Shown here piece by piece: positions 1 to 55,030 of a DNA stretch of 55,030 bases. The DNA is from Archangiaceae bacterium (GTDB lineage Bacteria; Myxococcota; Myxococcia; Myxococcales; Myxococcaceae). Made by a program: the position numbers and the translations under genes. The stretch is taken from assembly GCA_043750125.1 (NCBI GenBank), contig JAYVCD010000239.1, forward strand, positions 1 through 55,030. The letters run 5' to 3'. A model generated the notes under the pieces. It was not told where the DNA came from and ran no database searches. It saw only the letters and a program-made list of their open reading frames with translations. Every line of letters starts with the position of its first letter. The first letter of the stretch is position 1.

Positions 1-692
1 TCTTCGTCCTCGGCGCGCCGGGGTTGCTGCTTGGCACGCTGTTTTTGCTCTCGACCCTGAAGATCGTCCCGCTCGAGGTGACGGTGACCAATGAGAAGGG
101 CGAAGAAGTGAAGGAATCGTTCTTCTCGTCCGGCGGGGTGAGCGGAATCAAAGACATCTTCTCGGGGGAAGGCGCACGCAAGAAGGCTGAGGCCGAGAAG
201 GCAAAGCTGCTCGCGACCGAAAAACGCCGGCGGGAAGCGATCGCCGCCCGAGCCGACAAACCCGACAAGCCGGTAGCGGGCAAGGCCGTCGACCCCGCCC
301 TGGCCTTGATCTACGGAAACGGCACCGAGAAAGAAGCCAAGGGCCCCCGGGTGCGGCTCGAAGATCGCCCGAACCAGAAGTCGGTGGATACCGCCGGCCT
401 GACCCAGGAAGCGAGCCAGAAGGTGATCGCCGACAAGATCAAGGGCTTCGAGGGTTGCATCGAGCAGGCCCTGCGGCGCAACCCGAACCTCTCGGTCGGT
501 CCGATCGACGTGGTGCTCAACGTCGGCGCGTCGGGCGCGGTCATCTCGTCCAGCATCGTCCCGGCCAAGCACAACAATTCTGACTGGGGACAGTGCATGC
601 GCGACGTCGCCAAGCGCATCGTGTTTCCGAAATCGGACGGCGATACCGAAGTCAGTCTGCCTCTGAAGGTCGGCGTCGCCCTTTCGCCGTAG
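1..692 (+). CDS. 5'-truncated membrane protein with AgmX/PglI-type (TonB_C-like) C-terminal domain, gliding-motility GltJ/AgmX-like
   Basis: Frame is open from the window edge. TM segment, charged linker, then CIEQALRRNPNL...G.V.S...WGQCMRDVAKRIVFP...SLPL, typical of myxobacterial AgmX/PglI C-terminal domains. Confidence 0.6.
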   Translation, partial: FVLGAPGLLLGTLFLLSTLKIVPLEVTVTNEKGEEVKESFFSSGGVSGIKDIFSGEGARKKAEAEKAKLLATEKRRREAIAARADKPDKPVAGKAVDPALALIYGNGTEKEAKGPRVRLEDRPNQKSVDTAGLTQEASQKVIADKIKGFEGCIEQALRRNPNLSVGPIDVVLNVGASGAVISSSIVPAKHNNSDWGQCMRDVAKRIVFPKSDGDTEVSLPLKVGVALSP

Positions 693-714
693 ATCCACTA
701 AGTCTGGCGCGCAC

Positions 715-981
715 ATGTACCTGGGACTGGTCATCGGAACTGTCGTCGCGCACCAGAAAGCCAAGGGGCTCGAGCGTCAGCGGCTGCTCGTCGTTCAGCC
801 CCTGGATCACTTGCGCCAGCCCTCGGGGCCCCCGGAAGTGGCGGTGGACACCGTCTCGGCCAGCCCCCACTCGCTCGTCTACCTGGTCGGCAGCCGCGAG
901 GCGGCGCTGGCGTGCGACCCGTCTTTTGTCCCAGTCGATGCGGCGATTGTCGGGTTGGTCGACGAGGTCGACCTCTCATGA
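715..981 (+). CDS. EutN/CcmL family bacterial microcompartment vertex (BMC-P) protein
   Basis: 88 aa: MYLGLVIGTVVAHQK...VAVDTVSA...GSREA...VDAAIVGLVD, the BMC-P signature. Confidence 0.93.
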   Translation: MYLGLVIGTVVAHQKAKGLERQRLLVVQPLDHLRQPSGPPEVAVDTVSASPHSLVYLVGSREAALACDPSFVPVDAAIVGLVDEVDLS

Positions 982-1259
982 ATCTGTGCCGGGTGTTGGG
1001 CACCGTCGTCGCGACCGAGAAGCACCCGGCGTTTCACGCCCGGAAAATGCTGGTGGTCCAGCCCCTGGACGAACAGCAGCAGCCGATGGGGAAGAGCTTC
1101 CTCGCCGTCGACCATTCCTCCTCGGCTGGAAAAGGGGACGTGGTGCTGGTTTTGCGCGAAGGCAGTGGCGTGCGGCAGATCCTCGGCGACAAGACGCTTC
1201 CGATTCGTTCGCTGATCGTCGGGGTGGTCGACCAGATCGACGTCGTCGGGAGCCGCTAG
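978..1259 (+). CDS. EutN/CcmL family BMC-P protein (second paralog)
   Basis: ATG at 978 overlaps the upstream TGA (ATGA). MNLCRVLGTVVATEKHP...AVD..SAGKGDVVLVLREGSGVRQ...IRSLIVGVVD. Confidence 0.93.
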   Translation: MNLCRVLGTVVATEKHPAFHARKMLVVQPLDEQQQPMGKSFLAVDHSSSAGKGDVVLVLREGSGVRQILGDKTLPIRSLIVGVVDQIDVVGSR

Positions 1260-1264
1260 CCCTC

Positions 1265-1924
1265 ATGCCGCTGGCTCCATTGCCGAAAGTGCGTGCCCAG
1301 CTGGTGGCTGTCTCACGGCAGCTGCATGCCAATGGGTGGGTGGCCAACCACGATGGGAACGTGTCCGTGAAGCTCACGGGCAATCGCTTGCTGATTACCG
1401 CCACCGCCATGTCCAAAGCGGACATCGACGACGGGGCGTTGCTGATCGTAGACCTCGCCGGGAAGGTGCTCGAGGGCCGTCGAAAACCCTTCTCTGAGCT
1501 CGAGCTGCACCTGGCCATCTATCGGGCCCGGCCCGAAGCCGAGTCGGTGATCCACGCTCACCCTCCGGTGGCGACCGCTTTTGGGTTGGTGGGCCTCGAG
1601 CTGGCTCCCATTGCGGTGCCGGAAATCGTGGTCTCGTTGGGCGAGAAGATCCCCACCCTGCCCCGGGCGCTGCCGAAAGACGAAGAGGCGCTCAAGCGCG
1701 TTTCCGAGGCAGCCCGGCTGTACGACGCAATGCTGATTTCGGGGAACGGCGCGCTGACCTGGGGCACGGGCCTTCAAATGGCCCTGCTGCGGATGGAATT
1801 GGTCGAGCACTACGCAAAAATCCTGATGGCCGCAAAATCGCTGGGCGAGGTTCCGGCGCTGCCGCCCGCCGAGCTGGGGAAGTTGCTGGAAGCACGGAAG
1901 AAAGCGGGCCTCGGCCCTCGTTGA
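1265..1924 (+). CDS. Class II aldolase/adducin family protein
   Basis: True start ATG 1265 (MPLAPLP). Motifs DGNVSV, SELELHL, IHAHPP. The longer 593..1924 ORF is an in-frame artefact. Confidence 0.9.
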   Translation: MPLAPLPKVRAQLVAVSRQLHANGWVANHDGNVSVKLTGNRLLITATAMSKADIDDGALLIVDLAGKVLEGRRKPFSELELHLAIYRARPEAESVIHAHPPVATAFGLVGLELAPIAVPEIVVSLGEKIPTLPRALPKDEEALKRVSEAARLYDAMLISGNGALTWGTGLQMALLRMELVEHYAKILMAAKSLGEVPALPPAELGKLLEARKKAGLGPR

Positions 1925-2292
1925 ACTTTCGATCGACCTGTCGGGCAATCACCCCCGGGGCTTTTTCGTATTCAAGAGCGAAGGTCACAACATCGAGGTC
2001 GGTCATGTTCAAGAGTCAGCGGGAAAATGCAGGGATGGCTGGGTTGCTGGGAATCACCGGGCTGTTGGCGGCCTAGATGGCAGTGGGTGGGGTGATGTGG
2101 AGCTCCTATGTCTTCCCGACTTCGGAGCCGAAAATCACTGCCAGGTGGTGTGCCGTCAGACCGTGGGTCACGCGAACGGCTGATTTGCAGTCGTAGGGTC
2201 TTGTAAAACGAAGTGCAGATGTGGTTGACGCAGTTCGATTCTCTGGCAATTTAGGCAATCACCGTTTTTTGCCCCGGAGAATCACCAAACCA

Positions 2293-2946
2293 ATGAAGCC
2301 CACTCTCAAGTTGATCCTTGCCTCGTGTGCCGCCGTGCTCGCCGTTCAGATGTTCTCGTGTGGAAGCTCAGGAACCGGGGGCACCGGCGGCGGTAACGGG
2401 ACAGACGGGGGCACGGGAGGAGGCCGTGCAACGGGAGGCGGCACTGGAACCGGCGGAGGCACCGGAACGGGCGGCGGCACTGGAACGGGAGGCGGCAGCG
2501 GCGGAGGTGCGGCGGCCTGCAACACGATCAATGTCTCTGCACCCTGGACGGTCTACCCCAACCCCTACCTCGACGGCGGAGCCAACCCGGTGCAGGGGAT
2601 CATGGGCACCGTGAAGTCCTGTACTGAAAATTCCAAGAGCCGGGTGAATCTCAGCGTCAGCATGGTGGCTGCTTCTCGCGCCTTCGGAGCTCACGTTCAC
2701 GTCGCTGCGTGCGACGCCGGCCAGGGTGGCGGTCACTACCGAAACGACGTGGACGGTGGCGCGAGCGCGCAGAATGAAGTCTGGCTCGACTTCACCAGCA
2801 CCGCGACCGGCACGGGCACCGCGGACAACACCGTGAACTGGGTCATCCGCCCGGGCGGCGCGAAGTCGGTCGTCATTCACGATCACACCTCGGACGTAGC
2901 GGGCGTGGCTGGAGCGAAGCTGGGCTGCATCGACGTTCCCTTCTGA
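2293..2946 (+). CDS. Lipoprotein with Gly-rich linker and C-terminal Cu/Zn-SOD-like (SodC-like) domain
   Basis: Signal/lipobox MKPTLKLILASCAAVLAVQMFSC, (GGGTGT)n linker, then GAHVH..C...GHY...NEVWLDF...SVVIH...GAKLGC. Confidence 0.75.
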   Translation: MKPTLKLILASCAAVLAVQMFSCGSSGTGGTGGGNGTDGGTGGGRATGGGTGTGGGTGTGGGTGTGGGSGGGAAACNTINVSAPWTVYPNPYLDGGANPVQGIMGTVKSCTENSKSRVNLSVSMVAASRAFGAHVHVAACDAGQGGGHYRNDVDGGASAQNEVWLDFTSTATGTGTADNTVNWVIRPGGAKSVVIHDHTSDVAGVAGAKLGCIDVPF

Positions 2947-2958
2947 TTCGAACCCTGG

Positions 2959-2994
2959 CGCGGTGCGAGCGCATGCTTTTCGGCTCGCACCGCG
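2959..2994. terminator. Inverted repeat between convergent genes (probable bidirectional terminator)
   Basis: Perfect 12-bp stem CGCGGTGCGAGC / GCTCGCACCGCG with a 12-nt loop, between the stops at 2946 and 3010. Confidence 0.65.
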
Positions 2995-3009
2995 ACAGTG
3001 TCTTTGCTG

Positions 3010-4824
3010 TTAGTTGACGACGATGTTGACCGGGGTCGAGAGCGCACCGAAGCGCACTCCCGGGTCATCAATCATTCGCCACTGGAAGACGAACGTGCCG
3101 GCCGTGGCGGGCGCGGTGACCGAGAAGGTGAACGTATTGGTCGAGTTGAGGTTGATCTTTTCAGTCGCGCCCAGCGTCACCCGGCTCTTGCCCCAGCGGG
3201 TGTTGTCGGAAGGCGACTCGGACGCGAGCCGGAACTGATTCAGCTCGGTCCAGGACGTCGAACCGGTATTCCTGAACGCCACCGTGACGTTGAAGACCTG
3301 GCCGCGGGTGACCGTGGTGGGCACCGTCTGCGAGACGAAGCTGGAATTCTTCGGAGCGCGGTTGAGCATGCTCTCGAAGACGACCTTGCGGCGCGGAAGG
3401 AACGTGCCGCTCAGCGCGGGCGAGACCGTGAAGCGAGCCCCATCAGGCCCGGTCTCACTCGACTCGCTCACGTGGGTGAAGCCTCCCGAAGAAGGCCAGG
3501 TGAGGCCACCGCCGAGGTCAGCTCCGTTGGAAAGCTCGTGGCAACCGGCGCATGAGAGCGCCTGCGCGCGCGCGACAATCTGATCGGGCGTCAGCGTGCT
3601 GCCGATCGCCGTCAGCTTGGACTGAATGGCGGTCCGAAAAGGGCTGGCCGCCGTGCCGAACGCCGCGGTGTAGAGGCTGGCCCCAGACTGCGAGTCGCTT
3701 TCGCCGGCGTTGAACTTGTCGTTGGGCGCGTAGTTGAAGGTGTTGATGTCGTTCACCGCCAACTTCGCCACGCTGGCCGAAAACGAGGTCGTGCCCGTGC
3801 CTTCGAACTCGGCCTTCAGCGGTTGGGTCGAGGCCGACCGGAAGAGGTCGGCGAACGGGTTGGTCTTGTCGGTGGCGGGCACGAAGCGCATCGCACAGGT
3901 GGTGGCCGTGGGGCAGGTCTTGTTGATCTTGAACTCGCGCAGGTTCCAGTTGAATTGCATGAACTGGTTGGTGCGCACCTGGCCGGTGGGGCGGGTGGTG
4001 GCGTTGCCGTAGTTGTCGATGTGGATGACGGGCGAGAAGCCGGTGAGGCCGGTGAAGTAGAAGCTCTTCAGCAGCGGAGCGCGCTCGGCGGCAGTCTTGG
4101 TAGACAGGCTCGCCCAGAAATTCAAGACCGGCCGACAGCCTTCGATGCCCAGGTCGAGGCGCGGGTTGGCGAGGGCCGCCTCGAAGATGATGAAGTTTCG
4201 GTTGGTGAAATTGGTGAGCCCCGAGCGGCGCGCGAAGATGACGCGGTATTCGCCGCACGTGGCCCCGTTCGACGGAGCGAGATCAAAGCGGTTCACCACT
4301 GCGATCGGCAGGTACGAAGCAATCGACGTGGTGGGGTTGAGGAACGGATCGAGGCTGGCCTGCGAGCCTTCGACGCGCGGGCAGACGTGGGGGAACCCGT
4401 TGAGCGCAGGAGCGCCGCCGACGAGCTGATCGTTGCAGTGCGCGCCCAGGCCGAGGCCCGGACCGGCGTTCTCGGTGTCCCACCACTGGTGGAACAGCGC
4501 GAGGCTGGTGAGGCCCGTGACGCCGCTCTGGGCGACGAGCTGGTCCATCACTCCTTTGAAGGTGAAGCCCGAAAGGATGACCTGGTCGGTGACCAACAGC
4601 GACTTGCGGGGGTCGATCACCACGGCGGCGGCAGTGACAGGGTCCGACGAGGAGTCCACCGACAGCCCGACGCCTCCGCGGTCGGAAGAAGCCGCGGCTT
4701 CGTCCAGCGCATCTTCGTGGGTGTCTGCGTCGTCGGGGTTGGGATCCACCGCGCCCACGCCGCAGGCTGCTGCGAACAGGACGAGGGTGCTGGTGAACAA
4801 TGTGATCGACTGCGAGCGTCTCAT
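3010..4824 (-). CDS. Secreted lipoprotein with one CxxCH (c-type heme) motif and C-terminal NBR1-type Ig-like domain
   Basis: ATG 4824 after AAGGAAG. Lipobox FAAAC, CAGCH motif, and C-terminal SFVSQTVPT...NTGSTSW...FQWRM Ig-like domain. Confidence 0.7.
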   Translation of the reverse strand: MRRSQSITLFTSTLVLFAAACGVGAVDPNPDDADTHEDALDEAAASSDRGGVGLSVDSSSDPVTAAAVVIDPRKSLLVTDQVILSGFTFKGVMDQLVAQSGVTGLTSLALFHQWWDTENAGPGLGLGAHCNDQLVGGAPALNGFPHVCPRVEGSQASLDPFLNPTTSIASYLPIAVVNRFDLAPSNGATCGEYRVIFARRSGLTNFTNRNFIIFEAALANPRLDLGIEGCRPVLNFWASLSTKTAAERAPLLKSFYFTGLTGFSPVIHIDNYGNATTRPTGQVRTNQFMQFNWNLREFKINKTCPTATTCAMRFVPATDKTNPFADLFRSASTQPLKAEFEGTGTTSFSASVAKLAVNDINTFNYAPNDKFNAGESDSQSGASLYTAAFGTAASPFRTAIQSKLTAIGSTLTPDQIVARAQALSCAGCHELSNGADLGGGLTWPSSGGFTHVSESSETGPDGARFTVSPALSGTFLPRRKVVFESMLNRAPKNSSFVSQTVPTTVTRGQVFNVTVAFRNTGSTSWTELNQFRLASESPSDNTRWGKSRVTLGATEKINLNSTNTFTFSVTAPATAGTFVFQWRMIDDPGVRFGALSTPVNIVVN

Positions 4825-4866
4825 GAGGTCTTCCTTGTCGAAGTGCTTCGGTGAGCTCAGTCGCGA

Positions 4867-4883
4867 TTGCAAGCCATGGCCCT
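4867..4883 (-). promoter_or_regulatory. Possible sigma54-type -24/-12 element upstream of the CxxCH lipoprotein
   Basis: Minus strand reads AGGGCCATGGCTTGCA (GG-N10-GC with TTGC). The -24 match is only partial. Confidence 0.25.
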
Positions 4884-5267
4884 TTTGTCCCACCTGGTGC
4901 GGTCGAGTGGGCGTCGGGCGATAAGGGCCCGTTACTCCTCGGGCGCACGGTCGAAGATCTGACCACTCGAGTTGGCAGGTGTCCTGGGGCGAAGGCAATC
5001 GGCTGACCTGAAATGTGAGGACCGGCTCTCAGATTTTCGACGCGCCCCTCGAAGCAACTTCTTCGTTCAGTACAGCGACGGATCTTCGGCAGCGAAAAGG
5101 AGCGCGGCGTTCGGGGGACGAAGGCGCGCAGAGCAGGGCAGGAGTCGGACAATGACTCACGTCTGGTCTGTGGACAGTTGCCTTGATTGGGTCGCTTTCT
5201 AGTGAGAGAAATACCGGGTGAGCGCTTTGTTCGAATTCGAGTTGAGCCCTTTTTCCTGGCCGTCCGC

Positions 5268-6869
5268 GTGCTGACTCTGGGCGCGGCCAAAGCAAACCAG
5301 GTTTCGCGGGTCGCCTCGCTGATTTCGATCGGGCTTGGCAGCCTCGTTATCGTCGGCTCTTTTGTCCATCAGCCGGTGCTTTCGAATCTGTTCTCGGGCT
5401 TGACGATGAGAGTCAACGCCGCGATCGGGTTCATTGGCTCGGGGTTGGCTCTGTCGCTGCTGACGGCCCACCCGCTGACGCCCTCGCGCGCGCGAATCGC
5501 AGCCGGGCTGGCCACGTTCGTCGGTTGCCTCGGGGCACTGAGTCTTTTCGAGTATGTGTTCGAAGTCGACCTGGGGATCGACCAACTGGTGTTCACCCAC
5601 CCCCCCGACCAGGAGGGAGTCCTCGCTCGGGGACGAATGGCACCGAACACCGCAGCTGCGTTCATGTTGATCGCCGGGGCGCTGCTCACACTCGACCTTG
5701 AAATCCGCGGCAACCGCCCCGCTGATTATCTGGCACTCGGCGTGGGGATCATCGCCTGGACCGCGGCCTGTGACCACACCCTGCATCCTCAGTCGATCAT
5801 CCGGCTTGCCCCCTATCGCCAGATGGCGATCTACACGTCCCTGGCCTGTCTGGCGCTGAGCGCTGGGGTGCTGTTCGCGCGGCCCGGCCAGGGGTTGGCG
5901 CGCACGTTCACTGCAGAGGCCGTGGGGGGCGTGACCGCTCGCCGCCTGATGCCGGCGGTGTTTGTGATCCCCGTGCTGCTGGGCTGGCTGCGGTTGAAAG
6001 GTGAACGGGCGGGCCTCTACGACACCGCGTTCGGCGTTTCGCTGATGGCGACCGCCACCGTGCTTCTTTTCGGGGCCACCATCCTGGGGATCGCCAAATC
6101 GCTCAATCGCCAGGATTTGATCAAGCGGGCACTGGAAGAGGAACAACTGAAGACCCAGGAAGATCTTCGGGTTGCCCGCGATGCGGCCGAGGCCAACAGC
6201 CACGAGCTCGAGGCCTTCAGCTATTCGGTCTCACACGACCTTCGATCACCACTTCGGAGCATCGATGGCTTCAGCCAGGCGTTGCTCGAAGACAGCGGCG
6301 AGAAGCTCGACGCCGAAGGCAAAGACCACCTCAATCGCGTCCGGGCTGCCGCGCAGCGCATGTCTGAGCTGATCGACGACATGCTGCAGCTTTCAAAGGT
6401 GACCCGCGCGGAATACAAGAACGAAAAGGTGGACTTGAGCGCCCTCGCCCACCAGGTGGCTGGAGATCTGAGCCGAGCCAGCCCAGATCGGGTGGTGCGC
6501 TTCGACATCGAAAAAGGCCTGACCGCCCAGTGCGACGGCCGACTGGTTCGCCTGGTGATCGAAAACCTGTTCGGGAACGCGTGGAAGTTCACGTCCAAAC
6601 GCCCGTCCGCCACCATCCGTTTTGGAGGCCGCCTCGAGCGGGCGCTGCCGTGCTGGTTCGTTCAGGACGACGGGGCAGGTTTCGACATGGCCTATGCGGG
6701 CAAGCTGTTTGGAGCCTTTCAGCGGCTCCACCCGGCCGCCGACTTCGAAGGCACTGGGATTGGACTGGCCACGGTGCAGCGCGTGGTGCTTCGCCATGGT
6801 GGGCGCGTCTGGGCCGAGGGCAAAGTCGGCGAGGGCGCGACCTTCAGCTTCACCCTGGCACCGCAATAG
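5268..6869 (+). CDS. Membrane sensor histidine kinase (multi-TM sensor + HisKA + HATPase_c)
   Basis: About 8 TM segments, H-box FSYSVSHDLRSPL, NAWKF, DDGAGF, GTGIGL. Start uncertain (5187-5268). Confidence 0.9.
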   Translation: MLTLGAAKANQVSRVASLISIGLGSLVIVGSFVHQPVLSNLFSGLTMRVNAAIGFIGSGLALSLLTAHPLTPSRARIAAGLATFVGCLGALSLFEYVFEVDLGIDQLVFTHPPDQEGVLARGRMAPNTAAAFMLIAGALLTLDLEIRGNRPADYLALGVGIIAWTAACDHTLHPQSIIRLAPYRQMAIYTSLACLALSAGVLFARPGQGLARTFTAEAVGGVTARRLMPAVFVIPVLLGWLRLKGERAGLYDTAFGVSLMATATVLLFGATILGIAKSLNRQDLIKRALEEEQLKTQEDLRVARDAAEANSHELEAFSYSVSHDLRSPLRSIDGFSQALLEDSGEKLDAEGKDHLNRVRAAAQRMSELIDDMLQLSKVTRAEYKNEKVDLSALAHQVAGDLSRASPDRVVRFDIEKGLTAQCDGRLVRLVIENLFGNAWKFTSKRPSATIRFGGRLERALPCWFVQDDGAGFDMAYAGKLFGAFQRLHPAADFEGTGIGLATVQRVVLRHGGRVWAEGKVGEGATFSFTLAPQ

Positions 6870-6936
6870 ACGGGCCCAGATGCCAACTCTCACTCACTTG
6901 TCTGGCACCCGCAGCCTTCGTGCCCGGAGGCCGTGA

Positions 6937-8850
6937 ATGGGTACACCCCTGGCGGTGTTGATGGTCGAGGACGTCGAAGGCGACGCGGCATTGATTGTCA
7001 GAGAGCTGCGCCGCGTCGGTTATGACCCCACCTTCGTGCGGGTCGAAACCCCAGCCGATTTCTTGATCAACCTCGCCGGCGGCAGCTGGGACGTGATCCT
7101 TTCTGATTACGGTTTGCCCAGCTTCAATGCGTCGATGGCGCTCGAGCTGTTGCAGCACAGTGGCCTCGACATTCCGTTCATCATCGTTTCGGGCACCGTG
7201 GGGGAAGAGACGGCAGTCGAAGCGATGCGGGCCGGAGCTTCTGACTATCTGGTGAAAGGGCACCTGATGCGGTTGGGTCAGGTCATCGCCCGCGAGCTGC
7301 GCGAGAAAAGCAGCCGCGCCGAACAACGAACAGTCGCCGCGGCGCTCGAGAAGACCGAGATCAGATTTCGCCAGCTGATCGAAGGCCTGCCCGACATCGT
7401 GATCGTCAGCGTCAAAGGCAAGATCGCCTACCTCAACCCGATGGCCGTCAAAGCCCTGGGCTACGCCAGCAACGAAGACCTTCTGGGTCATGCGCTGCTG
7501 TCCATCGTCCACCCTGACGATCGCGAGAAATCGGCCGAGCGCCTCGCCAGCGTCCTCGCTGGGGCGATCGCCCCGGTGCTCGAGCGTCGGTTGCTGCGAC
7601 GCGACGGCAGCGTCATTCACGTTCAGCTCAGCGCTCAGCTCGCGGTGCTCGAATCGGAGCCGGCGGTCGTCGCGTTGGCGCGCGACATGAGCGAGCATCG
7701 GCAAACGCAGAACCAGTTGATGGTCTCCGAACGGATGGCCTCGGTGGGAACGCTGGCCGCCGGGGTCGCTCACGAAATCAACAACCCGCTGGCCAGTGTG
7801 CTGGCGAACCTGGACTTTGCGCTTGCCGAGCTGGGCGATTTTCCACAGCGAGAAGCCCTGTCCCCCGAAGTGATTCGGTCGTTGCGCGAGGCCCGGGAAG
7901 CGGGGGAACGGGTTCGGAACATCGTTCGTGACCTGAAGATTTTCTCGCGGTCGGACGACGCCGATCGCCGGGGGCCAGTGGACGTTCAGTTGGTGCTGGA
8001 ATCTTCGCTGCGAATGGCCTGGAACGAGATTCGACATCGGGCGCGACTGGTCAAAGACTTCGGGCCGGTTCCCCGGGTGCTGGCGAATGACGCGCGGCTG
8101 GGACAGGTGTTCCTCAACTTGATCGTGAACGCGGCCCAGGCGATTCCCAGCGGTCGCGCGGAAAAGAACGAGGTTCGGGTGGTCACCCGGGTCATCGACG
8201 GCAAAGTGGCGATCGACGTTTGCGACACCGGGGCGGGGATGCCGGCGGCGGTGTTGAATCGACTGTTCACTCCCTTCTTTACGACCAAGCCGATTGGGCT
8301 GGGCACGGGCATTGGTCTGTCAATTTGCCATCGGATCATCAGCGACCTGGGCGGAGAGATCACCGTCGAGAGCGAAGTCGGCAAGGGGACGACGTTTCGC
8401 GTGTTGTTGACCGCCACGAACGAGATCGAAGGAAGACGGGCCACCGCCGTGCCACACCCTTCCCGCCCGGGGCGCAGAGGCAGAGTGCTGGTGGTCGATG
8501 ATGAAGCGGCGATTGGCCGGGTGATCGAACGAACTCTGCGCCGCGAGCATGAAGTGACCTGCGTGCTCAACGGACATGACGCGTTGAAATTGATTTCGGG
8601 CGGTCAGCGCTTCGACGTGATCCTGTGCGATTTGATGATGCCCCAGATGACCGGCATGGAGCTCCACGCACGGCTGTGCAGCGCCGCTCCAGATCAGGCA
8701 GAATTGATGATCTTCGTCTCGGGCGGCACTTTCACGGCTGAGGCGAGAAGCTTTCTCGACCAGGCCCCGAACCCGCGCATGGAGAAACCTTTCGATGCCC
8801 ACCAGCTTCGGGTCATCGTCAATGACCGCGTACTCAGTGCAGTCACCTGA
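6937..8850 (+). CDS. Hybrid histidine kinase REC-PAS-HisKA-HATPase-REC
   Basis: N-terminal REC (VEDVEGD..ILSDY), PAS (IVHPDDRE), AHEINNPL, PFFTTK..GTGIGL, C-terminal REC (VVDDE..CDLMMP). Confidence 0.92.
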   Translation: MGTPLAVLMVEDVEGDAALIVRELRRVGYDPTFVRVETPADFLINLAGGSWDVILSDYGLPSFNASMALELLQHSGLDIPFIIVSGTVGEETAVEAMRAGASDYLVKGHLMRLGQVIARELREKSSRAEQRTVAAALEKTEIRFRQLIEGLPDIVIVSVKGKIAYLNPMAVKALGYASNEDLLGHALLSIVHPDDREKSAERLASVLAGAIAPVLERRLLRRDGSVIHVQLSAQLAVLESEPAVVALARDMSEHRQTQNQLMVSERMASVGTLAAGVAHEINNPLASVLANLDFALAELGDFPQREALSPEVIRSLREAREAGERVRNIVRDLKIFSRSDDADRRGPVDVQLVLESSLRMAWNEIRHRARLVKDFGPVPRVLANDARLGQVFLNLIVNAAQAIPSGRAEKNEVRVVTRVIDGKVAIDVCDTGAGMPAAVLNRLFTPFFTTKPIGLGTGIGLSICHRIISDLGGEITVESEVGKGTTFRVLLTATNEIEGRRATAVPHPSRPGRRGRVLVVDDEAAIGRVIERTLRREHEVTCVLNGHDALKLISGGQRFDVILCDLMMPQMTGMELHARLCSAAPDQAELMIFVSGGTFTAEARSFLDQAPNPRMEKPFDAHQLRVIVNDRVLSAVT

Positions 8851-8880
8851 TTTGCAACAATCACAAATTCCAGGAGCTCG

Positions 8881-9312
8881 ATGACGAAGCGAATCTTATT
8901 GATCGAAGACAACCCGGATGACGAAGCACTGACTCTTCGGGCGCTGAAGAAAAACCACATCCTCAACGAGGTCTTCGTCGCGCGCGATGGGGTCGCGGCA
9001 ATCGATTACCTGATGGGCACCGGGCCTCATGCCGCTGAACCGCGGGTCCTGCCCCAGCTGGTCCTTTTGGATCTCAAGCTGCCGAAGCTCGATGGGCTGG
9101 AAGTACTGCGTCGAATCCGTTCTGACCCCGCCACGCGGTTGTTGCCGGTGGTGGTGTTGACCTCCTCAAAAGAGGACCGGGACCTCGTGGAAAGCTACAG
9201 CCTCGGGGCCAACAGTTATGTGCGCAAGCCGGTGGACTTCGTTCAATTCAGTGAGGCGGTGCGCAACCTGGGCCTGTATTGGCTGGTGCTGAACGAGACG
9301 GCTCCCACCTAA
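8881..9312 (+). CDS. Single-domain response regulator (Rcp1-like)
   Basis: IEDNPDD, LLDLKLP, LTSS, GANSYVRKPVDF. Confidence 0.92.
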   Translation: MTKRILLIEDNPDDEALTLRALKKNHILNEVFVARDGVAAIDYLMGTGPHAAEPRVLPQLVLLDLKLPKLDGLEVLRRIRSDPATRLLPVVVLTSSKEDRDLVESYSLGANSYVRKPVDFVQFSEAVRNLGLYWLVLNETAPT

Positions 9313-9356
9313 GTCTGCCCCCGTTGCGCGCAGGGGACTATGTTCTCACCCCTCCC

Positions 9357-11129
9357 GTGTCGCTCTTTGTGTTGCGAGAAGGTTTCAAGGTGGTCACCAC
9401 GCCGGCGGGCGCGGGCCGACTCGTGCACGTGCGAACCGGGGCCGAGCTCGAGGTGTCGACCGAAGACGCGAAGATGCTCGAGCGCCTTGGGACGGGAGGC
9501 CTGGAAGCGACGGACCCCTGGCTGACCGACATCGTCGAACGTTTTCGAGCGCTGCGGCTGTTGGTGCCGGCAGCGAGTGTCTCGGTGCCAGCGCACGGGC
9601 CTTCGGCGATCCCTGCTTCTGCGGCGGCTTCGGGCTCCACGGGCGGGGTGGGCGCGGGTCAGGCGGTGCCGTGCCTGCGGCCGACGTTGAAGGTGAACAC
9701 CAAGGGGCCCTCGTCTTCGCTGGTCAACGTCACCGACCCAGCCACGGGGAAAACCTTTCAGCTGTACGACTTCGAAGTGAGCCTGGCCCGGATGCTCGAT
9801 GGGCGTCGGTCTCACTCCGAGGTGGTTGAAGCGGCGCGACACATCGGGCTTCCGGTCACGTTCGACAGTTTGGTGCGGTTCATTCGCGAGCTCGAAAAGT
9901 ACGGCTTTCTTGCTCCTCCCGGCACGGTGACGGGGGGGCCTGCTGAGCCGTCTTTGTGGCCCGCCCGCGAGCCGTGGGATGAGGCGACCCGCGCGCTGTA
10001 CCAGAGCGGCTTGCGGATGCACCGTCAGGGCCGGTACCACGAGAGCGCGGCCTATTTTGAGGCGATGCTGGTGCAGGATCCGAAGAACGCCGAAGCACGG
10101 CAGATGCTGGACCAGGCGAAACAACGGGCCTCGTTACCCCCCGAAGCGGGCTTGACGCCTTTGCCCGACCTCGGCGATCAGCCGATTGAGCAGTTCGATG
10201 AGTTGTCGTTGGACGATGCACCGGCAGTTGCGGCGGTTGCGAGCGTGGCTGTATCGGTCGATGAGCCCGTGGCGCGCCCTTCGCGACGTCGAATGGCGAT
10301 CGCGCTCGCCGGAGGGCTCGTCGCGTTGGGGGCTCTCGCGTGGAATTTCGCAGGCTCATCAACCCCCGCTCCCGAGGTGGTTCCGGCAGCGGCGGTTCCA
10401 GCAGCCGCGGTTCCGGCAGCGGTAGTTCCAGCAGCCGCGGTTCCGGCAGCCGCGGTTCCGGCAGCCGTGGTTCCAGCAGCCGAGGTTCCGGCAGCCGCGG
10501 TTCCGGTGGTGAATTCAGCTGCAGTTCCAGCTGCCCCTTCGGCTGTTCCGGCCGAGCCAGTTCGAGACGCGGCCGCCGCAGCTCCCGGCCCCTTCGATGC
10601 GGGAACCGTCGCCATCTCAGTCGAGGAGCCTCGTGACGCGAAGGCAGCGGACCCAGGAGCCTCGGGCCGAGCGTGGGAGGTGTTTCCGATTAACAAACGC
10701 GGACGGGTGAAGATGGGGCAGGTGGTCGCCCCAGCCGCCGGAATCGTCTCGTGGAAAACTGCCGCCGAGCAGCGGGTGAAACGAGGCGACCTGGTCGCGG
10801 TAGTCCGAACGGCAGAGGGTGAACAACGCCTGACGGCACCGGTGGCCGGCCTGATGATTCGAACCATCGCCGAGGGTGAGAACGCCCAGGCCGATCAGTC
10901 GTTGGGTGACCTGCTGTACCCCGAGGCCTACTTGCAGACGATCGTCACGGGTGCACGGCCCGACGCTTCCTGGGTGTGCGAGGTCGTCGACGAGGCGTCC
11001 AACCAGCGAGCGGACTGCACCGTGGGCGCCGTCGTCCCCCGGGGCGCTGCCTTCTTCGTCACCGCGATCCTGCTGCCGCGCTGGTTCGATGGGGCGGCCA
11101 ACGCGAAGGTTCGGCTGGCGGCTCCCTGA
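9357..11129 (+). CDS. Membrane protein: two PqqD/RRE-like domains, TPR, TM, Pro/Ala repeat, lipoyl-like/HlyD-adaptor-like C-terminus
   Basis: Probable GTG 9357. VTDPATGKTFQLYDFEVSLARMLDGRRSHSEVV...LEKYGFL (RRE-like), a TPR helix pair, TM, (VPAAA)n, and APAAGIV...VKRGD...LTAPVAG lipoyl half-motifs. Confidence 0.6.
   Translation: MSLFVLREGFKVVTTPAGAGRLVHVRTGAELEVSTEDAKMLERLGTGGLEATDPWLTDIVERFRALRLLVPAASVSVPAHGPSAIPASAAASGSTGGVGAGQAVPCLRPTLKVNTKGPSSSLVNVTDPATGKTFQLYDFEVSLARMLDGRRSHSEVVEAARHIGLPVTFDSLVRFIRELEKYGFLAPPGTVTGGPAEPSLWPAREPWDEATRALYQSGLRMHRQGRYHESAAYFEAMLVQDPKNAEARQMLDQAKQRASLPPEAGLTPLPDLGDQPIEQFDELSLDDAPAVAAVASVAVSVDEPVARPSRRRMAIALAGGLVALGALAWNFAGSSTPAPEVVPAAAVPAAAVPAAVVPAAAVPAAAVPAAVVPAAEVPAAAVPVVNSAAVPAAPSAVPAEPVRDAAAAAPGPFDAGTVAISVEEPRDAKAADPGASGRAWEVFPINKRGRVKMGQVVAPAAGIVSWKTAAEQRVKRGDLVAVVRTAEGEQRLTAPVAGLMIRTIAEGENAQADQSLGDLLYPEAYLQTIVTGARPDASWVCEVVDEASNQRADCTVGAVVPRGAAFFVTAILLPRWFDGAANAKVRLAAP
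10380..10505 (+). repeat. 15-bp coding tandem repeat GTTCC(G/A)GCAGC(C/G)GNN, ~8.4 copies, encoding VPAAA
   Basis: Units start at 10380, 10395, 10410, 10425, 10440, 10455, 10470, 10485 and 10500 (partial). Confidence 0.9.
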
Positions 11130-11133
11130 AGTT

Positions 11134-12258
11134 TCAGGGAGGAAGTTTTCGGTACCGCTCGTAGATCCAGTCGACGACCCAGCGGGTGATGGCCCGGGCT
11201 CCGGCCGGCGAATAATGAATGCCATCGTCGAGACGAAAGCGATTGAGCCGGCCGTCGGAACCGCGAATGAAGGTGGCGTATTCGCCCGCTGAATCAGAGA
11301 CCAACATCTGCAGCTCGAGAAACTCGACCCCCGGCACCTTCTTCGCCGCCTGAGCGAAGATCGCGTTGAGGTACTGGGCATGGTGCGAAAAGCGTCCGGC
11401 GCGCATCGGCGGAAGCCCCAACCACAAGACCCGCGCCCCGCCCATCGCGAGGGTGCGCATCATTTCCATCACCCGCGCCGAGTAGGCGGTGCGCCACCCC
11501 GCTTCACCGAAGTCCACCGGGCGATCTCCGTCCCGAATGCGGGTGCCATCGTTCGCGCCCAGTGAGCAGACAATCAGCCGGGGGTGTTCGCGTTCCAGCA
11601 ACGGAGCCAGGACCTTCATCCAGTCGTAGACGTCGGGCCGCGAAAGGCCGGTCGCGGTCTGAAATGCGTGGACGACGCGCAGTCGGGAGTCTCGTGCGAG
11701 CGCCCGTGAGACCGCTGCGCCCAGACTGCCGCCGATCATCGAATCGCCCATCAGCAAGACGGTGACCGCGGAATCTTTACTGGGGCTTCCGGGGAGCTTC
11801 GTGCCTTCGACAATCTCGGGCAGCGCTTCGGGCGGGGGCAGGCTCGCTTCCTTCGCGGCTGCAATCGGCGCTGCTTCGCCGGGGTCATCCCACCCCTCTG
11901 CGAGCAAGGGGTCTTCGCTGGCACCGAGCATGCGACCCACCCACGCCCCCGAGCCGACCGCCCACCGACGGGGGCCGGTCAAGCCCAGGTGGTCCATCGC
12001 GGTGTTGATCGGGCCGAGCACTGAACGCCAGGCGCTCTGCACCGGACCGAGATCCATTCTCTGGACCCAGGTGAGCAACCCCTCGGAATCGAACGCCACC
12101 AGCAGGGCCGCGCAGATTCCCAACACCAGCGCGACTTCGCGCAACCGATATTCCCGAACGGCCGGCGCTCCATCTGAGGTTGCGTCCTCGTCATGTGCGG
12201 CGACCGCCCGCGCCAGAGCACTGTGCAGATTCTCGGCGGGCGGAATTGAACCGTTCAT
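11134..12258 (-). CDS. SGNH/GDSL hydrolase-fold O-acetyltransferase (DUF459/PatB-like)
   Basis: ATG 12258 overlaps the MBOAT stop. GDSM, GLSRPD..DW, GANDG and DGIHY catalytic motifs. Confidence 0.85.
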   Translation of the reverse strand: MNGSIPPAENLHSALARAVAAHDEDATSDGAPAVREYRLREVALVLGICAALLVAFDSEGLLTWVQRMDLGPVQSAWRSVLGPINTAMDHLGLTGPRRWAVGSGAWVGRMLGASEDPLLAEGWDDPGEAAPIAAAKEASLPPPEALPEIVEGTKLPGSPSKDSAVTVLLMGDSMIGGSLGAAVSRALARDSRLRVVHAFQTATGLSRPDVYDWMKVLAPLLEREHPRLIVCSLGANDGTRIRDGDRPVDFGEAGWRTAYSARVMEMMRTLAMGGARVLWLGLPPMRAGRFSHHAQYLNAIFAQAAKKVPGVEFLELQMLVSDSAGEYATFIRGSDGRLNRFRLDDGIHYSPAGARAITRWVVDWIYERYRKLPP

Positions 12259-13682
12259 CAGAATTGAAAGTAGATGAAAGGCGCCACGCCCCGCGGGCCC
12301 CACGCGTCGATCAGCAACAGGGCGATTGCGAACACCAGGCCCTGCACGGGAAGAGGAAGGCGCGCAGCCCACTGCAGTGCGGCGCGGCGGCCGGGCAACA
12401 GCTGTCCTCCCAGGCCTGCGGCAATCGCCAGCAGCACCGCGGGGCCCAGAGAGAAGCGGGCACTTGCGGCGAACAGCGCGGCGAGCAAGTCCCCAGCAGA
12501 TCCCAACGAGGTCGAACGGAACAGCACCCAGCCCAGGCAGACGAAATGAAACGTCAACACCGGAGCGGCGACCTTCCACACCCTCAGCGCCCTGAACCCC
12601 TGCACCCACCGGGTGTTCGCTTCCGACCAGACCCGATGCGCGACGAGCCAGGCGCCGTGAAAGAAGCCCCAGGCCACGAAGGTCCAGGCCGCGCCGTGCC
12701 AGAGGCCGCCGAGCAGCATCGTGATCCCGACGGTCAGCGCGGTGCGCACCCGACCGCCGCGGGATCCTCCGAGGGGAATGAAGAGGTAATCGCGCAACCA
12801 GCTCGAGAGTGAGATGTGCCAGCGACGCCAGAAATCACGGGGGCTGTCGGCCCGGTAGGGGGCGTCGAAGTTGACGGGGATTTTGTAGCCGAGCAGCAAC
12901 GCCGAACCGACCGCGATGTCGCTGTATCCGGAAAAATCGCAGTAGATCTGAACCGCGTACCCGTAGATCGCCAACAGCACTTCGAGGCCGGAATGATCTG
13001 CGGGCGACTCGAACACCGGGTCCACCAGGCGGGTCGCCAACAGCTGGGCGATCAACACCTTCTTTCCCAGCCCGACCACGATCATTTCCATCGCCCGCGC
13101 CGCGTCGATCTTCACCGCCGCCCCAGGCGCAGCCAGCTGGGGAAGAAAGACCGAGGCCCGCAGAATGGGACCTGCCACCAGCTGGGGAAAGAAGGCGACG
13201 TAGAGCAGTGAGTCGACCGCGCGTACCTTCACGGGGATCGCCCCCCGAAAGGCGTCGACCATCAACGAGATGGCGTGGAAGACAAAAAACGAAATGCCCA
13301 TCGGAAGAGCGATTTCGGGCAGGTGGGTCGGCCCAAGGTTCAGTCCCAACAGCGCCAGCAACCCCATCAGGTTGGCCGCGGCAAACCCAAGGTACTTGAA
13401 GACGGCCAGGGTCCCGAGGCAGATGACAATTCCACCGGCCAACAACCCGCCGCGAGCGCGCGTCTGACGGGGGTCGAGCACCTGAAGTCCGCGGGCCACG
13501 GTCCCCCCCAGCAGCGCGATGCCGACCAGCAGTGGAACGAAGCGCCAGTCCCAGTACGCGTAGAAGCCGCAGCTGGCGACGACCAGCATCGCTTTGTGCG
13601 CCGCGAGCCAGGGCCGAAGGGTCCAGGCGATCGCAAACACGGCGAGGAAAAAAACGGCGTAGTCGACGGTGGGGAAGAGCAC
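12258..13682 (-). CDS. MBOAT family O-acyltransferase (AlgI/DltB/PatA-like)
   Basis: LPMGISFF, FFPQLVAGPI, DFSGYSD, FWRRWHISLSSWLRDYL, GLWHGA. Confidence 0.93.
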   Translation of the reverse strand: MLFPTVDYAVFFLAVFAIAWTLRPWLAAHKAMLVVASCGFYAYWDWRFVPLLVGIALLGGTVARGLQVLDPRQTRARGGLLAGGIVICLGTLAVFKYLGFAAANLMGLLALLGLNLGPTHLPEIALPMGISFFVFHAISLMVDAFRGAIPVKVRAVDSLLYVAFFPQLVAGPILRASVFLPQLAAPGAAVKIDAARAMEMIVVGLGKKVLIAQLLATRLVDPVFESPADHSGLEVLLAIYGYAVQIYCDFSGYSDIAVGSALLLGYKIPVNFDAPYRADSPRDFWRRWHISLSSWLRDYLFIPLGGSRGGRVRTALTVGITMLLGGLWHGAAWTFVAWGFFHGAWLVAHRVWSEANTRWVQGFRALRVWKVAAPVLTFHFVCLGWVLFRSTSLGSAGDLLAALFAASARFSLGPAVLLAIAAGLGGQLLPGRRAALQWAARLPLPVQGLVFAIALLLIDAWGPRGVAPFIYFQF

Positions 13683-13693
13683 CAGGCAGCAGC

Positions 13694-14674
13694 TTAAGGG
13701 TCGGTTTGCTCTTGCAGGTATTCGCCGACCACGTTGAGCAGCTCATTGAGCGCGACCGGCTTGCGCAGGTAATCGGTGGCGCCCGCTTCGTCCGCCACCT
13801 CGTGCAGCCGTTCGAGCGCAAGCGACGAGACGAACACCACCGGAATGTCCGCCAGCTCTACGTCCGAGCGCATCGTCTTGCAGACGTCCACTCCGTCGAG
13901 GCCCGGCATCAAAATGTCGAGCACCACCAGCTTCGGCTTCAGCTCGCGCACCATCGAGAGCGCCTGGTGCCCATTCTTCGCCTTGTGGACCTCGTAGCCA
14001 TAACGAGAGAGCACCCGGTTGAGGAAGTCGAGGATCGCCGGTTCATCGTCGGCGATCAGCACGGTCGGCTTTCCCGGCCAGGGTTGCCCGGCGAGGCGAT
14101 CGAGCTGGGTGCGAAGGTGCTCGCGGGCCTCCTCGGTGGCGTCCATCCACCTCAGTCCGACCGCGCGGCCATCGAGGTTGTCGCGGGTGACCTCGGCCTT
14201 CAGCTGCACTTTCACCCCGTCGTCCAGCTCGATCTCGACCTCGACCGACTGCCCGGCCATCAGTGGCGCCAGGGTATCGAGCTGGCAACCCGTCTCGGAC
14301 AGGTCGCGCGCGAACGCGGTGTTCGGCAACGGCGGTCGGGTGAGCTTCACCGGCAGGGTGCAGGGCAACCGACGGGTGCGGCGACCGGGCTTGGGCGCTT
14401 CGGTGTGGCTCAAGCCGATGAGCTTTCGCACCCGCTCGATTTCTTCATCTTCGAAGCGGACCCAGACGCCGACTTTGAACAGCTTGCTGTCGCGACGCAG
14501 CCCGACGACCTGCGCGTTGGCGATCAACGCCATTCCGTCGAGGTGGAGCTCGATTGCAGTGAGCTCTCCGAGGCGAGGTCGTTCGACGGTGCCGATGAAG
14601 ATCCGGTCTTTGTTGCCCCGCAGCATCTCGGCCCAGAGTTGGTACTTGTCGCGAAAGTCGAGTCGAAGAGCCAC
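13694..14674 (-). CDS. PilZ-PilZ-REC response regulator
   Basis: Second PilZ has RRTRR and DLSETG motifs. C-terminal REC has IADDE, LDILMP and YLRKP. Confidence 0.82.
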   Translation of the reverse strand: MALRLDFRDKYQLWAEMLRGNKDRIFIGTVERPRLGELTAIELHLDGMALIANAQVVGLRRDSKLFKVGVWVRFEDEEIERVRKLIGLSHTEAPKPGRRTRRLPCTLPVKLTRPPLPNTAFARDLSETGCQLDTLAPLMAGQSVEVEIELDDGVKVQLKAEVTRDNLDGRAVGLRWMDATEEAREHLRTQLDRLAGQPWPGKPTVLIADDEPAILDFLNRVLSRYGYEVHKAKNGHQALSMVRELKPKLVVLDILMPGLDGVDVCKTMRSDVELADIPVVFVSSLALERLHEVADEAGATDYLRKPVALNELLNVVGEYLQEQTDP

Positions 14675-14703
14675 GGTTCGGAAACGCTCTTACCAGATGC
14701 CGG

Positions 14704-15759
14704 TTAGCCCAGCTTGAGCCGTGCGATCACTTCGTCCGCGGCCGCGGTCGTGGACAGGGTCCCGCCGAGGTCCCGAGTCGTCTTCCCGTCGGCGACGGCC
14801 GCCTGAATCGCCGTTTCCAGGGCTTCGGCCGAGCGGGTGTGACCCAGATCGCGAAGCATCAGCGCGCTGGTGAGCAGGCTGGCCACCGGGTTGACGATGC
14901 CCTTCCCGGCGATGTCGGGGGCCGACCCGTGCACCGGCTCGAACAGGGGCGTCGAGGTCGGGTTGAGGTTCGCCGACGCAGCCACGCCCAGCCCGCCGGT
15001 GAGTCCTGCTCCGAGGTCGGTGAGGATGTCGCCGAACAGGTTGGTGGTGACGATGACGTCGAAGTCCTCGGGCTTGATCACCATCTGCATCGCCAGCGCG
15101 TCGACGTAGTAGTGCCGGGCGTCGATTTCCCGATACTCGATCTGAACCTCTTTGAAGGTCCGCAGCCACAGCTCGTGGGCGGCGATCGCGTTGCTCTTTT
15201 CTGCCAGCGCGACCCGTTGCTTTCCGTTTCTCTTCGCCCACTCGAAAGCCGCCCGGATGATCCGTTCGACGCCTTTGCGGGTGTTGATCTCTTCGGCCAC
15301 CGCGATTTCGTCAGCGGTCCCCTTTTTGAAGACCCCACCGATTCCGTTGTACATGCCCTCGGTGTTTTCCCGGAACACGACGAAATCGAGCTCTTTGCGG
15401 CCCTTGCCCTTCAGCGGCGAGAGCCGGTCGTCCAACAGGCGGCAGGGCCGGAAGTTGATGTACAGGTCGAGCCCGAAGCGCAGCCCGAGAAGAATTTCGC
15501 GGGCATGCACCTGGCCGGGGACCCGGGGGTCTCCGACGGCTCCGAACAAGATCGCGTCGAAGTCGTTGCGGAAAATTTCGATCTGTCCGGCGGGCATCGC
15601 CACGCCCGTCTTCAGGTAGCGCTCGGCCCCGAAGTCGAATTGCTCGAACTGCAAGCCCAGCTTGTGGGCCTCGTTGATCAACCCCAGCACACGCACCGAC
15701 TCGGCCGTGACTTCGATGCCGGCCCCGTCTCCGGGGATGACTGCAATCTTGGCGACCAT
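14704..15759 (-). CDS. leuB: 3-isopropylmalate dehydrogenase (isocitrate/isopropylmalate/tartrate dehydrogenase family)
   Basis: IPGDGAGIEV, RENTEG, NLFGDILTDL, FEPVHGSAPDIAGKG. Exact substrate not provable from sequence. Confidence 0.78.
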   Translation of the reverse strand: MVAKIAVIPGDGAGIEVTAESVRVLGLINEAHKLGLQFEQFDFGAERYLKTGVAMPAGQIEIFRNDFDAILFGAVGDPRVPGQVHAREILLGLRFGLDLYINFRPCRLLDDRLSPLKGKGRKELDFVVFRENTEGMYNGIGGVFKKGTADEIAVAEEINTRKGVERIIRAAFEWAKRNGKQRVALAEKSNAIAAHELWLRTFKEVQIEYREIDARHYYVDALAMQMVIKPEDFDVIVTTNLFGDILTDLGAGLTGGLGVAASANLNPTSTPLFEPVHGSAPDIAGKGIVNPVASLLTSALMLRDLGHTRSAEALETAIQAAVADGKTTRDLGGTLSTTAAADEVIARLKLG

Positions 15760-15767
15760 CTGTAGTT

Positions 15768-16835
15768 TCAGCTCCCGTGAAGGGACAGCGGAGGGCGCTC
15801 TTCGCCGGTGAAGACCCGAAGCGCAAGGTACTCGTGGTATCGGCACTGCAGCGTCAGGGTGTCGCCCGGGACAATCTGGGTCGGCCCGGGAGGATGAAGC
15901 GACTCTGTCCCCCCTTGTTTTCGCAGCGAGACCGTCAGCCCGCCGAAGCGATCGCGCACCGCCGAGATGTTGAGCTCGGACAGCTTGGGACCCGCTACGA
16001 AGTGCGAGACGACCAGCAGATGTTCCCCGACCGAGAAGCTGTGGATGATGCGCGGGTCGAGGCTGGTGAGCGCCATCGTCTGGCCCGCGAGCACCGAGGT
16101 CGAGTGGGCCTCGGCGCGAAAATTCTCTCGCACCCGCGCCGCGAGATCTTCATCGAAGAGCCGCATCACGATTCGAATCTCGGGGTTGGCTTTGCGCGCG
16201 TCGAGCCCGACGTTGATGTTGCCGAGGTCATCGTCGGTGCAGCAGACGATCGCCTGGGCATGCTTCACGTTCAGTCGCATCAGCGCCCGGGGGTTGCGCG
16301 CATCGTCGATCAAGACCGGGACGTTGAGGTCCTGCAGCTGGGTCGCGAACGGGGCCCCTTCGTTCTTCTCGATCACCACCACTTCCTTGCCCAGCGCCGT
16401 CAGCTGGTTGGCGATTCGGAAGCCGACCCGCCCTGCTCCACAGACGATGATGTGTCCCCGCATCGATTCGGCGATCACTTCGGTCCACTCCCGGTCAGAG
16501 GTCTTCTTGGCGAAGAACAAGTAGGCAAATCGCACCACCCCGTCGACGACCGCCAACAGTCCGAACGGAGGAATGAGGATGTTGAGCGCTTCGATCGTCG
16601 GGTTGTCGACAAACTCCAGCGAGGGCTGCCCGAAGAGCAGGAAGTAGACGTGACTGAGCGCGCGGCCCCAACCGATCGGGAGCCCGTTGGCGGTCGGGTA
16701 GTTGAAGACGTAGAGCCACGGCAACACGCCGAACAGAATCAGCGCGAACAGGACCGTGATTCGAAAGCGCCGCCCAATGGCGGTGACGTAGCGAAGGCGG
16801 GTGGCCAGCGAACGGCGCTGCGGGCGGAGCTCCAT
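15768..16835 (-). CDS. TrkA/RCK NAD-binding potassium channel protein
   Basis: Two TM segments, then HIIVCGAGRVG (TrkA_N) and a TrkA_C-like tail. Confidence 0.85.
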   Translation of the reverse strand: MELRPQRRSLATRLRYVTAIGRRFRITVLFALILFGVLPWLYVFNYPTANGLPIGWGRALSHVYFLLFGQPSLEFVDNPTIEALNILIPPFGLLAVVDGVVRFAYLFFAKKTSDREWTEVIAESMRGHIIVCGAGRVGFRIANQLTALGKEVVVIEKNEGAPFATQLQDLNVPVLIDDARNPRALMRLNVKHAQAIVCCTDDDLGNINVGLDARKANPEIRIVMRLFDEDLAARVRENFRAEAHSTSVLAGQTMALTSLDPRIIHSFSVGEHLLVVSHFVAGPKLSELNISAVRDRFGGLTVSLRKQGGTESLHPPGPTQIVPGDTLTLQCRYHEYLALRVFTGEERPPLSLHGS

Positions 16836-16884
16836 CGGGCAGCGACGTTGACTACCACACCCGGTGGGCGTGGCCGTCGAGACT

Positions 16885-18285
16885 TCACTTCACCAAAAAG
16901 AGGCCCTTGAGGTCTTCGGTCAGGCTGATCGGGTTGCCCGCATTGCCGAGCGCAGTCGCCCGCCACTGGTAGATCAGGCCCGGCTTCAAGGGGACCAGGC
17001 CCCCGTACGCGACCGCGATGTTTCCCGCCGCGTTCTTCACATCGAGCACCGCGGGGTTTCCCCAGACCTTCACCCCCGACGAGCTGAACACCACCAGGTC
17101 ATAGGTCTTCGCGCTCGAGTACGGCTTCCAGGTGAACGTCGGGGTGCCGGCGATTTCTTCGATCGTGTCGGACGCGCCCGGAGACACCGTCTCGATCGCG
17201 CCGGTCACTTTGAAGGACGGGTTGACGCTTGCCACCCCGTTGGAAACGGTGACGTGGGCCAGCTGGGTGCCCGAAATGTTCGGGTCGGGATCCCGGACGT
17301 TGCCGTCGTTTTCAAACGCGGCAAGCACCACGTACTTTCCGTCGGGGATGCCGCTGATGCTGTAGCTGCCAGTCAGGGTGGGGCCGCCGGTCTCGGGCGC
17401 GCGCAGTCCGGAGACCAAATCTCCTCGCGCGAGCACTTCGATGAAGGTGCTCTCGATCGCCATCACCACGCTGGTCCCCGCTCCATTGGCGCCCCCGACC
17501 AGGCTCACCGAGCCCGTCATCGTCGCGGTCGAAACGGTGCTCTTCTTCAGGGCCACGCCGGTGGTGTCCGAGCCGGCGACGGCGATCACGTCGACCGCGG
17601 TGAAGTTGCTGCCCTTGCTGTAGGCCTGTGCCTTGTACGAACCGGGCGCCACGTTGAAGAGGTGGAAGGCCCCGGCGCCATCGGTGGGGGTCGAGTAGGT
17701 CCTGGCCCCCTCGAGCACGACCAGCGCCGACTGACCCGTGGCCAGCTCGACGGTTCCGCTGACTCCTTTGTTTCCTTTTTCCGCGTCCGACAGCGCGGCG
17801 AGCGCGAGGTCAGTCAGGCTGTTGGCGAGGATCAGCGGCTTGCCCTCGGCCTGGGCCTTCGCGGTGCTGGTGTCGATCGGAAGCGAATTGCGAACCCCCG
17901 AGGGGAAGGCCTGAAAATCCTGGGCCGCCGCGCGCAACATCACCGTACGGAAAATGGGTGTCCCCTTGTCATCACTGCGCTCGGTTTCGACCCGCAGCGA
18001 CCAGGCCCCGGCGGAATCCGAGTGAGCGATGGCCCCGGCGGGAACCCCGTTCACGTCGACCGCAGAGACTTCCGCGCCTGAGATCGGCGTCGTCGCCCCG
18101 AGCACCTTCACCGTGCCCTGCAGCATCAGCGGCTGGAAGCAGTACGGGTTGCCCTTGTCCTTCACCCGCTCGCACACCAACCCATTGGTGCAGGTCGTGG
18201 GGTCGGTCAGCTTGCAGGTCTGCGGACCAGATGGAGTGCAGCCTGCGAACGCGAGCAGCGCGGCGAGGATCGAGCTGAATTTCAT
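16885..18285 (-). CDS. Lipoprotein with carboxypeptidase-regulatory-like beta-sandwich repeats
   Basis: Lipobox LAFAGC, Cys-rich N-terminus, and TDGAGAFHLFNVAPGSY / YSISGIPDGKY repeats. Confidence 0.75.
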   Translation of the reverse strand: MKFSSILAALLAFAGCTPSGPQTCKLTDPTTCTNGLVCERVKDKGNPYCFQPLMLQGTVKVLGATTPISGAEVSAVDVNGVPAGAIAHSDSAGAWSLRVETERSDDKGTPIFRTVMLRAAAQDFQAFPSGVRNSLPIDTSTAKAQAEGKPLILANSLTDLALAALSDAEKGNKGVSGTVELATGQSALVVLEGARTYSTPTDGAGAFHLFNVAPGSYKAQAYSKGSNFTAVDVIAVAGSDTTGVALKKSTVSTATMTGSVSLVGGANGAGTSVVMAIESTFIEVLARGDLVSGLRAPETGGPTLTGSYSISGIPDGKYVVLAAFENDGNVRDPDPNISGTQLAHVTVSNGVASVNPSFKVTGAIETVSPGASDTIEEIAGTPTFTWKPYSSAKTYDLVVFSSSGVKVWGNPAVLDVKNAAGNIAVAYGGLVPLKPGLIYQWRATALGNAGNPISLTEDLKGLFLVK

Positions 18286-18500
18286 GACGACTCCGGAGTG
18301 GGGAATCCGCGAACCGCTACAAGGTTCGGGCCAGTGAAGGCGTGGCGCGGCGCGGGTTTATCGCCGCGCTCTAACACGAACCCCGACAGACCGGTCGCGC
18401 GGACGACGCGGGTGCCCTGTGAGCCGTATGGAAGTGTAGGGAGAAGGTTTTAGCTGCGGAGCTTGTGTGTCGAAGGAACCCGGACCTAGACCGCGCGTCC

Positions 18501-19619
18501 ATGAAAAAAATCCGCCTGATTTGTTTGGCTCTGACTTCAATCGCTTGCTCGCTGAGCGCCTGTGGAGGCCCGCCGCCGGACACGAGCTGTCTGAAAACCG
18601 GATGTCCGACGGGCAAGTCCTGCAATCCGAATACAGGACTGTGTCTGGGGACCGGAGGCGCAGGAGTGGGCGGTGGCTCGGGCACCGGCGTGGGCGGCGG
18701 AGTGGGGACCGGCGGCGGAACCGGCGTGGGCGGCGGAGTGGGGACCGGCGGTGGAAGCGGCGTGGGCGGGGGCAGTGGAGGAGGTGCCGCCAATTGCACC
18801 GCCACTACCGGCTGCAGTGGAACCAAGCCTGTCTGCGATGTCGCCGCGACCGGGGGCCTTGGAACCTGCGTCACCTGCACTGCAACCGCGGGCTGCGCAG
18901 TACCGACCCCGTATTGTCTGACCGGCGCGCCCGGTGGGCTGTGCGTTCAGTGCCGCAACAACGGGGACTGCGCCGCGTCGGGAATGCAGTGCAGTGCCGC
19001 GACGAGCACCTGCGTCCCCCTGCTGCCGGACGGCGGCGGAACCGGGGGCGGCTCTGGGGCGAGCGACGCAGGCTTTCCGTACTGCGTGCCGCGGGACGCC
19101 GGAATGTTGGGCTGCGTCACCGAGTGCTCGGGTGGGTTCCACTGTCAGAACGGAAGCTGTGTGCTCAACGGCGCGAACGGACCGGTGCAGGTCACGCTGC
19201 GTTGGAACACCCAGGAAGATCTCGACCTTCACCTCGACGAGCCGGGCGATGCGGGGGTGTGTGAAATTTATTACGGCAATTCCAATGATCCCGACTCGGG
19301 CATGGGGAGCACGTGTGGCGCGACGGGAATCCTCGATCTCGATTCCGAGGCTGGGTGTCCTGTACCGCCGGACAACGTCGACATCGAGAACATCATCTAC
19401 CCGGTGGGAACACCCGCGCCCAGCGGCACCTATGCGGTACGCGTCGACCACTACAAAAACTGCAACATGTCCCTGGCGATGGTGCCCTTCCAGGTCGAAG
19501 TCCGAGTCAACGGCTTCACCTCTGGAATGTGCGGAGTATTTGTCCCCACGGACCTCGACTGGAATGACACGGGCAGCTCTGGCGGCGGGCGCCAGGTGAT
19601 GACCTTCAACGTCCCGTAA
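18501..19619 (+). CDS. Cys/Gly-rich lipoprotein with C-terminal YfaP/DUF2135-like domain
   Basis: Lipobox LSAC, Gly repeats, Cys-rich modules, VTLRWN..DLDLH..EP...LDLDS...ENI.Y...G.Y.VRV. Confidence 0.72.
   Translation: MKKIRLICLALTSIACSLSACGGPPPDTSCLKTGCPTGKSCNPNTGLCLGTGGAGVGGGSGTGVGGGVGTGGGTGVGGGVGTGGGSGVGGGSGGGAANCTATTGCSGTKPVCDVAATGGLGTCVTCTATAGCAVPTPYCLTGAPGGLCVQCRNNGDCAASGMQCSAATSTCVPLLPDGGGTGGGSGASDAGFPYCVPRDAGMLGCVTECSGGFHCQNGSCVLNGANGPVQVTLRWNTQEDLDLHLDEPGDAGVCEIYYGNSNDPDSGMGSTCGATGILDLDSEAGCPVPPDNVDIENIIYPVGTPAPSGTYAVRVDHYKNCNMSLAMVPFQVEVRVNGFTSGMCGVFVPTDLDWNDTGSSGGGRQVMTFNVP
18684..18770 (+). repeat. 36-bp coding tandem repeat (TGVGGGVGTGGG), ~2.4 copies
   Basis: ACCGGCGTGGGCGGCGGAGTGGGGACCGGCGG(C/T)GGA at 18684 and 18720, partial copy at 18756. 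Confidence 0.8.
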
Positions 19620-19622
19620 TTC

Positions 19623-20891
19623 TCAAGCGGTCGGTTCGGGAGGCGGCGCGTTCTTCGCGCGTCGCTTCTCGATCAACCACACCAGCACGACGCCCAGCTC
19701 GTAACAGGCGAGCATCGGGCCGGCCATCATCGCCAGGTTCACCGCGTCGCCGGTGGGGGTGATGATCGCCGCAGCAATCAGGCACAGCACGAACGCGTGC
19801 CGCTGGTACTTGAAGAGGAACTTCGACTTCACCAACCCCACCATGCCCAGCACCGCCATCACCAGAGGAAGCTCGAAGATGACTCCGAACGCCAGCTCGA
19901 GCACCAACACCAGCGTCAGCTGCTCGGTCATCGAAAGCATCGGGCGGGTCCAGTTCGCCGCTTCGTAGGCGGCGACGCCGACGCTGAGGTTTCGGGTGAC
20001 TTGCCAGAGCGCTGAGAAGTCATCGGCCCGATCGATTCGGGCCTGCTTGAGCAGCTCGGCGCCTTCGTCGCACGCGGTGATCACGGCGTCCCAATCGCGC
20101 CGGGCATAGGCCTCGACCGCGACTTGTCGCTTTTCCATCACCATCGTCAGCGCCGGCCGAACGCTGTCCCCCAGCCCATCGCGGGTGACATCGATGAGCT
20201 TGCCGAGGCCTTCGATGCGGGACAGCGTCTCGACCCCGCGCTTGGGGTTGAGGGTGATTCCGATTCCGCCCATGAAACCGGTGGCGGCCTTCGCTTGCCC
20301 CTCGCCCGACGCCTCGAGCTCGGTATTGGCCTGGCGGGCCAGCTGGCCGGCCTTCTCGAGATCTCCAAGCCGTACGAATCGAAAGGCATCTTCGGCGCGC
20401 AATTTCCCAGAGCTCAGCCGGCCTTCGAGCGCGACGGACGATTCTTCGCGCAGCAGGAAGGTGAACATCTGGGGCAGCAGCGCGAAGTAGCAAAACGAGG
20501 CGCCGGCGAGAAAGGCGAGGGTCCCGAAGATGATGAAGGGACCGGCGAGTTTTTTCTCGTCGCTGTAGAGCCCGGGGGCAACGAAGCCCCAGATTTGCCA
20601 GAGGATGACGGGAGTGGTGAGGAAGACCCCGCCGTAGAGGCCGACCTTCATGTAGACGTTAATTTCTTCGATCGCTGAGGTGTAGATCAGCGCCGAAGCC
20701 TCGGGAGGCAGCGCGAGCAGCACCGGGCGCATCAGGAACCCGTAGAGCTCTTTGGCAAAGATCAGCGACCCGCCGCCCAGGACCATCACGCTGATCGAGA
20801 TCCGCAGCATTCGCTTGCGCAGCTCGCCCAGGTGGGCCGAGAGACTCATCTTGAATTCGTCGGGGGGAGCGACCTGCGCAGGCGCGGTCAT
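19623..20891 (-). CDS. tatC: Twin-arginine translocase subunit TatC (with large internal insertion)
   Basis: MSLSAHLGELRKR, QIWGFVAPGLY, FELP, AAIITPTGD. Start overlaps the tatB stop. Confidence 0.93.
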   Translation of the reverse strand: MTAPAQVAPPDEFKMSLSAHLGELRKRMLRISISVMVLGGGSLIFAKELYGFLMRPVLLALPPEASALIYTSAIEEINVYMKVGLYGGVFLTTPVILWQIWGFVAPGLYSDEKKLAGPFIIFGTLAFLAGASFCYFALLPQMFTFLLREESSVALEGRLSSGKLRAEDAFRFVRLGDLEKAGQLARQANTELEASGEGQAKAATGFMGGIGITLNPKRGVETLSRIEGLGKLIDVTRDGLGDSVRPALTMVMEKRQVAVEAYARRDWDAVITACDEGAELLKQARIDRADDFSALWQVTRNLSVGVAAYEAANWTRPMLSMTEQLTLVLVLELAFGVIFELPLVMAVLGMVGLVKSKFLFKYQRHAFVLCLIAAAIITPTGDAVNLAMMAGPMLACYELGVVLVWLIEKRRAKNAPPPEPTA

Positions 20892-21382
20892 CAACTGGCC
20901 TTCTTTTCAGGCTCGCCGACGGCGGGCACGGCAACCGCAGCGGGAACCGCAGCGGGAACCGCATCAACGGAGGCAGCAACCGGCTCGGGGACGGGAGCAG
21001 GGGTGGGGTCGACGTGGTGGGAAACCAGGGGCTCTTCGGGCTCGAGCGCGGGGTCGGGCTTGCCGTAGTCCGGGTGGCGCGGATCGCTGTGGTCGATCGG
21101 GTGCTCGGGGTCGAGCAGCGCTCCCTCGGGGGTGTGCAACGCGTCGATCGAAACGGTGTCCGTGGCAGGAGCGAGCTGGGGGGCCGCCGGAGGCACCTCC
21201 ATCTCCTGGTCCATTTTGTAGAACTCGCGTTCGACGACCCCGCGGACCTCATCGGTTTGCCGGCGGAATTCGCGGAGAAATTTCCCCAGACCGCGCGCGA
21301 GTTCCGGCAGCCGCTTGGGCCCGAGCACGAGGAGTGCGACTACCGCAATGAGGACGAGTTCGCCTGAGCCGATGTTGAACAT
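20891..21382 (-). CDS. tatB: Twin-arginine translocase subunit TatB
   Basis: MFNIGSGELVLIAVVALLVLGPKRLPELARGLG. Confidence 0.92.
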   Translation of the reverse strand: MFNIGSGELVLIAVVALLVLGPKRLPELARGLGKFLREFRRQTDEVRGVVEREFYKMDQEMEVPPAAPQLAPATDTVSIDALHTPEGALLDPEHPIDHSDPRHPDYGKPDPALEPEEPLVSHHVDPTPAPVPEPVAASVDAVPAAVPAAVAVPAVGEPEKKAS

Positions 21383-21409
21383 CGGGGGGAGTTATAACCC
21401 CACGTCCAG

Positions 21410-22933
21410 CTACTTGCGCACGGGGAACGCAGTCCCTTTGCCGCAATAGACAAACGTGCCATCCGGTGACTTGCCTGCCCGCTTCAGGCCGCTGAAGGCC
21501 AGAACGGACCCGGCGCGGGCCGGCCCGAGGGCGGGATCCTCGACGCGCAGGACGACGGGGACCCCGGTCGGCAGCCCATCGAAAGGAGCCAGCAGCTCTG
21601 AAATGACGTACGCGCGGCCCGCGCTGCAGCCATTGGACGGGATGCCGAAAAAGGCAAACCGTTCGTCGACCGAGACGATCTTCACTTTCGCGTCTTCCAC
21701 CACGGAGGCCGCCACGAACCGGGGGTCGCTCTTGGCGTCTTCGGCGCTCTTGGCGGGAACGAGGCCGGCCCGACGGGGACCGGCTGCGGCGGCGGGGGTG
21801 TTCGCGGCCACCGTCTGACCGGGCTTGATCGGAGTGCGATTGCCCTCGACCGGAACCGGCTTCTTCGCGTCCTCCGCCGCCAGCCGCGCGGCTTCCTTCT
21901 GTTGCTGTTCGTCGAACTTTCTCTCGTCTTCCCTCTTTTGTTTCTCGTCGGCCGCAGCCCGTTTCCTGGCTTCGGCGTCGGCCTTCTTCGCGTCCGCGGC
22001 CGCCTTCTTCTTTTCTGCGGGGGTCATCGCTTCGGCCGGCTTGGACTTCCGCTCTTCCTCGGCCAGGCGTTTCTTCTCGTCCGCGTCGGCCTTCTTTGCT
22101 TCGGCGTCGCTCTTCACCTTCTCTGCGGCTGCCTTCTTCTCGTCCTCGCGCTTCTGTTTGTCGGTGGCGGCGGCCTGCTTCTTCTCTTCCTCGGCAGCCT
22201 TGCGCGCCTCTTCGTTGCGCTTCTTGTCTTCCTCGAGCCTGGCCCGGCCGGCCTCGATCGCCTTCTTCTTCGCGTCGAGCTCTTCTTTCTTCTTCGCAAG
22301 CTCTGCTTCCTTCGCGTCGTTGGAGGCCTTCTGCTTCGCGATCGCCTCGTCGCGCTTCTTCTCGTCGGCGGCCTTGCGGTCGTCTTCCTTCCGGGCCTTC
22401 TCTTCCGCGATCAGCCGCTTCTTCTCTTCGGCATCGGCCTTCGCCTTTTCAATCGCGAATTTCTTCTCTTCTTCGACGCGCTTCTTCTCTTCCTCGGCGA
22501 GGCGCTTCTTCTCGGCCTCGGCTTTGATCGCGCGATCCCTGGTGTCGGCCTCGTCTTTGATCCGCTTGGTTTCCGCGGTGGCTTTGGCCTTGATTTCAGC
22601 TTCGGCCGCCTTGCGCGCGGCGAGCTCGTCGGCGGCTTTCTGTTTGGCGAGCGCGTCGGCTTCGGCCTTCAGTTTTGCCGTTTCTTCGTCGGCCTTCTTC
22701 TTCGCGGCTTCTGCGGCCTTCTTGGCTTCTTCCTGGGCCTTGAGCGCGGCCTTGCGGGCCTCGGGGGTGATGGGGCCGACGCGACCGGCGGGCTTCTTCT
22801 CGTCGCCTTCCCGGTTCTCGCTCTGCATCGTCTTCGGAGTGGCGATTTCGGGAGCCACTTCGTCCTGCGCGAAGGCGATCGGCGCTGCGACAGTCAGACC
22901 GAGGGTCAAAAACAGGGCAGCGTGATTCTTCAT
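21410..22933 (-). CDS. Secreted protein with long Lys/Glu/Ala coiled-coil (TolA-like low complexity) and small C-terminal domain
   Basis: Sec signal ending AFA, ~300 aa of AEEEKK-type helix, globular tail with two Cys. Confidence 0.7.
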   Translation of the reverse strand: MKNHAALFLTLGLTVAAPIAFAQDEVAPEIATPKTMQSENREGDEKKPAGRVGPITPEARKAALKAQEEAKKAAEAAKKKADEETAKLKAEADALAKQKAADELAARKAAEAEIKAKATAETKRIKDEADTRDRAIKAEAEKKRLAEEEKKRVEEEKKFAIEKAKADAEEKKRLIAEEKARKEDDRKAADEKKRDEAIAKQKASNDAKEAELAKKKEELDAKKKAIEAGRARLEEDKKRNEEARKAAEEEKKQAAATDKQKREDEKKAAAEKVKSDAEAKKADADEKKRLAEEERKSKPAEAMTPAEKKKAAADAKKADAEARKRAAADEKQKREDERKFDEQQQKEAARLAAEDAKKPVPVEGNRTPIKPGQTVAANTPAAAAGPRRAGLVPAKSAEDAKSDPRFVAASVVEDAKVKIVSVDERFAFFGIPSNGCSAGRAYVISELLAPFDGLPTGVPVVLRVEDPALGPARAGSVLAFSGLKRAGKSPDGTFVYCGKGTAFPVRK

Positions 22934-22943
22934 CCGTCGGCGC

Positions 22944-24227
22944 TTAATCCACCGGCTGCCGCGGGAGCAACAACCGCGGCACCTTCGGAGGCACCCGCGC
23001 CTCGACCCACCACAGCAAGAATGGAATCGAGAGCGTCAACCCGAGCGAGATGACCGCCACTTTTTCCATTCCGACCAGGGTGCGTGGCAGCTCGCCGGGC
23101 ATGTCGGTGGGCCAGGGGTCCCGCGCTTTGAGGCTCAGCACCAGCGGGCCCAGGCCGGACGCGAGCGCCGAAGCGCCATGCTGAACGGCCGACTGGATGG
23201 ATTGAAAACGCGCCCGTTCGGTGGGGCCGGGCACGCGGGTGGTCAGCGTGTTGTACGGAACGTTGCGCACCGCCATCGCCATCATGAACCAGATGAAGAA
23301 GACCGGAACCGGGAGTTTGACCGCGTTCGCATCGACGAACACCAGCCAGACGACCGGCGCCACCACCAGCGTCCCGAACGTTCCGACCTTGAACGCCCCG
23401 AAGCGATCGACCAACCGGCCGGCACTTTGGCTCGCGACCAGGCTGCCGACGCCCCCGACGAGGTAGAGGAACTTCAACGCGGACATCTCGACGTGGTGGT
23501 TCAGGTGGAGGTAGGTCGAGATGTTCGGGATGATCACGAAGCCCGCCATCATCGTCACCGCGGTCATCAACAGGCTGACCTGCACCAGAGGGCGCGAGAG
23601 CAGCTCGCCGGTGGTGATGTGGTGGGTCTCTTTCCGGTAGGCCTCGAGGTGACCCACCAGCGGGGGCAAGAGCCGAATGGCCCCGAGGACGATCAGCACT
23701 CCCAACCCGGCGACGGCGAGGAAGGCCGAACGCCAGCCGAGGTGCTCGGCCATCCACAATCCACCCGGGACTCCCAGGACGGTGGCCGCCGAGAACGCGC
23801 CCATCACCATCCCGATCGCCCGGCCGCGCAGATTGACGGGAATCGCGTCGCTGATGATGCTGAAGGCCATCGAAGTTGCGGGCCCTCCAAACACGCCGGC
23901 CAGACAGCGGGCCAACAGCAGGCTCGTCATTCCAGAAGCCAGCCCCCCCGAGGCGGTGCCGAGCACCAGGCCCAGCATCGAAACCGCCAATGCCTTGCGG
24001 CGATCGAAGCGATCGAGGAACGAGGCGCTCACCAGACCCGAGACGCAGGCAGCCGCGGTGTAGGCGCCCCCGACCAGGCCCATTTGCGATTGGGCGACTC
24101 CGACAGAGGCGAAGTACGGGCCCAGCGGCATCACCATCACGAAGTCGAGGATGTTGATGAACTGAACGGCGGCGATCAGGAGCACGATGCCGCGCTGCTG
24201 CGGAGTGAAGCTCTCGGAGGTCGGCAC
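22944..24227 (-). CDS. MFS transporter
   Basis: About 12 TM segments, with motif A (LDRFDRR, LVDRFG). Confidence 0.9.
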   Translation of the reverse strand: MPTSESFTPQQRGIVLLIAAVQFINILDFVMVMPLGPYFASVGVAQSQMGLVGGAYTAAACVSGLVSASFLDRFDRRKALAVSMLGLVLGTASGGLASGMTSLLLARCLAGVFGGPATSMAFSIISDAIPVNLRGRAIGMVMGAFSAATVLGVPGGLWMAEHLGWRSAFLAVAGLGVLIVLGAIRLLPPLVGHLEAYRKETHHITTGELLSRPLVQVSLLMTAVTMMAGFVIIPNISTYLHLNHHVEMSALKFLYLVGGVGSLVASQSAGRLVDRFGAFKVGTFGTLVVAPVVWLVFVDANAVKLPVPVFFIWFMMAMAVRNVPYNTLTTRVPGPTERARFQSIQSAVQHGASALASGLGPLVLSLKARDPWPTDMPGELPRTLVGMEKVAVISLGLTLSIPFLLWWVEARVPPKVPRLLLPRQPVD

Positions 24228-24291
24228 TCGGGGGTGAATAACGCTACCGCAGCCAAATGCACTCGATCTGAAGCAGGTGCAGAACCGAAGC

Positions 24292-26394
24292 CTAAACGCG
24301 GAACCTGCGCACCTCGCCGCGCAGGACTTCGGCCTGCTGCCGCAGCGTCTCGATCGCCTCTTCGAGCTGCTTGACCGACCGGTTCTGCTGCTCGGACACG
24401 GTCTTGATCGTCTCGATCGCCTTGAGCACCTGCTCGCTGCCGCGGGTCTGTTCCTTCTGCGCGCGGTTCAGGTGGGTGACCATCTCGTTGATGTTCTCGA
24501 TCGACCGGGTGATCTGCTTCCCGCCGTGGGCCTGCTCTTGAACCGAGCGCTGCGCGTGCTGGGTGAGCATCTTCATCTTCTCGGAGCTCTTCATGATCTG
24601 CTCGCTGCCGCGCGCCTGCTCGTTGGTGGCCTTGCTGATCTGCTGCACCGTCTCGGCGATTCGCTCGACCGAGCCGGTGACTTCCTTGCTGCCGCGGGCC
24701 TGCTCGACGGTGGCGCGCGCGATCGCCTTGACCATCTGGGTGCTGCGACCGGCCGAGTCCTGAATTTTCTTCAGCGCTCCTTCCGCGTCTCGGCCGAGGA
24801 CCACGCCTTCCTCGACGTTCTTGACTCCCTGGTTCATCGCGGTGACGGCGTTGCGTGATTCTTCCTGCACGGCCCGGATCAGATCGCCAATCTCCTTGGT
24901 CGAGGCGCCGGTACGCTCGGCGAGGTCCTTGATCTCTTCGGCCACGACCGCGAAGCCTTTGCCATGTTCGCCGGCCTGGGCGGCGATGATTGCCGCGTTG
25001 AGCGCCAGCAGGTTGGTCTGCTCGGCCACGTCATCGATCACATCGACGATGTTTCCGATTTCCAGAATCCGCTTTCCCAGCTGTTCCATCACCTGCGACG
25101 CGGTGGCCGACGAGTCCTTGATCTTGTTGATGCCCTGCAGCGTCTTCTGAAGGCTCTCGGCGCCCGTCTCGGCGTCCTTCGACACCTGCTCTGAGAGCCG
25201 GGCGGTCTCGTAGGCATTGGTCTCGACCTGGCTGATCGCCACGTCCATCTCGCGAATCGCGACGCTCGTCCCCTCGGTCGACTGCAGCAGGTCGTCGACG
25301 TTCTTGGCGACCTCTTTGATCGAGTAGGTCATCTCTTCGATCGCGCTGGTGGTCTCTTCGACGCTGGCGGCCATTGCGGTGACGTTCTCGGCCACCTCAT
25401 CGTTGGTCGCGCCCATCTGAAGAATGCTCGAGCTGGACTCTTCGGCGCTTTGGTAAAGCACTTCGACGTTCTCGGCGATGCCGCGCAGCGAGGCGAGCAT
25501 CTGCACCATCGAGCTCGACGTCTCTTCGACCCGGGTGAGCACCGTCGACGAGCCCCCCGAAGTAATCGCCGCGGTCCGCGAAATCTGGTCGATGACCTGC
25601 GCCACGCCTTCGGACACCCCGCGCACCCGGCCCAGCGTCTCGCGCAGGCTCTGACCAATCTGGTTGAGCGCGTCTGACAGCTGATCCATTTCGTCGGTCG
25701 CCGAGCCTTCCATCTGGCCCGAGAGATCGGCTTCCGAGAGCCTCGAGGCCATCGCCATCATCGACTTCAACGGCTTGGTGATGAGGAACCTCGAGAGCAC
25801 CAGCACCAGCGCGAGGAATCCGGCCATTCCGATTGCCAGCGCCATCACCAGCGTGCGGCGAAGCTTTTGCAGCCCTTCGTCGATCTTTCCGCGCTTGAGC
25901 GAAACGAGCACGTACCCGACCGAGCCCGTCTTTCCTGCCGAGTGCACTTCGTCGGCGACGAGCAGATCTCCGACGGTCAGCTCGGTGCGACGGCCCCGGG
26001 AATTGGCGTTGAACTCTTTGAGCATCTGGGGAAACCGCTGCGGGTCCCCGCCGGGCTTCGAGGCGACGAGGTCCCGCTCGGAACAGCCGACCTCTGAACA
26101 GACCAGGACCCAGACGCCGGCGATCTCTTCTTCCCCGCGAACGATGACGTCGATGTGCGAGCTGGCCTTCTCGTCGAAGTCGCGCGAGCTGGCGAGCACC
26201 CGGTTGTCGATGTCCAGCTTGCGCTCGATTTCGCGCGCGACCGCCTTGCCCCGTTCCCACAGGGTGTCGGTGAGGTAATCGTTGGCCTGCATCGGCACGA
26301 TGATGAACAGGGCCAGCAACAGCAAAAAGAGCGCGAACGCGAAGCTCAAGAAAATCGCCGCGGTCAAGCCGATGCGTTGGGAGCGCTGCGCCAC
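24292..26394 (-). CDS. Methyl-accepting chemotaxis protein
   Basis: TM-periplasmic-TM-HAMP, then signalling hairpin QTNLLALNAAIIAAQAGEHGKGFAVVAEEIKDLA. Confidence 0.95.
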   Translation of the reverse strand: MAQRSQRIGLTAAIFLSFAFALFLLLLALFIIVPMQANDYLTDTLWERGKAVAREIERKLDIDNRVLASSRDFDEKASSHIDVIVRGEEEIAGVWVLVCSEVGCSERDLVASKPGGDPQRFPQMLKEFNANSRGRRTELTVGDLLVADEVHSAGKTGSVGYVLVSLKRGKIDEGLQKLRRTLVMALAIGMAGFLALVLVLSRFLITKPLKSMMAMASRLSEADLSGQMEGSATDEMDQLSDALNQIGQSLRETLGRVRGVSEGVAQVIDQISRTAAITSGGSSTVLTRVEETSSSMVQMLASLRGIAENVEVLYQSAEESSSSILQMGATNDEVAENVTAMAASVEETTSAIEEMTYSIKEVAKNVDDLLQSTEGTSVAIREMDVAISQVETNAYETARLSEQVSKDAETGAESLQKTLQGINKIKDSSATASQVMEQLGKRILEIGNIVDVIDDVAEQTNLLALNAAIIAAQAGEHGKGFAVVAEEIKDLAERTGASTKEIGDLIRAVQEESRNAVTAMNQGVKNVEEGVVLGRDAEGALKKIQDSAGRSTQMVKAIARATVEQARGSKEVTGSVERIAETVQQISKATNEQARGSEQIMKSSEKMKMLTQHAQRSVQEQAHGGKQITRSIENINEMVTHLNRAQKEQTRGSEQVLKAIETIKTVSEQQNRSVKQLEEAIETLRQQAEVLRGEVRRFRV

Positions 26395-26492
26395 TGGCCG
26401 CGGACCATAACGCGCGACGATCGGGGGTGGGCGCTAAAGACGGCTTCCGTTCGCTCGGGCTTTTAGTATTCGGCTTCTCCAGGCAAGAGCCC

Positions 26493-27503
26493 ATGAAGAC
26501 CCGCCTCTACCGCAGCCCGGCCTTTCGCCAGCATGACCCGGGGCCCGGCCACCCGGAACGGATCGCTCGACTCGAGGCGATTGAGGCGGTGCTCGACCGC
26601 GCTCCGATTCGAAACGTGCATGCGGTGAATCCCCGTTCGGCGAGCCGGCCTGAGCTCGAACGGGTTCACACCCCCGCGATGCTCGATCGGCTCGAGGCGC
26701 TGGCGGGCCAGTCGGTGCAGCTGGACCCCGATACCGCGATGAGCCCCGGTTCGTGGGACGCCGCGCTGCTCGCAGCCGGAGCCGCCGTCCAGGCCGTCGA
26801 GGACGTCCTCGCCGGAACGGTCGACAACGCGTTTGCCCTGGTCCGCCCTCCGGGTCACCACGCCGAGGCCGATGAGCCAATGGGCTTTTGCCTGTTCAAC
26901 AACGCCGCGGTCGCCGCCACCGCAGCGATCGCCCAGGGACTGCAGCGGGTCGCGGTGCTCGATTGGGACGTGCACCACGGCAACGGCACCCAGCACTCGT
27001 TCTGGAACCGGCGCGACGTCCTCTACCTCTCGTCCCACCAATATCCGTTCTACCCGGGCACCGGCGGCGCGTGGCAGGTCGGCCAGGGTGCCGGCGAAGG
27101 CTTCACCGTCAACGCGCCCTTGCCGGGGTTGCAGGCCGACGGCGACTTCGGAGCGGTCTTCACCGAGCTGTTCCTCCCGGTGCTCGAGGAATACCAACCG
27201 CAGCTGTTGATCGTCTCGGCCGGGTTCGACGCGCACCGCAGCGATCCGATTGGGGGCCTGGAAGTGACCGAGCGGGGGTTCGCTGCGATGTGCAGCGCGC
27301 TGAAGACCCGGCAAAACGGGAAGCTGGTGCTGTTGCTCGAGGGGGGCTACCACCTCGAGGCCCTCGCCCAGTCGGTGCACGCGTGCATCGAAGTGCTCGC
27401 CGGAGCGCGGACCGAGTCTTTTCCCCCCGAAGTCCGCCCCGTTACCGTCGCCGCGATCGCCGAGTCGAAGGGGCACTTGAAGCGCTACTGGAAGGGGCTG
27501 TGA
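26493..27503 (+). CDS. Histone deacetylase family (HDAC-like amidohydrolase)
   Basis: HPE, RPPGHH, GFCLFNN, DWDVHHGNGT, SAGFDAH, LEGGY. Confidence 0.95.
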   Translation: MKTRLYRSPAFRQHDPGPGHPERIARLEAIEAVLDRAPIRNVHAVNPRSASRPELERVHTPAMLDRLEALAGQSVQLDPDTAMSPGSWDAALLAAGAAVQAVEDVLAGTVDNAFALVRPPGHHAEADEPMGFCLFNNAAVAATAAIAQGLQRVAVLDWDVHHGNGTQHSFWNRRDVLYLSSHQYPFYPGTGGAWQVGQGAGEGFTVNAPLPGLQADGDFGAVFTELFLPVLEEYQPQLLIVSAGFDAHRSDPIGGLEVTERGFAAMCSALKTRQNGKLVLLLEGGYHLEALAQSVHACIEVLAGARTESFPPEVRPVTVAAIAESKGHLKRYWKGL

Positions 27504-28279
27504 GCGAATACATCCACGGCGGGTCGGACGAGCGTGAGGTGAATCGGCTCGAGAAGCAGGCTCAGTGGGGGGCTCCGTGGATGCTCAAGAACTTCGAGGC
27601 GCCCCCCGGCTCGAGGGTGCTGGACCTGGCGACCGGGGTCGGAGCGATGGCGGGGTGGTTGGCGGCTCACTTCGTCGGCCTTCGCCTGGTCGGAGTGGAC
27701 CTCTCTGCCCACCAACTGACGTGGGCGCGCCGCAACCACCCGTCGATTCCCCTCGCCCGCGCCAATGGGGCCGCGCTTCCGTTCCCCGACGGGAGGTTCG
27801 ATCGCGTGCATTGCTCGTGGCTGCTCGAGCACGTGAGCACGGACACGGCGGTGCGAATTCTCGAAGAGGTGCGACGGGTGTTGGCGCCCGGTGGGTACTG
27901 TCATTTCACCGAGGTCGACAACTCGACGTTTCGTACCGCTCCGGCTTGCCCTGATGTCGAGGCGATCATGACGGCGCTGAACGAAGGCCAGCAGCGCGGG
28001 GGAGGAGACCCCTACGTCGGCAAGCAACTGCCCTCGTTGTTCCGCCGAGCGGGCTTTGAGAAAGTCGAAATTCATTCGACGAAGATCCACGGGGGCGCCG
28101 AAGACCCGGTCTTCTTCCAGGGCTTCATCGACGAGTTCGCCGAAATCTTCGAGAGCCTGGACGAGGCGCTGCCCGGAATGCGCGCCCAGGCGCAGCGTGC
28201 CTCGGTTCAATTGCGAGCCCTGAAGGCCAGCGGCGGGACGATGGATTACAGCGCCACAATCGCTCGTGGATTCCGCTAA
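27500..28279 (+). CDS. Class I SAM-dependent methyltransferase
   Basis: GTG 27500 overlaps the HDAC stop (GTGA). VLDLATGVG, GVDLS, LPFPDGRFD. Confidence 0.9.
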   Translation: MSEYIHGGSDEREVNRLEKQAQWGAPWMLKNFEAPPGSRVLDLATGVGAMAGWLAAHFVGLRLVGVDLSAHQLTWARRNHPSIPLARANGAALPFPDGRFDRVHCSWLLEHVSTDTAVRILEEVRRVLAPGGYCHFTEVDNSTFRTAPACPDVEAIMTALNEGQQRGGGDPYVGKQLPSLFRRAGFEKVEIHSTKIHGGAEDPVFFQGFIDEFAEIFESLDEALPGMRAQAQRASVQLRALKASGGTMDYSATIARGFR

Positions 28280-28289
28280 GAGCGCGCCC

Positions 28290-29042
28290 ATGTCCTACCA
28301 AAACGCACTCATCACCGGCGCCTCGTCAGGCCTGGGGCGCGGTCTCGCCCTCCGGTTCGCGAAGAAGGGCGCCACCGTTTACGCCGCCGCGCGCCGCATC
28401 GCCGAACTCGAAAAGCTGCGCGACGAGTGCAAGGACTTCACCGGGAAGATCGTCCCCATCGCGCTCGACGTGAGCGACGGGGACAAGACGTTCGAGCGGG
28501 TGAAGAAGCTGGACGAAGAGTGCGGCGGGTTCGACCTGGTGATCGCCAACGCCGGCGTCGCGGGCGAAACCTACGGGAAGCGCATCGACTGGCCCACCAT
28601 CAAGCGGATGATCGACGTGAACGTCACCGGCGCGGTCGCCACGCTCACCGGCCCGTTGTCGGCGATGGTGAAGCGCGGCAAAGGGCAGCTGGTGGGAATC
28701 AGCTCGCTGGCCGCCTTCAACGGGCTTCCCCGCATGGCGTCCTACTGCGCGAGCAAGGCCTACCTCGCCACCTTCCTCGAATCGCTGCGCCTGGACGTGA
28801 AGCCGCTGGGGGTCTCGGTCTGCAGCATTCACCCCGGGTTCGTGAAGTCCGAGATGACGGCGAACAGCACCAAGAAGATGCCGTTTCTGCTCGAGACCGA
28901 GGACGCGGTCGAGCGCATGGGCAAGGCGATCGAGCGCCGGACCGACACCTTCCTCTTCCCCTGGCAATTGGGAATGGGCGTCAAGTTGCTCGCTTCCCTG
29001 CCCCGCCCGCTGTTCGAGGTGGCTGCGCGCAAGATGCGCTGA
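28290..29042 (+). CDS. Short-chain dehydrogenase/reductase
   Basis: TGASSGLG, NAG, S...YCASK, PGFV. Confidence 0.93.
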   Translation: MSYQNALITGASSGLGRGLALRFAKKGATVYAAARRIAELEKLRDECKDFTGKIVPIALDVSDGDKTFERVKKLDEECGGFDLVIANAGVAGETYGKRIDWPTIKRMIDVNVTGAVATLTGPLSAMVKRGKGQLVGISSLAAFNGLPRMASYCASKAYLATFLESLRLDVKPLGVSVCSIHPGFVKSEMTANSTKKMPFLLETEDAVERMGKAIERRTDTFLFPWQLGMGVKLLASLPRPLFEVAARKMR

Positions 29043-29057
29043 AGCTAGGCTGCCCGG

Positions 29058-30431
29058 ATGTCTGACGGCGATCCTGCCGACGCCCAAAAGTTCGTCGAGA
29101 CCACGTACCCGCTCGAACCTTCGGCGCCGTCCCAGTCGAAACTCGGTGCGGTCTCCAAAGGGCCCAAAGACCCGCTGATCGGCACCACGGTGTCGGGCTA
29201 CGTGGTGAAGGGGAAGATCGGCTCGGGTGGAATGGGCATCGTCTACGAGGGCGAGCAGCCGACGATCGGCAAGCGGGTCGCGATCAAAGTGCTGCGGCCT
29301 GAGATCGCGGACAACCCCGAGCAGGTGAAGCGGCTGGTCGAAGAAGCACGGGCGGTGAACACCGTCGGCCACCGCGGAATCATCGACGTCTTCGGCTTTG
29401 GCGAAGTGAACGATGGCCGCCAGTGCATCGTGATGGAATTTCTCGATGGGGAAGCCCTGATGGATTTGCTGGGGCGCAACCGCAAAGAACATCGGGCGAT
29501 GCCGACGCACGAAGTGATGGTGATCCTCGAAGAGATGCTCTCGGCGCTGGGGGCGGCCCACGGGGCGGGAGTCGTTCACCGCGATCTCAAGCCCTCGAAC
29601 ATCTTCCTGTGTCGTCAACGCGACGGTTCGCGCTACGTGAAGATCCTCGACTTCGGAATCGCCAAGCTCGGAGTCCACGGCGCGACTCCGCAGACCGAGG
29701 CGTCGACCCTGGTGGGCACCCCGTCGTACATGGCGCCCGAGCAGGCCCGCGGAGGCGTCATCAGCCCCGCGCTCGACCTCTACGCGGTGGGGGTGATCGC
29801 CTTCGAGATGATCACCGGCCAACTGCCCTTCGTCGGCAGCTCGGTGGTCGAGGTGTTGATGAAGCACGCCGAAGATTCGCCGGTGCGGCCTTCGACGTTG
29901 TTGATGAGCATCCCCGACGATGTCGACGAGCTGATCTTGAGGCTGTTGGCGAAGAAGCCCGAAGATCGCTACCCCTCGGCCGAGGCGGTTCGGGGCGAGG
30001 TGAAAAGAATCCGCAAAGCGCTGATGGATTCCACCGCCACCCGCACTGAGCTCGACCTCGAGGTCGACAAGCGGTTGAAGCAACGACTGCAGACGATGAT
30101 CGTCCCCGACCATGGAGCGATTGACTTAGGCGACGGGGAAGACGTGACGCTTCCTCCTGCGACCCGGCAGAGCCGGTCTCGGTTGCCTCCGGTCGAGTTC
30201 CCGGCGCCGGTCGACCTCGATGCCACCCACGCGATGTCGAAGGCCGACTTCGATGTGCCGGGGGCAGCCGACCTCGCGGGCACCGAGCGCTTGTCCCGCA
30301 CGCTGTTCAGCGCCAGCCCCCCCGACGGGCCGGGCCTGAAGAACAAAAAGCCCCTCTGGATCATCGTCACGCTGGTTTTGCTCGGCGCGATCGCCGTCTT
30401 CCTCTACAGCCAGGTGCCGCTGCTCAAGTAA
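29058..30431 (+). CDS. Hanks-type Ser/Thr protein kinase with C-terminal TM
   Basis: GSGGMG, VAIK, HRDLKPSN, DFG, GTPSYMAPE, C-terminal hydrophobic anchor. Confidence 0.95.
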   Translation: MSDGDPADAQKFVETTYPLEPSAPSQSKLGAVSKGPKDPLIGTTVSGYVVKGKIGSGGMGIVYEGEQPTIGKRVAIKVLRPEIADNPEQVKRLVEEARAVNTVGHRGIIDVFGFGEVNDGRQCIVMEFLDGEALMDLLGRNRKEHRAMPTHEVMVILEEMLSALGAAHGAGVVHRDLKPSNIFLCRQRDGSRYVKILDFGIAKLGVHGATPQTEASTLVGTPSYMAPEQARGGVISPALDLYAVGVIAFEMITGQLPFVGSSVVEVLMKHAEDSPVRPSTLLMSIPDDVDELILRLLAKKPEDRYPSAEAVRGEVKRIRKALMDSTATRTELDLEVDKRLKQRLQTMIVPDHGAIDLGDGEDVTLPPATRQSRSRLPPVEFPAPVDLDATHAMSKADFDVPGAADLAGTERLSRTLFSASPPDGPGLKNKKPLWIIVTLVLLGAIAVFLYSQVPLLK

Positions 30432-31776
30432 TGGCCAGTGCCACCAGCGGGCGCCGGGTAATCAGAAAGAAACGCATCACCAGCGCGATCGCCACCGCCG
30501 TGAGCCCGGCCGATAGCCCCCACCAGAGGCCAACCACGCCCATGCCCAGGTACACTGCGCAGTACAGGGCGACCGGTGCGCCGACCAGCCAGTGGCCCAC
30601 CACGTTGGCGAAGAAGCTGAAGCGGGTGTCGCCGGTGCCGCGAAGCACGCCTGAGCCGACCGCCTGCAGTCCGTCGGAAATCTGAAAGACCGCCGCGACG
30701 CCCAACAGCGCGACCGAGACGTCAATGACCGACGGGTCCGGGGTCATCACCCGGGCCAGGGCGCGAGGGGCAATCAAGAACACCAGCGCGCTCGACGACA
30801 TCCACGCGGCGCCGGCGGCGATGGCGACCAGCCCACTGCGGCGTGCGGCGGACGTGTCGCCCGCGCCGATCGCCCAACCGACCCGGGTCGCGGCGGCGCT
30901 GCCGATTCCCACAGCCAGGCAGAAGCTGAAGCTGGCCCAGGTGATTGCAATCTGGTGCGCGGCGACCGAGGTGCGGCCCAGTCGGCCGGCGAAGATCCCC
31001 GCCAGCACGAACACTCCGACCTCGGCGAGCAGCTGCAGGCCAATCGGAATCCCCAGCGCCAGCGCCTGCTTCACCACCGCGGAATCGAGCTGGCGCGAAG
31101 ATCCCGCGGGCGCCGGGCCGAGCATGAACATCATCACCCCCACCTGCAGCCAGGTGCACAGCGTGGTGGCGATCGCCGTGCCGGCAATTCCCAGCGGAGC
31201 AATCGGCCCGGCGCCGAAGACGAGCAGAATCGACAGCCCGAGGTTGGCGAGGTTCGCCAACACCATCGACATCAGGATGACGCTCGCGCGGCCATTGCTC
31301 TGCAGGTAGGTCCGGGCGGCGACGAAGAGCAGGAAGGCCATCAGCTGCGGCACCCGCCACGCGACGTAGACGGCCGCGCCCCGAGCCACCTCGGGATCCA
31401 CTCCGCAGGGCTCGAGCAGCAACGGCGACAACCAGAGCGGCACGGCGAGCACCGCTCCGGCGAAGACCGCGATCCACACCGCTTGGCAGAACAGCGTGCG
31501 GGCGCGCGCGTGGTGGCCGGCGCCGACCGACTGCGCCACCAGGGGGTCAAAGGCGAGCATCACTCCCACCCCCAACGTGCTGAAGGCGAAGCACAGCCCG
31601 CTGCCCAGCCCGACCGCTCCCTGCGCGGCATTCGAGACCCGGCCGACGACGGCGGTGTCCACCAGCCCCATCAGGGCCTGCCCTGCGTGCGCGAGCGCCA
31701 GCGGAGTCGCAAGCTTCAGCAGCGCCCGCAACTCGAGCAGCACAGGGGAAAAGCGGGGGCGGGTCCAGGCGTTCAT
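30424..31776 (-). CDS. MATE family efflux transporter
   Basis: LVDTAVVG, AAHQIA, QISDGLQ...GVLRGTGDT, multi-TM. Confidence 0.92.
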   Translation of the reverse strand: MNAWTRPRFSPVLLELRALLKLATPLALAHAGQALMGLVDTAVVGRVSNAAQGAVGLGSGLCFAFSTLGVGVMLAFDPLVAQSVGAGHHARARTLFCQAVWIAVFAGAVLAVPLWLSPLLLEPCGVDPEVARGAAVYVAWRVPQLMAFLLFVAARTYLQSNGRASVILMSMVLANLANLGLSILLVFGAGPIAPLGIAGTAIATTLCTWLQVGVMMFMLGPAPAGSSRQLDSAVVKQALALGIPIGLQLLAEVGVFVLAGIFAGRLGRTSVAAHQIAITWASFSFCLAVGIGSAAATRVGWAIGAGDTSAARRSGLVAIAAGAAWMSSSALVFLIAPRALARVMTPDPSVIDVSVALLGVAAVFQISDGLQAVGSGVLRGTGDTRFSFFANVVGHWLVGAPVALYCAVYLGMGVVGLWWGLSAGLTAVAIALVMRFFLITRRPLVALAIT

Positions 31777-31842
31777 GCGTGCATGCGTATAATTGAATTG
31801 ATGAAAACGGAAAGGCCCCGCGAGCTCGAATCAGACTGCGAG

Positions 31843-34455
31843 CTACCGCATCATCTCGAAGTTGGCGGGATCTGCCTGCCCTGGAGCCAGCGCGGCGTCC
31901 GTCGGCTCGGTGCCCTTCTTGAACCACATTTCGCTCGAGTTCTTCGGGCTCGAGGAGACCTTCCCGGTTCGGTTGTCGATGCGCACCTTGACCAGGTCCA
32001 ACCCACCGGGGGGCGCAAACTCGGGCTGGCTGCGGCCGTCGAGCGCCGCCCGCATGTAGTTGAGCCAGGCCGGCAGCGCGGCCCGGCCGCCCGTCTCGTA
32101 CTTCCCCAGCGGGTGGGGGTTCATGTCGTAACCGACCCACGAAGTGGTGACGAGGTCGCGGGTGAAGCCAGAAAACCAGGCGTCGTACGAGTCGTTGGTG
32201 GTGCCCGTTTTTCCGGCCGCGGGTTTGCCGAGCTTGTTGGCCGGAGCGCCGGTTCCCTCGCGCACCACTCCCCGCATCAGGTCGGTCATGATCCACCCGG
32301 TCTCGGGGCTGATCACCTGCACCCCCGGCTCGTACAGCCGCGCGTAGCCAGCGGCGACGCGATCTTGCAGCGAGGCCCAGGCGTCATCGAAGGCGGTGTG
32401 GTCTTCCACCGTGCGACCAAAGCGGTCCTCGACCTTGCGCAGAAAATAGGTCGGCTTCTTCACGCCCAGTCGGTTGAAGGTCGCGTAGACCTGCGCCAGC
32501 TCGAACGGGTAGACGCACGAGCTGCCCAGGGCGGTCGAGTAGTCGGGGTTGAGCGGAGTCGAAAGGCCCAGCTCTTTCGCGTACTCGGCCAGCTTCTGAA
32601 TTCCGACCAGCTCGTTCTTGTTTCCGAGGCTGCGCGAAACCGCGATGAAGGTCTTCACCGCGGGGATGTTCATCGAATTGACCAGCGCGGTGCGCAGCGT
32701 CACCTCTCCGACGAACTCTTCCGAGTAGTTCTGGGGCTTCCAGGTGTTGAGGTGCTCGGGGTCGTGCTCGACGATCGGGCTGTCGACGATGACCGTGCCT
32801 TCCGTCCAACCCATTTTCTCGACCGCGGCCGAGTAGACGATCGGCTTGAAGCACGAGCCGGGCTGTCGACAGGCCTGGAAAGCGCGGTTGTATTCGTTGG
32901 CGTCGAAGTCGTAGCCGCCGACCATCGCGACCAGGTATTGCCGGTGAGGGTCGATGCTGACCATCGCGGCCTGAAGCTCGGGTTCCTGCTCCAGCCGAAC
33001 CAGCAGTCCTTCGGTGGGCACCGCTTTTTCGGCGGCGTCGGAATAGGCCTCGCGATCATCGGTGAGCTCTTTTTTTGGAACCACGCGCACCACGACCACA
33101 TCGCCGACCTTCAAGGCCGACGAGACCTTGTTGATCATCACCGACGGGTAGTACTGCTCGGCGTTGAGCTTGCGCGCCCATCTCATTCCGAGCAGCGGCA
33201 ACGTCGCGACCTGACCGCCGACGTTGACCTCTGCCGACATGTTGTCCTTCGCCACCGCGGTCACCAGCGCGATGTAGAAGTGTTTCTCGGTCAGCTTCTC
33301 TTCGCCCATCACCTTCTTCCCGCGGGCGATGAACGCGGTGCGCGCTTCGGGCGTGGCCAGCTGCTGCACCGGCCCTCGAAAGCCCTGGCGCTTGTCGACG
33401 ATCAGCAGGTTCGCCATCACCGCTTCCTGTGCGGCGCGCTGCTTCTCTGAGTCCATGGTGGTGAAGACCTTCAGGCCTTCGTTGAGCAGCGTCTTGTTCC
33501 CGTACCGGTCGACCACCGCGCGCCGCACTTCCTCGGTGAAATAGGGAGCGAACCCGTGGAAGACATCTTCGACCGAGAAGACGCTGACCTTTTCCGTGAC
33601 CGCTTGATCGTGCTCGACCTTGGTGATCATTCCTTCGTCGAGCATTCGCCGCAGCACGTACTTGCGTCGGTTGATCGCCGCTTCCGGCCGGGTGAAAGGG
33701 GAATAGGCAGACGGCGCCTGGGGCAGGCCGGCGATCAACGCCATCTCACCCAGCGTCAGGTCCTTCACGTCTTTGCGGTAGTAGTTCTCAGCCGCGGACT
33801 GGACTCCGTAGCTGTGGTGCCCGAGGTAGACGTTGTTCAGGTAGAGGTAGAGGATCTCTTCCTTGGTCAGCGCTGCCTCGAGCCGCTGCGCCAACAGCGC
33901 CTCGCGAATTTTTCGACGCAGCCCGGCGCTTCCCTTCTTCTCGGTCGCCGCCTTGTAACCCTCGGCTGAGATCAACACCGCCTTGGCCGTCTGCTGGGTC
34001 AGCGTCGAGCCGCCCTGCACGCTTCCCCGGCCGGTGACCTTCTTCAGCAGCGTCTTGTAGGTCGCGCGCGCGGTGCCGAGAATGTCGACGCCCTGGTGAT
34101 CGAAGAAGCCCGAGTCTTCGCTGGCGATGAACGCCTGGACCAGGCGCTTGGGGATCCGCTCGTAGGGCACGACCTTGCGACGCTCGTTGTAGAACTCGCC
34201 CGCCAGCAGCGCGTCCGAGGTCACCACCTCGGTGAGAATCGGCGGTCGATATTCTTCGACCCGGGGGATGTCGGGCAACCCGTCGGCGTACTGCCAGTAG
34301 AAGTAGCCGTAGACGCAGAGCACCGCGGTGATGGCGGTGAGCGCGAGGAACACGGCCAGCTTGAGCAGGTTTTTCTTCCAGCCGCTCGGCGATGGAAGGT
34401 CGACGAGCACCAGGCGCGTCTGGGGAGGCTCAGGCTGTGGGCGTTGGGCTCGCAT
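31843..34455 (-). CDS. mrcA: Class A penicillin-binding protein 1A
   Basis: GT51 motifs EDSGFFDHQG, GGSTLTQQ, RKIRE. Transpeptidase motifs SCFK, SMN, KTG. Confidence 0.93.
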   Translation of the reverse strand: MRAQRPQPEPPQTRLVLVDLPSPSGWKKNLLKLAVFLALTAITAVLCVYGYFYWQYADGLPDIPRVEEYRPPILTEVVTSDALLAGEFYNERRKVVPYERIPKRLVQAFIASEDSGFFDHQGVDILGTARATYKTLLKKVTGRGSVQGGSTLTQQTAKAVLISAEGYKAATEKKGSAGLRRKIREALLAQRLEAALTKEEILYLYLNNVYLGHHSYGVQSAAENYYRKDVKDLTLGEMALIAGLPQAPSAYSPFTRPEAAINRRKYVLRRMLDEGMITKVEHDQAVTEKVSVFSVEDVFHGFAPYFTEEVRRAVVDRYGNKTLLNEGLKVFTTMDSEKQRAAQEAVMANLLIVDKRQGFRGPVQQLATPEARTAFIARGKKVMGEEKLTEKHFYIALVTAVAKDNMSAEVNVGGQVATLPLLGMRWARKLNAEQYYPSVMINKVSSALKVGDVVVVRVVPKKELTDDREAYSDAAEKAVPTEGLLVRLEQEPELQAAMVSIDPHRQYLVAMVGGYDFDANEYNRAFQACRQPGSCFKPIVYSAAVEKMGWTEGTVIVDSPIVEHDPEHLNTWKPQNYSEEFVGEVTLRTALVNSMNIPAVKTFIAVSRSLGNKNELVGIQKLAEYAKELGLSTPLNPDYSTALGSSCVYPFELAQVYATFNRLGVKKPTYFLRKVEDRFGRTVEDHTAFDDAWASLQDRVAAGYARLYEPGVQVISPETGWIMTDLMRGVVREGTGAPANKLGKPAAGKTGTTNDSYDAWFSGFTRDLVTTSWVGYDMNPHPLGKYETGGRAALPAWLNYMRAALDGRSQPEFAPPGGLDLVKVRIDNRTGKVSSSPKNSSEMWFKKGTEPTDAALAPGQADPANFEMMR

Positions 34456-35407
34456 TGATCAGTCCGGCTGCGGTGAGCACGTCTACCAGTTCCTGCGGCA
34501 AAGGCGACTCGACCACCGTGCGCTTTTCATCTTGCGGATGGGGAAATTCCAACCGCTCGGAATGAAGAAACAGTCGCTGCAGGCCCCACTTCGCTTTTGC
34601 CTCGCGGTTGAAGGCGAAGTCTCCGTGTTTGCGATCGCCTGCGACCGGGTGGCCGATGGCGAGGAAGTGGCGTCGAATCTGGTGGGTGCGGCCGGTCTCG
34701 ATGGTGGCGGAAACGAACGCGACCTCGGACGTCTGGGCGATCACCTTCCAGCGGGTGCGCGCTTCCTGCAGGTTCACCCCGCGCCGCTCGCGCGATTCGG
34801 CGGTCTGCTGGTGCTCGGACAGCGGCAGGTCGATCAGCCCTTCGGTCTTTTCCAGCCTGCCCTTCACCATCACCAGGTAGCGCTTCTTCGCCCGGTGGTG
34901 GGTGAAGACCTCGGTGAAGTGCACCATCGCCGGACGGCGCTTGGCGACGACCAGGACTCCCGACGTGTCGCGGTCCAGCCGATGGGCGGGGCTGGCGGCG
35001 AAGTCGTTGCGAACCGCCTTGGGGCCCAGGTAGGCGCGGACCAGGTCCACCACGGTGCCCCCGGTGATCCCGCTGCCGGTATGCACTGCCATCCCGGTGG
35101 GCTTGTCGAGGACGAGGATCCAGTCGTCTTCGAGCAGCACCCGGAGATCATTGAGGTCCACCGGGGGTGGAGGAGGGGGCACCCGTTCGGCGGAAATGCC
35201 GATCAGCTGCTTTTCATCGCCCTGGACGAAGACGACATCTCCGAGGACCAGCGGCTGCTCGGCCTGGGCGCGCTTCCCGTTGACCTTGATCTTCTTCACC
35301 CGGATCATCTTGAAGAGGTGCGAAACCGGGATGTTGGCCAACTTCTTCCGGAGGAACTTGTCGAGGCGAACGCCCACGTGGTCTTCGGTAACGCGAAACT
35401 CGAGCAC
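34430..35407 (-). CDS. RluA/RluC family pseudouridine synthase with S4 domain
   Basis: RLDKFL (S4), KPTG, HRLDRDTSG, TGRTHQIR, LHS. Probable GTG start at 35407. Confidence 0.92.
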   Translation of the reverse strand: MLEFRVTEDHVGVRLDKFLRKKLANIPVSHLFKMIRVKKIKVNGKRAQAEQPLVLGDVVFVQGDEKQLIGISAERVPPPPPPVDLNDLRVLLEDDWILVLDKPTGMAVHTGSGITGGTVVDLVRAYLGPKAVRNDFAASPAHRLDRDTSGVLVVAKRRPAMVHFTEVFTHHRAKKRYLVMVKGRLEKTEGLIDLPLSEHQQTAESRERRGVNLQEARTRWKVIAQTSEVAFVSATIETGRTHQIRRHFLAIGHPVAGDRKHGDFAFNREAKAKWGLQRLFLHSERLEFPHPQDEKRTVVESPLPQELVDVLTAAGLINASPTPTA

Positions 35408-35500
35408 GCCGCGCTTTAAGCACACGCGACCCCAAATGACGCGCGTGCCCAATGGTTTGTGTAGCGGTTGGTGGGTAGGCGCAGATACAAGGCGCCTCCC

Positions 35501-36721
35501 ATGCCCAAGGCTCTCAGCATCGACCAACTTTTGAAGAACGGCTCCAAAGATTGGAACAACATGCGCAAAGACGGCCGCGTGGCGCTGGACCACACCGGCG
35601 CGACCTTCGCTCAGTTGTTCTCGGCGAACGCCGACCTGTCGGGCCTGTTGTTGATCGGTTCAGAGTGGGAAAAGTGCGATCTGTCGAAGGTCTCGTTTCG
35701 CGAAACGGATCTTTCCAACGCGTACTTTCACGGCGGCCGGCTGCAGGACTGCGACTTTCGCGGCGCCAATCTCGAGGGCGCGACCTTCGAAAAGCTGAAG
35801 CTGCTGCGGTGTGATTTCTCGGGCTGCAAGGGCCTCGAAGAGCTCGAGCTCGAAGACGTGGACATGGATCGCGTGGTCGGCCTCGACGGGCAGGAAGCGC
35901 CTCCGCCGCCTCCGCCGCCTGCCGTCGGGATCACCAGCTTTACCCGCGAGCAGCGCACCGCTCAGCTCGCCTCGCAGGGCGTGGTTCAGGAAGGAGATCT
36001 GCCCCCGTTCCGCCCGCATGATCCTGCCGGCACGCTGCTGTTTCGCGGGCTGAAGCACGTCGGCAACCCTCCGGTCTGGGTGCTCGACGTGCCGGGCCTT
36101 CGTCCTCCCCTGCCCGGTCGCCTGACTCCGGGCACCAGCCTCGAGGCGCTCTACCGGGAAGCGGTGAAGACGCGGCTCGAAAACCGTCGGCCGGTTGCGG
36201 ACAACCAGGCGGTCGAGAAGGCGAAGGAAGTCATCGCCCAGGGCGCGAAGGACACGGCTGCGGCGGTGATGTACCTGCGCGAAGTCGGAGTCGAGCCGAC
36301 TCCCTCGGAAGCTGCGGTCAATGCGCTCAACCTGGCGATGTCGGCTGAAATCGAGATTGAGGATCTGACGGGCCAGGTGGACCCGCGGGTCACCGGCGCG
36401 CTGCTCGAGCTCAAAAGCCCGACCGCCGCGCTCGAGCACATCGGAGAGCTTCGCCAGCGCCTCGCGGCCTGCCAGCTGTTCGCCTCGCTGCTCGAGGCGG
36501 GCTTCCTTCCCGAGAACAACTGGGAAGAAGCGCTCGAGTCGCAAGAGTCGGCGCTCGATCTCGCGCACCAGGCGACGCAGGGCAATCGCGAGCTGCTCAA
36601 AGACGCATTTGGCGCCTACGCGAGCCTGCCCGACGAAGCCCGGTTGCGTCGGCTGGCGTACCTGGCCGAAGCGACCGCCCATGTGGAAGCGATGGTCGGC
36701 GGAGTCGCTCCGGCCGCCTGA
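35501..36721 (+). CDS. Pentapeptide-repeat protein with polyproline linker and helical C-terminal domain
   Basis: ADLSG/CDLSK/TDLSN/CDFRG/ANLEG repeats followed by a PPPPPPP run. Confidence 0.85.
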   Translation: MPKALSIDQLLKNGSKDWNNMRKDGRVALDHTGATFAQLFSANADLSGLLLIGSEWEKCDLSKVSFRETDLSNAYFHGGRLQDCDFRGANLEGATFEKLKLLRCDFSGCKGLEELELEDVDMDRVVGLDGQEAPPPPPPPAVGITSFTREQRTAQLASQGVVQEGDLPPFRPHDPAGTLLFRGLKHVGNPPVWVLDVPGLRPPLPGRLTPGTSLEALYREAVKTRLENRRPVADNQAVEKAKEVIAQGAKDTAAAVMYLREVGVEPTPSEAAVNALNLAMSAEIEIEDLTGQVDPRVTGALLELKSPTAALEHIGELRQRLAACQLFASLLEAGFLPENNWEEALESQESALDLAHQATQGNRELLKDAFGAYASLPDEARLRRLAYLAEATAHVEAMVGGVAPAA

Positions 36722-36743
36722 AGCACCGCTCGGAAAAGCCAAC

Positions 36744-36837
36744 CCGTTCACCCTGAGCTCGTCGAAGGGTGGGCACTCGTTCGCTTTGCCTGTGCATGGA
36801 ACCCTTCGCCGCGGTTCGACGGGCTGACCGTGAACGG
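36744..36837. repeat. Degenerate REP-like palindromic element
   Basis: CCGTTCACCCTGAGCTCGTCGAAGGG ... GGTTCGACGGGCTGACCGTGAACGG. The ends form an imperfect inverted repeat (CCGTTCAC/GTGAACGG). Confidence 0.6.
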
Positions 36838-37145
36838 CCTCGGAATGCGCTGACTGAGGAACGTGGCCTTCAGTCCACGGACCTGGAGCATCGCCAGACC
36901 ACCGGCATCACCATCTGCTGCGGCGCGAGGGCGCGCGCGTGCGGTACGCCGATTGCTGTTCGGTTCCGAGCGTTCGTCCCCTTTCAAGGAGCATCGATGT
37001 CCCGGATCCGCCACTGCAATCGCCCAGCGGCCCGGGCAATGTCCCGTTCACCACGGTCACTCCGGACCAGAGGGTCCACTTCCTCCGCTCGAACGACAAC
37101 GGCGGCTTTCAAACTTCAATCGGTTAAATGAGGAAACAGACTGCC

Positions 37146-37337
37146 ATGACTCCTACCCCCCACTGCTGTCTGAGCTGCCACAAGCCCGAGTCGTCCACCG
37201 TGCGCGGAGGGCTCTTCACTTCCAACGGCGACAACGGAATGATCATCACGTTCTGGCTTTGCGACAGCTGCGCGCTGCCGCTGGGACCGGGGCAGGGAAA
37301 AATCGACCTCGACGCGAAGGCCCGCCCGCCGGTCTGA
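37146..37337 (+). CDS. Small putative zinc-ribbon protein (CxxC...CxxC)
   Basis: GAGGA upstream of ATG 37146. 63 aa with CLSC and CDSC. Stop abuts the convergent gene. Confidence 0.5.
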   Translation: MTPTPHCCLSCHKPESSTVRGGLFTSNGDNGMIITFWLCDSCALPLGPGQGKIDLDAKARPPV

Positions 37338-37340
37338 GGG

Positions 37341-38318
37341 TCAGCCCGTGAGCGCCATTTCCATCTGAACGGCCTGGGTGACGGCGCGGGCGAAGACTCC
37401 GACCTTGTTGAGCTCGAGGGCGAGCTCCTTGGCAAAGCCGTGGTGGGTGATGACTTCCCGTGCGCGGCTGCCCTTGGCGATCTTCACCAGGGCGGCAAAG
37501 TCGGCGTGGTCGGAAATTGGAAACGCCACGTCGGCGGCGTAGCGGCGCGCGGCCCAGGGCTCGATCGCCCAGCCGGTGAGCACCGCTGTGGCCCTTGGCA
37601 TCACTTTCTTCATCGCCTGCGATCGACCAAAGGGAGGGAAGATTCCGACCTCTCCTTCCTCGAAGGTGCCGTCGAAGAGGCGGACGTCGATCGGCATTCC
37701 GAGCTCGGTGTAGAGCATCGAGATGTCGTAGATCGCTTTGTGAGCGCACAGCTTCAACCCGCGGGAAGTCAGCTGCTTGATGGCTTCCTGCCCCTTGCCC
37801 AGGGAATAGGCGTAGAGAATGGGACGGACTCCGCGGGCCAGGTGGGCTCGGGCCCAGGCGGCGACTTCGTTGAACACTTCGTCGCGTTTGGGGAACTTGA
37901 AGCGGGGGTGCCCGAAGGTCGATTCGAGGACCAGGGTGTCGCATTCAGCAATCTGGGTGGCCTCGGCGGTCATCGAGGATTCGAGGCTGATGTCGCCGGT
38001 GTAGACGATGCGATGGCCGTCTTCGCGGGTGACGCGAATCTGCGCGCTGCCCAACACGTGGCCGGCCGGAAGCAGCTCGACGTTGAGTCGGCCCAGCTCG
38101 AAGGGGCGGTGGTACGGGGCGGGAAGCGCCGATTTGATTGGCCCGAGGCGGTGCTCCATGAAACGCAGTGTCGCGCGGGTGGCGATGACGCGCTCGTGGC
38201 GGGCGATGTGATCGCTGTGGGCGTGAGAGACGAAGCTCAGCTCTGACTTGCGACGGGCGTCGAAGGACAGAGGCGACCCGGTCAGATGCAGGCCGCCGCG
38301 ACGAAGCTCTACAGGCAC
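37341..38318 (-). CDS. MBL-fold/beta-CASP nuclease
   Basis: SHAHSDH, AGHVLGS, YTGD, ESTFG, SDHAD. Confidence 0.9.
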   Translation of the reverse strand: MPVELRRGGLHLTGSPLSFDARRKSELSFVSHAHSDHIARHERVIATRATLRFMEHRLGPIKSALPAPYHRPFELGRLNVELLPAGHVLGSAQIRVTREDGHRIVYTGDISLESSMTAEATQIAECDTLVLESTFGHPRFKFPKRDEVFNEVAAWARAHLARGVRPILYAYSLGKGQEAIKQLTSRGLKLCAHKAIYDISMLYTELGMPIDVRLFDGTFEEGEVGIFPPFGRSQAMKKVMPRATAVLTGWAIEPWAARRYAADVAFPISDHADFAALVKIAKGSRAREVITHHGFAKELALELNKVGVFARAVTQAVQMEMALTG

Positions 38319-38339
38319 GGGCGCTCGTATAGCGGATTT

Positions 38340-39209
38340 TCAGCCGGGTGCGGCGGCGCGCGGACGCCAGAATGCGGCTCCGACCTCACCGACGACCACT
38401 CCGGCAATGATCAACCCTCCGCCCCACAGCTCGCGGCGGCCGAGCACTTCACCGGCAGTGAGGGTCGAGTAGCCGACCGCGAAGACCGGTTCGAGCGCGA
38501 AGATCAGCGCGGCGCGCACGGCCGTCGTCCGCGCCTGGGCCCAGGTCTGCAGGCCAATGCAGACGGTGGTGGCGAATAGCCCGGTGACCGCGATGGCAAG
38601 CAGGAGTCCCGGGGTCCATTCGACCCGGCGCTCACCGAAAGGAACGAACGCCGAGAACCACCCGGCGCAGAAGACCAGCTGGGCGGCGACGAGGGGAAAG
38701 GCCGGGTGTCGCGCGGCGTAGCGTTCGGTGAGCGCGATGTGAAAGGCGAAGGCCACCGCGCAGCCGACGGTGAGCAGGTCTCCGGTCAGGGTTCCCGCGG
38801 CCGAGGCGGCGTCGGTGAGCAGGTAGAGCCCGAGGACGGCGATGGCGGCGCCCACCACCGCCCAGAGAACCAGCCGTCGCTTGAACAGCACTGCCGAGAG
38901 GAAGGGCACCAGAATGACGCAGAGCCCGGTGAGGAAGGCCGAACGAGACGAAGAGGTCCACAGCAAGCCCCAGGTCTGCAGCTGGTAGCCAATCAACAGG
39001 CAGGTGCCGAGGACGGCCGCCGAGCGCCAGAGCGCGGCATTCAACAGGGCTCCCCGCGCGATCAACACCGCGGCGACCGCGGCGAGGGAAAAACGCAAAG
39101 CCAGGAAGGTGAGCGGGTCGGCATGGCCGAGCGCGTCTTTGACCACCACGAAGGTGACGCCCCATAACGCGGTGATGAAGAGCAACACCGCGTCGGCGGC
39201 GGGCTTCAC
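38340..39209 (-). CDS. DMT/EamA family transporter
   Basis: LWGVTF, ALRF, LEPVFA, about 10 TM segments. Confidence 0.92.
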   Translation of the reverse strand: MKPAADAVLLFITALWGVTFVVVKDALGHADPLTFLALRFSLAAVAAVLIARGALLNAALWRSAAVLGTCLLIGYQLQTWGLLWTSSSRSAFLTGLCVILVPFLSAVLFKRRLVLWAVVGAAIAVLGLYLLTDAASAAGTLTGDLLTVGCAVAFAFHIALTERYAARHPAFPLVAAQLVFCAGWFSAFVPFGERRVEWTPGLLLAIAVTGLFATTVCIGLQTWAQARTTAVRAALIFALEPVFAVGYSTLTAGEVLGRRELWGGGLIIAGVVVGEVGAAFWRPRAAAPG

Positions 39210-40312
39210 GGGATGAAGAAGAAGGCGATCGCCAGGATCGCGTAGACGCCCAACAGCATCACGCCCTCGAGCCAGTTGGATTCGCCGTCGAGCGCGATCA
39301 AGGTGGCGGCCCCGACGCCGATGCCCATTCCGACGACTTCCATGTGGGAAAACTCGAGCGTCAGCGGGTGGCCGAGGGGAATCGAAATCAGCACCAGCAC
39401 CGGAGCTACGAACAGCGCGATCTGCTTGCTCGACTCGAACGCGATGTTGAAGGCGAGATCCATCTTGTTCTTCATCGCCATGATGATCGCGGTGCTGTGC
39501 TCGGCGGCGTTGCCGATGATGGCGATGATGATGACGCCGACGAAGGTCTTGGTGAAGCCGAAGCTGGCGATCGCCGGTTCCAACGAATGGACGAGGAACT
39601 CGGCGACGACCACGACGCCGACGGTGGCGAGCGCGAGGACGATCGCGGCCTTCCTGATCGACCAGTGGGGAAGCTCTTCTTCGCCGCCGTCGCTCTCGCC
39701 CGCGTAGATGTGCGCGTGGGTCTTGAGCGCGAAGAGCAGCGAGAGGCCGTAGATGATGAGCAAGATGATCGCGATCCCGACCGACATCGGAAACAGCATC
39801 GGCAGGCCGGCGTCGCCACGGACGACGTGAAACAAGTCGGGGATGCTCATCGCGGTGACGGCGAGGAACATCATCGCTCCGCCCGAGAGTGCGGCGGTGG
39901 TGTTGAAGGTCTGCTTCTCGCGCTTGATTCCGCCCGCGACGATCGCCATGCCGAGGACGAGCAGGATATTTCCGAGGATTGCGCCGGTGATCGACGCCTT
40001 CACCACCTCGGTCTGGCCCTCGCGCAGCGCGGCGATCGCGATGATCATCTCGGCCGCGTTTCCGAAGCTGGCGTTCATCAGCCCGCCGAGCCCCGAGCCG
40101 ACCTTGTGCGCGATGACCTCGGTGGCCTCGCCCATCAGCCGGGCGAGCGGGATGATCGCGATCGCGCAGAAGACGAAGGTGTTGGTGCCGGGGAAGAAGA
40201 AGTGGGAAGCGACCGCGAGCGGGAAGAAGATCGCCAGCACCGCGAGGAAGACGCGATCGGCCGTGAGCCAGACCCTTTGACCGTCCTTTGGTGCAGTCGG
40301 AACGGGGGTCAT
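39206..40312 (-). CDS. cax: Calcium/proton exchanger
   Basis: Two GNAAE alpha-repeat motifs, GNILLVLG, DGESNWLEG. Confidence 0.92.
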   Translation of the reverse strand: MTPVPTAPKDGQRVWLTADRVFLAVLAIFFPLAVASHFFFPGTNTFVFCAIAIIPLARLMGEATEVIAHKVGSGLGGLMNASFGNAAEMIIAIAALREGQTEVVKASITGAILGNILLVLGMAIVAGGIKREKQTFNTTAALSGGAMMFLAVTAMSIPDLFHVVRGDAGLPMLFPMSVGIAIILLIIYGLSLLFALKTHAHIYAGESDGGEEELPHWSIRKAAIVLALATVGVVVVAEFLVHSLEPAIASFGFTKTFVGVIIIAIIGNAAEHSTAIIMAMKNKMDLAFNIAFESSKQIALFVAPVLVLISIPLGHPLTLEFSHMEVVGMGIGVGAATLIALDGESNWLEGVMLLGVYAILAIAFFFIP

Positions 40313-40325
40313 TGGCCGGCAGGGT

Positions 40326-41282
40326 CTACCAGCGTCGTTTCCCCATTGGGAGCGCAAAGGTCTTGGGTGGCCCGTTGTTCAAGGGGCTTGATGTCGAGCT
40401 GCCGACAAAGTTCGCACGACAAGCGTCGCCCGCACGGGCTCCGCGGTTGTATCGGGTCGCGCTGCGAGGCCACGCAGGGAGGCCAAACGCTTCAACCGCG
40501 GCGACGAAGCCGGATTGTGACGGCTGAATCTCCGCGCCCAATGGCTTGAGCCCACGGTCCTCGGCCTCCCGCAACAACCGGTCGAGCATCACCAGCTCGA
40601 GCCCGAGCCCCTGCGCGCGGCGCTGGAGAAAGGCGTGGCGGACGATGTTGTCCGCGGTGAGGCATGCGCAACCGACGATCTGGCCCTGGCGTTTGGCACC
40701 GACGACGACGCCATGGTGGATCAAGGATTCGAGCGCGTCTCCGCTGAGCGTTTGCCAGCGCGATAGGGCGATCGCGAACTGTTTGAGATTGTCCGGGCCG
40801 AGCACGTCGATCTCGACCGGGCCGAGCAGTTGGCGAAGACGGGCGGTGGATTCGGACGCGAGCGCACTAACCAGGGCGGCGTGAATGGTGCGGATTCGAG
40901 GCGAGTGGGCCGCGCGGCTCCAGACACGCTGGAATCCGAAGAGGGCGAAGCGGGCGGGGCGGGGCAATGGAATGACGGTCGACCCCCGGCGGACGGCGAC
41001 CGCGCGAGCCAGGACTTCGAGCCCCGGAAGATCTGGAGTTCCCGCAAATGACTCGGTGACCACCGGGTTGGTCGCGACGACGAGGTGGCCGATTAGAGCT
41101 CCGTCCGAACGCAACATCACCGCGATGTCTCCCTTCTTCAGCGCTGCCTGGGAACAACGAATGACCTTCAACGATTCTCCGCCGCGCAGCACGGGGCGCA
41201 TGCTGCTGCCTCGAACGCCGACCCACATCAGCTTGCCCTCGGGCTGGCCCTTCAGCACCGCACCGAGAACCTCGGACGTCAC
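40326..41282 (-). CDS. S24/S26 (signal-peptidase-like) peptidase fused to a GNAT-like domain
   Basis: GTG 41282 overlaps the kinase stop (GTGA). VRGSSMRP..GD/GE..GDI..IGHLVV peptidase core. C-terminal IVGC...FLQRRAQGLG resembles acetyl-CoA motif A. Confidence 0.7.
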   Translation of the reverse strand: MTSEVLGAVLKGQPEGKLMWVGVRGSSMRPVLRGGESLKVIRCSQAALKKGDIAVMLRSDGALIGHLVVATNPVVTESFAGTPDLPGLEVLARAVAVRRGSTVIPLPRPARFALFGFQRVWSRAAHSPRIRTIHAALVSALASESTARLRQLLGPVEIDVLGPDNLKQFAIALSRWQTLSGDALESLIHHGVVVGAKRQGQIVGCACLTADNIVRHAFLQRRAQGLGLELVMLDRLLREAEDRGLKPLGAEIQPSQSGFVAAVEAFGLPAWPRSATRYNRGARAGDACRANFVGSSTSSPLNNGPPKTFALPMGKRRW

Positions 41283-42070
41283 TTGGAAACCCACTCGCGG
41301 AGGAAAGGACCGACGGCGGGGTCTTTGCGGAAGGTGAGCTTGTGGACCCCGACCGCGTCGACGGCCGCCATCACCCGGCGGGTGACTTCGCCACGAGGCA
41401 CGATGTCGATGACTGAGGTGAAGATCTGGCTCAGCAGCTTGGGCATCGCTGCTGCGGGTTCCAGAGGGGTGAGCGCCTCGTGGTCTCCCTTCTCGAGCAG
41501 CAGCAAGGACTTCAGTTTCGTAGGTCCTGGGGAGCCGATGTTTTCGAGGTTGGACCGGAACGGAGTGCCCCAGCAGGTTCCGTCTGGGAAGAGTTGAATG
41601 ATTTCGTCGGTGAGGAGTTTGGCGTGGCCGGGATGGCCGGAGGACAACGCCGCGAGGGTGGATTTGCCGGCCGTGCTTTCACCGATCGCGGCGACTCCGT
41701 GCTCGCCCCAGGTGAAGGCGCAGCCGTGCATCAGGACTCCGCCTTGGCGGAGAGTTTCTATTTGATAGGCAATGCGAAGAATTGATTCCGCAGCCCAGAC
41801 GTCGTTGGGGATATGTGCGTAGAGCCGGTCGCTCTCGAGTGAGAAGTCGCCCCAAGGGGCCAAGCAGTCTTCGAGAACTCTCGATCGTGGCCGCGCTTGC
41901 GCGACCCGTTCAATGGTCAAAGTCGCGGCCTTCCTGGCGGCAAAAGGTCTGCAATCAACCCGCGCAGAGGCAAGGCCGACCAGGTCACCGCAATCGATCA
42001 CCCCACTGCCGCAAACAACAGCTGCCTCATAATCAGAGCAAGCCGCCACTGGTTCGGGTCTGAATTCCAA
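41279..42070 (-). CDS. HPr kinase-related P-loop kinase
   Basis: GVLMHGC (HprK His), Walker A GESTAGKST, LLTDE acidic pair, GTPF. Start uncertain. Confidence 0.8.
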   Translation of the reverse strand: MEFRPEPVAACSDYEAAVVCGSGVIDCGDLVGLASARVDCRPFAARKAATLTIERVAQARPRSRVLEDCLAPWGDFSLESDRLYAHIPNDVWAAESILRIAYQIETLRQGGVLMHGCAFTWGEHGVAAIGESTAGKSTLAALSSGHPGHAKLLTDEIIQLFPDGTCWGTPFRSNLENIGSPGPTKLKSLLLLEKGDHEALTPLEPAAAMPKLLSQIFTSVIDIVPRGEVTRRVMAAVDAVGVHKLTFRKDPAVGPFLREWVSK

Positions 42071-42091
42071 AACTTTAATAGTCGTAAGCCA

Positions 42092-42241
42092 CTAGCACCC
42101 CGGAGGACCACACGTCAGGCCTGAAGAGCAAAGAACTGTAGGAGGTTGGCAGGGACTGAGGGCCAGGAGCTGATTTGGCCCGTCGATCAACACGCTCAGG
42201 ATGGCAGGGGGTTTCCACGTACGCCGAGGACGATGGTTCAC
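42092..42241 (-). CDS. Putative RiPP-type precursor peptide (49 aa, WxxP leader, Cys-rich core)
   Basis: Hand translation: MNHRPRRTWKPPAILSVLIDGPNQLLALSPCQPPTVLCSSGLTCGPPGC*. GTG overlaps the upstream TGA (GTGA). Lies among RRE, kinase and peptidase genes. Confidence 0.72.
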   Translation of the reverse strand: MNHRPRRTWKPPAILSVLIDGPNQLLALSPCQPPTVLCSSGLTCGPPGC

Positions 42242-45200
42242 GGCGGGTTCCATACAGTCACCTTTCCATTTCCGTCGAGAAAATCACCCGCTGCGATATC
42301 GCGCTTTCCGTCGCCATTGAAATCACCGGATGACATGCGAGTTCCGAGGCCGCTCGTTCCCGGAATCGTGCTGAGCTTGGCCTGCCAAAATCCAACGCCT
42401 GCGACAGTATCGAACTCCATTCCTGCCAAACGTCTGTTCTTGAACACCCAGATGTTTGCCGAGGTGGAAAACCCATGGCTGACGACCAAATCTGTTCCAG
42501 ATCCTGGAGCCAAATCGAGCGCCAGAACGTCGCTACCAAAAAACGACGAAGGAGGACCCGTGATCGTTGTCGATTCGCCCGGAAACAGAGCACCGGTCCG
42601 ATCGGTGTGAATCATGACCCGATTGCCAGTCGCCCAGGACACGATCAAATCCAAAGCGCTTCCACCTGTGACATTCACACCGCCAATGACTCGCACCCCA
42701 TAACCCGACTGTGATGCGGGCGCGTGAGTCGGCTTTGCAAACGATTGAAGGGAATCGTCGGGGATGCCCGCGTCAATTCCGCCGGTGGTGAATACTGTCC
42801 CTGCGTCTGCAGCTGACACGACGCTTCCGCCAAAGATGAAGATCCGATTCGCCGACTCGAGTGAGGCCGGAATGACAAAATCGGACGGCCCGGAAGTCCC
42901 GAGGCGACCCAGGTTCGCGAAGCCGCCCGGCGCGCTCCCGAAGCCGTTACCGGCTGCGGGCGAAGGCAAAGGGCCCATGAAGTTGCGATCGGCGCTCGAC
43001 ATCGGGATCGGCTGGGGGAGCGCCTTCCAAGCGGCTTCACTGCGGCCGTAGAACAAATAGACACGGCCGCGATTGGAATTTTCGTTGTCTCCCGCGAGGA
43101 AGATGTCGTCGATTCCATCTCCGTCTAGATCGCGGACAATTTGAGCTGAACGTCCAAGCTGACTCGCGGCGTTTCCGGCAAAGACCACGTAGTCCGCAGC
43201 CGTCGTGCCGAGCTGCGGCTGATTCCGTCCAAAAAACAACAGCGCCCGTCCTGCTGACATGTTTGCAGTGGGCGAGCCGACAAGAAGATCCTTCTTCGTA
43301 GAACCGGTCCCATCGTCCGCAGCATTTCCAACCGAGCAGTCGGCTCCGAAGGCACCGAGTACCGAGTCCGGAGGCTGAATTTCCTGGGGAGCCGCATTGC
43401 CAAAACTCGACCCGCCGTAATAGACAAAGACCCGATCAGCAGCTTGTGCACTCACGACAAGATCGTCCACTGCATCGCTGTTGAGACTTCCGTTCGCAGC
43501 CGTAACGAATCCAAAAAGTTTGCCAGCTCCACTCGTCGGCGCAGCAAGACTGTAAATGTTCCAAGGGTTATTCACGGTCTGTCCTGCTCCAGCCGGCACA
43601 AAGGCAGAGTAGTTCCCCACTTCATCCCGCGCTCTCACGTAGTACCGCGTGGTGACGAGCGGAGGCGTCAATACATCTCGACTGATGGTCGCTGACGACC
43701 ACGCCGAAGTGGAATCCGCATAAGCCATTGCAGAATTGAAGAAGTCGTCCGACGAGCCCAGTCCCGCGCTGACAACAGACGTAGTCCAACGCACGTCGTA
43801 GTACCCGCCATTCGGCCCTGGCACCAAACCACCCGACGCAGCACTGTTGCCGTCGTCGTAGACCGGGCCCCAGGTCAGGTTGATGATCGCCTCACGCTCC
43901 TTCCCGGCGAACAGCGTCGCCAGAACAACCGGAGCCGCAGGCGCAACGACATCCACAATTGCGCTCGACGTCTGATCAACGACGTTCCCAGCAGCATCCG
44001 AGACGCGAATGGTCAGCGGTCCGGTGGAGTTCTGGCTCAGAGTCACGGGAAGGGTAACCGATTCCGAGGCGGTCACGATGTTCACCGGGCCGGAGACCGT
44101 GACACCTTGGTACAAAACAGACACCCGACCCCCGGCAGCTCCGGCGGCATTCAAGCTCACGACGAACTGAGCGCCCGCCTTGCTTTCGTCGGTGTCCACG
44201 ATGAAGCCTGGAGTCGCGGGCGGACGAAGGAAGTAGTTTCCCGGCGCCACGAAGGTGAAATTCGCGCCCGCAGGCGAAACCGCGGTCACGACCGGATCCG
44301 TGAGGTCAACGGTGACGACAACGGCGCGCGCGGTGGCGCCGCCACTGTTCATTTCGGCGGTCAGCGTCAGAACGCCCTCAGGCAGGGAAACGGGGAAGCT
44401 GAAGCCACCCGTCCCACCCGTCATCGCAGGAGAACCCGGTAGCTCCGTCTTTCCCGCCCCAGTGCCGGTGAAGAAACGAATCGGCTGACTGGCGCAATTG
44501 GTACTCCCAGCCAAAGTGTATTCCAGCGTGGCTGCGGTCGCAGGAGTCGCGTCGTTGCTCTTGTTCAAGAAGGCCGGATTTCCCGTGGGCGAAGCAAAAG
44601 TGATGCTGCAGCCTGGCGCGTTCACCACGATGACTTGAGTGGTCGAGCAGGTATTGCCCGCTGCATCCGTTACTGACGCGCGGACAGTCTGAGTCCCGCT
44701 CGGAAAGGTAATCGTCTTCTGTGCCGTCCCGGCAGCGACAGTCATCTGGTCCTGTTGAGCTTCTGCGGCTGCTCCAACCTGAGAGAACACCCGGGCGATC
44801 AAGCCATTGCCATTCGTGACCGAGACATTGGTCGGAATGTCGTACGTGGCGTAGTCCCCACCCGATCCCGTCCCTCCTCCAGCGACCGGGGAAATCAAAG
44901 TGCAACCCGGAGCGACGAGATCCACCAGCACCTGCATGGTGGGGTTGGGCGTCACGTTGACGTTGCCCGCGCGATCTCGCACCTGGCAAGTCACGGTGTA
45001 GTTCGTCTCGCCCGTACCGGCGACGGTGAAGTCCTCAGTCGCGACGCCCCCGGACGGAGTCGGAGTCTTCACATCAGCCGCCGCACCTCCCGTCAGCGTC
45101 AGAGTCGCCCCAGCCGCCTGAACGTCGGCCGACACGGCAACCGAAGCGGTGACTTGATAGCCAGACAATGCGCCATCAGCGTCATCCGCCGTCCCGAGCG

Positions 45201-47577
45201 CAGCCTTGTTGGGAAGAATGAAGCTGCAGGTGGGACGAATTCGGTCTACCCGCAGACTGGTGATTGCTGCACTGTTGAGAGGATCATTGGCGGTCGGGTT
45301 GGCCACGATGTTGGTGTTGCCAACCGCGTCCTGCACCACCACAACCAGGCTGAAGTCCGCTTCGGTTGCGGAACCTGCGGCGAGCCCCGGCAGTGGAACG
45401 GTGGCCGCATTGTTTACGACAGTGACCGCCGTCGCAGGACTCACGGCCGTACCGGTTGAAAGTCGGACCAAGAGGGTCTGACCATTCTCCACACCCGAAG
45501 TCGTGATCAACGCAACGGGATCTCCACTCGCCTGCTCGCTCAGGTTGAGGATTCCGTCGGCGTTCGCGTCGCCCTGGAATGTCACGCCGACGACCGTCGG
45601 TCGGACCGTATCAACGACGATTGGGACGTACGAGGATGCGGCCGTTCCGCCCCCAGCAAAAACAAACACGACCTTCAACTGATACGCACCCTCGGGATAG
45701 TTGAAGGTGTTGGTGCTCTGAGGAACGTTGTTCGCGAGGACAAATCCGACGCCATCGGGACAAGCCATTGAGCCCGCCACGACCTGAGTCGCAGTACAAA
45801 CGGTTGCGCTGGCGCCCGCGGGAAGTGTGGGTTGGTACAACAACGTGTACTGCCCCCCTGCGACGGCACGCTGCAAATCCAACGCGGCAGTGACCTTGAA
45901 GTTCGCGATCGGAAAGGTCAGTGACGGGGACTGAAGGTTGACAATGATTGTCACCGTCGTCTTCGTGACATTCCCTACGCCATCATCAATCTGCGCTTCG
46001 AAATTCACCGAGGCCGGCGCGGTCTCAGGAATCACAAAATTCGGAGACCGATACACGCCCGCGCCATCGGTCACCCCGCTCAGGGTCTGCGGCGCAACGC
46101 CGGCATTGTTCACCGCACGAATGCTGACGCTCTTCCCTGCACACGCCGAGGTCGTAGTGACCTCGAGCGCATAGCTCAGCGTCGCCGCTCCAGGCGTCGA
46201 GTTGTTCGACTGAGTCAGCGTGACCGGGTTGGCCGACGGCCGCGAGAACGTGAGCGGGCAACCCACCGCGGCGACCGTGATGTCCTGCGTCACTGGCGCG
46301 GACACATTCCCCAGCGCGTCCGTCGCCACGGCGCTCACCGTCTGGGCACCATTCTGAAACGACCCCAGCCCGGTGGCATTGTTCGCCACGACCGCGAGCA
46401 CTCCGAGATCGCGCTTCACTCCCGCGAGGGTGGTGCTGAATTGAACGCTGACGGCTCCACCGGTCGTCGTTGCGGTCAGAGGAATATTGAAGGTCGAGTA
46501 CGGGCTGCCTGCCATCGTGGGGGAAGTAATCGCCAGGGTCGGTGCCTCGAAATCGACAGTGATCGGAGTGGTCGCAGTGCAGACATTCCCGCTGCTGTCC
46601 GTTGCTTCGACTGTAAATGTATAAACCTGGGTCCCACTGGCCGGAACCAGGAAGTCAGCCACGAACGCCGCACCCGTAAACGACTTCGACCCCGTGCTTT
46701 CTGGAGTCGAAATTTTGAGCGCGATGAACTTCGCTTTTGCGCTGGCATTGCCCGTCGCCCGCACCTGGTAGCCCGCGACGGTGGTGTTCGCGTCGTCGTT
46801 GGGACCGACGAGCGCCTTCTCGGTCGTGACCAAGCAGGTGGGAAGCGTGCGGTCCACCGCGATCATCTTCACCGCGTCCGGGTTGCCGGTCTGCGAATTG
46901 CTCAGTGAGCCATGGGTCACCTTGGCAAACAACGAATACGCGCCATCCGCGAGCGCGGCCGCCGGCACCTGCACCGTCACCGCTGAATTGGCAATCGCCG
47001 ACGACGCGAGCACCGTGTTGTTCGCGGTGTTGAGAATCTGCACCGTTCCCCCAATCGCTCCCTGGGTGACCAGCTCAATCCGCAGGTCCGAAGCAGTCGG
47101 CAGCTCAATGCTGTTCAACACGCCCGTCGGCATCGCGGTGTCTTGTGGATACGCAAACGTCACGACCTTCGGCGGGTCATTGGTGACGGGGACTTCGACC
47201 TCAATCGACTTGGTCCCGGTGCACGCGGTGCCCTTCTTCTTCACCGTGACTTTGAGGACGTTCTTACCCGGCTCGAGGGTGACGGCGACAAACGTCGCTT
47301 TCCCCGCCTCGAGGGTGCCGTCGCGGGGCACGGTGAAGCCCGTCCCCGAGCTGGGGCGCGAGACCAACTGGGCGCTGTCGAGCTCAATCAAACCGCCCGC
47401 GCTGTTGGCAACCTTGATGGTCACATCGACCGTGGAAGGGACGGCGGTCATCCCGTCTTTGGGAGCCTCGAAGGTGACGAAGAGGTCTTCGCATTCCGAG
47501 GGGCCGGGGCACGAACAGCCGCCCGCAATCGCCATCACACCCAGTACGCACCACAGCCTCGTCATGTTCGCTCGCAT
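42238..47577 (-). CDS. Giant surface lipoprotein with bacterial Ig-like repeats and C-terminal FG-GAP (integrin-alpha-like) propeller
   Basis: AGGTGAGG upstream of ATG 47577, lipobox IAGGC, many TDAAGN...VD..AP Ig-type repeats, FG-GAP motifs (DLDGDGIDD, GDFNGDGKRD, RVFVYYG). Confidence 0.82.
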   Translation of the reverse strand: MRANMTRLWCVLGVMAIAGGCSCPGPSECEDLFVTFEAPKDGMTAVPSTVDVTIKVANSAGGLIELDSAQLVSRPSSGTGFTVPRDGTLEAGKATFVAVTLEPGKNVLKVTVKKKGTACTGTKSIEVEVPVTNDPPKVVTFAYPQDTAMPTGVLNSIELPTASDLRIELVTQGAIGGTVQILNTANNTVLASSAIANSAVTVQVPAAALADGAYSLFAKVTHGSLSNSQTGNPDAVKMIAVDRTLPTCLVTTEKALVGPNDDANTTVAGYQVRATGNASAKAKFIALKISTPESTGSKSFTGAAFVADFLVPASGTQVYTFTVEATDSSGNVCTATTPITVDFEAPTLAITSPTMAGSPYSTFNIPLTATTTGGAVSVQFSTTLAGVKRDLGVLAVVANNATGLGSFQNGAQTVSAVATDALGNVSAPVTQDITVAAVGCPLTFSRPSANPVTLTQSNNSTPGAATLSYALEVTTTSACAGKSVSIRAVNNAGVAPQTLSGVTDGAGVYRSPNFVIPETAPASVNFEAQIDDGVGNVTKTTVTIIVNLQSPSLTFPIANFKVTAALDLQRAVAGGQYTLLYQPTLPAGASATVCTATQVVAGSMACPDGVGFVLANNVPQSTNTFNYPEGAYQLKVVFVFAGGGTAASSYVPIVVDTVRPTVVGVTFQGDANADGILNLSEQASGDPVALITTSGVENGQTLLVRLSTGTAVSPATAVTVVNNAATVPLPGLAAGSATEADFSLVVVVQDAVGNTNIVANPTANDPLNSAAITSLRVDRIRPTCSFILPNKAALGTADDADGALSGYQVTASVAVSADVQAAGATLTLTGGAAADVKTPTPSGGVATEDFTVAGTGETNYTVTCQVRDRAGNVNVTPNPTMQVLVDLVAPGCTLISPVAGGGTGSGGDYATYDIPTNVSVTNGNGLIARVFSQVGAAAEAQQDQMTVAAGTAQKTITFPSGTQTVRASVTDAAGNTCSTTQVIVVNAPGCSITFASPTGNPAFLNKSNDATPATAATLEYTLAGSTNCASQPIRFFTGTGAGKTELPGSPAMTGGTGGFSFPVSLPEGVLTLTAEMNSGGATARAVVVTVDLTDPVVTAVSPAGANFTFVAPGNYFLRPPATPGFIVDTDESKAGAQFVVSLNAAGAAGGRVSVLYQGVTVSGPVNIVTASESVTLPVTLSQNSTGPLTIRVSDAAGNVVDQTSSAIVDVVAPAAPVVLATLFAGKEREAIINLTWGPVYDDGNSAASGGLVPGPNGGYYDVRWTTSVVSAGLGSSDDFFNSAMAYADSTSAWSSATISRDVLTPPLVTTRYYVRARDEVGNYSAFVPAGAGQTVNNPWNIYSLAAPTSGAGKLFGFVTAANGSLNSDAVDDLVVSAQAADRVFVYYGGSSFGNAAPQEIQPPDSVLGAFGADCSVGNAADDGTGSTKKDLLVGSPTANMSAGRALLFFGRNQPQLGTTAADYVVFAGNAASQLGRSAQIVRDLDGDGIDDIFLAGDNENSNRGRVYLFYGRSEAAWKALPQPIPMSSADRNFMGPLPSPAAGNGFGSAPGGFANLGRLGTSGPSDFVIPASLESANRIFIFGGSVVSAADAGTVFTTGGIDAGIPDDSLQSFAKPTHAPASQSGYGVRVIGGVNVTGGSALDLIVSWATGNRVMIHTDRTGALFPGESTTITGPPSSFFGSDVLALDLAPGSGTDLVVSHGFSTSANIWVFKNRRLAGMEFDTVAGVGFWQAKLSTIPGTSGLGTRMSSGDFNGDGKRDIAAGDFLDGNGKVTVWNPP

Positions 47578-47641
47578 CGATGCCTCACCTGCAGAGCCGC
47601 GCATGGTGGCTCTGCTGAGTACCGCCCTCGCCGCTCCCCAT

Positions 47642-47953
47642 TCAGTCCGGGGACAGCACCTTCTTTTGAACCAGGATCTCTATGAATTGAACCGTCTGCT
47701 GCTCGCACTCGGCCTGCTCGACTTCGAACTCGCTCTGAAGCACCGCGGCGATTTCCCCCACCGTACGGTTGCCATCCACCAACGAAATGATCCGTTCGCC
47801 CACTTCTGACACTTCCCCCTCGGCTTCGAAGGTGTGGAGCGCGTCATCAGGCGTTGCCGCCATCCACCGTCCCTTGACCTGCTGTACACCCGTTTCCGGA
47901 TGTACCCGAGGCACCCAATTCAGCCATTGATGAAAGGTGCGCCCAGTCGTCAT
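47642..47953 (-). CDS. Stand-alone PqqD family protein / RiPP recognition element (RRE)
   Basis: 103 aa: SEVGERIISLVDGNRTVGEIAAVLQSEFEVEQAECEQQTVQFIEILVQKKVL, the PqqD helical signature. Confidence 0.88.
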   Translation of the reverse strand: MTTGRTFHQWLNWVPRVHPETGVQQVKGRWMAATPDDALHTFEAEGEVSEVGERIISLVDGNRTVGEIAAVLQSEFEVEQAECEQQTVQFIEILVQKKVLSPD

Positions 47954-48048
47954 GAAACCGCGTGAAACTCATTCCGCCGTCGGCCCACCGAGCGGAAAAG
48001 TCGACTTAGCCGAAGCGGTCTCTTCGACACAAGGACGAGCGGGTCCGA

Positions 48049-48951
48049 CTAGAACCGCTGCGCATTCAGACCGAGTGCTGCAAAAAGTCCCGTCAGGTAG
48101 ATCAACGAGACCAGGAAGAACTGCCGGGCCCATTTCGCATCGAGCTCCAGCCACCAACCGCGGACTCCGACGACGAAGAACCACGCTCCCAGCCCCACGG
48201 CCGCCGCCAGGTAGAGCAGCCCGGCGACATGCAACACGTACGGCAGCACGCTCACCGCCAACAACGCGACCAGGTACGCCACCGCCCAGCGGCGCGCGGT
48301 CCCATCTCCTTTCTCCAGCGGCAGACTGGTCAACCCCGCCCGTCGGTACTCTTCCTTCCGGAACAACGCGATCGCGATGAAGTGCGGCAGTTGCCAGAAG
48401 AACAAGATCGCAAACAGCACCAGGCCGGGCAGCGAGATTTTCCCCGTCGCTGCCGTCCAGCCCATCAGCGGAGGAAGGGCCCCCGGAAAGGCTCCCACCA
48501 CCATCGCCCAATGGGTTCGCGCCTTCATCGGCGTGTAGACCAATACATAGGAAAGCAGGGCAGTCAGGCCGAGCACCGCCGTCAAAGGATTGGCCCCCAG
48601 CGCCAGCGCAGGCAGGGACACCGCCGCCAGGACAAAGCCAAACATCAGCGCCACCCGGGGCTCCATCCGACCACCGGGCAAAGGACGCTTCGCCGTCCGG
48701 GTCATGAAGCGATCGCTGTCGCGCTCGAGATAGCAATTGAAGGTGTTCGCCGACGCGATGACCCCGGCGGTGGCGAGCATCGTCACCAGCCAATGGCTTC
48801 CCGACAGGGGCAAGCCCGACAACCACATTCCTCCCGCGGTGGTGAACAACACCTCGGCCGAAAGGCGCGGCTTGGTGAGCTGAAGAAAATCTCTCACCGT
48901 CGGGCGCGTTCGCAACGACACCGCGACCACCGACGCGTCGACGGCGCCCAT
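48049..48951 (-). CDS. ctaB: Protoheme IX farnesyltransferase (heme O synthase)
   Basis: LTKPR, NCYLERDSDRFMTRTAKRPLP, YTPMK, GALPPLMGW, WQLPHF. Confidence 0.95.
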   Translation of the reverse strand: MGAVDASVVAVSLRTRPTVRDFLQLTKPRLSAEVLFTTAGGMWLSGLPLSGSHWLVTMLATAGVIASANTFNCYLERDSDRFMTRTAKRPLPGGRMEPRVALMFGFVLAAVSLPALALGANPLTAVLGLTALLSYVLVYTPMKARTHWAMVVGAFPGALPPLMGWTAATGKISLPGLVLFAILFFWQLPHFIAIALFRKEEYRRAGLTSLPLEKGDGTARRWAVAYLVALLAVSVLPYVLHVAGLLYLAAAVGLGAWFFVVGVRGWWLELDAKWARQFFLVSLIYLTGLFAALGLNAQRF

Positions 48952-49892
48952 CAGGCTTCCACCGGGCGAGCCGCTGAAGGTCGCGCTTCGACCCGCTGTA
49001 CGCTGATCGCGGGCGCGACTTCTGGCGAGGCGGCCAACCAATACATCCACGTCACGACCGACATCAGCCCGATTCCCAGCGACGAGTGGACATTGATGGT
49101 GAAGATTTCACGCGACAACAGCACCGTCAGCACGCCCAACGTCACTTGCGCCAATACCCCCAGACCTGCGAGCCCGGCGACCCGCTTCAATTTCCGGCTC
49201 GCCGCAGGCTGCCGCCAGATCCAGACCATCAAAGCCAGCACCGCCAACGCCGAGAGGACTCCGAGCAACCGATGAACCATGTGAACCTGCACGGCGGTAG
49301 AACCGTCGAGCGGCCACAGCGTTCCCTGGCACAGCGGGAGGTCGAAGCCACACGCGAGGCCAGCGCGCAGATGGCGCATCACTCCTCCGCCGACGACCTG
49401 CAGAAACAACAGCCCCGCGACCGGAACGATCGCGCGCTTCAACGGTGCAGGCACCGCGGGCAAGCTCGGGCGCGACGGGTGGGTCAGGAAGGCAAGGCTG
49501 GTCATCAGCACGAAGAATGCGGTGGCGACCGCCAGGTGCGCCGAGGTGATGGCCCAGGGCAATCGAAGGATCACCGTCGCGGCCCCGAGCAGGGCCTGCA
49601 CCGTCACCAACAGCGCGGCGGCGATGCCCAGCTTCACCAGGTACGGCTGTTTGCGCCGGTACTTGATCAACAGCGCCATCAAACCAAACGTCATCGTGGC
49701 GACGAACGACGCGACCAACCGATGCGAGTGCTCGTACTGCTTCCCGTCCACCATCTGGGGGATGAACTTGCCCTCGCATAGGGGCCAGTCGGGGCAGGCG
49801 AGCCCAGACTCGGTGACGCTCACCACTCCACCGAAAATGGTGAGGATGAACGTGGCCACGGCAGCGGCAATGGCAAAGCGATGAACGCGCAC
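48951..49892 (-). CDS. ctaA: Heme A synthase (COX15/CtaA)
   Basis: SGLACPDWPLC, EHSHR, QALLG, HL, GLAC..PLC, HMVHR. Confidence 0.93.
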   Translation of the reverse strand: MRVHRFAIAAAVATFILTIFGGVVSVTESGLACPDWPLCEGKFIPQMVDGKQYEHSHRLVASFVATMTFGLMALLIKYRRKQPYLVKLGIAAALLVTVQALLGAATVILRLPWAITSAHLAVATAFFVLMTSLAFLTHPSRPSLPAVPAPLKRAIVPVAGLLFLQVVGGGVMRHLRAGLACGFDLPLCQGTLWPLDGSTAVQVHMVHRLLGVLSALAVLALMVWIWRQPAASRKLKRVAGLAGLGVLAQVTLGVLTVLLSREIFTINVHSSLGIGLMSVVTWMYWLAASPEVAPAISVQRVEARPSAARPVEA

Positions 49893-49957
49893 CGGCCCCC
49901 CTTACCCAGTGCCTGCTGGATTCTCAAGAGACGGCCCACGCCAATTTTGCGGCACGC

Positions 49958-50599
49958 TTACCTGACGGTGAAGGTGAACTTGGGGTCAACCGTTTGGCCC
50001 TCTTCCACCACCACTTCCGCGCGCAGCACCCCCAGCCGATCGTTCCACGCTTCGACGGCATAGGCGCCGGGGGGCACGTCTTTGATTTCGTAGGTTCCAT
50101 CGTCGGCCGTGACCGCGAAGTACGAATGCGCGCTCACCACCACGAACGCCGTCATCCACGGGTGCAGATCGCAGCTCACCTTCACCACATCGCTTGCGAG
50201 CAGATCCTTCTGAAGATCTTGGGCGCGGGGGGGCTGAATGACGTGGAAGAGCGTCGTCTGGCCCGCCGCCGCGCGCACGCTGTGGGTCGTGCCATCGGCG
50301 TTGCGCAGCAGGATCTTCTGCCCTCGCACCGCGCCCTGCAGCCACGGCCTGAAGGTGCAGCCCTTTTCTTCGAGGACGACCGCAGTCGACGGAGCGACCC
50401 CTGCCCCCGCGCCCCGACTGATTCGCACCAGCGCCCTCGGTTCCCATGGGACCAAGGCGCCTTTGCACCCGGGCTCGACCGACTTGACGGTCTGCGGCTT
50501 GAGCGTCCGCCCTTTAAAATCGACGGTGCCTGCGATTCGACCGGAACCAAAACCCGAACAGGCGAGCAGCGCAGCGGGGAGCAGAACCCCCAGCTTCAT
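49958..50599 (-). CDS. Lipoprotein with cupredoxin-like and carboxypeptidase-regulatory-like domains
   Basis: Lipobox LLAC, CTFRP...NADGTTHSV...CDLHPWM...DGTYEIKDVPPGAY. Confidence 0.75.
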   Translation of the reverse strand: MKLGVLLPAALLACSGFGSGRIAGTVDFKGRTLKPQTVKSVEPGCKGALVPWEPRALVRISRGAGAGVAPSTAVVLEEKGCTFRPWLQGAVRGQKILLRNADGTTHSVRAAAGQTTLFHVIQPPRAQDLQKDLLASDVVKVSCDLHPWMTAFVVVSAHSYFAVTADDGTYEIKDVPPGAYAVEAWNDRLGVLRAEVVVEEGQTVDPKFTFTVR

Positions 50600-50603
50600 C
50601 GGC

Positions 50604-52940
50604 TCACTGCGCGAGTTTCGTCATGTCTGCCGCGCACTCGCCCTTCGGAGTGAGCTTCAGGTATTCCGCCGCGGTGGCCTTGATCAGATCCTTGTCCTTC
50701 GGATCGCCCAGCTTGACGAGGAAGCGCGCGTAGTCGCAGTACGCCTTGTCGAATTCCTTCTCGGCGTTGAGCGCGGCCTCGTAAGCGGTGCGCGCTCCGA
50801 CCTTGTCGCCCTTTCCTTCGAGCGAGATTCCCTGCTCAGTGTAGGACGAGGCGACCATCAACGAGTCGCCATAGAACTCTTCGGCCGCGCGCTTGAAGAA
50901 CTCGGCGCTCTTCGCGAAGTCCTTCTTGTCGTCGCGGTAGATCCGACCCAGGGCGTAGCGGGCCTCGGCGTTCTTGACCTTCGGATCTTTGATCGCCTTT
51001 TCGTACTGGGCGATCGCGTCCTCGAGCTTCTTCTGCTTGTAGAGCGCCTGCGCGAGCAAAGTGGTGAGCTTGGGGCTGTCCGGAACGAGGGTGAGCGCCT
51101 TGCGAAGCGCCTCTTCGGCTTCCTTCTCGCCGCCCTCTTTGCGCATCAGCACCTTCGCGAGCTCGACGTGGAAGTGCGCGCGCTGCGAGTTCATCGAGAT
51201 TGCGGTGCGGATTTCGGCCGCGGCTCCGGCGTAATTTTCTTCATAGAGCAGACGCTTGCCGCGAATCAGGAAGAGCTCAGGGTTGCTCTTGTCCTGCATC
51301 GCCATGTCCTCTTCCTTCTGAATCTCAGCGCGGGCCTTTCCGGGGTCGGCACTGACGCCCGTGGCCTTCTGCAGCTCGACCTGGAACTCCTTGTTCGTAT
51401 AGAGCGGAAGGTCGCGCGACACGCGGGAGACCAGGAACGCCTGAACCATGTGCGCCATCGACAGCTGGCGAGGCGAGGGCGGCGGCTGCGACTCGAGCAC
51501 GCGCTTGAGGTACTTGGCCGCGCTGGGGTAACCGCCTGCGGGGTTGGGTTGATCGAGGATCAACAGCGCAGTGCCGATCAACGCTTCGGGGTGCGAATCG
51601 CGGGTGTACTTGAGCGCGGTGCTGAAGTGCTTGAGCGCTTCGCCATCGTTTCCGCGGCGGCGGGCCAGCGTACCCAACGCGGAATACACGCGCGGATCAT
51701 CGGAAGCGGCCTGCTGCGCCGCCTCGAGGTTTTCCTTCGCGCCTTCGAGGTCGCCCTGGTTCATCTGAATCAGGCCCAGCGTCAGCAACAACAAAGAAGG
51801 CCGAGAGCCCTTTTCTTTCAGGTCATCGACGACCGGCTTGAGCTCCTTGATCGCCTCGGCGCCCTTGCCCGAGTAGTACTTCAGCAGCGCCTGGGTCGCG
51901 AAGACCTGGGAAATGGACTCTTTGCCCCGAAGCCGGTTGGCTTCCGCCAGATGTTCTTCCGCGCGTTGGTGGGTCGACTCATCGCCGCCGTGATCCCCCC
52001 AGCGCACCGCGTAGGCGTAAGCGGCGAACGCGTGGGCCTTGTCCGAGTCGGGGTTAATCGACAGCGCCTCTTCGGCGATCTTCGAGGCCTTCTGGTACGA
52101 GTCGTAGCTGTCGCCCTTCAGCGCGTCCTGCGCGAGGACGAGCTTGGCGTTGACCTGCTGCTTCTGGCGGGCCCGGTACTGACCGATGCCGTAGTAGGCA
52201 GAGAGCCCGACGACCACCAGCAGGAAGAGGGCGAGAGTGACGACCGCTCCGCTGGTTCCCTTGCGACGCCCACGGCCCCCCTGCATCTCTGACAGCTCGG
52301 AGATGTCGTTGACTTCCGAAGGATTTTCTTCGCGAACCTGGGAAGCCTGGGTTCGGCGCACCTGCGGCGCGGCTTTGGCCTGAGCGCGCGGGCTGGCTGT
52401 TGCGACGGCCTGCTGACTTCCGGAACTTCCGTTGCTCGAACGCTTCGGCGCCGACGAGCCATTGGTCGCGGCAACCGGAAGGAGGACCGGCGGCGCGACG
52501 ACGACCGGCTTGGGAAGCTCGACCTTGTACTGAATGAAGATCGCCCGGGTGTCTTCATCGGCGGGGTCGATCAACAGCGCCTTGAGCAGGTTCGTCTTTC
52601 CCGCGTCGGCCTCGCCGGTCTTGATCTGCAACGCGCCGGTCATGCGCAGCACGAGCTTGTCGTTCGGCGCGACACCGATCGCGCTGGCAAGCTCTTCGAG
52701 GGCCTTCTTGTCTTTCCCCTGCTCGGCGTACACCCGGGCGAGAAGCACGCGGGGGTCGGGTTTGCTGGGGTGGGCCTTCACACCCTTCTTGCAAACCACC
52801 ATCGCTTCCATGAACCGGCCCATGCCGAGATACGCCTCGGCGAGAGGTCGATAAGCTTCAGAAGCCGGGTCGGTAGCGAAAGCGTGTTCGAGCTTCGCGA
52901 GCTCGGCCGGGCTCAGCGTCTTGGCAGGGGTTGGAGGCAT
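50604..52940 (-). CDS. Membrane-anchored tetratricopeptide repeat protein
   Basis: N-terminal TPRs, low-complexity linker, single TM, long C-terminal TPR array. Confidence 0.88.
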   Translation of the reverse strand: MPPTPAKTLSPAELAKLEHAFATDPASEAYRPLAEAYLGMGRFMEAMVVCKKGVKAHPSKPDPRVLLARVYAEQGKDKKALEELASAIGVAPNDKLVLRMTGALQIKTGEADAGKTNLLKALLIDPADEDTRAIFIQYKVELPKPVVVAPPVLLPVAATNGSSAPKRSSNGSSGSQQAVATASPRAQAKAAPQVRRTQASQVREENPSEVNDISELSEMQGGRGRRKGTSGAVVTLALFLLVVVGLSAYYGIGQYRARQKQQVNAKLVLAQDALKGDSYDSYQKASKIAEEALSINPDSDKAHAFAAYAYAVRWGDHGGDESTHQRAEEHLAEANRLRGKESISQVFATQALLKYYSGKGAEAIKELKPVVDDLKEKGSRPSLLLLTLGLIQMNQGDLEGAKENLEAAQQAASDDPRVYSALGTLARRRGNDGEALKHFSTALKYTRDSHPEALIGTALLILDQPNPAGGYPSAAKYLKRVLESQPPPSPRQLSMAHMVQAFLVSRVSRDLPLYTNKEFQVELQKATGVSADPGKARAEIQKEEDMAMQDKSNPELFLIRGKRLLYEENYAGAAAEIRTAISMNSQRAHFHVELAKVLMRKEGGEKEAEEALRKALTLVPDSPKLTTLLAQALYKQKKLEDAIAQYEKAIKDPKVKNAEARYALGRIYRDDKKDFAKSAEFFKRAAEEFYGDSLMVASSYTEQGISLEGKGDKVGARTAYEAALNAEKEFDKAYCDYARFLVKLGDPKDKDLIKATAAEYLKLTPKGECAADMTKLAQ

Positions 52941-53003
52941 CGAGAAAGAGGCCGGTTTTTATCTCATTCGGGTTCGGATCAGTCAATGTGGTTTCAAGGG
53001 TCG

Positions 53004-53032
53004 TTGACACACTTCTGTCGCTCAAGTATCTG
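53004..53032 (+). promoter_or_regulatory. Probable sigma70-type promoter of tRNA-Ala
   Basis: TTGACA (53004), 17 nt spacer, TATCTG, then a GC-rich discriminator, 14 nt before the tRNA. The -10 match is weak. Confidence 0.45.
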
Positions 53033-53046
53033 CCGCGCGTCGTCAA

Positions 53047-53119
<73 letters not shown>

Positions 53120-53129
53120 CAGGAACCTT

Positions 53130-53162
53130 GAGGCCCCATCGGTAGTTAGCCGGTGGGGCCTC
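53130..53162. terminator. Hairpin downstream of tRNA-Ala
   Basis: GAGGCCCCATCGG ... CCGGTGGGGCCTC stem. Confidence 0.6.
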
Positions 53163-53167
53163 GGTGC

Positions 53168-53374
53168 TCAGTCGGCTGGCTTCTCGAAAGTGTCCAAAAC
53201 GTGTCCAAAATCGGAGGCGATTCCCGCTTCGATCTTCTTCACCGCCTCCCGCAGGTCGTCCTCTCTGACGATGTTGTAGACCGACTCCGGAACGCCCCGC
53301 CGTCGAGCGTTCGTGACAAAGCTCCGGCCTGCGAGAAGGCTGGGCTCACCGGAATCTGGTTCCACGACCTTCGC
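53168..53374 (-). pseudogene. Tyrosine integrase C-terminal remnant (internally inverted and deleted)
   Basis: Minus strand reads RSFVTNARRRGVPESVYNIVREDDLREAVKKIE*. The preceding ACEKAGLTGIWFHDLR lies on the plus strand at 53327-53374. Confidence 0.78.
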
Positions 53375-53679
53375 GGTCGAGCACGTCAGGATGTTGGCTG
53401 AGGCGCTGGTAGCCGACGCCCAACGGGGCTCGGTTACGAACCGTGGCCCGCGCTCTTGCGTCAACCCCGCACGCAAATCTGCCTGATCGACGCCGCCGTC
53501 GGCCAGGCGCTGGGCCGCCAAGACCTCGAGACGGTGGCGGCGTTGGTGAAGCTCGGTGACCAGCTGACCCGTCGGCTGGGAATACTGCTCGATCAGCATC
53601 GGCGTGAACTCGGACACGACCGGTCGCGCGGTGTGCTGGTGATCGGCGCCGCGCAGAACGTCAACGTCGGGACGTTGGG

Positions 53680-54027
53680 GTGAGTGTGCCTTTCTATCCA
53701 GACCAGATTGAACTCATCACGCTGCCGTCGCTGAAGGCGTAGTGCCGAAGCCCGTCAACCTTCAGGAGAGCAACGGCGGTCCGGCTCATCCGACGCAGCT
53801 TCCCGCCGACCGATGTCTCGCTGGTGCGGGTGAACTCGCCAACATCGTTCGGTGGTCAACGGGTCTTCCTGAAATGCCCTCGTATTGACTGCGGCCAGTT
53901 GGTGAACGTGATCGGTTTCGAGCCGCTTGCTGGTTTCGGCTGCAAGCGGTGCCTGCGATGGCGTCGGCGACCGGCCCGCCGGGACTCGACCCTGGTGAAG
54001 GCGTTGCAGGAAGCTCAGGCCCTCTGA
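53680..54027 (+). pseudogene. Degraded mobile-element-type Cys-rich (zinc-binding-like) gene
   Basis: GTG 53680 overlaps the TGA of ORF 53456..53683. An in-frame TAG near 53740 precedes ...FGGQRVFLKCPRIDCG...FGCKRC. Confidence 0.4.
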
Positions 54028-54123
54028 ACATTCCCAGCTGGACGATGCCGGACAACTACTCGATTCCTTCGGGCCGTACCCTCAGGATTCACGGTTGAAG
54101 GAACGTTGAGGGTCGGCACCAGC

Positions 54124-55030
54124 TCACGGCAACTGCAGCTCGAGCGTGTAGGCACCTTTTGCCCCGTCGTATCCAAAGATCTCAATCCAATATCGAGTTC
54201 CTGCAGTTACGGGCATCGTCACCGCCTCTTCAGGGACGGGGCGGGTGTCATTGCATGAAAGGTACATCGAGCCCGAACAAGTCGCCCCGGTGCGCACCCC
54301 GATGGCGATGTCCCAGCCCACAGACAATGCACTGATCGTCAGCATGCCCGCCCGAGGTGCGACGAACTCGAAGACAGAATCAGGGGAGGTCTGGATGAAC
54401 TGGCTGCCGGTGACACAGACGAACGTCTGGTTGAAGCCGGTTGTATCGCCAGCGACAATTGCCCGTGTTCCATTGAGCGTGAGCACTCGCGCATCAGCAC
54501 AGCCGTCACCGAGTGTCGTAGAGCGGCTAACCGTCAATGAGTAGTTGCCACCGTTGCCAGCCTGGGAATCGGCGACGACGACGTAATTGCCGGACGCGAG
54601 GGCGGTGCTCTGGAATCCGACCGCGGAGCCCAACGAGGCAGTCGCCTTGCAGATGTTCACAGGACCGCTGCAGCCGCCTTCATGGAGCGTGACTGCTGGA
54701 GCCACCGATGCATTGCCACGATTAACCGCGAAAACGTACGCCGGGGTCGGCAGGTTGAATGCAAACGCCAGGTCGGGCCCCAGCAGCGAAAGCGAGCCAC
54801 ACTGATCTGACGCTGTGCTTCCACCCACGAGGAAGCCGCTAGACTCGAACGTGTCGTTGACGAACGTCGGCTGGCCCGGGCTTGCGCAAGTTCCTCCGGT
54901 GTTAGCTGTTCCACCGCCCGCTCCGCCGCCAACTCCGCCACCAGAACCACCACCAACTCCGCCACCGGCTCCACCGCCTCCGCCAACGCCACCACCGGCT
55001 CCACCGCCAACGCCACCAGCTCCGCCGCCG
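54124..55030 (-). CDS. 5'-truncated secreted protein: Gly-rich linker plus two Cys-containing beta-sandwich (PPC-like) repeats
   Basis: Frame is open to the window end (GGGAGGV...), then GTC/DGC...PD..F.F....G.Y......G.Y.L repeats. Confidence 0.7.
   Translation of the reverse strand, partial: GGGAGGVGGGAGGGVGGGGGAGGGVGGGSGGGVGGGAGGGTANTGGTCASPGQPTFVNDTFESSGFLVGGSTASDQCGSLSLLGPDLAFAFNLPTPAYVFAVNRGNASVAPAVTLHEGGCSGPVNICKATASLGSAVGFQSTALASGNYVVVADSQAGNGGNYSLTVSRSTTLGDGCADARVLTLNGTRAIVAGDTTGFNQTFVCVTGSQFIQTSPDSVFEFVAPRAGMLTISALSVGWDIAIGVRTGATCSGSMYLSCNDTRPVPEEAVTMPVTAGTRYWIEIFGYDGAKGAYTLELQLP

Follow-up and report, generated by a model that had tools for sequence, protein, structure and literature searches.

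In the lasso peptide cluster of Bradymonas, the RiPP recognition element (RRE) BsfB1 speeds the action of the HprK-like kinase BsfK on Ser3 of the core and also assists the leader peptidase, according to the available extract of PMC10368454; the same extract places a YxxPxL motif at positions −17 to −12 of lasso leaders. Our literature search found no experimental paper on a second group of related loci, the SynChlorMet, GeoRSP and HPr-rel-A cassettes. These cassettes are presumably defined together with radical SAM/SPASM enzymes. In Bacillus subtilis, SipW, which we take to be an ER- or archaeal-type signal peptidase encoded beside its matrix-protein substrates TapA and TasA, offers a likeness to the peptidase discussed below. 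QhpC, the γ subunit of quinohemoprotein amine dehydrogenase, undergoes modification in the cytoplasm by enzymes of its own operon; a serine protease dedicated to it removes the leader, after which it joins a co-encoded periplasmic protein complex as a subunit (extract of PMC7876137).

The window analysed here is the whole stretch of 55,030 nt (positions 1 to 55,030, forward strand) of contig JAYVCD010000239.1, assembly GCA_043750125.1, from an Archangiaceae bacterium. Five co-oriented ORFs occupy positions 40326-47953 of its minus strand in the order RRE, adhesin, peptide, kinase and peptidase-GNAT (Table 1); an ORF check places all five at, or close to, the coordinates given in a preliminary description. 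The locus is flanked by CtaA/CtaB on one side and Na_Ca_ex/EamA on the other, a conserved housekeeping synteny and not a mobile island. A profile scan of the window's contig gave no match to Radical_SAM, Asn_synthase, ABC_tran or Transglut_core3, which agrees with the earlier statement that lasso cyclase, radical SAM enzyme and ABC exporter are absent.

Table 1. Features of the locus (coordinates are those of the window).
Feature	Coordinates	Strand	Description and basis
Stand-alone PqqD-family RiPP recognition element, 103 aa	47642..47953	-	PF05402 over cut-off
Giant lipoprotein (adhesin), 1788 aa	42238..47604	-	Ig-like domain arrays, C-terminal FG-GAP β-propeller region; start may be 47577
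Precursor peptide gene	42092..42253	-	53 aa from ATG 42253; start within the adhesin's last codons; sequence, 19-orthologue alignment, profile
Leader segment	42182..42226	-	Residues 10-24, RRTWKPPAILSVLID; [YW]xxPx[VIL] motif; predicted RRE contact; alignment A1, complex model
Predicted core and stop codon	42092..42166	-	Residues 30-53, 4 Cys; boundary inferred by analogy with lasso leaders, W13 being set at −17
PEPCK/HprK-fold P-loop protein, 263 aa, ScmC/HprK-related; putative peptide kinase	41279..42070	-	Fold, alignment, family matches
Kinase Walker A	41657-41683	-	Residues 130-138
Peptidase-GNAT ORF	40326..41294	-	Residues 1-322
S24/LexA-like peptidase domain	40965..41294	-	Residues ~1-110; 16-orthologue alignment, Foldseek
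Peptidase Ser31	41202-41204	-	Invariant, 16 sequences
Peptidase His70	41085-41087	-	Invariant, 16 sequences
Peptidase Asp88	41031-41033	-	Invariant, 16 sequences
GNAT-like domain, accessory	40470..40817	-	Residues ~160-275, fused to peptidase; Foldseek
Peptidase C-terminal tail	40326..40463	-	Residues 278-322; overlaps start of Na/Ca-exchanger gene

The preliminary description had called for profile searches with the PqqD, HPr kinase, S24 and GNAT families; the first gives a match over its cut-off, HPr kinase (PF07475) gives none, and S24 and GNAT matches fall under theirs. The PqqD assignment is thereby upheld, with an E-value of 1.9e-10 to PF05402 and 41.4 bits against a cut-off of 23.4 (41.5 bits in the whole-genome scan). 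Mean column identity over 19 RRE orthologues is 58%. The orthologue is no rarity: of 176 family genomes, 92 carry it in single copy, representing 35 of the 51 genera sampled. The adhesin likewise has the Ig/FG-GAP lipoprotein character ascribed to it: FG-GAP (E 2e-11), FG-GAP_3, Big_13 and Big_3_2 all match over their cut-offs, and inspection by eye finds a lipobox-like ...IAGGC at the N-terminus. Its best-conserved part is the C-terminal ~1200 residues, and its orthologues sit between RRE and peptide at every locus examined. An enzyme function is not evident for it.

The small ORF had been read as a 49-residue peptide with a GTGA overlap. There is indeed such an overlap, between a GTG at 42241 and the adhesin TGA, but the orthologues favour ATG 42253, which lies 16 nt inside the adhesin gene, is preceded by GGAAAGGTG and gives 53 residues. 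An SD-like tetramer is found 7-16 nt upstream of the peptide start in 14 of 19 loci. In favour of a frame left open by chance in GC-rich DNA one could cite its GC3 of 0.61, low and not gene-like for the host genome, the lack of a called gene at this place and of the exact sequence in the protein collection, and a tblastn search with the window peptide, which retrieved no orthologue. Against this, a profile built without the window sequence ranks the window ORF first among 975 six-frame ORFs (E 4e-7; runner-up 0.024), and Stigmatella and Archangium records carry gene annotations for its orthologues. Moreover, in 37 of the 38 loci compared (38 genomes) an intact member of this peptide family, alike in position, frame relation to the adhesin stop and leader motif, overlaps that stop or comes directly after it; in the remaining locus (L033) a frameshift splits the ORF. 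A conserved small WxxP/YxxP ORF with an adjacent adhesin at homologous loci is the pattern that the preliminary description had proposed to look for. We conclude, from sequence comparison, that the small ORF is a genuine gene with its start most probably at ATG 42253, and give next to no credence to a chance frame, which the comparative data already contradict.

Alignment A1 of the 19 orthologues shows a conserved, lasso-like leader, [KR][KR]x[YW]xxPx[VIL], followed by a hypervariable core. The window motif is W13-K-P-P16-A-I18, and [YW]xxPx[VILMF] is present in 36 of the 37 intact peptides, the exception (L094) having Thr at the last position. The motif lies ~17 residues before the predicted core, as in lasso-type leaders, the spacing rule for the core boundary being taken from the extract of PMC10368454, and the distance from the motif to a conserved hydrophobic pair is constant in all 37. 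Beyond the predicted cut the number of Cys residues is even in every intact peptide (0 in 2, namely L084 and L101, 2 in 11, 4 in 12, 6 in 10 and 8 in 2), a parity that rests on the assumed cut site, since the whole-peptide count is odd in L036 and L090; like the other counts given here, it overstates independent support because related genomes are kin. With its short ORF, conserved leader, variable core and adjoining recognition and processing genes, the family has the make-up of RiPP precursors. The peptide carries no signal sequence.

A model of the RRE-peptide complex gives an ipSAE of 0.62, compared with 0.02 for the best of three controls, and clears a mark that 58 of 80 solved complexes and 2 of 110 mismatched pairs also clear, although the pass may stem from resemblance to RRE-leader complexes already solved. 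Agreement between runs extends to at least 92% of contacts, with a partner pLDDT of at least 52. Modelled contacts join RRE residues 37-44, 49-52, 74-78 and 86-97 to peptide residues 10-24; binding of the co-encoded precursor's leader along the β3 strand and helix 3 would correspond to the modelled contacts of residues 37-44 and 86-97. The earlier proposal that the RRE binds the leader thus has in silico backing from the complex model, at the leader motif. We regard the PqqD protein as a solid RRE, predicted to bind exactly the conserved leader motif.

These likenesses raise the question of a lasso peptide pathway whose B2 protease and cyclase are encoded elsewhere in the genome. A YxxPx[VIL] leader, a split B1-like RRE and an HprK-like kinase do occur together in lasso clusters, as far as the extract of PMC10368454 describes them, and the RRE matches NCBIfam lasso_PqqD_Bac at E 3.2e-8, under its cut-off. 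Yet neither a B2 protease (PF13471) nor an Asn-synthetase-like cyclase is found in the cluster. The best genome match to Transglut_core3 (PF13471, B2) is on another contig and scores 22 bits, under the 26-bit cut-off, and the best to Asn_synthase (PF00733), likewise off the window's contig, is only partial and lies where a contig ends; as the genome is 89% complete, absence of the lasso genes is not proven. Under a −17 cut, the window core also lacks both a small residue at its start and any acidic residue at positions 7-9. A lasso product is in our judgement very improbable.

The putative kinase is modelled by AF2 at a pLDDT of 95.5. Foldseek relates it to ATP-PEPCK (E 1.7e-6) and to HprK/P (E 1.0e-3 to 1.6e-3), and the predicted PEPCK-like fold carries a GxSxxGK[ST] loop, G130-E-S-T-A-G-K-S-T138. 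Across 49 sequences H115, S132, G135, K136, T138, D155 and E156 are invariant. The protein has no match in the local Pfam, PF07475 included. Profiles for HPr kinase/phosphorylase do not reach their cut-offs in the family: PF07475 matches two relatives at E 0.037 and 0.047 (14 bits, cut-off 33.3), and TIGR00679 matches one of the 49 members (E 0.006). The window kinase matches NCBIfam HprK_rel_B at E 0.01 (15 bits, cut-off 200). At E<0.01, members of the family match HprK_rel_A in 36 of 49 cases, HprK_rel_B in 38 and ScmC in 5, with best E-values of 1.4e-9, 7.5e-7 and 2.8e-12 respectively, all under the curated cut-offs of the ScmC/HprK-related profiles (PF27840, TIGR04249, TIGR04352, TIGR04355). 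The nearest Atlas clusters carry PF27840 and the Atlas name ScmC; PF27840 is precomputed on many homologues and absent from the row identical to the window kinase. Judged by model and sequence, we conclude that the kinase belongs with the ScmC/HprK-related proteins of PEPCK/HprK fold.

The peptidase ORF overlaps the kinase gene through the GTGA noted earlier (41282-41279), and an earlier GTG, at 41294, is also open. Its N-terminal domain has a LexA C-domain-like β fold in Foldseek comparisons (6a2t, E 7.6e-4, TMt 0.70; also UmuD' 1ay9), and its serine lies in the G-x-S-M-x-P motif G29-S-S31-M-R-P34, in which G29, S31 and P34 are invariant in the 16 sequences compared (15 separate ORFs and the C-terminal half of a kinase-peptidase fusion). 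Matches to S24 PF00717 (E 0.0064, 16.6 bits, cut-off 23.3) and to TIGR02228, the archaeal-type signal peptidase I profile (E 0.032, 14.1 bits, cut-off 51.85), stay below threshold. No Lys is invariant, so that a Ser/Lys dyad is not recognised; His70 occupies the corresponding strand and Asp88 is invariant too. The Ser/His set presumably resembles that of ER- or archaeal-type S26 enzymes. A membrane anchor is not evident in sequence or model.

The C-terminal half of the ORF resembles GNAT proteins in Foldseek (4lua and 6bvc, E 6.8e-4); it combines the fold with an acetyl-CoA loop of the form R/Q-x-x-G-x-G/A (R-A-Q-G-L-G) and falls just under the cut-off of Pfam Acetyltransf_1 (E 0.0019, 18.9 bits against 20.7). 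Of the 16 aligned peptidases, 5 have it in truncated form; five genomes with a stand-alone peptidase of ~140 aa lack it in that protein, and the type-2 peptidase lacks it too. The GNAT half is therefore not conserved as part of the system, and the N-acylation step of the preliminary description is not general; on sequence comparison it is accessory and no core part. Residues 278-322 have pLDDT <50, the same-genus orthologue ends at residue 270, and the Na/Ca-exchanger ORF downstream starts at 40357; this tail probably lies outside the functional protein.

Across relatives only RRE, adhesin and peptide are always linked, so that the locus is not the minimal five-gene cluster first supposed; in some genomes kinase and peptidase lie elsewhere. 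The peptidase was found, unlinked, in all five genomes checked whose locus has no peptidase gene. A strong match to the kinase (E<1e-20) is seen in 77 genomes of the family, 71 of which are also tabulated with the RRE, as are two more of them in a second table. An RRE without a kinase match at E<=1e-10 occurs in G259 (100% complete), G234 and G268, and a kinase without an RRE match in G258, G353, G390 and G315. Most of the genomes with such a mismatch are fragmented assemblies.

Those three genomes without a kinase match, the unlinking of kinase and peptidase in three genera, and the lack of a class-defining crosslinking enzyme would suit an unmodified small protein that serves as partner, chaperone or regulator of the adhesin, merely held by the PqqD protein, with kinase and peptidase acting elsewhere or inactive. 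We consider this distinctly unlikely, given that catalytic-type residues are invariant in both enzymes and that at one locus (L032) the two are fused in frame into 546 residues with no internal stop. ScmC/HprK-related proteins are, moreover, regularly found beside PqqD proteins and peptides, as at L078, L081 and L082, and a paralogous module repeats all five functions. This module comprises an S24 peptidase, an RRE, a 170-aa lipoprotein, a ~1040-aa PQQ_2-like propeller protein, a peptide whose start forms an ATGA overlap with the propeller gene, and a kinase. It is present in the window's own genome and in other genera, with more distant variants across the phylum.

A more serious contender, though still unlikely, is an ordinary diffusible RiPP, an antibiotic or signal, with an adhesin that is co-operonic for unrelated reasons or acts only as receptor or immunity protein. 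Bacteriocin-like RiPPs typically show the same combination of conserved leader and hypervariable, Cys-rich core, and related kinase-peptide pairs exist without a giant propeller protein, as at L078, where RRE, radical SAM, peptide, kinase and C25 peptidase are found. In both paralogous families, however, the peptide starts inside or beside the propeller-gene stop, and it remains linked to the adhesin where the enzyme genes have relocated; the conserved set holds no exporter or immunity gene, and the housekeeping setting is not that of a mobile island.

We regard the locus as a well-supported, uncharacterised RiPP-like system, the chemistry of which, and its link to the surface protein, we infer. 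With slightly better than even confidence we read it as a leader-guided RiPP-type maturation system built around the surface protein. As the peptide ATG sits in the adhesin's last codons, ribosomes completing the giant lipoprotein would go straight on to translate the 53-aa peptide. The stand-alone PqqD protein is predicted to bind the leader motif (residues 10-24) and would present the peptide to two enzymes. The ScmC-like kinase may phosphorylate Ser/Thr, candidate sites being a conserved Ser/Thr of the leader, seven residues beyond the Tyr/Trp, and the Ser/Thr beside the first core Cys. The soluble S24-like serine peptidase (Ser31/His70/Asp88) would then cut off the ~29-residue leader after the conserved hydrophobic pair, and the fused GNAT, where present, may N-acetylate the product. 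The freed core of 13-36 residues, with 0/2/4/6/8 Cys, would most likely be oxidised to a disulfide-paired mini-peptide outside the cytoplasm, a fate left unexplained by a conserved set without an exporter and a peptide without a signal sequence. There it could act with the β-propeller end of the co-produced lipoprotein as ligand or small subunit. The cooperation of product and surface protein put forward in the preliminary description gains weight from the start inside the stop, the even Cys counts and the like-built paralogous module, but we still infer it. Tentatively, the matured peptide could be not a free natural product but a disulfide-paired peptide dedicated to the adhesin's β-propeller, as its ligand, as a small subunit or as a cofactor-like insert.

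If this reading is correct, Myxococcota build a two-part cell-surface device on an RRE-guided kinase/peptidase line, and hypervariable cores would give strain-specific recognition, for example discrimination of kin, prey or substrate. The pathway would be of RiPP type with an unused enzyme set, an ScmC/HprK-like kinase and a Ser/His S24-like leader peptidase, and no cyclase or enzyme of the radical SAM, YcaO or Lan type. A literature search found no description of such a system, and this is the first case we found of a precursor gene whose start falls within the final codons of a giant adhesin gene that has the RRE gene on its other side. It offers a handle on the function of the widespread PqqD-plus-HprK-related-kinase cassettes and on how social, predatory myxobacteria diversify surface recognition. 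Stigmatella aurantiaca, Archangium violaceum and A. lipolyticum, all cultured, carry the system, and its predictions are therefore directly testable.

Compared with the systems introduced above, the peptidase is like SipW in being of the Ser/His type within the S24/S26 clan, in being encoded with a surface protein and in its weak TIGR02228 match; it differs in lacking an evident membrane anchor and in its likely substrate, an RRE-bound peptide in place of a Sec signal peptide. The QhpC system includes the protein QhpB, which we take to be a β-propeller. A radical SAM enzyme crosslinks QhpC, a subtilisin-like protease cleaves it and the operon's ABC transporter QhpF exports it (extract of PMC7876137); the present locus has none of these three. 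The SynChlorMet (ScmC, PF27840, TIGR04249), GeoRSP (HprK_rel_B, TIGR04355) and HPr-rel-A (TIGR04352) cassettes share the same or a close kinase family; the expected PqqD protein is present in the window, whereas no radical SAM/SPASM gene lies on the contig, and the S24-like peptidase and giant propeller lipoprotein set the locus apart. A further likeness is to the phosphorylated lasso pathways (BsfA/BsfB1/BsfK/BsfB2 of Bradymonas sediminis; ThcoK and the paeninodin-type kinases), which, in the extract of PMC10368454, share the stand-alone PqqD-type RRE, the YxxPx[L/V/I] motif ~17 residues before the core and the HprK-like P-loop kinase. In contrast to these, the window has no transglutaminase-like B2 protease, Asn-synthetase-like cyclase or ABC exporter; its peptidase is S24-like with Ser/His, its cores are Cys-paired and outside the lasso ring rules, and its precursor is coupled to the gene of a giant surface protein.

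The region of the window between positions 40326 and 47953 holds five co-oriented ORFs, as the preliminary description had proposed, arranged head to tail on the minus strand. Intergenic spacing is tight overall; the ATG of the small ORF lies 16 nt inside the adhesin gene, behind GGAAAGGTG, a gap of 21 nt separates the small ORF from the kinase gene, and the GTGA overlap described earlier between the kinase and peptidase genes is present in the sequence. The set is flanked by housekeeping genes, with a UbiA-type CtaB and CtaA upstream and Na_Ca_ex, EamA and MBL-fold genes downstream. The GC3 of the five genes (0.61–0.77, against 0.79–0.90 in neighbouring genes) prompted us to consider a horizontally acquired island; the locus is nevertheless syntenic across the Myxococcaceae genomes sampled, and because its housekeeping flanks are syntenic as well, this reading was rejected. 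A promoter and terminator scan of the window gave 0 promoters and 10 terminator-like sequences against 9.7 expected from shuffles, and is uninformative on operon structure.

Genes of the set in the window and of the paralogous module on contig C353 of the same genome (L058, a piece of that contig)
Feature	Position	Strand	Remarks
PqqD protein (RRE), 103 aa	window 47642-47953	minus	PF05402
Adhesin, 1788 aa	window 42238-47604	minus	FG-GAP/Big domains
Small ORF (peptide)	window 42092-42253	minus	position, motif and profile
Kinase, 263 aa	window 41279-42070	minus	fold and family matches
Peptidase-GNAT, 322 aa	window 40326-41294	minus	fold and conserved residues
C353 PqqD gene	L058:17828-18151	minus	heads the set
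C353 lipoprotein-like ORF, 169 aa	within L058:13218-18151	minus	between PqqD and propeller genes
C353 secreted protein, 1042 aa, PQQ_2-like beta-propeller end	L058:14197-17325	minus	
C353 small ORF	starts 8 nt past propeller-gene stop	minus	YxxP leader, four Cys
C353 HprK/ScmC-like kinase paralogue	L058:13218-13922	minus	

Comparison with related loci from other genomes leads us to conclude that the small ORF is a gene. No orthologue of the window peptide came up when 20 loci were searched by tblastn, because the peptide family is too divergent for pairwise searching; orthologues were found by position and motif and then by profile. Among these first 20 loci, taken around kinase homologues, 18 carry RRE, adhesin and kinase, and in all 18 a small ORF starts at or inside the adhesin stop codon, being split by a frameshift in one (L033). 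The two kinase-only loci belong to one genus (g22), and CtaB, RRE, adhesin, peptide and EamA are found elsewhere in the same genomes. Twenty more loci were taken around RRE orthologues of other genera; the 3′ end of the adhesin gene is reached in 16, and each of these 16 has the small ORF. The survey for a conserved small ORF beside the adhesin, which the preliminary description had proposed, thus finds it intact in 37 of 38 loci, with the window and L006 included, and frameshifted in the remaining one. A peptide profile built with the window left out places the window ORF at the top of 975 six-frame ORFs (E 4e-7; runner-up 0.024). Some orthologues, in Stigmatella aurantiaca, Archangium violaceum and A. 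lipolyticum, are annotated as 'hypothetical protein'; the window's own small ORF, looked up by exact sequence, is absent from the protein collection. The split peptide at L033:10393-10600 (minus strand) has its leader in one frame and its Cys-rich core in the other, the cause being a frameshift or else an error in the MAG assembly.

The N-terminal half of the peptide is conserved, with basic residues, the motif [YW]xxPx[VIL]x[ST] and, at a constant distance, a hydrophobic pair (often PxL[LF]). This leader motif matches the YxxPxL of lasso leaders, which spans positions -17 to -12 in the Bradymonas lasso system (PMC10368454). We assumed a cut site by setting the Tyr/Trp at -17, as in lasso leaders, which places the cut directly after the hydrophobic pair. 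The resulting cores have 13–36 residues and little sequence conservation. Their Cys number is even in 37/37 intact peptides (0 in 2, 2 in 11, 4 in 12, 6 in 10 and 8 in 2), a count that does not represent 37 independent trials because the genomes are kin. The peptides of L036 and L090 have a leader Cys; counted over the full length their Cys number is odd, and it becomes even only past the assumed cut, so that their parity mildly supports the assumed boundary. The even number of Cys residues points to pairing, most simply as disulfides, and so to a peptide that ends up outside the cytoplasm. Two loci, L084:4046-4252 and L101:3666-3953, keep the leader motif in front of a core that lacks Cys; the first is from genome G259.

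The PqqD/RRE gene reported from the sequence stands, with a solid PF05402 match (E 1.9e-10, above cut-off). Its product, with a mean column identity of 58%, is far better conserved than the peptide core, and 92 of the family's 176 genomes, covering 35 of 51 genera, carry a single-copy orthologue; none was found in three well-sampled genera (0/16, 0/13 and 0/8 genomes). When RRE and peptide were modelled as a complex, each entered as a 19-row alignment, the ipSAE was 0.62, against 0.02 for the best of three controls; this level, attained by 58/80 solved complexes and 2/110 mismatched pairs, shows a likeness of the model to RRE–leader complexes already solved, not binding. Separate runs share at least 92% of contacts, with a partner pLDDT of at least 52, and the predicted interface brings RRE residues 37-44, 49-52, 74-78 and 86-97 against peptide residues 10-24, exactly the conserved motif. 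The adhesin itself has a lipobox-like N-terminus and matches to FG-GAP, FG-GAP_3, Big_13 and Big_3_2, all above cut-offs. Open frames of 1933-1998 aa had hinted at an RRE–adhesin fusion, which was rejected on finding, by translation, a stop between the genes in both L032 and L045.

For the kinase, the earlier assignment as HprK-like is upheld by fold and by motif. A model built from an alignment of 49 relatives (pLDDT 95.5) has structural matches in ATP-dependent PEPCK (E 1.7e-6, TMq 0.52) as well as in HprK/P (E about 1e-3), and H115, the GxSxxGKST loop and the D155-E156 pair are invariant or nearly so in the 49-member alignment. The NCBIfam matches of these members at E<0.01 (HprK_rel_A in 36, HprK_rel_B in 38, ScmC in 5) all fall under the curated cut-offs, and phosphorylation is a proposal. 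The protein has no match in the Pfam copy searched, whose families do not include PF27840; many of its homologues carry PF27840, and the nearest Atlas clusters have this Pfam 38.1 family under the Atlas name 'ScmC'.

The reading of the next protein as an S24/S26 peptidase-GNAT fusion is borne out by both of its folded parts (model pLDDT 84; residues 278-322 disordered). The N-terminal beta domain resembles the LexA/UmuD C-domain (6a2t, E 7.6e-4, TMt 0.70), and the second part is a GNAT domain (4lua, E 6.8e-4). Residues G29, S31, P34, H70 and D88 are invariant in 16 orthologues, and there is no invariant Lys, which makes a Ser/His(/Asp) active site look likelier than one of the Ser/Lys type found in LexA. 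The last 45 codons (window 40326-40463), predicted to be disordered, overlap the start of the Na/Ca-exchanger gene at 40357, and a same-genus orthologue ends at residue 270, without this tail, which is probably the read-through of a lost stop. At L032:9566-11206 (plus strand), kinase and S24-GNAT peptidase form a single 546-aa frame without an internal stop, a natural fusion carried by a complete genome of 9 Mb.

Linkage of RRE, adhesin and peptide holds throughout the loci seen; the position of the other two genes varies. Of the first 20 loci, 13 have the genes in the order RRE, adhesin, peptide, kinase and peptidase, and 2 have the peptidase ahead of the kinase. Three others lack a nearby peptidase, and their kinase, at a distance of 2-4 kb, neighbours MBL and PanD-like genes; the final 2 have an isolated kinase. 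The five genomes with a displaced or lone kinase encode elsewhere a stand-alone S24 domain of ~140 aa without GNAT (E 1e-34 to 1e-40). Neighbourhoods in which a displaced kinase has an MBL-fold gene and a small PanD-like (Asp_decarbox) gene at its side are seen at L045:9218-9643, L049:9108-9485, L043 (about 10450-10800) and L041 (about 11630-12000); the window has an MBL gene (37341-38318) and no PanD-like match there. Of the 77 family genomes whose kinase match has E<1e-20, 71 are also in the RRE list (tables read by eye), and of five others among them that were checked, two have the RRE. Genomes G315, G258, G353 and G390 have a kinase without an RRE match, and G259, G234 and G268 the reverse. 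Most of these exceptions are fragmented assemblies; G259, whose peptide has no Cys, is rated 100% complete.

Of just two PqqD genes in the window's genome, the second heads a paralogous module on contig C353. In other genera, modules of this type begin with a 143-aa S24 Ser/His peptidase that lacks GNAT, and the ATG of the peptide gene overlaps the TGA of the propeller gene. A third kinase paralogue of the genome (L058:5720-6439, plus strand) comes after an ORF (about L058:4150-5700) that is long, lipoprotein-like and rich in Cys and Gly, in place of a propeller protein; a similar Cys-rich ORF with GGATAGG repeats lies between peptide and peptidase in L034. Other families of the phylum have RRE, giant Ig/FG-GAP protein, peptide and kinase (L060, L062), and in a distant family L078:6188-11645 combines PqqD, a radical SAM protein, a YxxP/Cys peptide, a kinase homologue and a 1035-aa Peptidase_C25 protein. 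A YxxP-type motif scan found no upstream peptide in 10/20 distant kinase loci (L059, L061, L063-L067, L072, L074, L077). A single-protein kinase search returned only four loci, in two Myxococcales MAGs and on two Acidobacteriota contigs with a kinase-PqqD pair. In the Acidobacteriota MAG contigs L081 and L082 the PqqD gene directly follows a distant kinase homologue (30% identity), and the motif scan upstream of the kinase found no YxxP peptide.

The leader motif raises the possibility of a lasso pathway. In line with the preliminary description, which saw no lasso cyclase, radical SAM enzyme or ABC exporter, Asn_synthase, Radical_SAM and ABC_tran have no match on the window's contig; Transglut_core3 has none above cut-off in the genome (89% complete), and the core does not fit lasso ring rules. 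On the Asn_synthase and Transglut_core3 results and the form of the core, a lasso pathway was rejected. We propose that the RRE would hold the leader, that the ScmC-like kinase would phosphorylate a Ser/Thr, either the conserved one of the leader or one beside the first core Cys, and that the S24-like Ser/His peptidase, in place of lasso B2, would cut behind the hydrophobic pair; in proteins that have it, the GNAT domain might add an optional acetyl group. That the product acts together with the beta-propeller protein on the cell surface is suggested by three findings: in both paralogous families the peptide gene begins within or at the stop of the propeller gene, no locus separates RRE, adhesin and peptide, and the cores always have an even Cys count. 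Export is the weak point of this mechanism, with no transporter conserved with the system and no signal sequence in the peptide.

The Bradymonas lasso cluster is the closest tested precedent for the proposed mechanism and its division of labour. There the RRE BsfB1 speeds the action of the HprK-like kinase BsfK on core Ser3 and also aids the leader peptidase (PMC10368454). For a peptide product that joins an extracytoplasmic protein, QhpC is a precedent in kind: this Cys-rich peptide with a leader undergoes maturation in the cytoplasm and is cleaved by a dedicated serine protease, after which it becomes part of a periplasmic enzyme (PMC7876137). Full-text literature searches, which covered few subscription journals and supplements, found no paper on the gene set. 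The RRE, the HprK-related kinase and the RiPP logic are parts of known kinds; new to us are an S24-type peptidase in this role, the apparent lack of any crosslinking enzyme and the way the system is tied to a giant surface protein.

Follow-up and report, generated by a model that had tools for sequence, protein, structure and literature searches.

In lasso peptide leaders, the YxxPxL motif (positions -17 to -12) is the binding site of a separate B1 protein of the PqqD type, and in the system of the Bradymonas precursor BsfA the RiPP recognition element (RRE) BsfB1 accelerates phosphorylation by the kinase BsfK (PMC10368454, PMC6784204). The HprK-type kinases of lasso clusters in Firmicutes and Proteobacteria are reported to target the C-terminal Ser (PMC8498205), BsfK being an exception that acts on Ser3 with the aid of the RRE (PMC10368454). 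A second group of systems comprises cassettes that combine a ScmC/HprK-related protein with a PqqD-family protein and rSAM/SPASM enzymes, to which NCBIfam gives the names 'SynChlorMet cassette' ScmC/ScmD/ScmE/ScmF and 'HprK-related kinase A/B'. Our literature search found no publication on SynChlorMet, ScmC plus PqqD or HprK-related kinase cassettes, and the matches that it returned for 'YxxPxL' were all on lasso peptides.

Here we describe a locus of an Archangiaceae bacterium (contig JAYVCD010000239.1). The window, that is, the whole stretch of DNA analyzed, is 55,030 nt long. A small minus-strand ORF in this locus is probably a genuine, unannotated precursor peptide belonging to an RRE-dependent peptide-modification cassette. 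The features of the locus and the peptides with which it was compared are compiled in Table 1.

Table 1. Features of the locus in the window and comparison peptides beside related kinases (coordinates of the latter refer to their own loci).
Feature	Sequence	Coordinates	Strand	Length	Characteristics
PqqD-family RiPP recognition element	window	47642..47953	(-)	103 aa	PF05402, E 1.9e-10
Lipoprotein ('adhesin')	window	42238..47604	(-)	1788 aa	Ig-like domains, C-terminal FG-GAP repeats; Pfam FG-GAP, Big_13, Big_3_2
Candidate precursor peptide ORF	window	42092..42253	(-)	53 aa	ATG 42253, stop TAG 42094-42092
Shine-Dalgarno-like AGGTGA	window	42258..42263	(-)		4 nt 5' of ATG 42253, within upstream gene end
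Leader signature R-R-T-W-K-P-P-A-I	window	42200..42226	(-)		form (K/R)(K/R)x[YW]xxPx[LIVM]
Putative core region	window	42095..42154	(-)	last 20 codons	4 Cys; Pro/Gly/Ser/Thr-rich; leader boundary presumed
ScmC/HprK-like P-loop protein ('kinase')	window	41279..42070	(-)	263 aa from TTG	67 homologues
S24/S26-like peptidase-GNAT-like fusion	window	40326..41294	(-)	322 aa	invariant G-x-S-M-R-P and His70 in N-terminal domain
Na/Ca-exchanger-family and EamA-family membrane proteins	window	38340..40357	(-)		Pfam Na_Ca_ex 6.7e-36, EamA 3.8e-32
Peptide	L001	1733-1885		50 aa	YEKPEI; directly upstream of kinase
Peptide	L002	9406-9567		53 aa	YQKPEL; directly upstream of kinase
Peptide	L003	11903-12064	(-)	54 aa	YEPPQI; beside cassette
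Peptide	L005	3828-4031	(-)	67 aa	WQRPRI; beside cassette
Peptides	L006 and L011	9417-9581 each		54 aa as listed	WQAPVL; directly upstream of kinase
Peptide	L007	9373-9567		64 aa as listed	WQAPVV; directly upstream of kinase
Peptide	L016	10845-10982		45 aa	YSKPAM; PqqD stop overlapped
Peptide	L018	441-602	(-)	53 aa	YKKPEI; divergent from kinase

On the minus strand, genes for heme A synthase and heme O synthase are followed by those for the PqqD-family protein, the lipoprotein, the P-loop protein (after the gap that holds the candidate) and the S24-GNAT fusion, and then by Na/Ca-exchanger, EamA and metallo-beta-lactamase-fold genes. The initial annotation had predicted an RRE at the position of the PqqD-family gene, and its product indeed scored 41.4 bits against PF05402 (cut-off 23.4), with sub-threshold matches to the PqqD and lasso B1 models and 46 homologues of up to 88% identity. 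The protein encoded by the 5.4-kb gene that stands between the RRE and the candidate ORF begins with a hydrophobic stretch ending in Cys, which we read as a lipobox.

The downstream gene, previously called a kinase gene, probably encodes an HprK/ScmC-like P-loop protein, given its conserved motifs and PF27840 (ScmC), which is carried by its relatives. Invariant residues of the family are H115, a GxSxxGKST Walker A motif and D155-E156, arranged as in HPr kinase. The window protein itself stayed under every curated cut-off (HprK_rel_B came closest, with E 0.01 and 15 bits where 200 are required) and did not reach the ScmC model; its relatives, mostly unnamed and some of them from Myxococcota MAGs, were likewise below the cut-offs of the NCBIfam models for HprK-related kinase A/B and ScmC. 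A tblastn search against plasmids returned no match for this protein.

In the family of the S24-GNAT fusion, Peptidase_S24 matched 17 of 17 members and two GNAT models matched 12 and 11 of the 17, all below curated cut-offs; the GNAT-like domain also matched the PDB GNAT structure 4mbu (E 0.008). Look-alike Atlas clusters carry GNAT families, and one of them is automatically named 'Signal peptidase I family'. The fusion is a candidate leader peptidase and acetyltransferase. Both genes had been called too short in the ORF track (150 aa for the P-loop gene, 291 aa for the fusion gene), as homologues support lengths of about 250-263 aa and 270-322 aa, respectively. The two membrane protein genes are tightly packed behind the fusion gene.

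Pfam scans of 44 ORFs in the 55-kb window found no radical SAM enzyme, lasso cyclase or B2 protease, and the cassette is without any enzyme in the window known to act on Cys. These absences, and the 5.4 kb between the RRE and the candidate, count against a genuine precursor. In at least nine cases, homologues of the PqqD-family protein, the kinase and the S24-GNAT fusion were found on contigs of equal size (8056, 7028, 95957, 12366, 8759, 2018, 13136, 7132 and 3695 nt), which suggests that the three form a conserved set on shared contigs. Judged by their sequences, the PqqD RRE, the lipoprotein, the P-loop protein and the S24-GNAT fusion make up a RiPP-like cassette.

The RRE, the P-loop protein and the fusion are encoded on one strand, and the candidate lies in the only sizeable gap between them. 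This gap (42071-42237, 167 nt) is filled by the candidate ORF. The initial annotation had described a 49-aa minus-strand ORF between adhesin and kinase whose start overlaps the adhesin stop, and such a frame is present: read from GTG 42241, it runs to the same TAG, and its start codon shares bases with the TGA stop (42240-42238) of the 1788-aa gene in the sequence GTGA. By way of this stop/start overlap, translation of the candidate may be coupled to that of the lipoprotein gene. The ATG start is preceded by a Shine-Dalgarno-like sequence; of the 4125 start-like triplets of the window, 1.0% have a match of at least 6 nt ahead of them, as against 0 of the 41 gene starts (taken as the starts of the longest ORFs), so that AGGTGA gives weak support for ATG 42253. 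On the other side, the TTG of the kinase-like ORF begins 21 nt past the end of the candidate, in the same reading frame, with one TAG and seven codons in between.

The predicted peptide contains R-P-R-R followed by W-K-P-P-A-I, and the stretch R-R-T-W-K-P-P-A-I is presumed, from its sequence, to be its RRE-binding motif. Its four Cys are at the positions reported earlier (31, 38, 44 and 49 in the numbering of the 49-aa form), the last being terminal. The initial annotation had further proposed cleavage at LLA|LS, phosphorylation and disulfide bonds, all of which are pure conjecture for this peptide.

The main alternative, which we consider unlikely, is that the candidate is a chance open frame in a spacer, that its motif is coincidental, and that the RRE in fact serves a larger protein or a substrate whose gene lies elsewhere. 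Several properties of the frame speak for this explanation. DNA of 58-64% G+C keeps frames of this size open by accident in 8-16% of stretches: among 5000 simulated stretches of 211 nt, 15.7% (Markov model) and 12.4% (shuffles) contained a complete ORF of 49 aa or more, as did 8.5% of 2194 real windows of that length. The gap is crossed by a second open minus-strand frame (42075-42218, 47 aa), which makes two of the three same-strand frames, and of the 11 intergenic gaps measuring 100 nt or more, 3 were spanned over at least 85% of their length by an ORF. G+C-rich DNA read off-frame yields a composition rich in Pro, Arg, Cys and Trp, and among 130 ORFs 45-70 aa long, 19% had four Cys or more. 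By itself, the candidate ORF is not more than what chance provides.

Codon usage bears on the same question. The G+C content of the candidate was flat over the three codon positions (0.63, 0.59 and 0.61). Its codon log-odds over the whole length, -0.163, was lower than that of 99% of 296 real 53-codon windows and sat in the middle of the range of 92 spurious ORFs, 45% of which scored at least as high, as a chance frame would. With a model built from four cassette genes, the candidate scored -0.101, and none of 44 real windows was as low; when synonymous choice alone was scored, it stood at percentile 3.4 among all genes and at percentile 9 among the local ones. Four control precursors from G+C-rich loci all had positive codon scores (13th to 31st percentile). 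The deficit of the candidate is confined to the 20-codon core, which had a GC3 of 0.45, a further point for a chance frame, and a log-odds of -0.601, at the 0.2 percentile of real-gene windows. Against a chance frame, the leader (codons 1-33) was coding-like, with a GC3 of 0.70, equal to that of neighbouring genes, and a log-odds of +0.106, at the 17th percentile of 487 real windows. The GC3 contrast between leader and core is not decisive because the core has only 20 codons.

Database searches returned nothing that would link the candidate to a known family, which also counts for a chance frame. An exhaustive phmmer search with the 53-aa peptide against 1,835,955,588 representatives (1.84 billion proteins) found no related small protein at E <= 1e-3, the lone match at this threshold being an unrelated 475-aa repeat protein, and no small-protein relative was recorded although the kinase-like protein has 67 relatives. 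The candidate matched no family in Pfam or NCBIfam. No paralogue was found in the window (best non-self E 0.13), nor at E <= 10 among the six-frame ORFs of 20 loci of related kinases among the matches listed.

These 20 loci, which hold distant relatives of the kinase (20 of 20 confirmed by a family HMM), formed our comparison set. In nine of the 20 listed loci we found an ORF of 45-67 aa with K/R ahead of [YW]xxPx[LIVM], located beside kinase, PqqD or rSAM genes; in five of them (L001, L002, L006, L007 and L011) the peptide ORF is directly upstream of the kinase gene on the same strand. Further possible peptides were noted in L008 and L014. The nine ORFs appear to be real genes by independent criteria, since the L006 ORF is a curated paeninodin-family lasso peptide (NF033524, 47.8 bits, cut-off 27), two pairs are conserved (the L001 and L002 peptides, 52% identity, E 2e-14; the L003 and L005 peptides, 44% identity, E 1e-14) and four have positive codon scores. 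The initial annotation had pointed to basic residues followed by WxxPxI in the candidate, and this arrangement turned out to be the signature that the nine small ORFs carry, the curated one included.

The candidate resembles these peptides in more than the motif. In the alignment, its leader signature is in register with eight other small ORFs; MAFFT brought the motifs of nine peptides into one register, in which the Pro does not vary and K/R precedes the aromatic residue by 2-4 positions. The candidate has 35 residues past the motif, compared with 31-41 in the rSAM-type peptides, its first Cys follows the aromatic residue by 22 residues (18-20 in the rSAM-type peptides), and its Cys number four (two or three in the rSAM-type peptides). 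Just as the candidate overlaps the stop of the 1788-aa ORF, the L003 and L005 peptides start 5 and 10 nt past giant ORFs of 1761 and 1860 aa, whose products have Peptidase C25 domains and are unlike the window lipoprotein in BLASTP. The last residue is Ser in seven of the nine comparison peptides and Cys in the candidate, which counts against the latter as a precursor. In place, in size, in the spacing of its first Cys and in following a giant ORF, the candidate matches real small genes of related cassettes, which argues against a chance frame.

An unbiased test used a 16-column leader HMM built from the nine comparison peptides, with the candidate excluded. The candidate ranked first of 1230 six-frame segments of the window (103,210 residues) with 8.3 bits (E 0.16), the runner-up reaching 6.7 bits. 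In the 20 listed loci (608,603 residues), the training peptides scored 15.6-23.2 bits and all else at most 5.7 bits, so that over all 711,813 six-frame residues no sequence outside the training set scored higher than the candidate. For the gap, with its 165 same-strand positions, the E-value of 0.16 translates into about 2.6e-4 expected matches. Furthermore, the strict motif [KR][KR]x[YW]xxPx[LIVM] occurred 17 times in 776,222 six-frame positions, and among 14 occurrences of a looser motif in the window only that of the candidate falls in a gap between cassette genes. The leader motif at the place of the candidate exceeds chance expectation, and a leader model blind to the candidate that ranks it so high, where roughly 3e-4 matches are expected in the gap, weighs against a coincidental motif.

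The outcome depended in part on the training set. In leave-one-group-out tests, the candidate ranked 2, 2, 1 and 3 with four of the five models and was no longer among the top 6 once the Acidobacteriota pair (the L003 and L005 peptides) had been removed from the training set; of the held-out real peptides, only three of nine were recovered in the top 6, and background matches reached 7.6 bits with these smaller models. Full-length HMMs of the L001 and L002 peptides, of the lasso trio and of all five did not place the candidate in the top 8 of 975 window ORFs. The full-length HMM of the L003 and L005 peptides placed it fourth of the 975 (E 0.94), and BLASTP of the candidate against the L003 peptide gave an E of 0.15. 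Because neither the full-length HMMs nor BLASTP were significant, the likeness between the candidate and the comparison peptides is demonstrable for the motif only and not as homology; the lack of significant full-length similarity to any of them is again what a chance frame would show.

Other roles of the gap found no support, which likewise disfavours an open frame in a mere spacer. Searches of the gap for a sigma-70-like promoter, a terminator (gene strand), a sigma-54-like site (minus strand) and an Rfam match were all negative; the RNA of the gap folds worse than shuffles (z +1.82), and its repeats are short and at chance level only. Two readings that would attach the frame to a neighbouring gene were rejected. 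A frameshifted C-terminal extension of the lipoprotein was ruled out, because the FG-GAP match extends to residue 1785 of 1788 and the protein therefore ends naturally. As for an N-terminal extension of the kinase, its homologues begin close to a conserved C-G that lies some 20 residues inside the ORF, and none of those with longer N-termini has the leader motif.

It is very improbable that the candidate is a relic, a former true precursor whose leader is still recognizable and whose core has drifted or was recently replaced, so that the product is no longer made or matured: the contrast in codon signature between leader and core (GC3 0.70 against 0.45, log-odds +0.106 against -0.601) and a window without a Cys-acting enzyme, unlike the rSAM-type relatives, would fit such a history, but the frame is unbroken over its whole length, the high conservation of the RRE among its relatives argues for a working substrate, and 20 codons are too few for a decisive difference in GC3.

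If the candidate is the genuine precursor of the cassette, its maturation might proceed as follows. The PqqD-family protein would bind the R-R-T-W-K-P-P-A-I leader as an added strand, by analogy with lasso B1 and YxxPxL, and would present the C-terminal part, rich in Cys, Ser, Thr and Pro, to the P-loop enzyme. This enzyme would modify the core with ATP, most simply by phosphorylation of Ser or Thr. The S24-like domain of the fusion would then cut off the leader, and its GNAT domain would acetylate the product, perhaps at the new N-terminus. The four Cys could form disulfides or be modified by an enzyme encoded elsewhere. For the Na/Ca-exchanger and EamA membrane proteins encoded downstream, a role in export of the product may be imagined.

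A more far-reaching reading, which we put forward as a tentative possibility, is that the candidate is the founding precursor of an undescribed Myxococcota RiPP family that combines three features. A lasso-like code, (K/R)(K/R)x[YW]xxPx[LIVM], would be read by a PqqD-type RRE; this RRE would serve a ScmC/HprK-like enzyme and an S24-GNAT fusion, with no lasso cyclase or rSAM enzyme; and the peptide gene would be coupled to that of a giant surface protein, comparable to what is seen in Acidobacteriota and Anaerolineae, whose cassettes are linked to Peptidase C25 proteins. Were this true, one leader code would be common to at least three maturation chemistries. Provided that the ORF is real, a leader motif known from lasso peptides would also be used with quite different tailoring enzymes, and the candidate would be the missing substrate of a conserved and uncharacterized set of PqqD RRE, ScmC-like protein and S24-GNAT fusion that has dozens of relatives in environmental Myxococcota, and the function of the ScmC/HprK-related 'kinases' would become directly testable. 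The gene was missed by gene callers and by sequence searches, and it was exposed only by comparing gene neighbourhoods across phyla.

Set beside the known systems, the candidate shares several traits with lasso clusters. Its W-K-P-P-A-I fits the lasso-type [YW]xxPx[LIVM], with Trp at the aromatic position as in the paeninodin-type precursors of Paenibacillus (W-Q-A-P-V-L), and in the lasso kinase clusters (L006, L007 and L011) a small gene likewise lies directly 5' of the HprK-like kinase gene. With the lasso spacing (aromatic residue at -17), however, position -2 of the candidate would be Gln and core position 1 Leu, where lasso cores have Gly, Ala, Ser or Cys, and the core would start two residues before the cleavage site proposed earlier. 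The candidate did not match NF033524 at E <= 0.1. It has no Asp/Glu for a ring at core positions 7-9, and the earlier remark that no such residue is available holds for its last 29 residues as a whole. Furthermore, the Asn-synthase-like cyclase and transglutaminase-like B2 protease of lasso clusters are absent from the window, whereas L006 has Asn_synthase, and the candidate ends in Cys where the lasso kinases of Firmicutes and Proteobacteria target a terminal Ser. As three defining lasso features were tested and none was found, the candidate is not a lasso peptide.

Sactipeptide- and ranthipeptide-type precursors are, like the candidate, short, with a leader recognized by an RRE and several Cys in the core. 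The rSAM/SPASM enzyme that forms their thioethers and defines these classes is, however, absent from the window.

The ScmC/HprK-related cassettes with PqqD and rSAM/SPASM proteins come closest. They are represented by L001, L002, L003 and L016, which hold the best-scoring relatives of the kinase among the 20 loci listed. As in the window, the kinase of these SynChlorMet-type cassettes is paired with a PqqD-family protein, their small ORFs (45-67 aa) share with the candidate a basic-[YW]xxPx[LIVM] leader and possess a core with two or three Cys, and the gene of a giant secreted protein adjoins the peptide in L001, L002, L003 and L005. The differences lie in the enzymes and in the giant neighbour: rSAM/SPASM maturases of the ScmE/ScmF type are encoded in L001, L002, L003 and L016 and not in the window, the S24-GNAT fusion of the window is found in none of the 20 loci listed, and an Ig-like/FG-GAP lipoprotein takes the place of the Peptidase C25 protein of the SynChlorMet-type loci. 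These comparisons suggest that the candidate is most like the precursors of ScmC/HprK-related and PqqD cassettes, with a different set of enzymes around it.

Comparison with homologues indicated that the window's own calls for the kinase-like gene (P0005, 150 aa) and the S24-GNAT gene (P0069, 291 aa) are truncated, the homologues supporting longer products for both. The short S24-GNAT call begins within the G-x-S-M-R-P peptidase motif, at the Met directly after its invariant Ser, and therefore lacks the likely nucleophile. We also observed that the candidate ORF encoding the putative precursor shares its reading frame with the kinase ORF, the two being separated by one TAG (42092-42094) and seven codons, with the kinase start at 42070. 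As N-terminal extensions of that kind are absent from the kinase homologues, we consider the shared frame to be a coincidence.

GC3 is approximately 0.70 in the PqqD, lipoprotein and kinase genes of the cassette (window 40326-47953) versus 0.80-0.90 in most other genes of the window, while the S24-GNAT gene (0.77) is intermediate between its partners and these other genes. Around 41750-42800 the G+C content falls as low as 0.55-0.58. The cassette may have been acquired as an island. Elsewhere in the window, a Cys-rich ORF of 69 aa with C-C-x-x-C and C-x-x-C pairs sits in a gene-less gap of 589 nt; its codon score (+0.168) is the highest among all intergenic small ORFs, and it may encode a genuine small protein of the zinc-ribbon-like type. 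In the 1.1-kb region 11130-12257 all ORFs are small and low-scoring, and none shows a coding signature.

The strict leader motif has only one other match in the window, R-R-R-Y-K-A-P-P-M (35477-35503, plus strand), located in frame at the extreme N-terminus of a 417-aa pentapeptide-repeat protein (35468-36721), approximately 5.4 kb from the candidate ORF and 4.6 kb from the S24-GNAT gene. A 363-aa ORF antisense to this region has no family match. Two additional possible precursors that carry the motif, in the distant loci L008 and L014, both with a Ser at the C-terminal end and with PqqD or kinase genes nearby, were left out of the leader model.

Coordinates of features in the window and in distant loci bearing related kinases
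Feature	Location	Strand
Kinase-like gene	window 41279-42070	-
S24-GNAT gene	window 40326-41294	-
Cys-rich ORF	window 37128-37337	+
Possible precursor, R-K-P-W-T-T-P-V-V	L008 8377-8742	-
Possible precursor, R-K-L-Y-L-A-P-H-I	L014 13470-13679	-
Partial ORF upstream of PqqD gene	L001 34-321	+
Giant ORF, Peptidase C25 domain	L001 2985-6290	+
Giant ORF, Peptidase C25 domain	L002 10504-14046	+
Giant ORF, Peptidase C25 domain	L003 12070-17355	-
Giant ORF, Peptidase C25 domain	L005 4042-9624	-

The similarity between the partial ORF of L001 and archaeal-type signal peptidase I (E 0.15) is very weak and non-significant; it hints that other cassettes too may have an accompanying S26-like peptidase. Profile comparison of this ORF with the window's S24-GNAT family revealed no match.

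In four distant loci among the matches listed, the kinase/PqqD/small-peptide cassette adjoins a giant ORF of 1101-1860 aa that carries a Peptidase C25 domain; the gene for the small peptide begins 5-10 nt past this ORF in L003 and L005. A peptide gene adjoining a giant secreted protein may be a recurring theme, to which the window's arrangement with its 1788-aa lipoprotein would belong.
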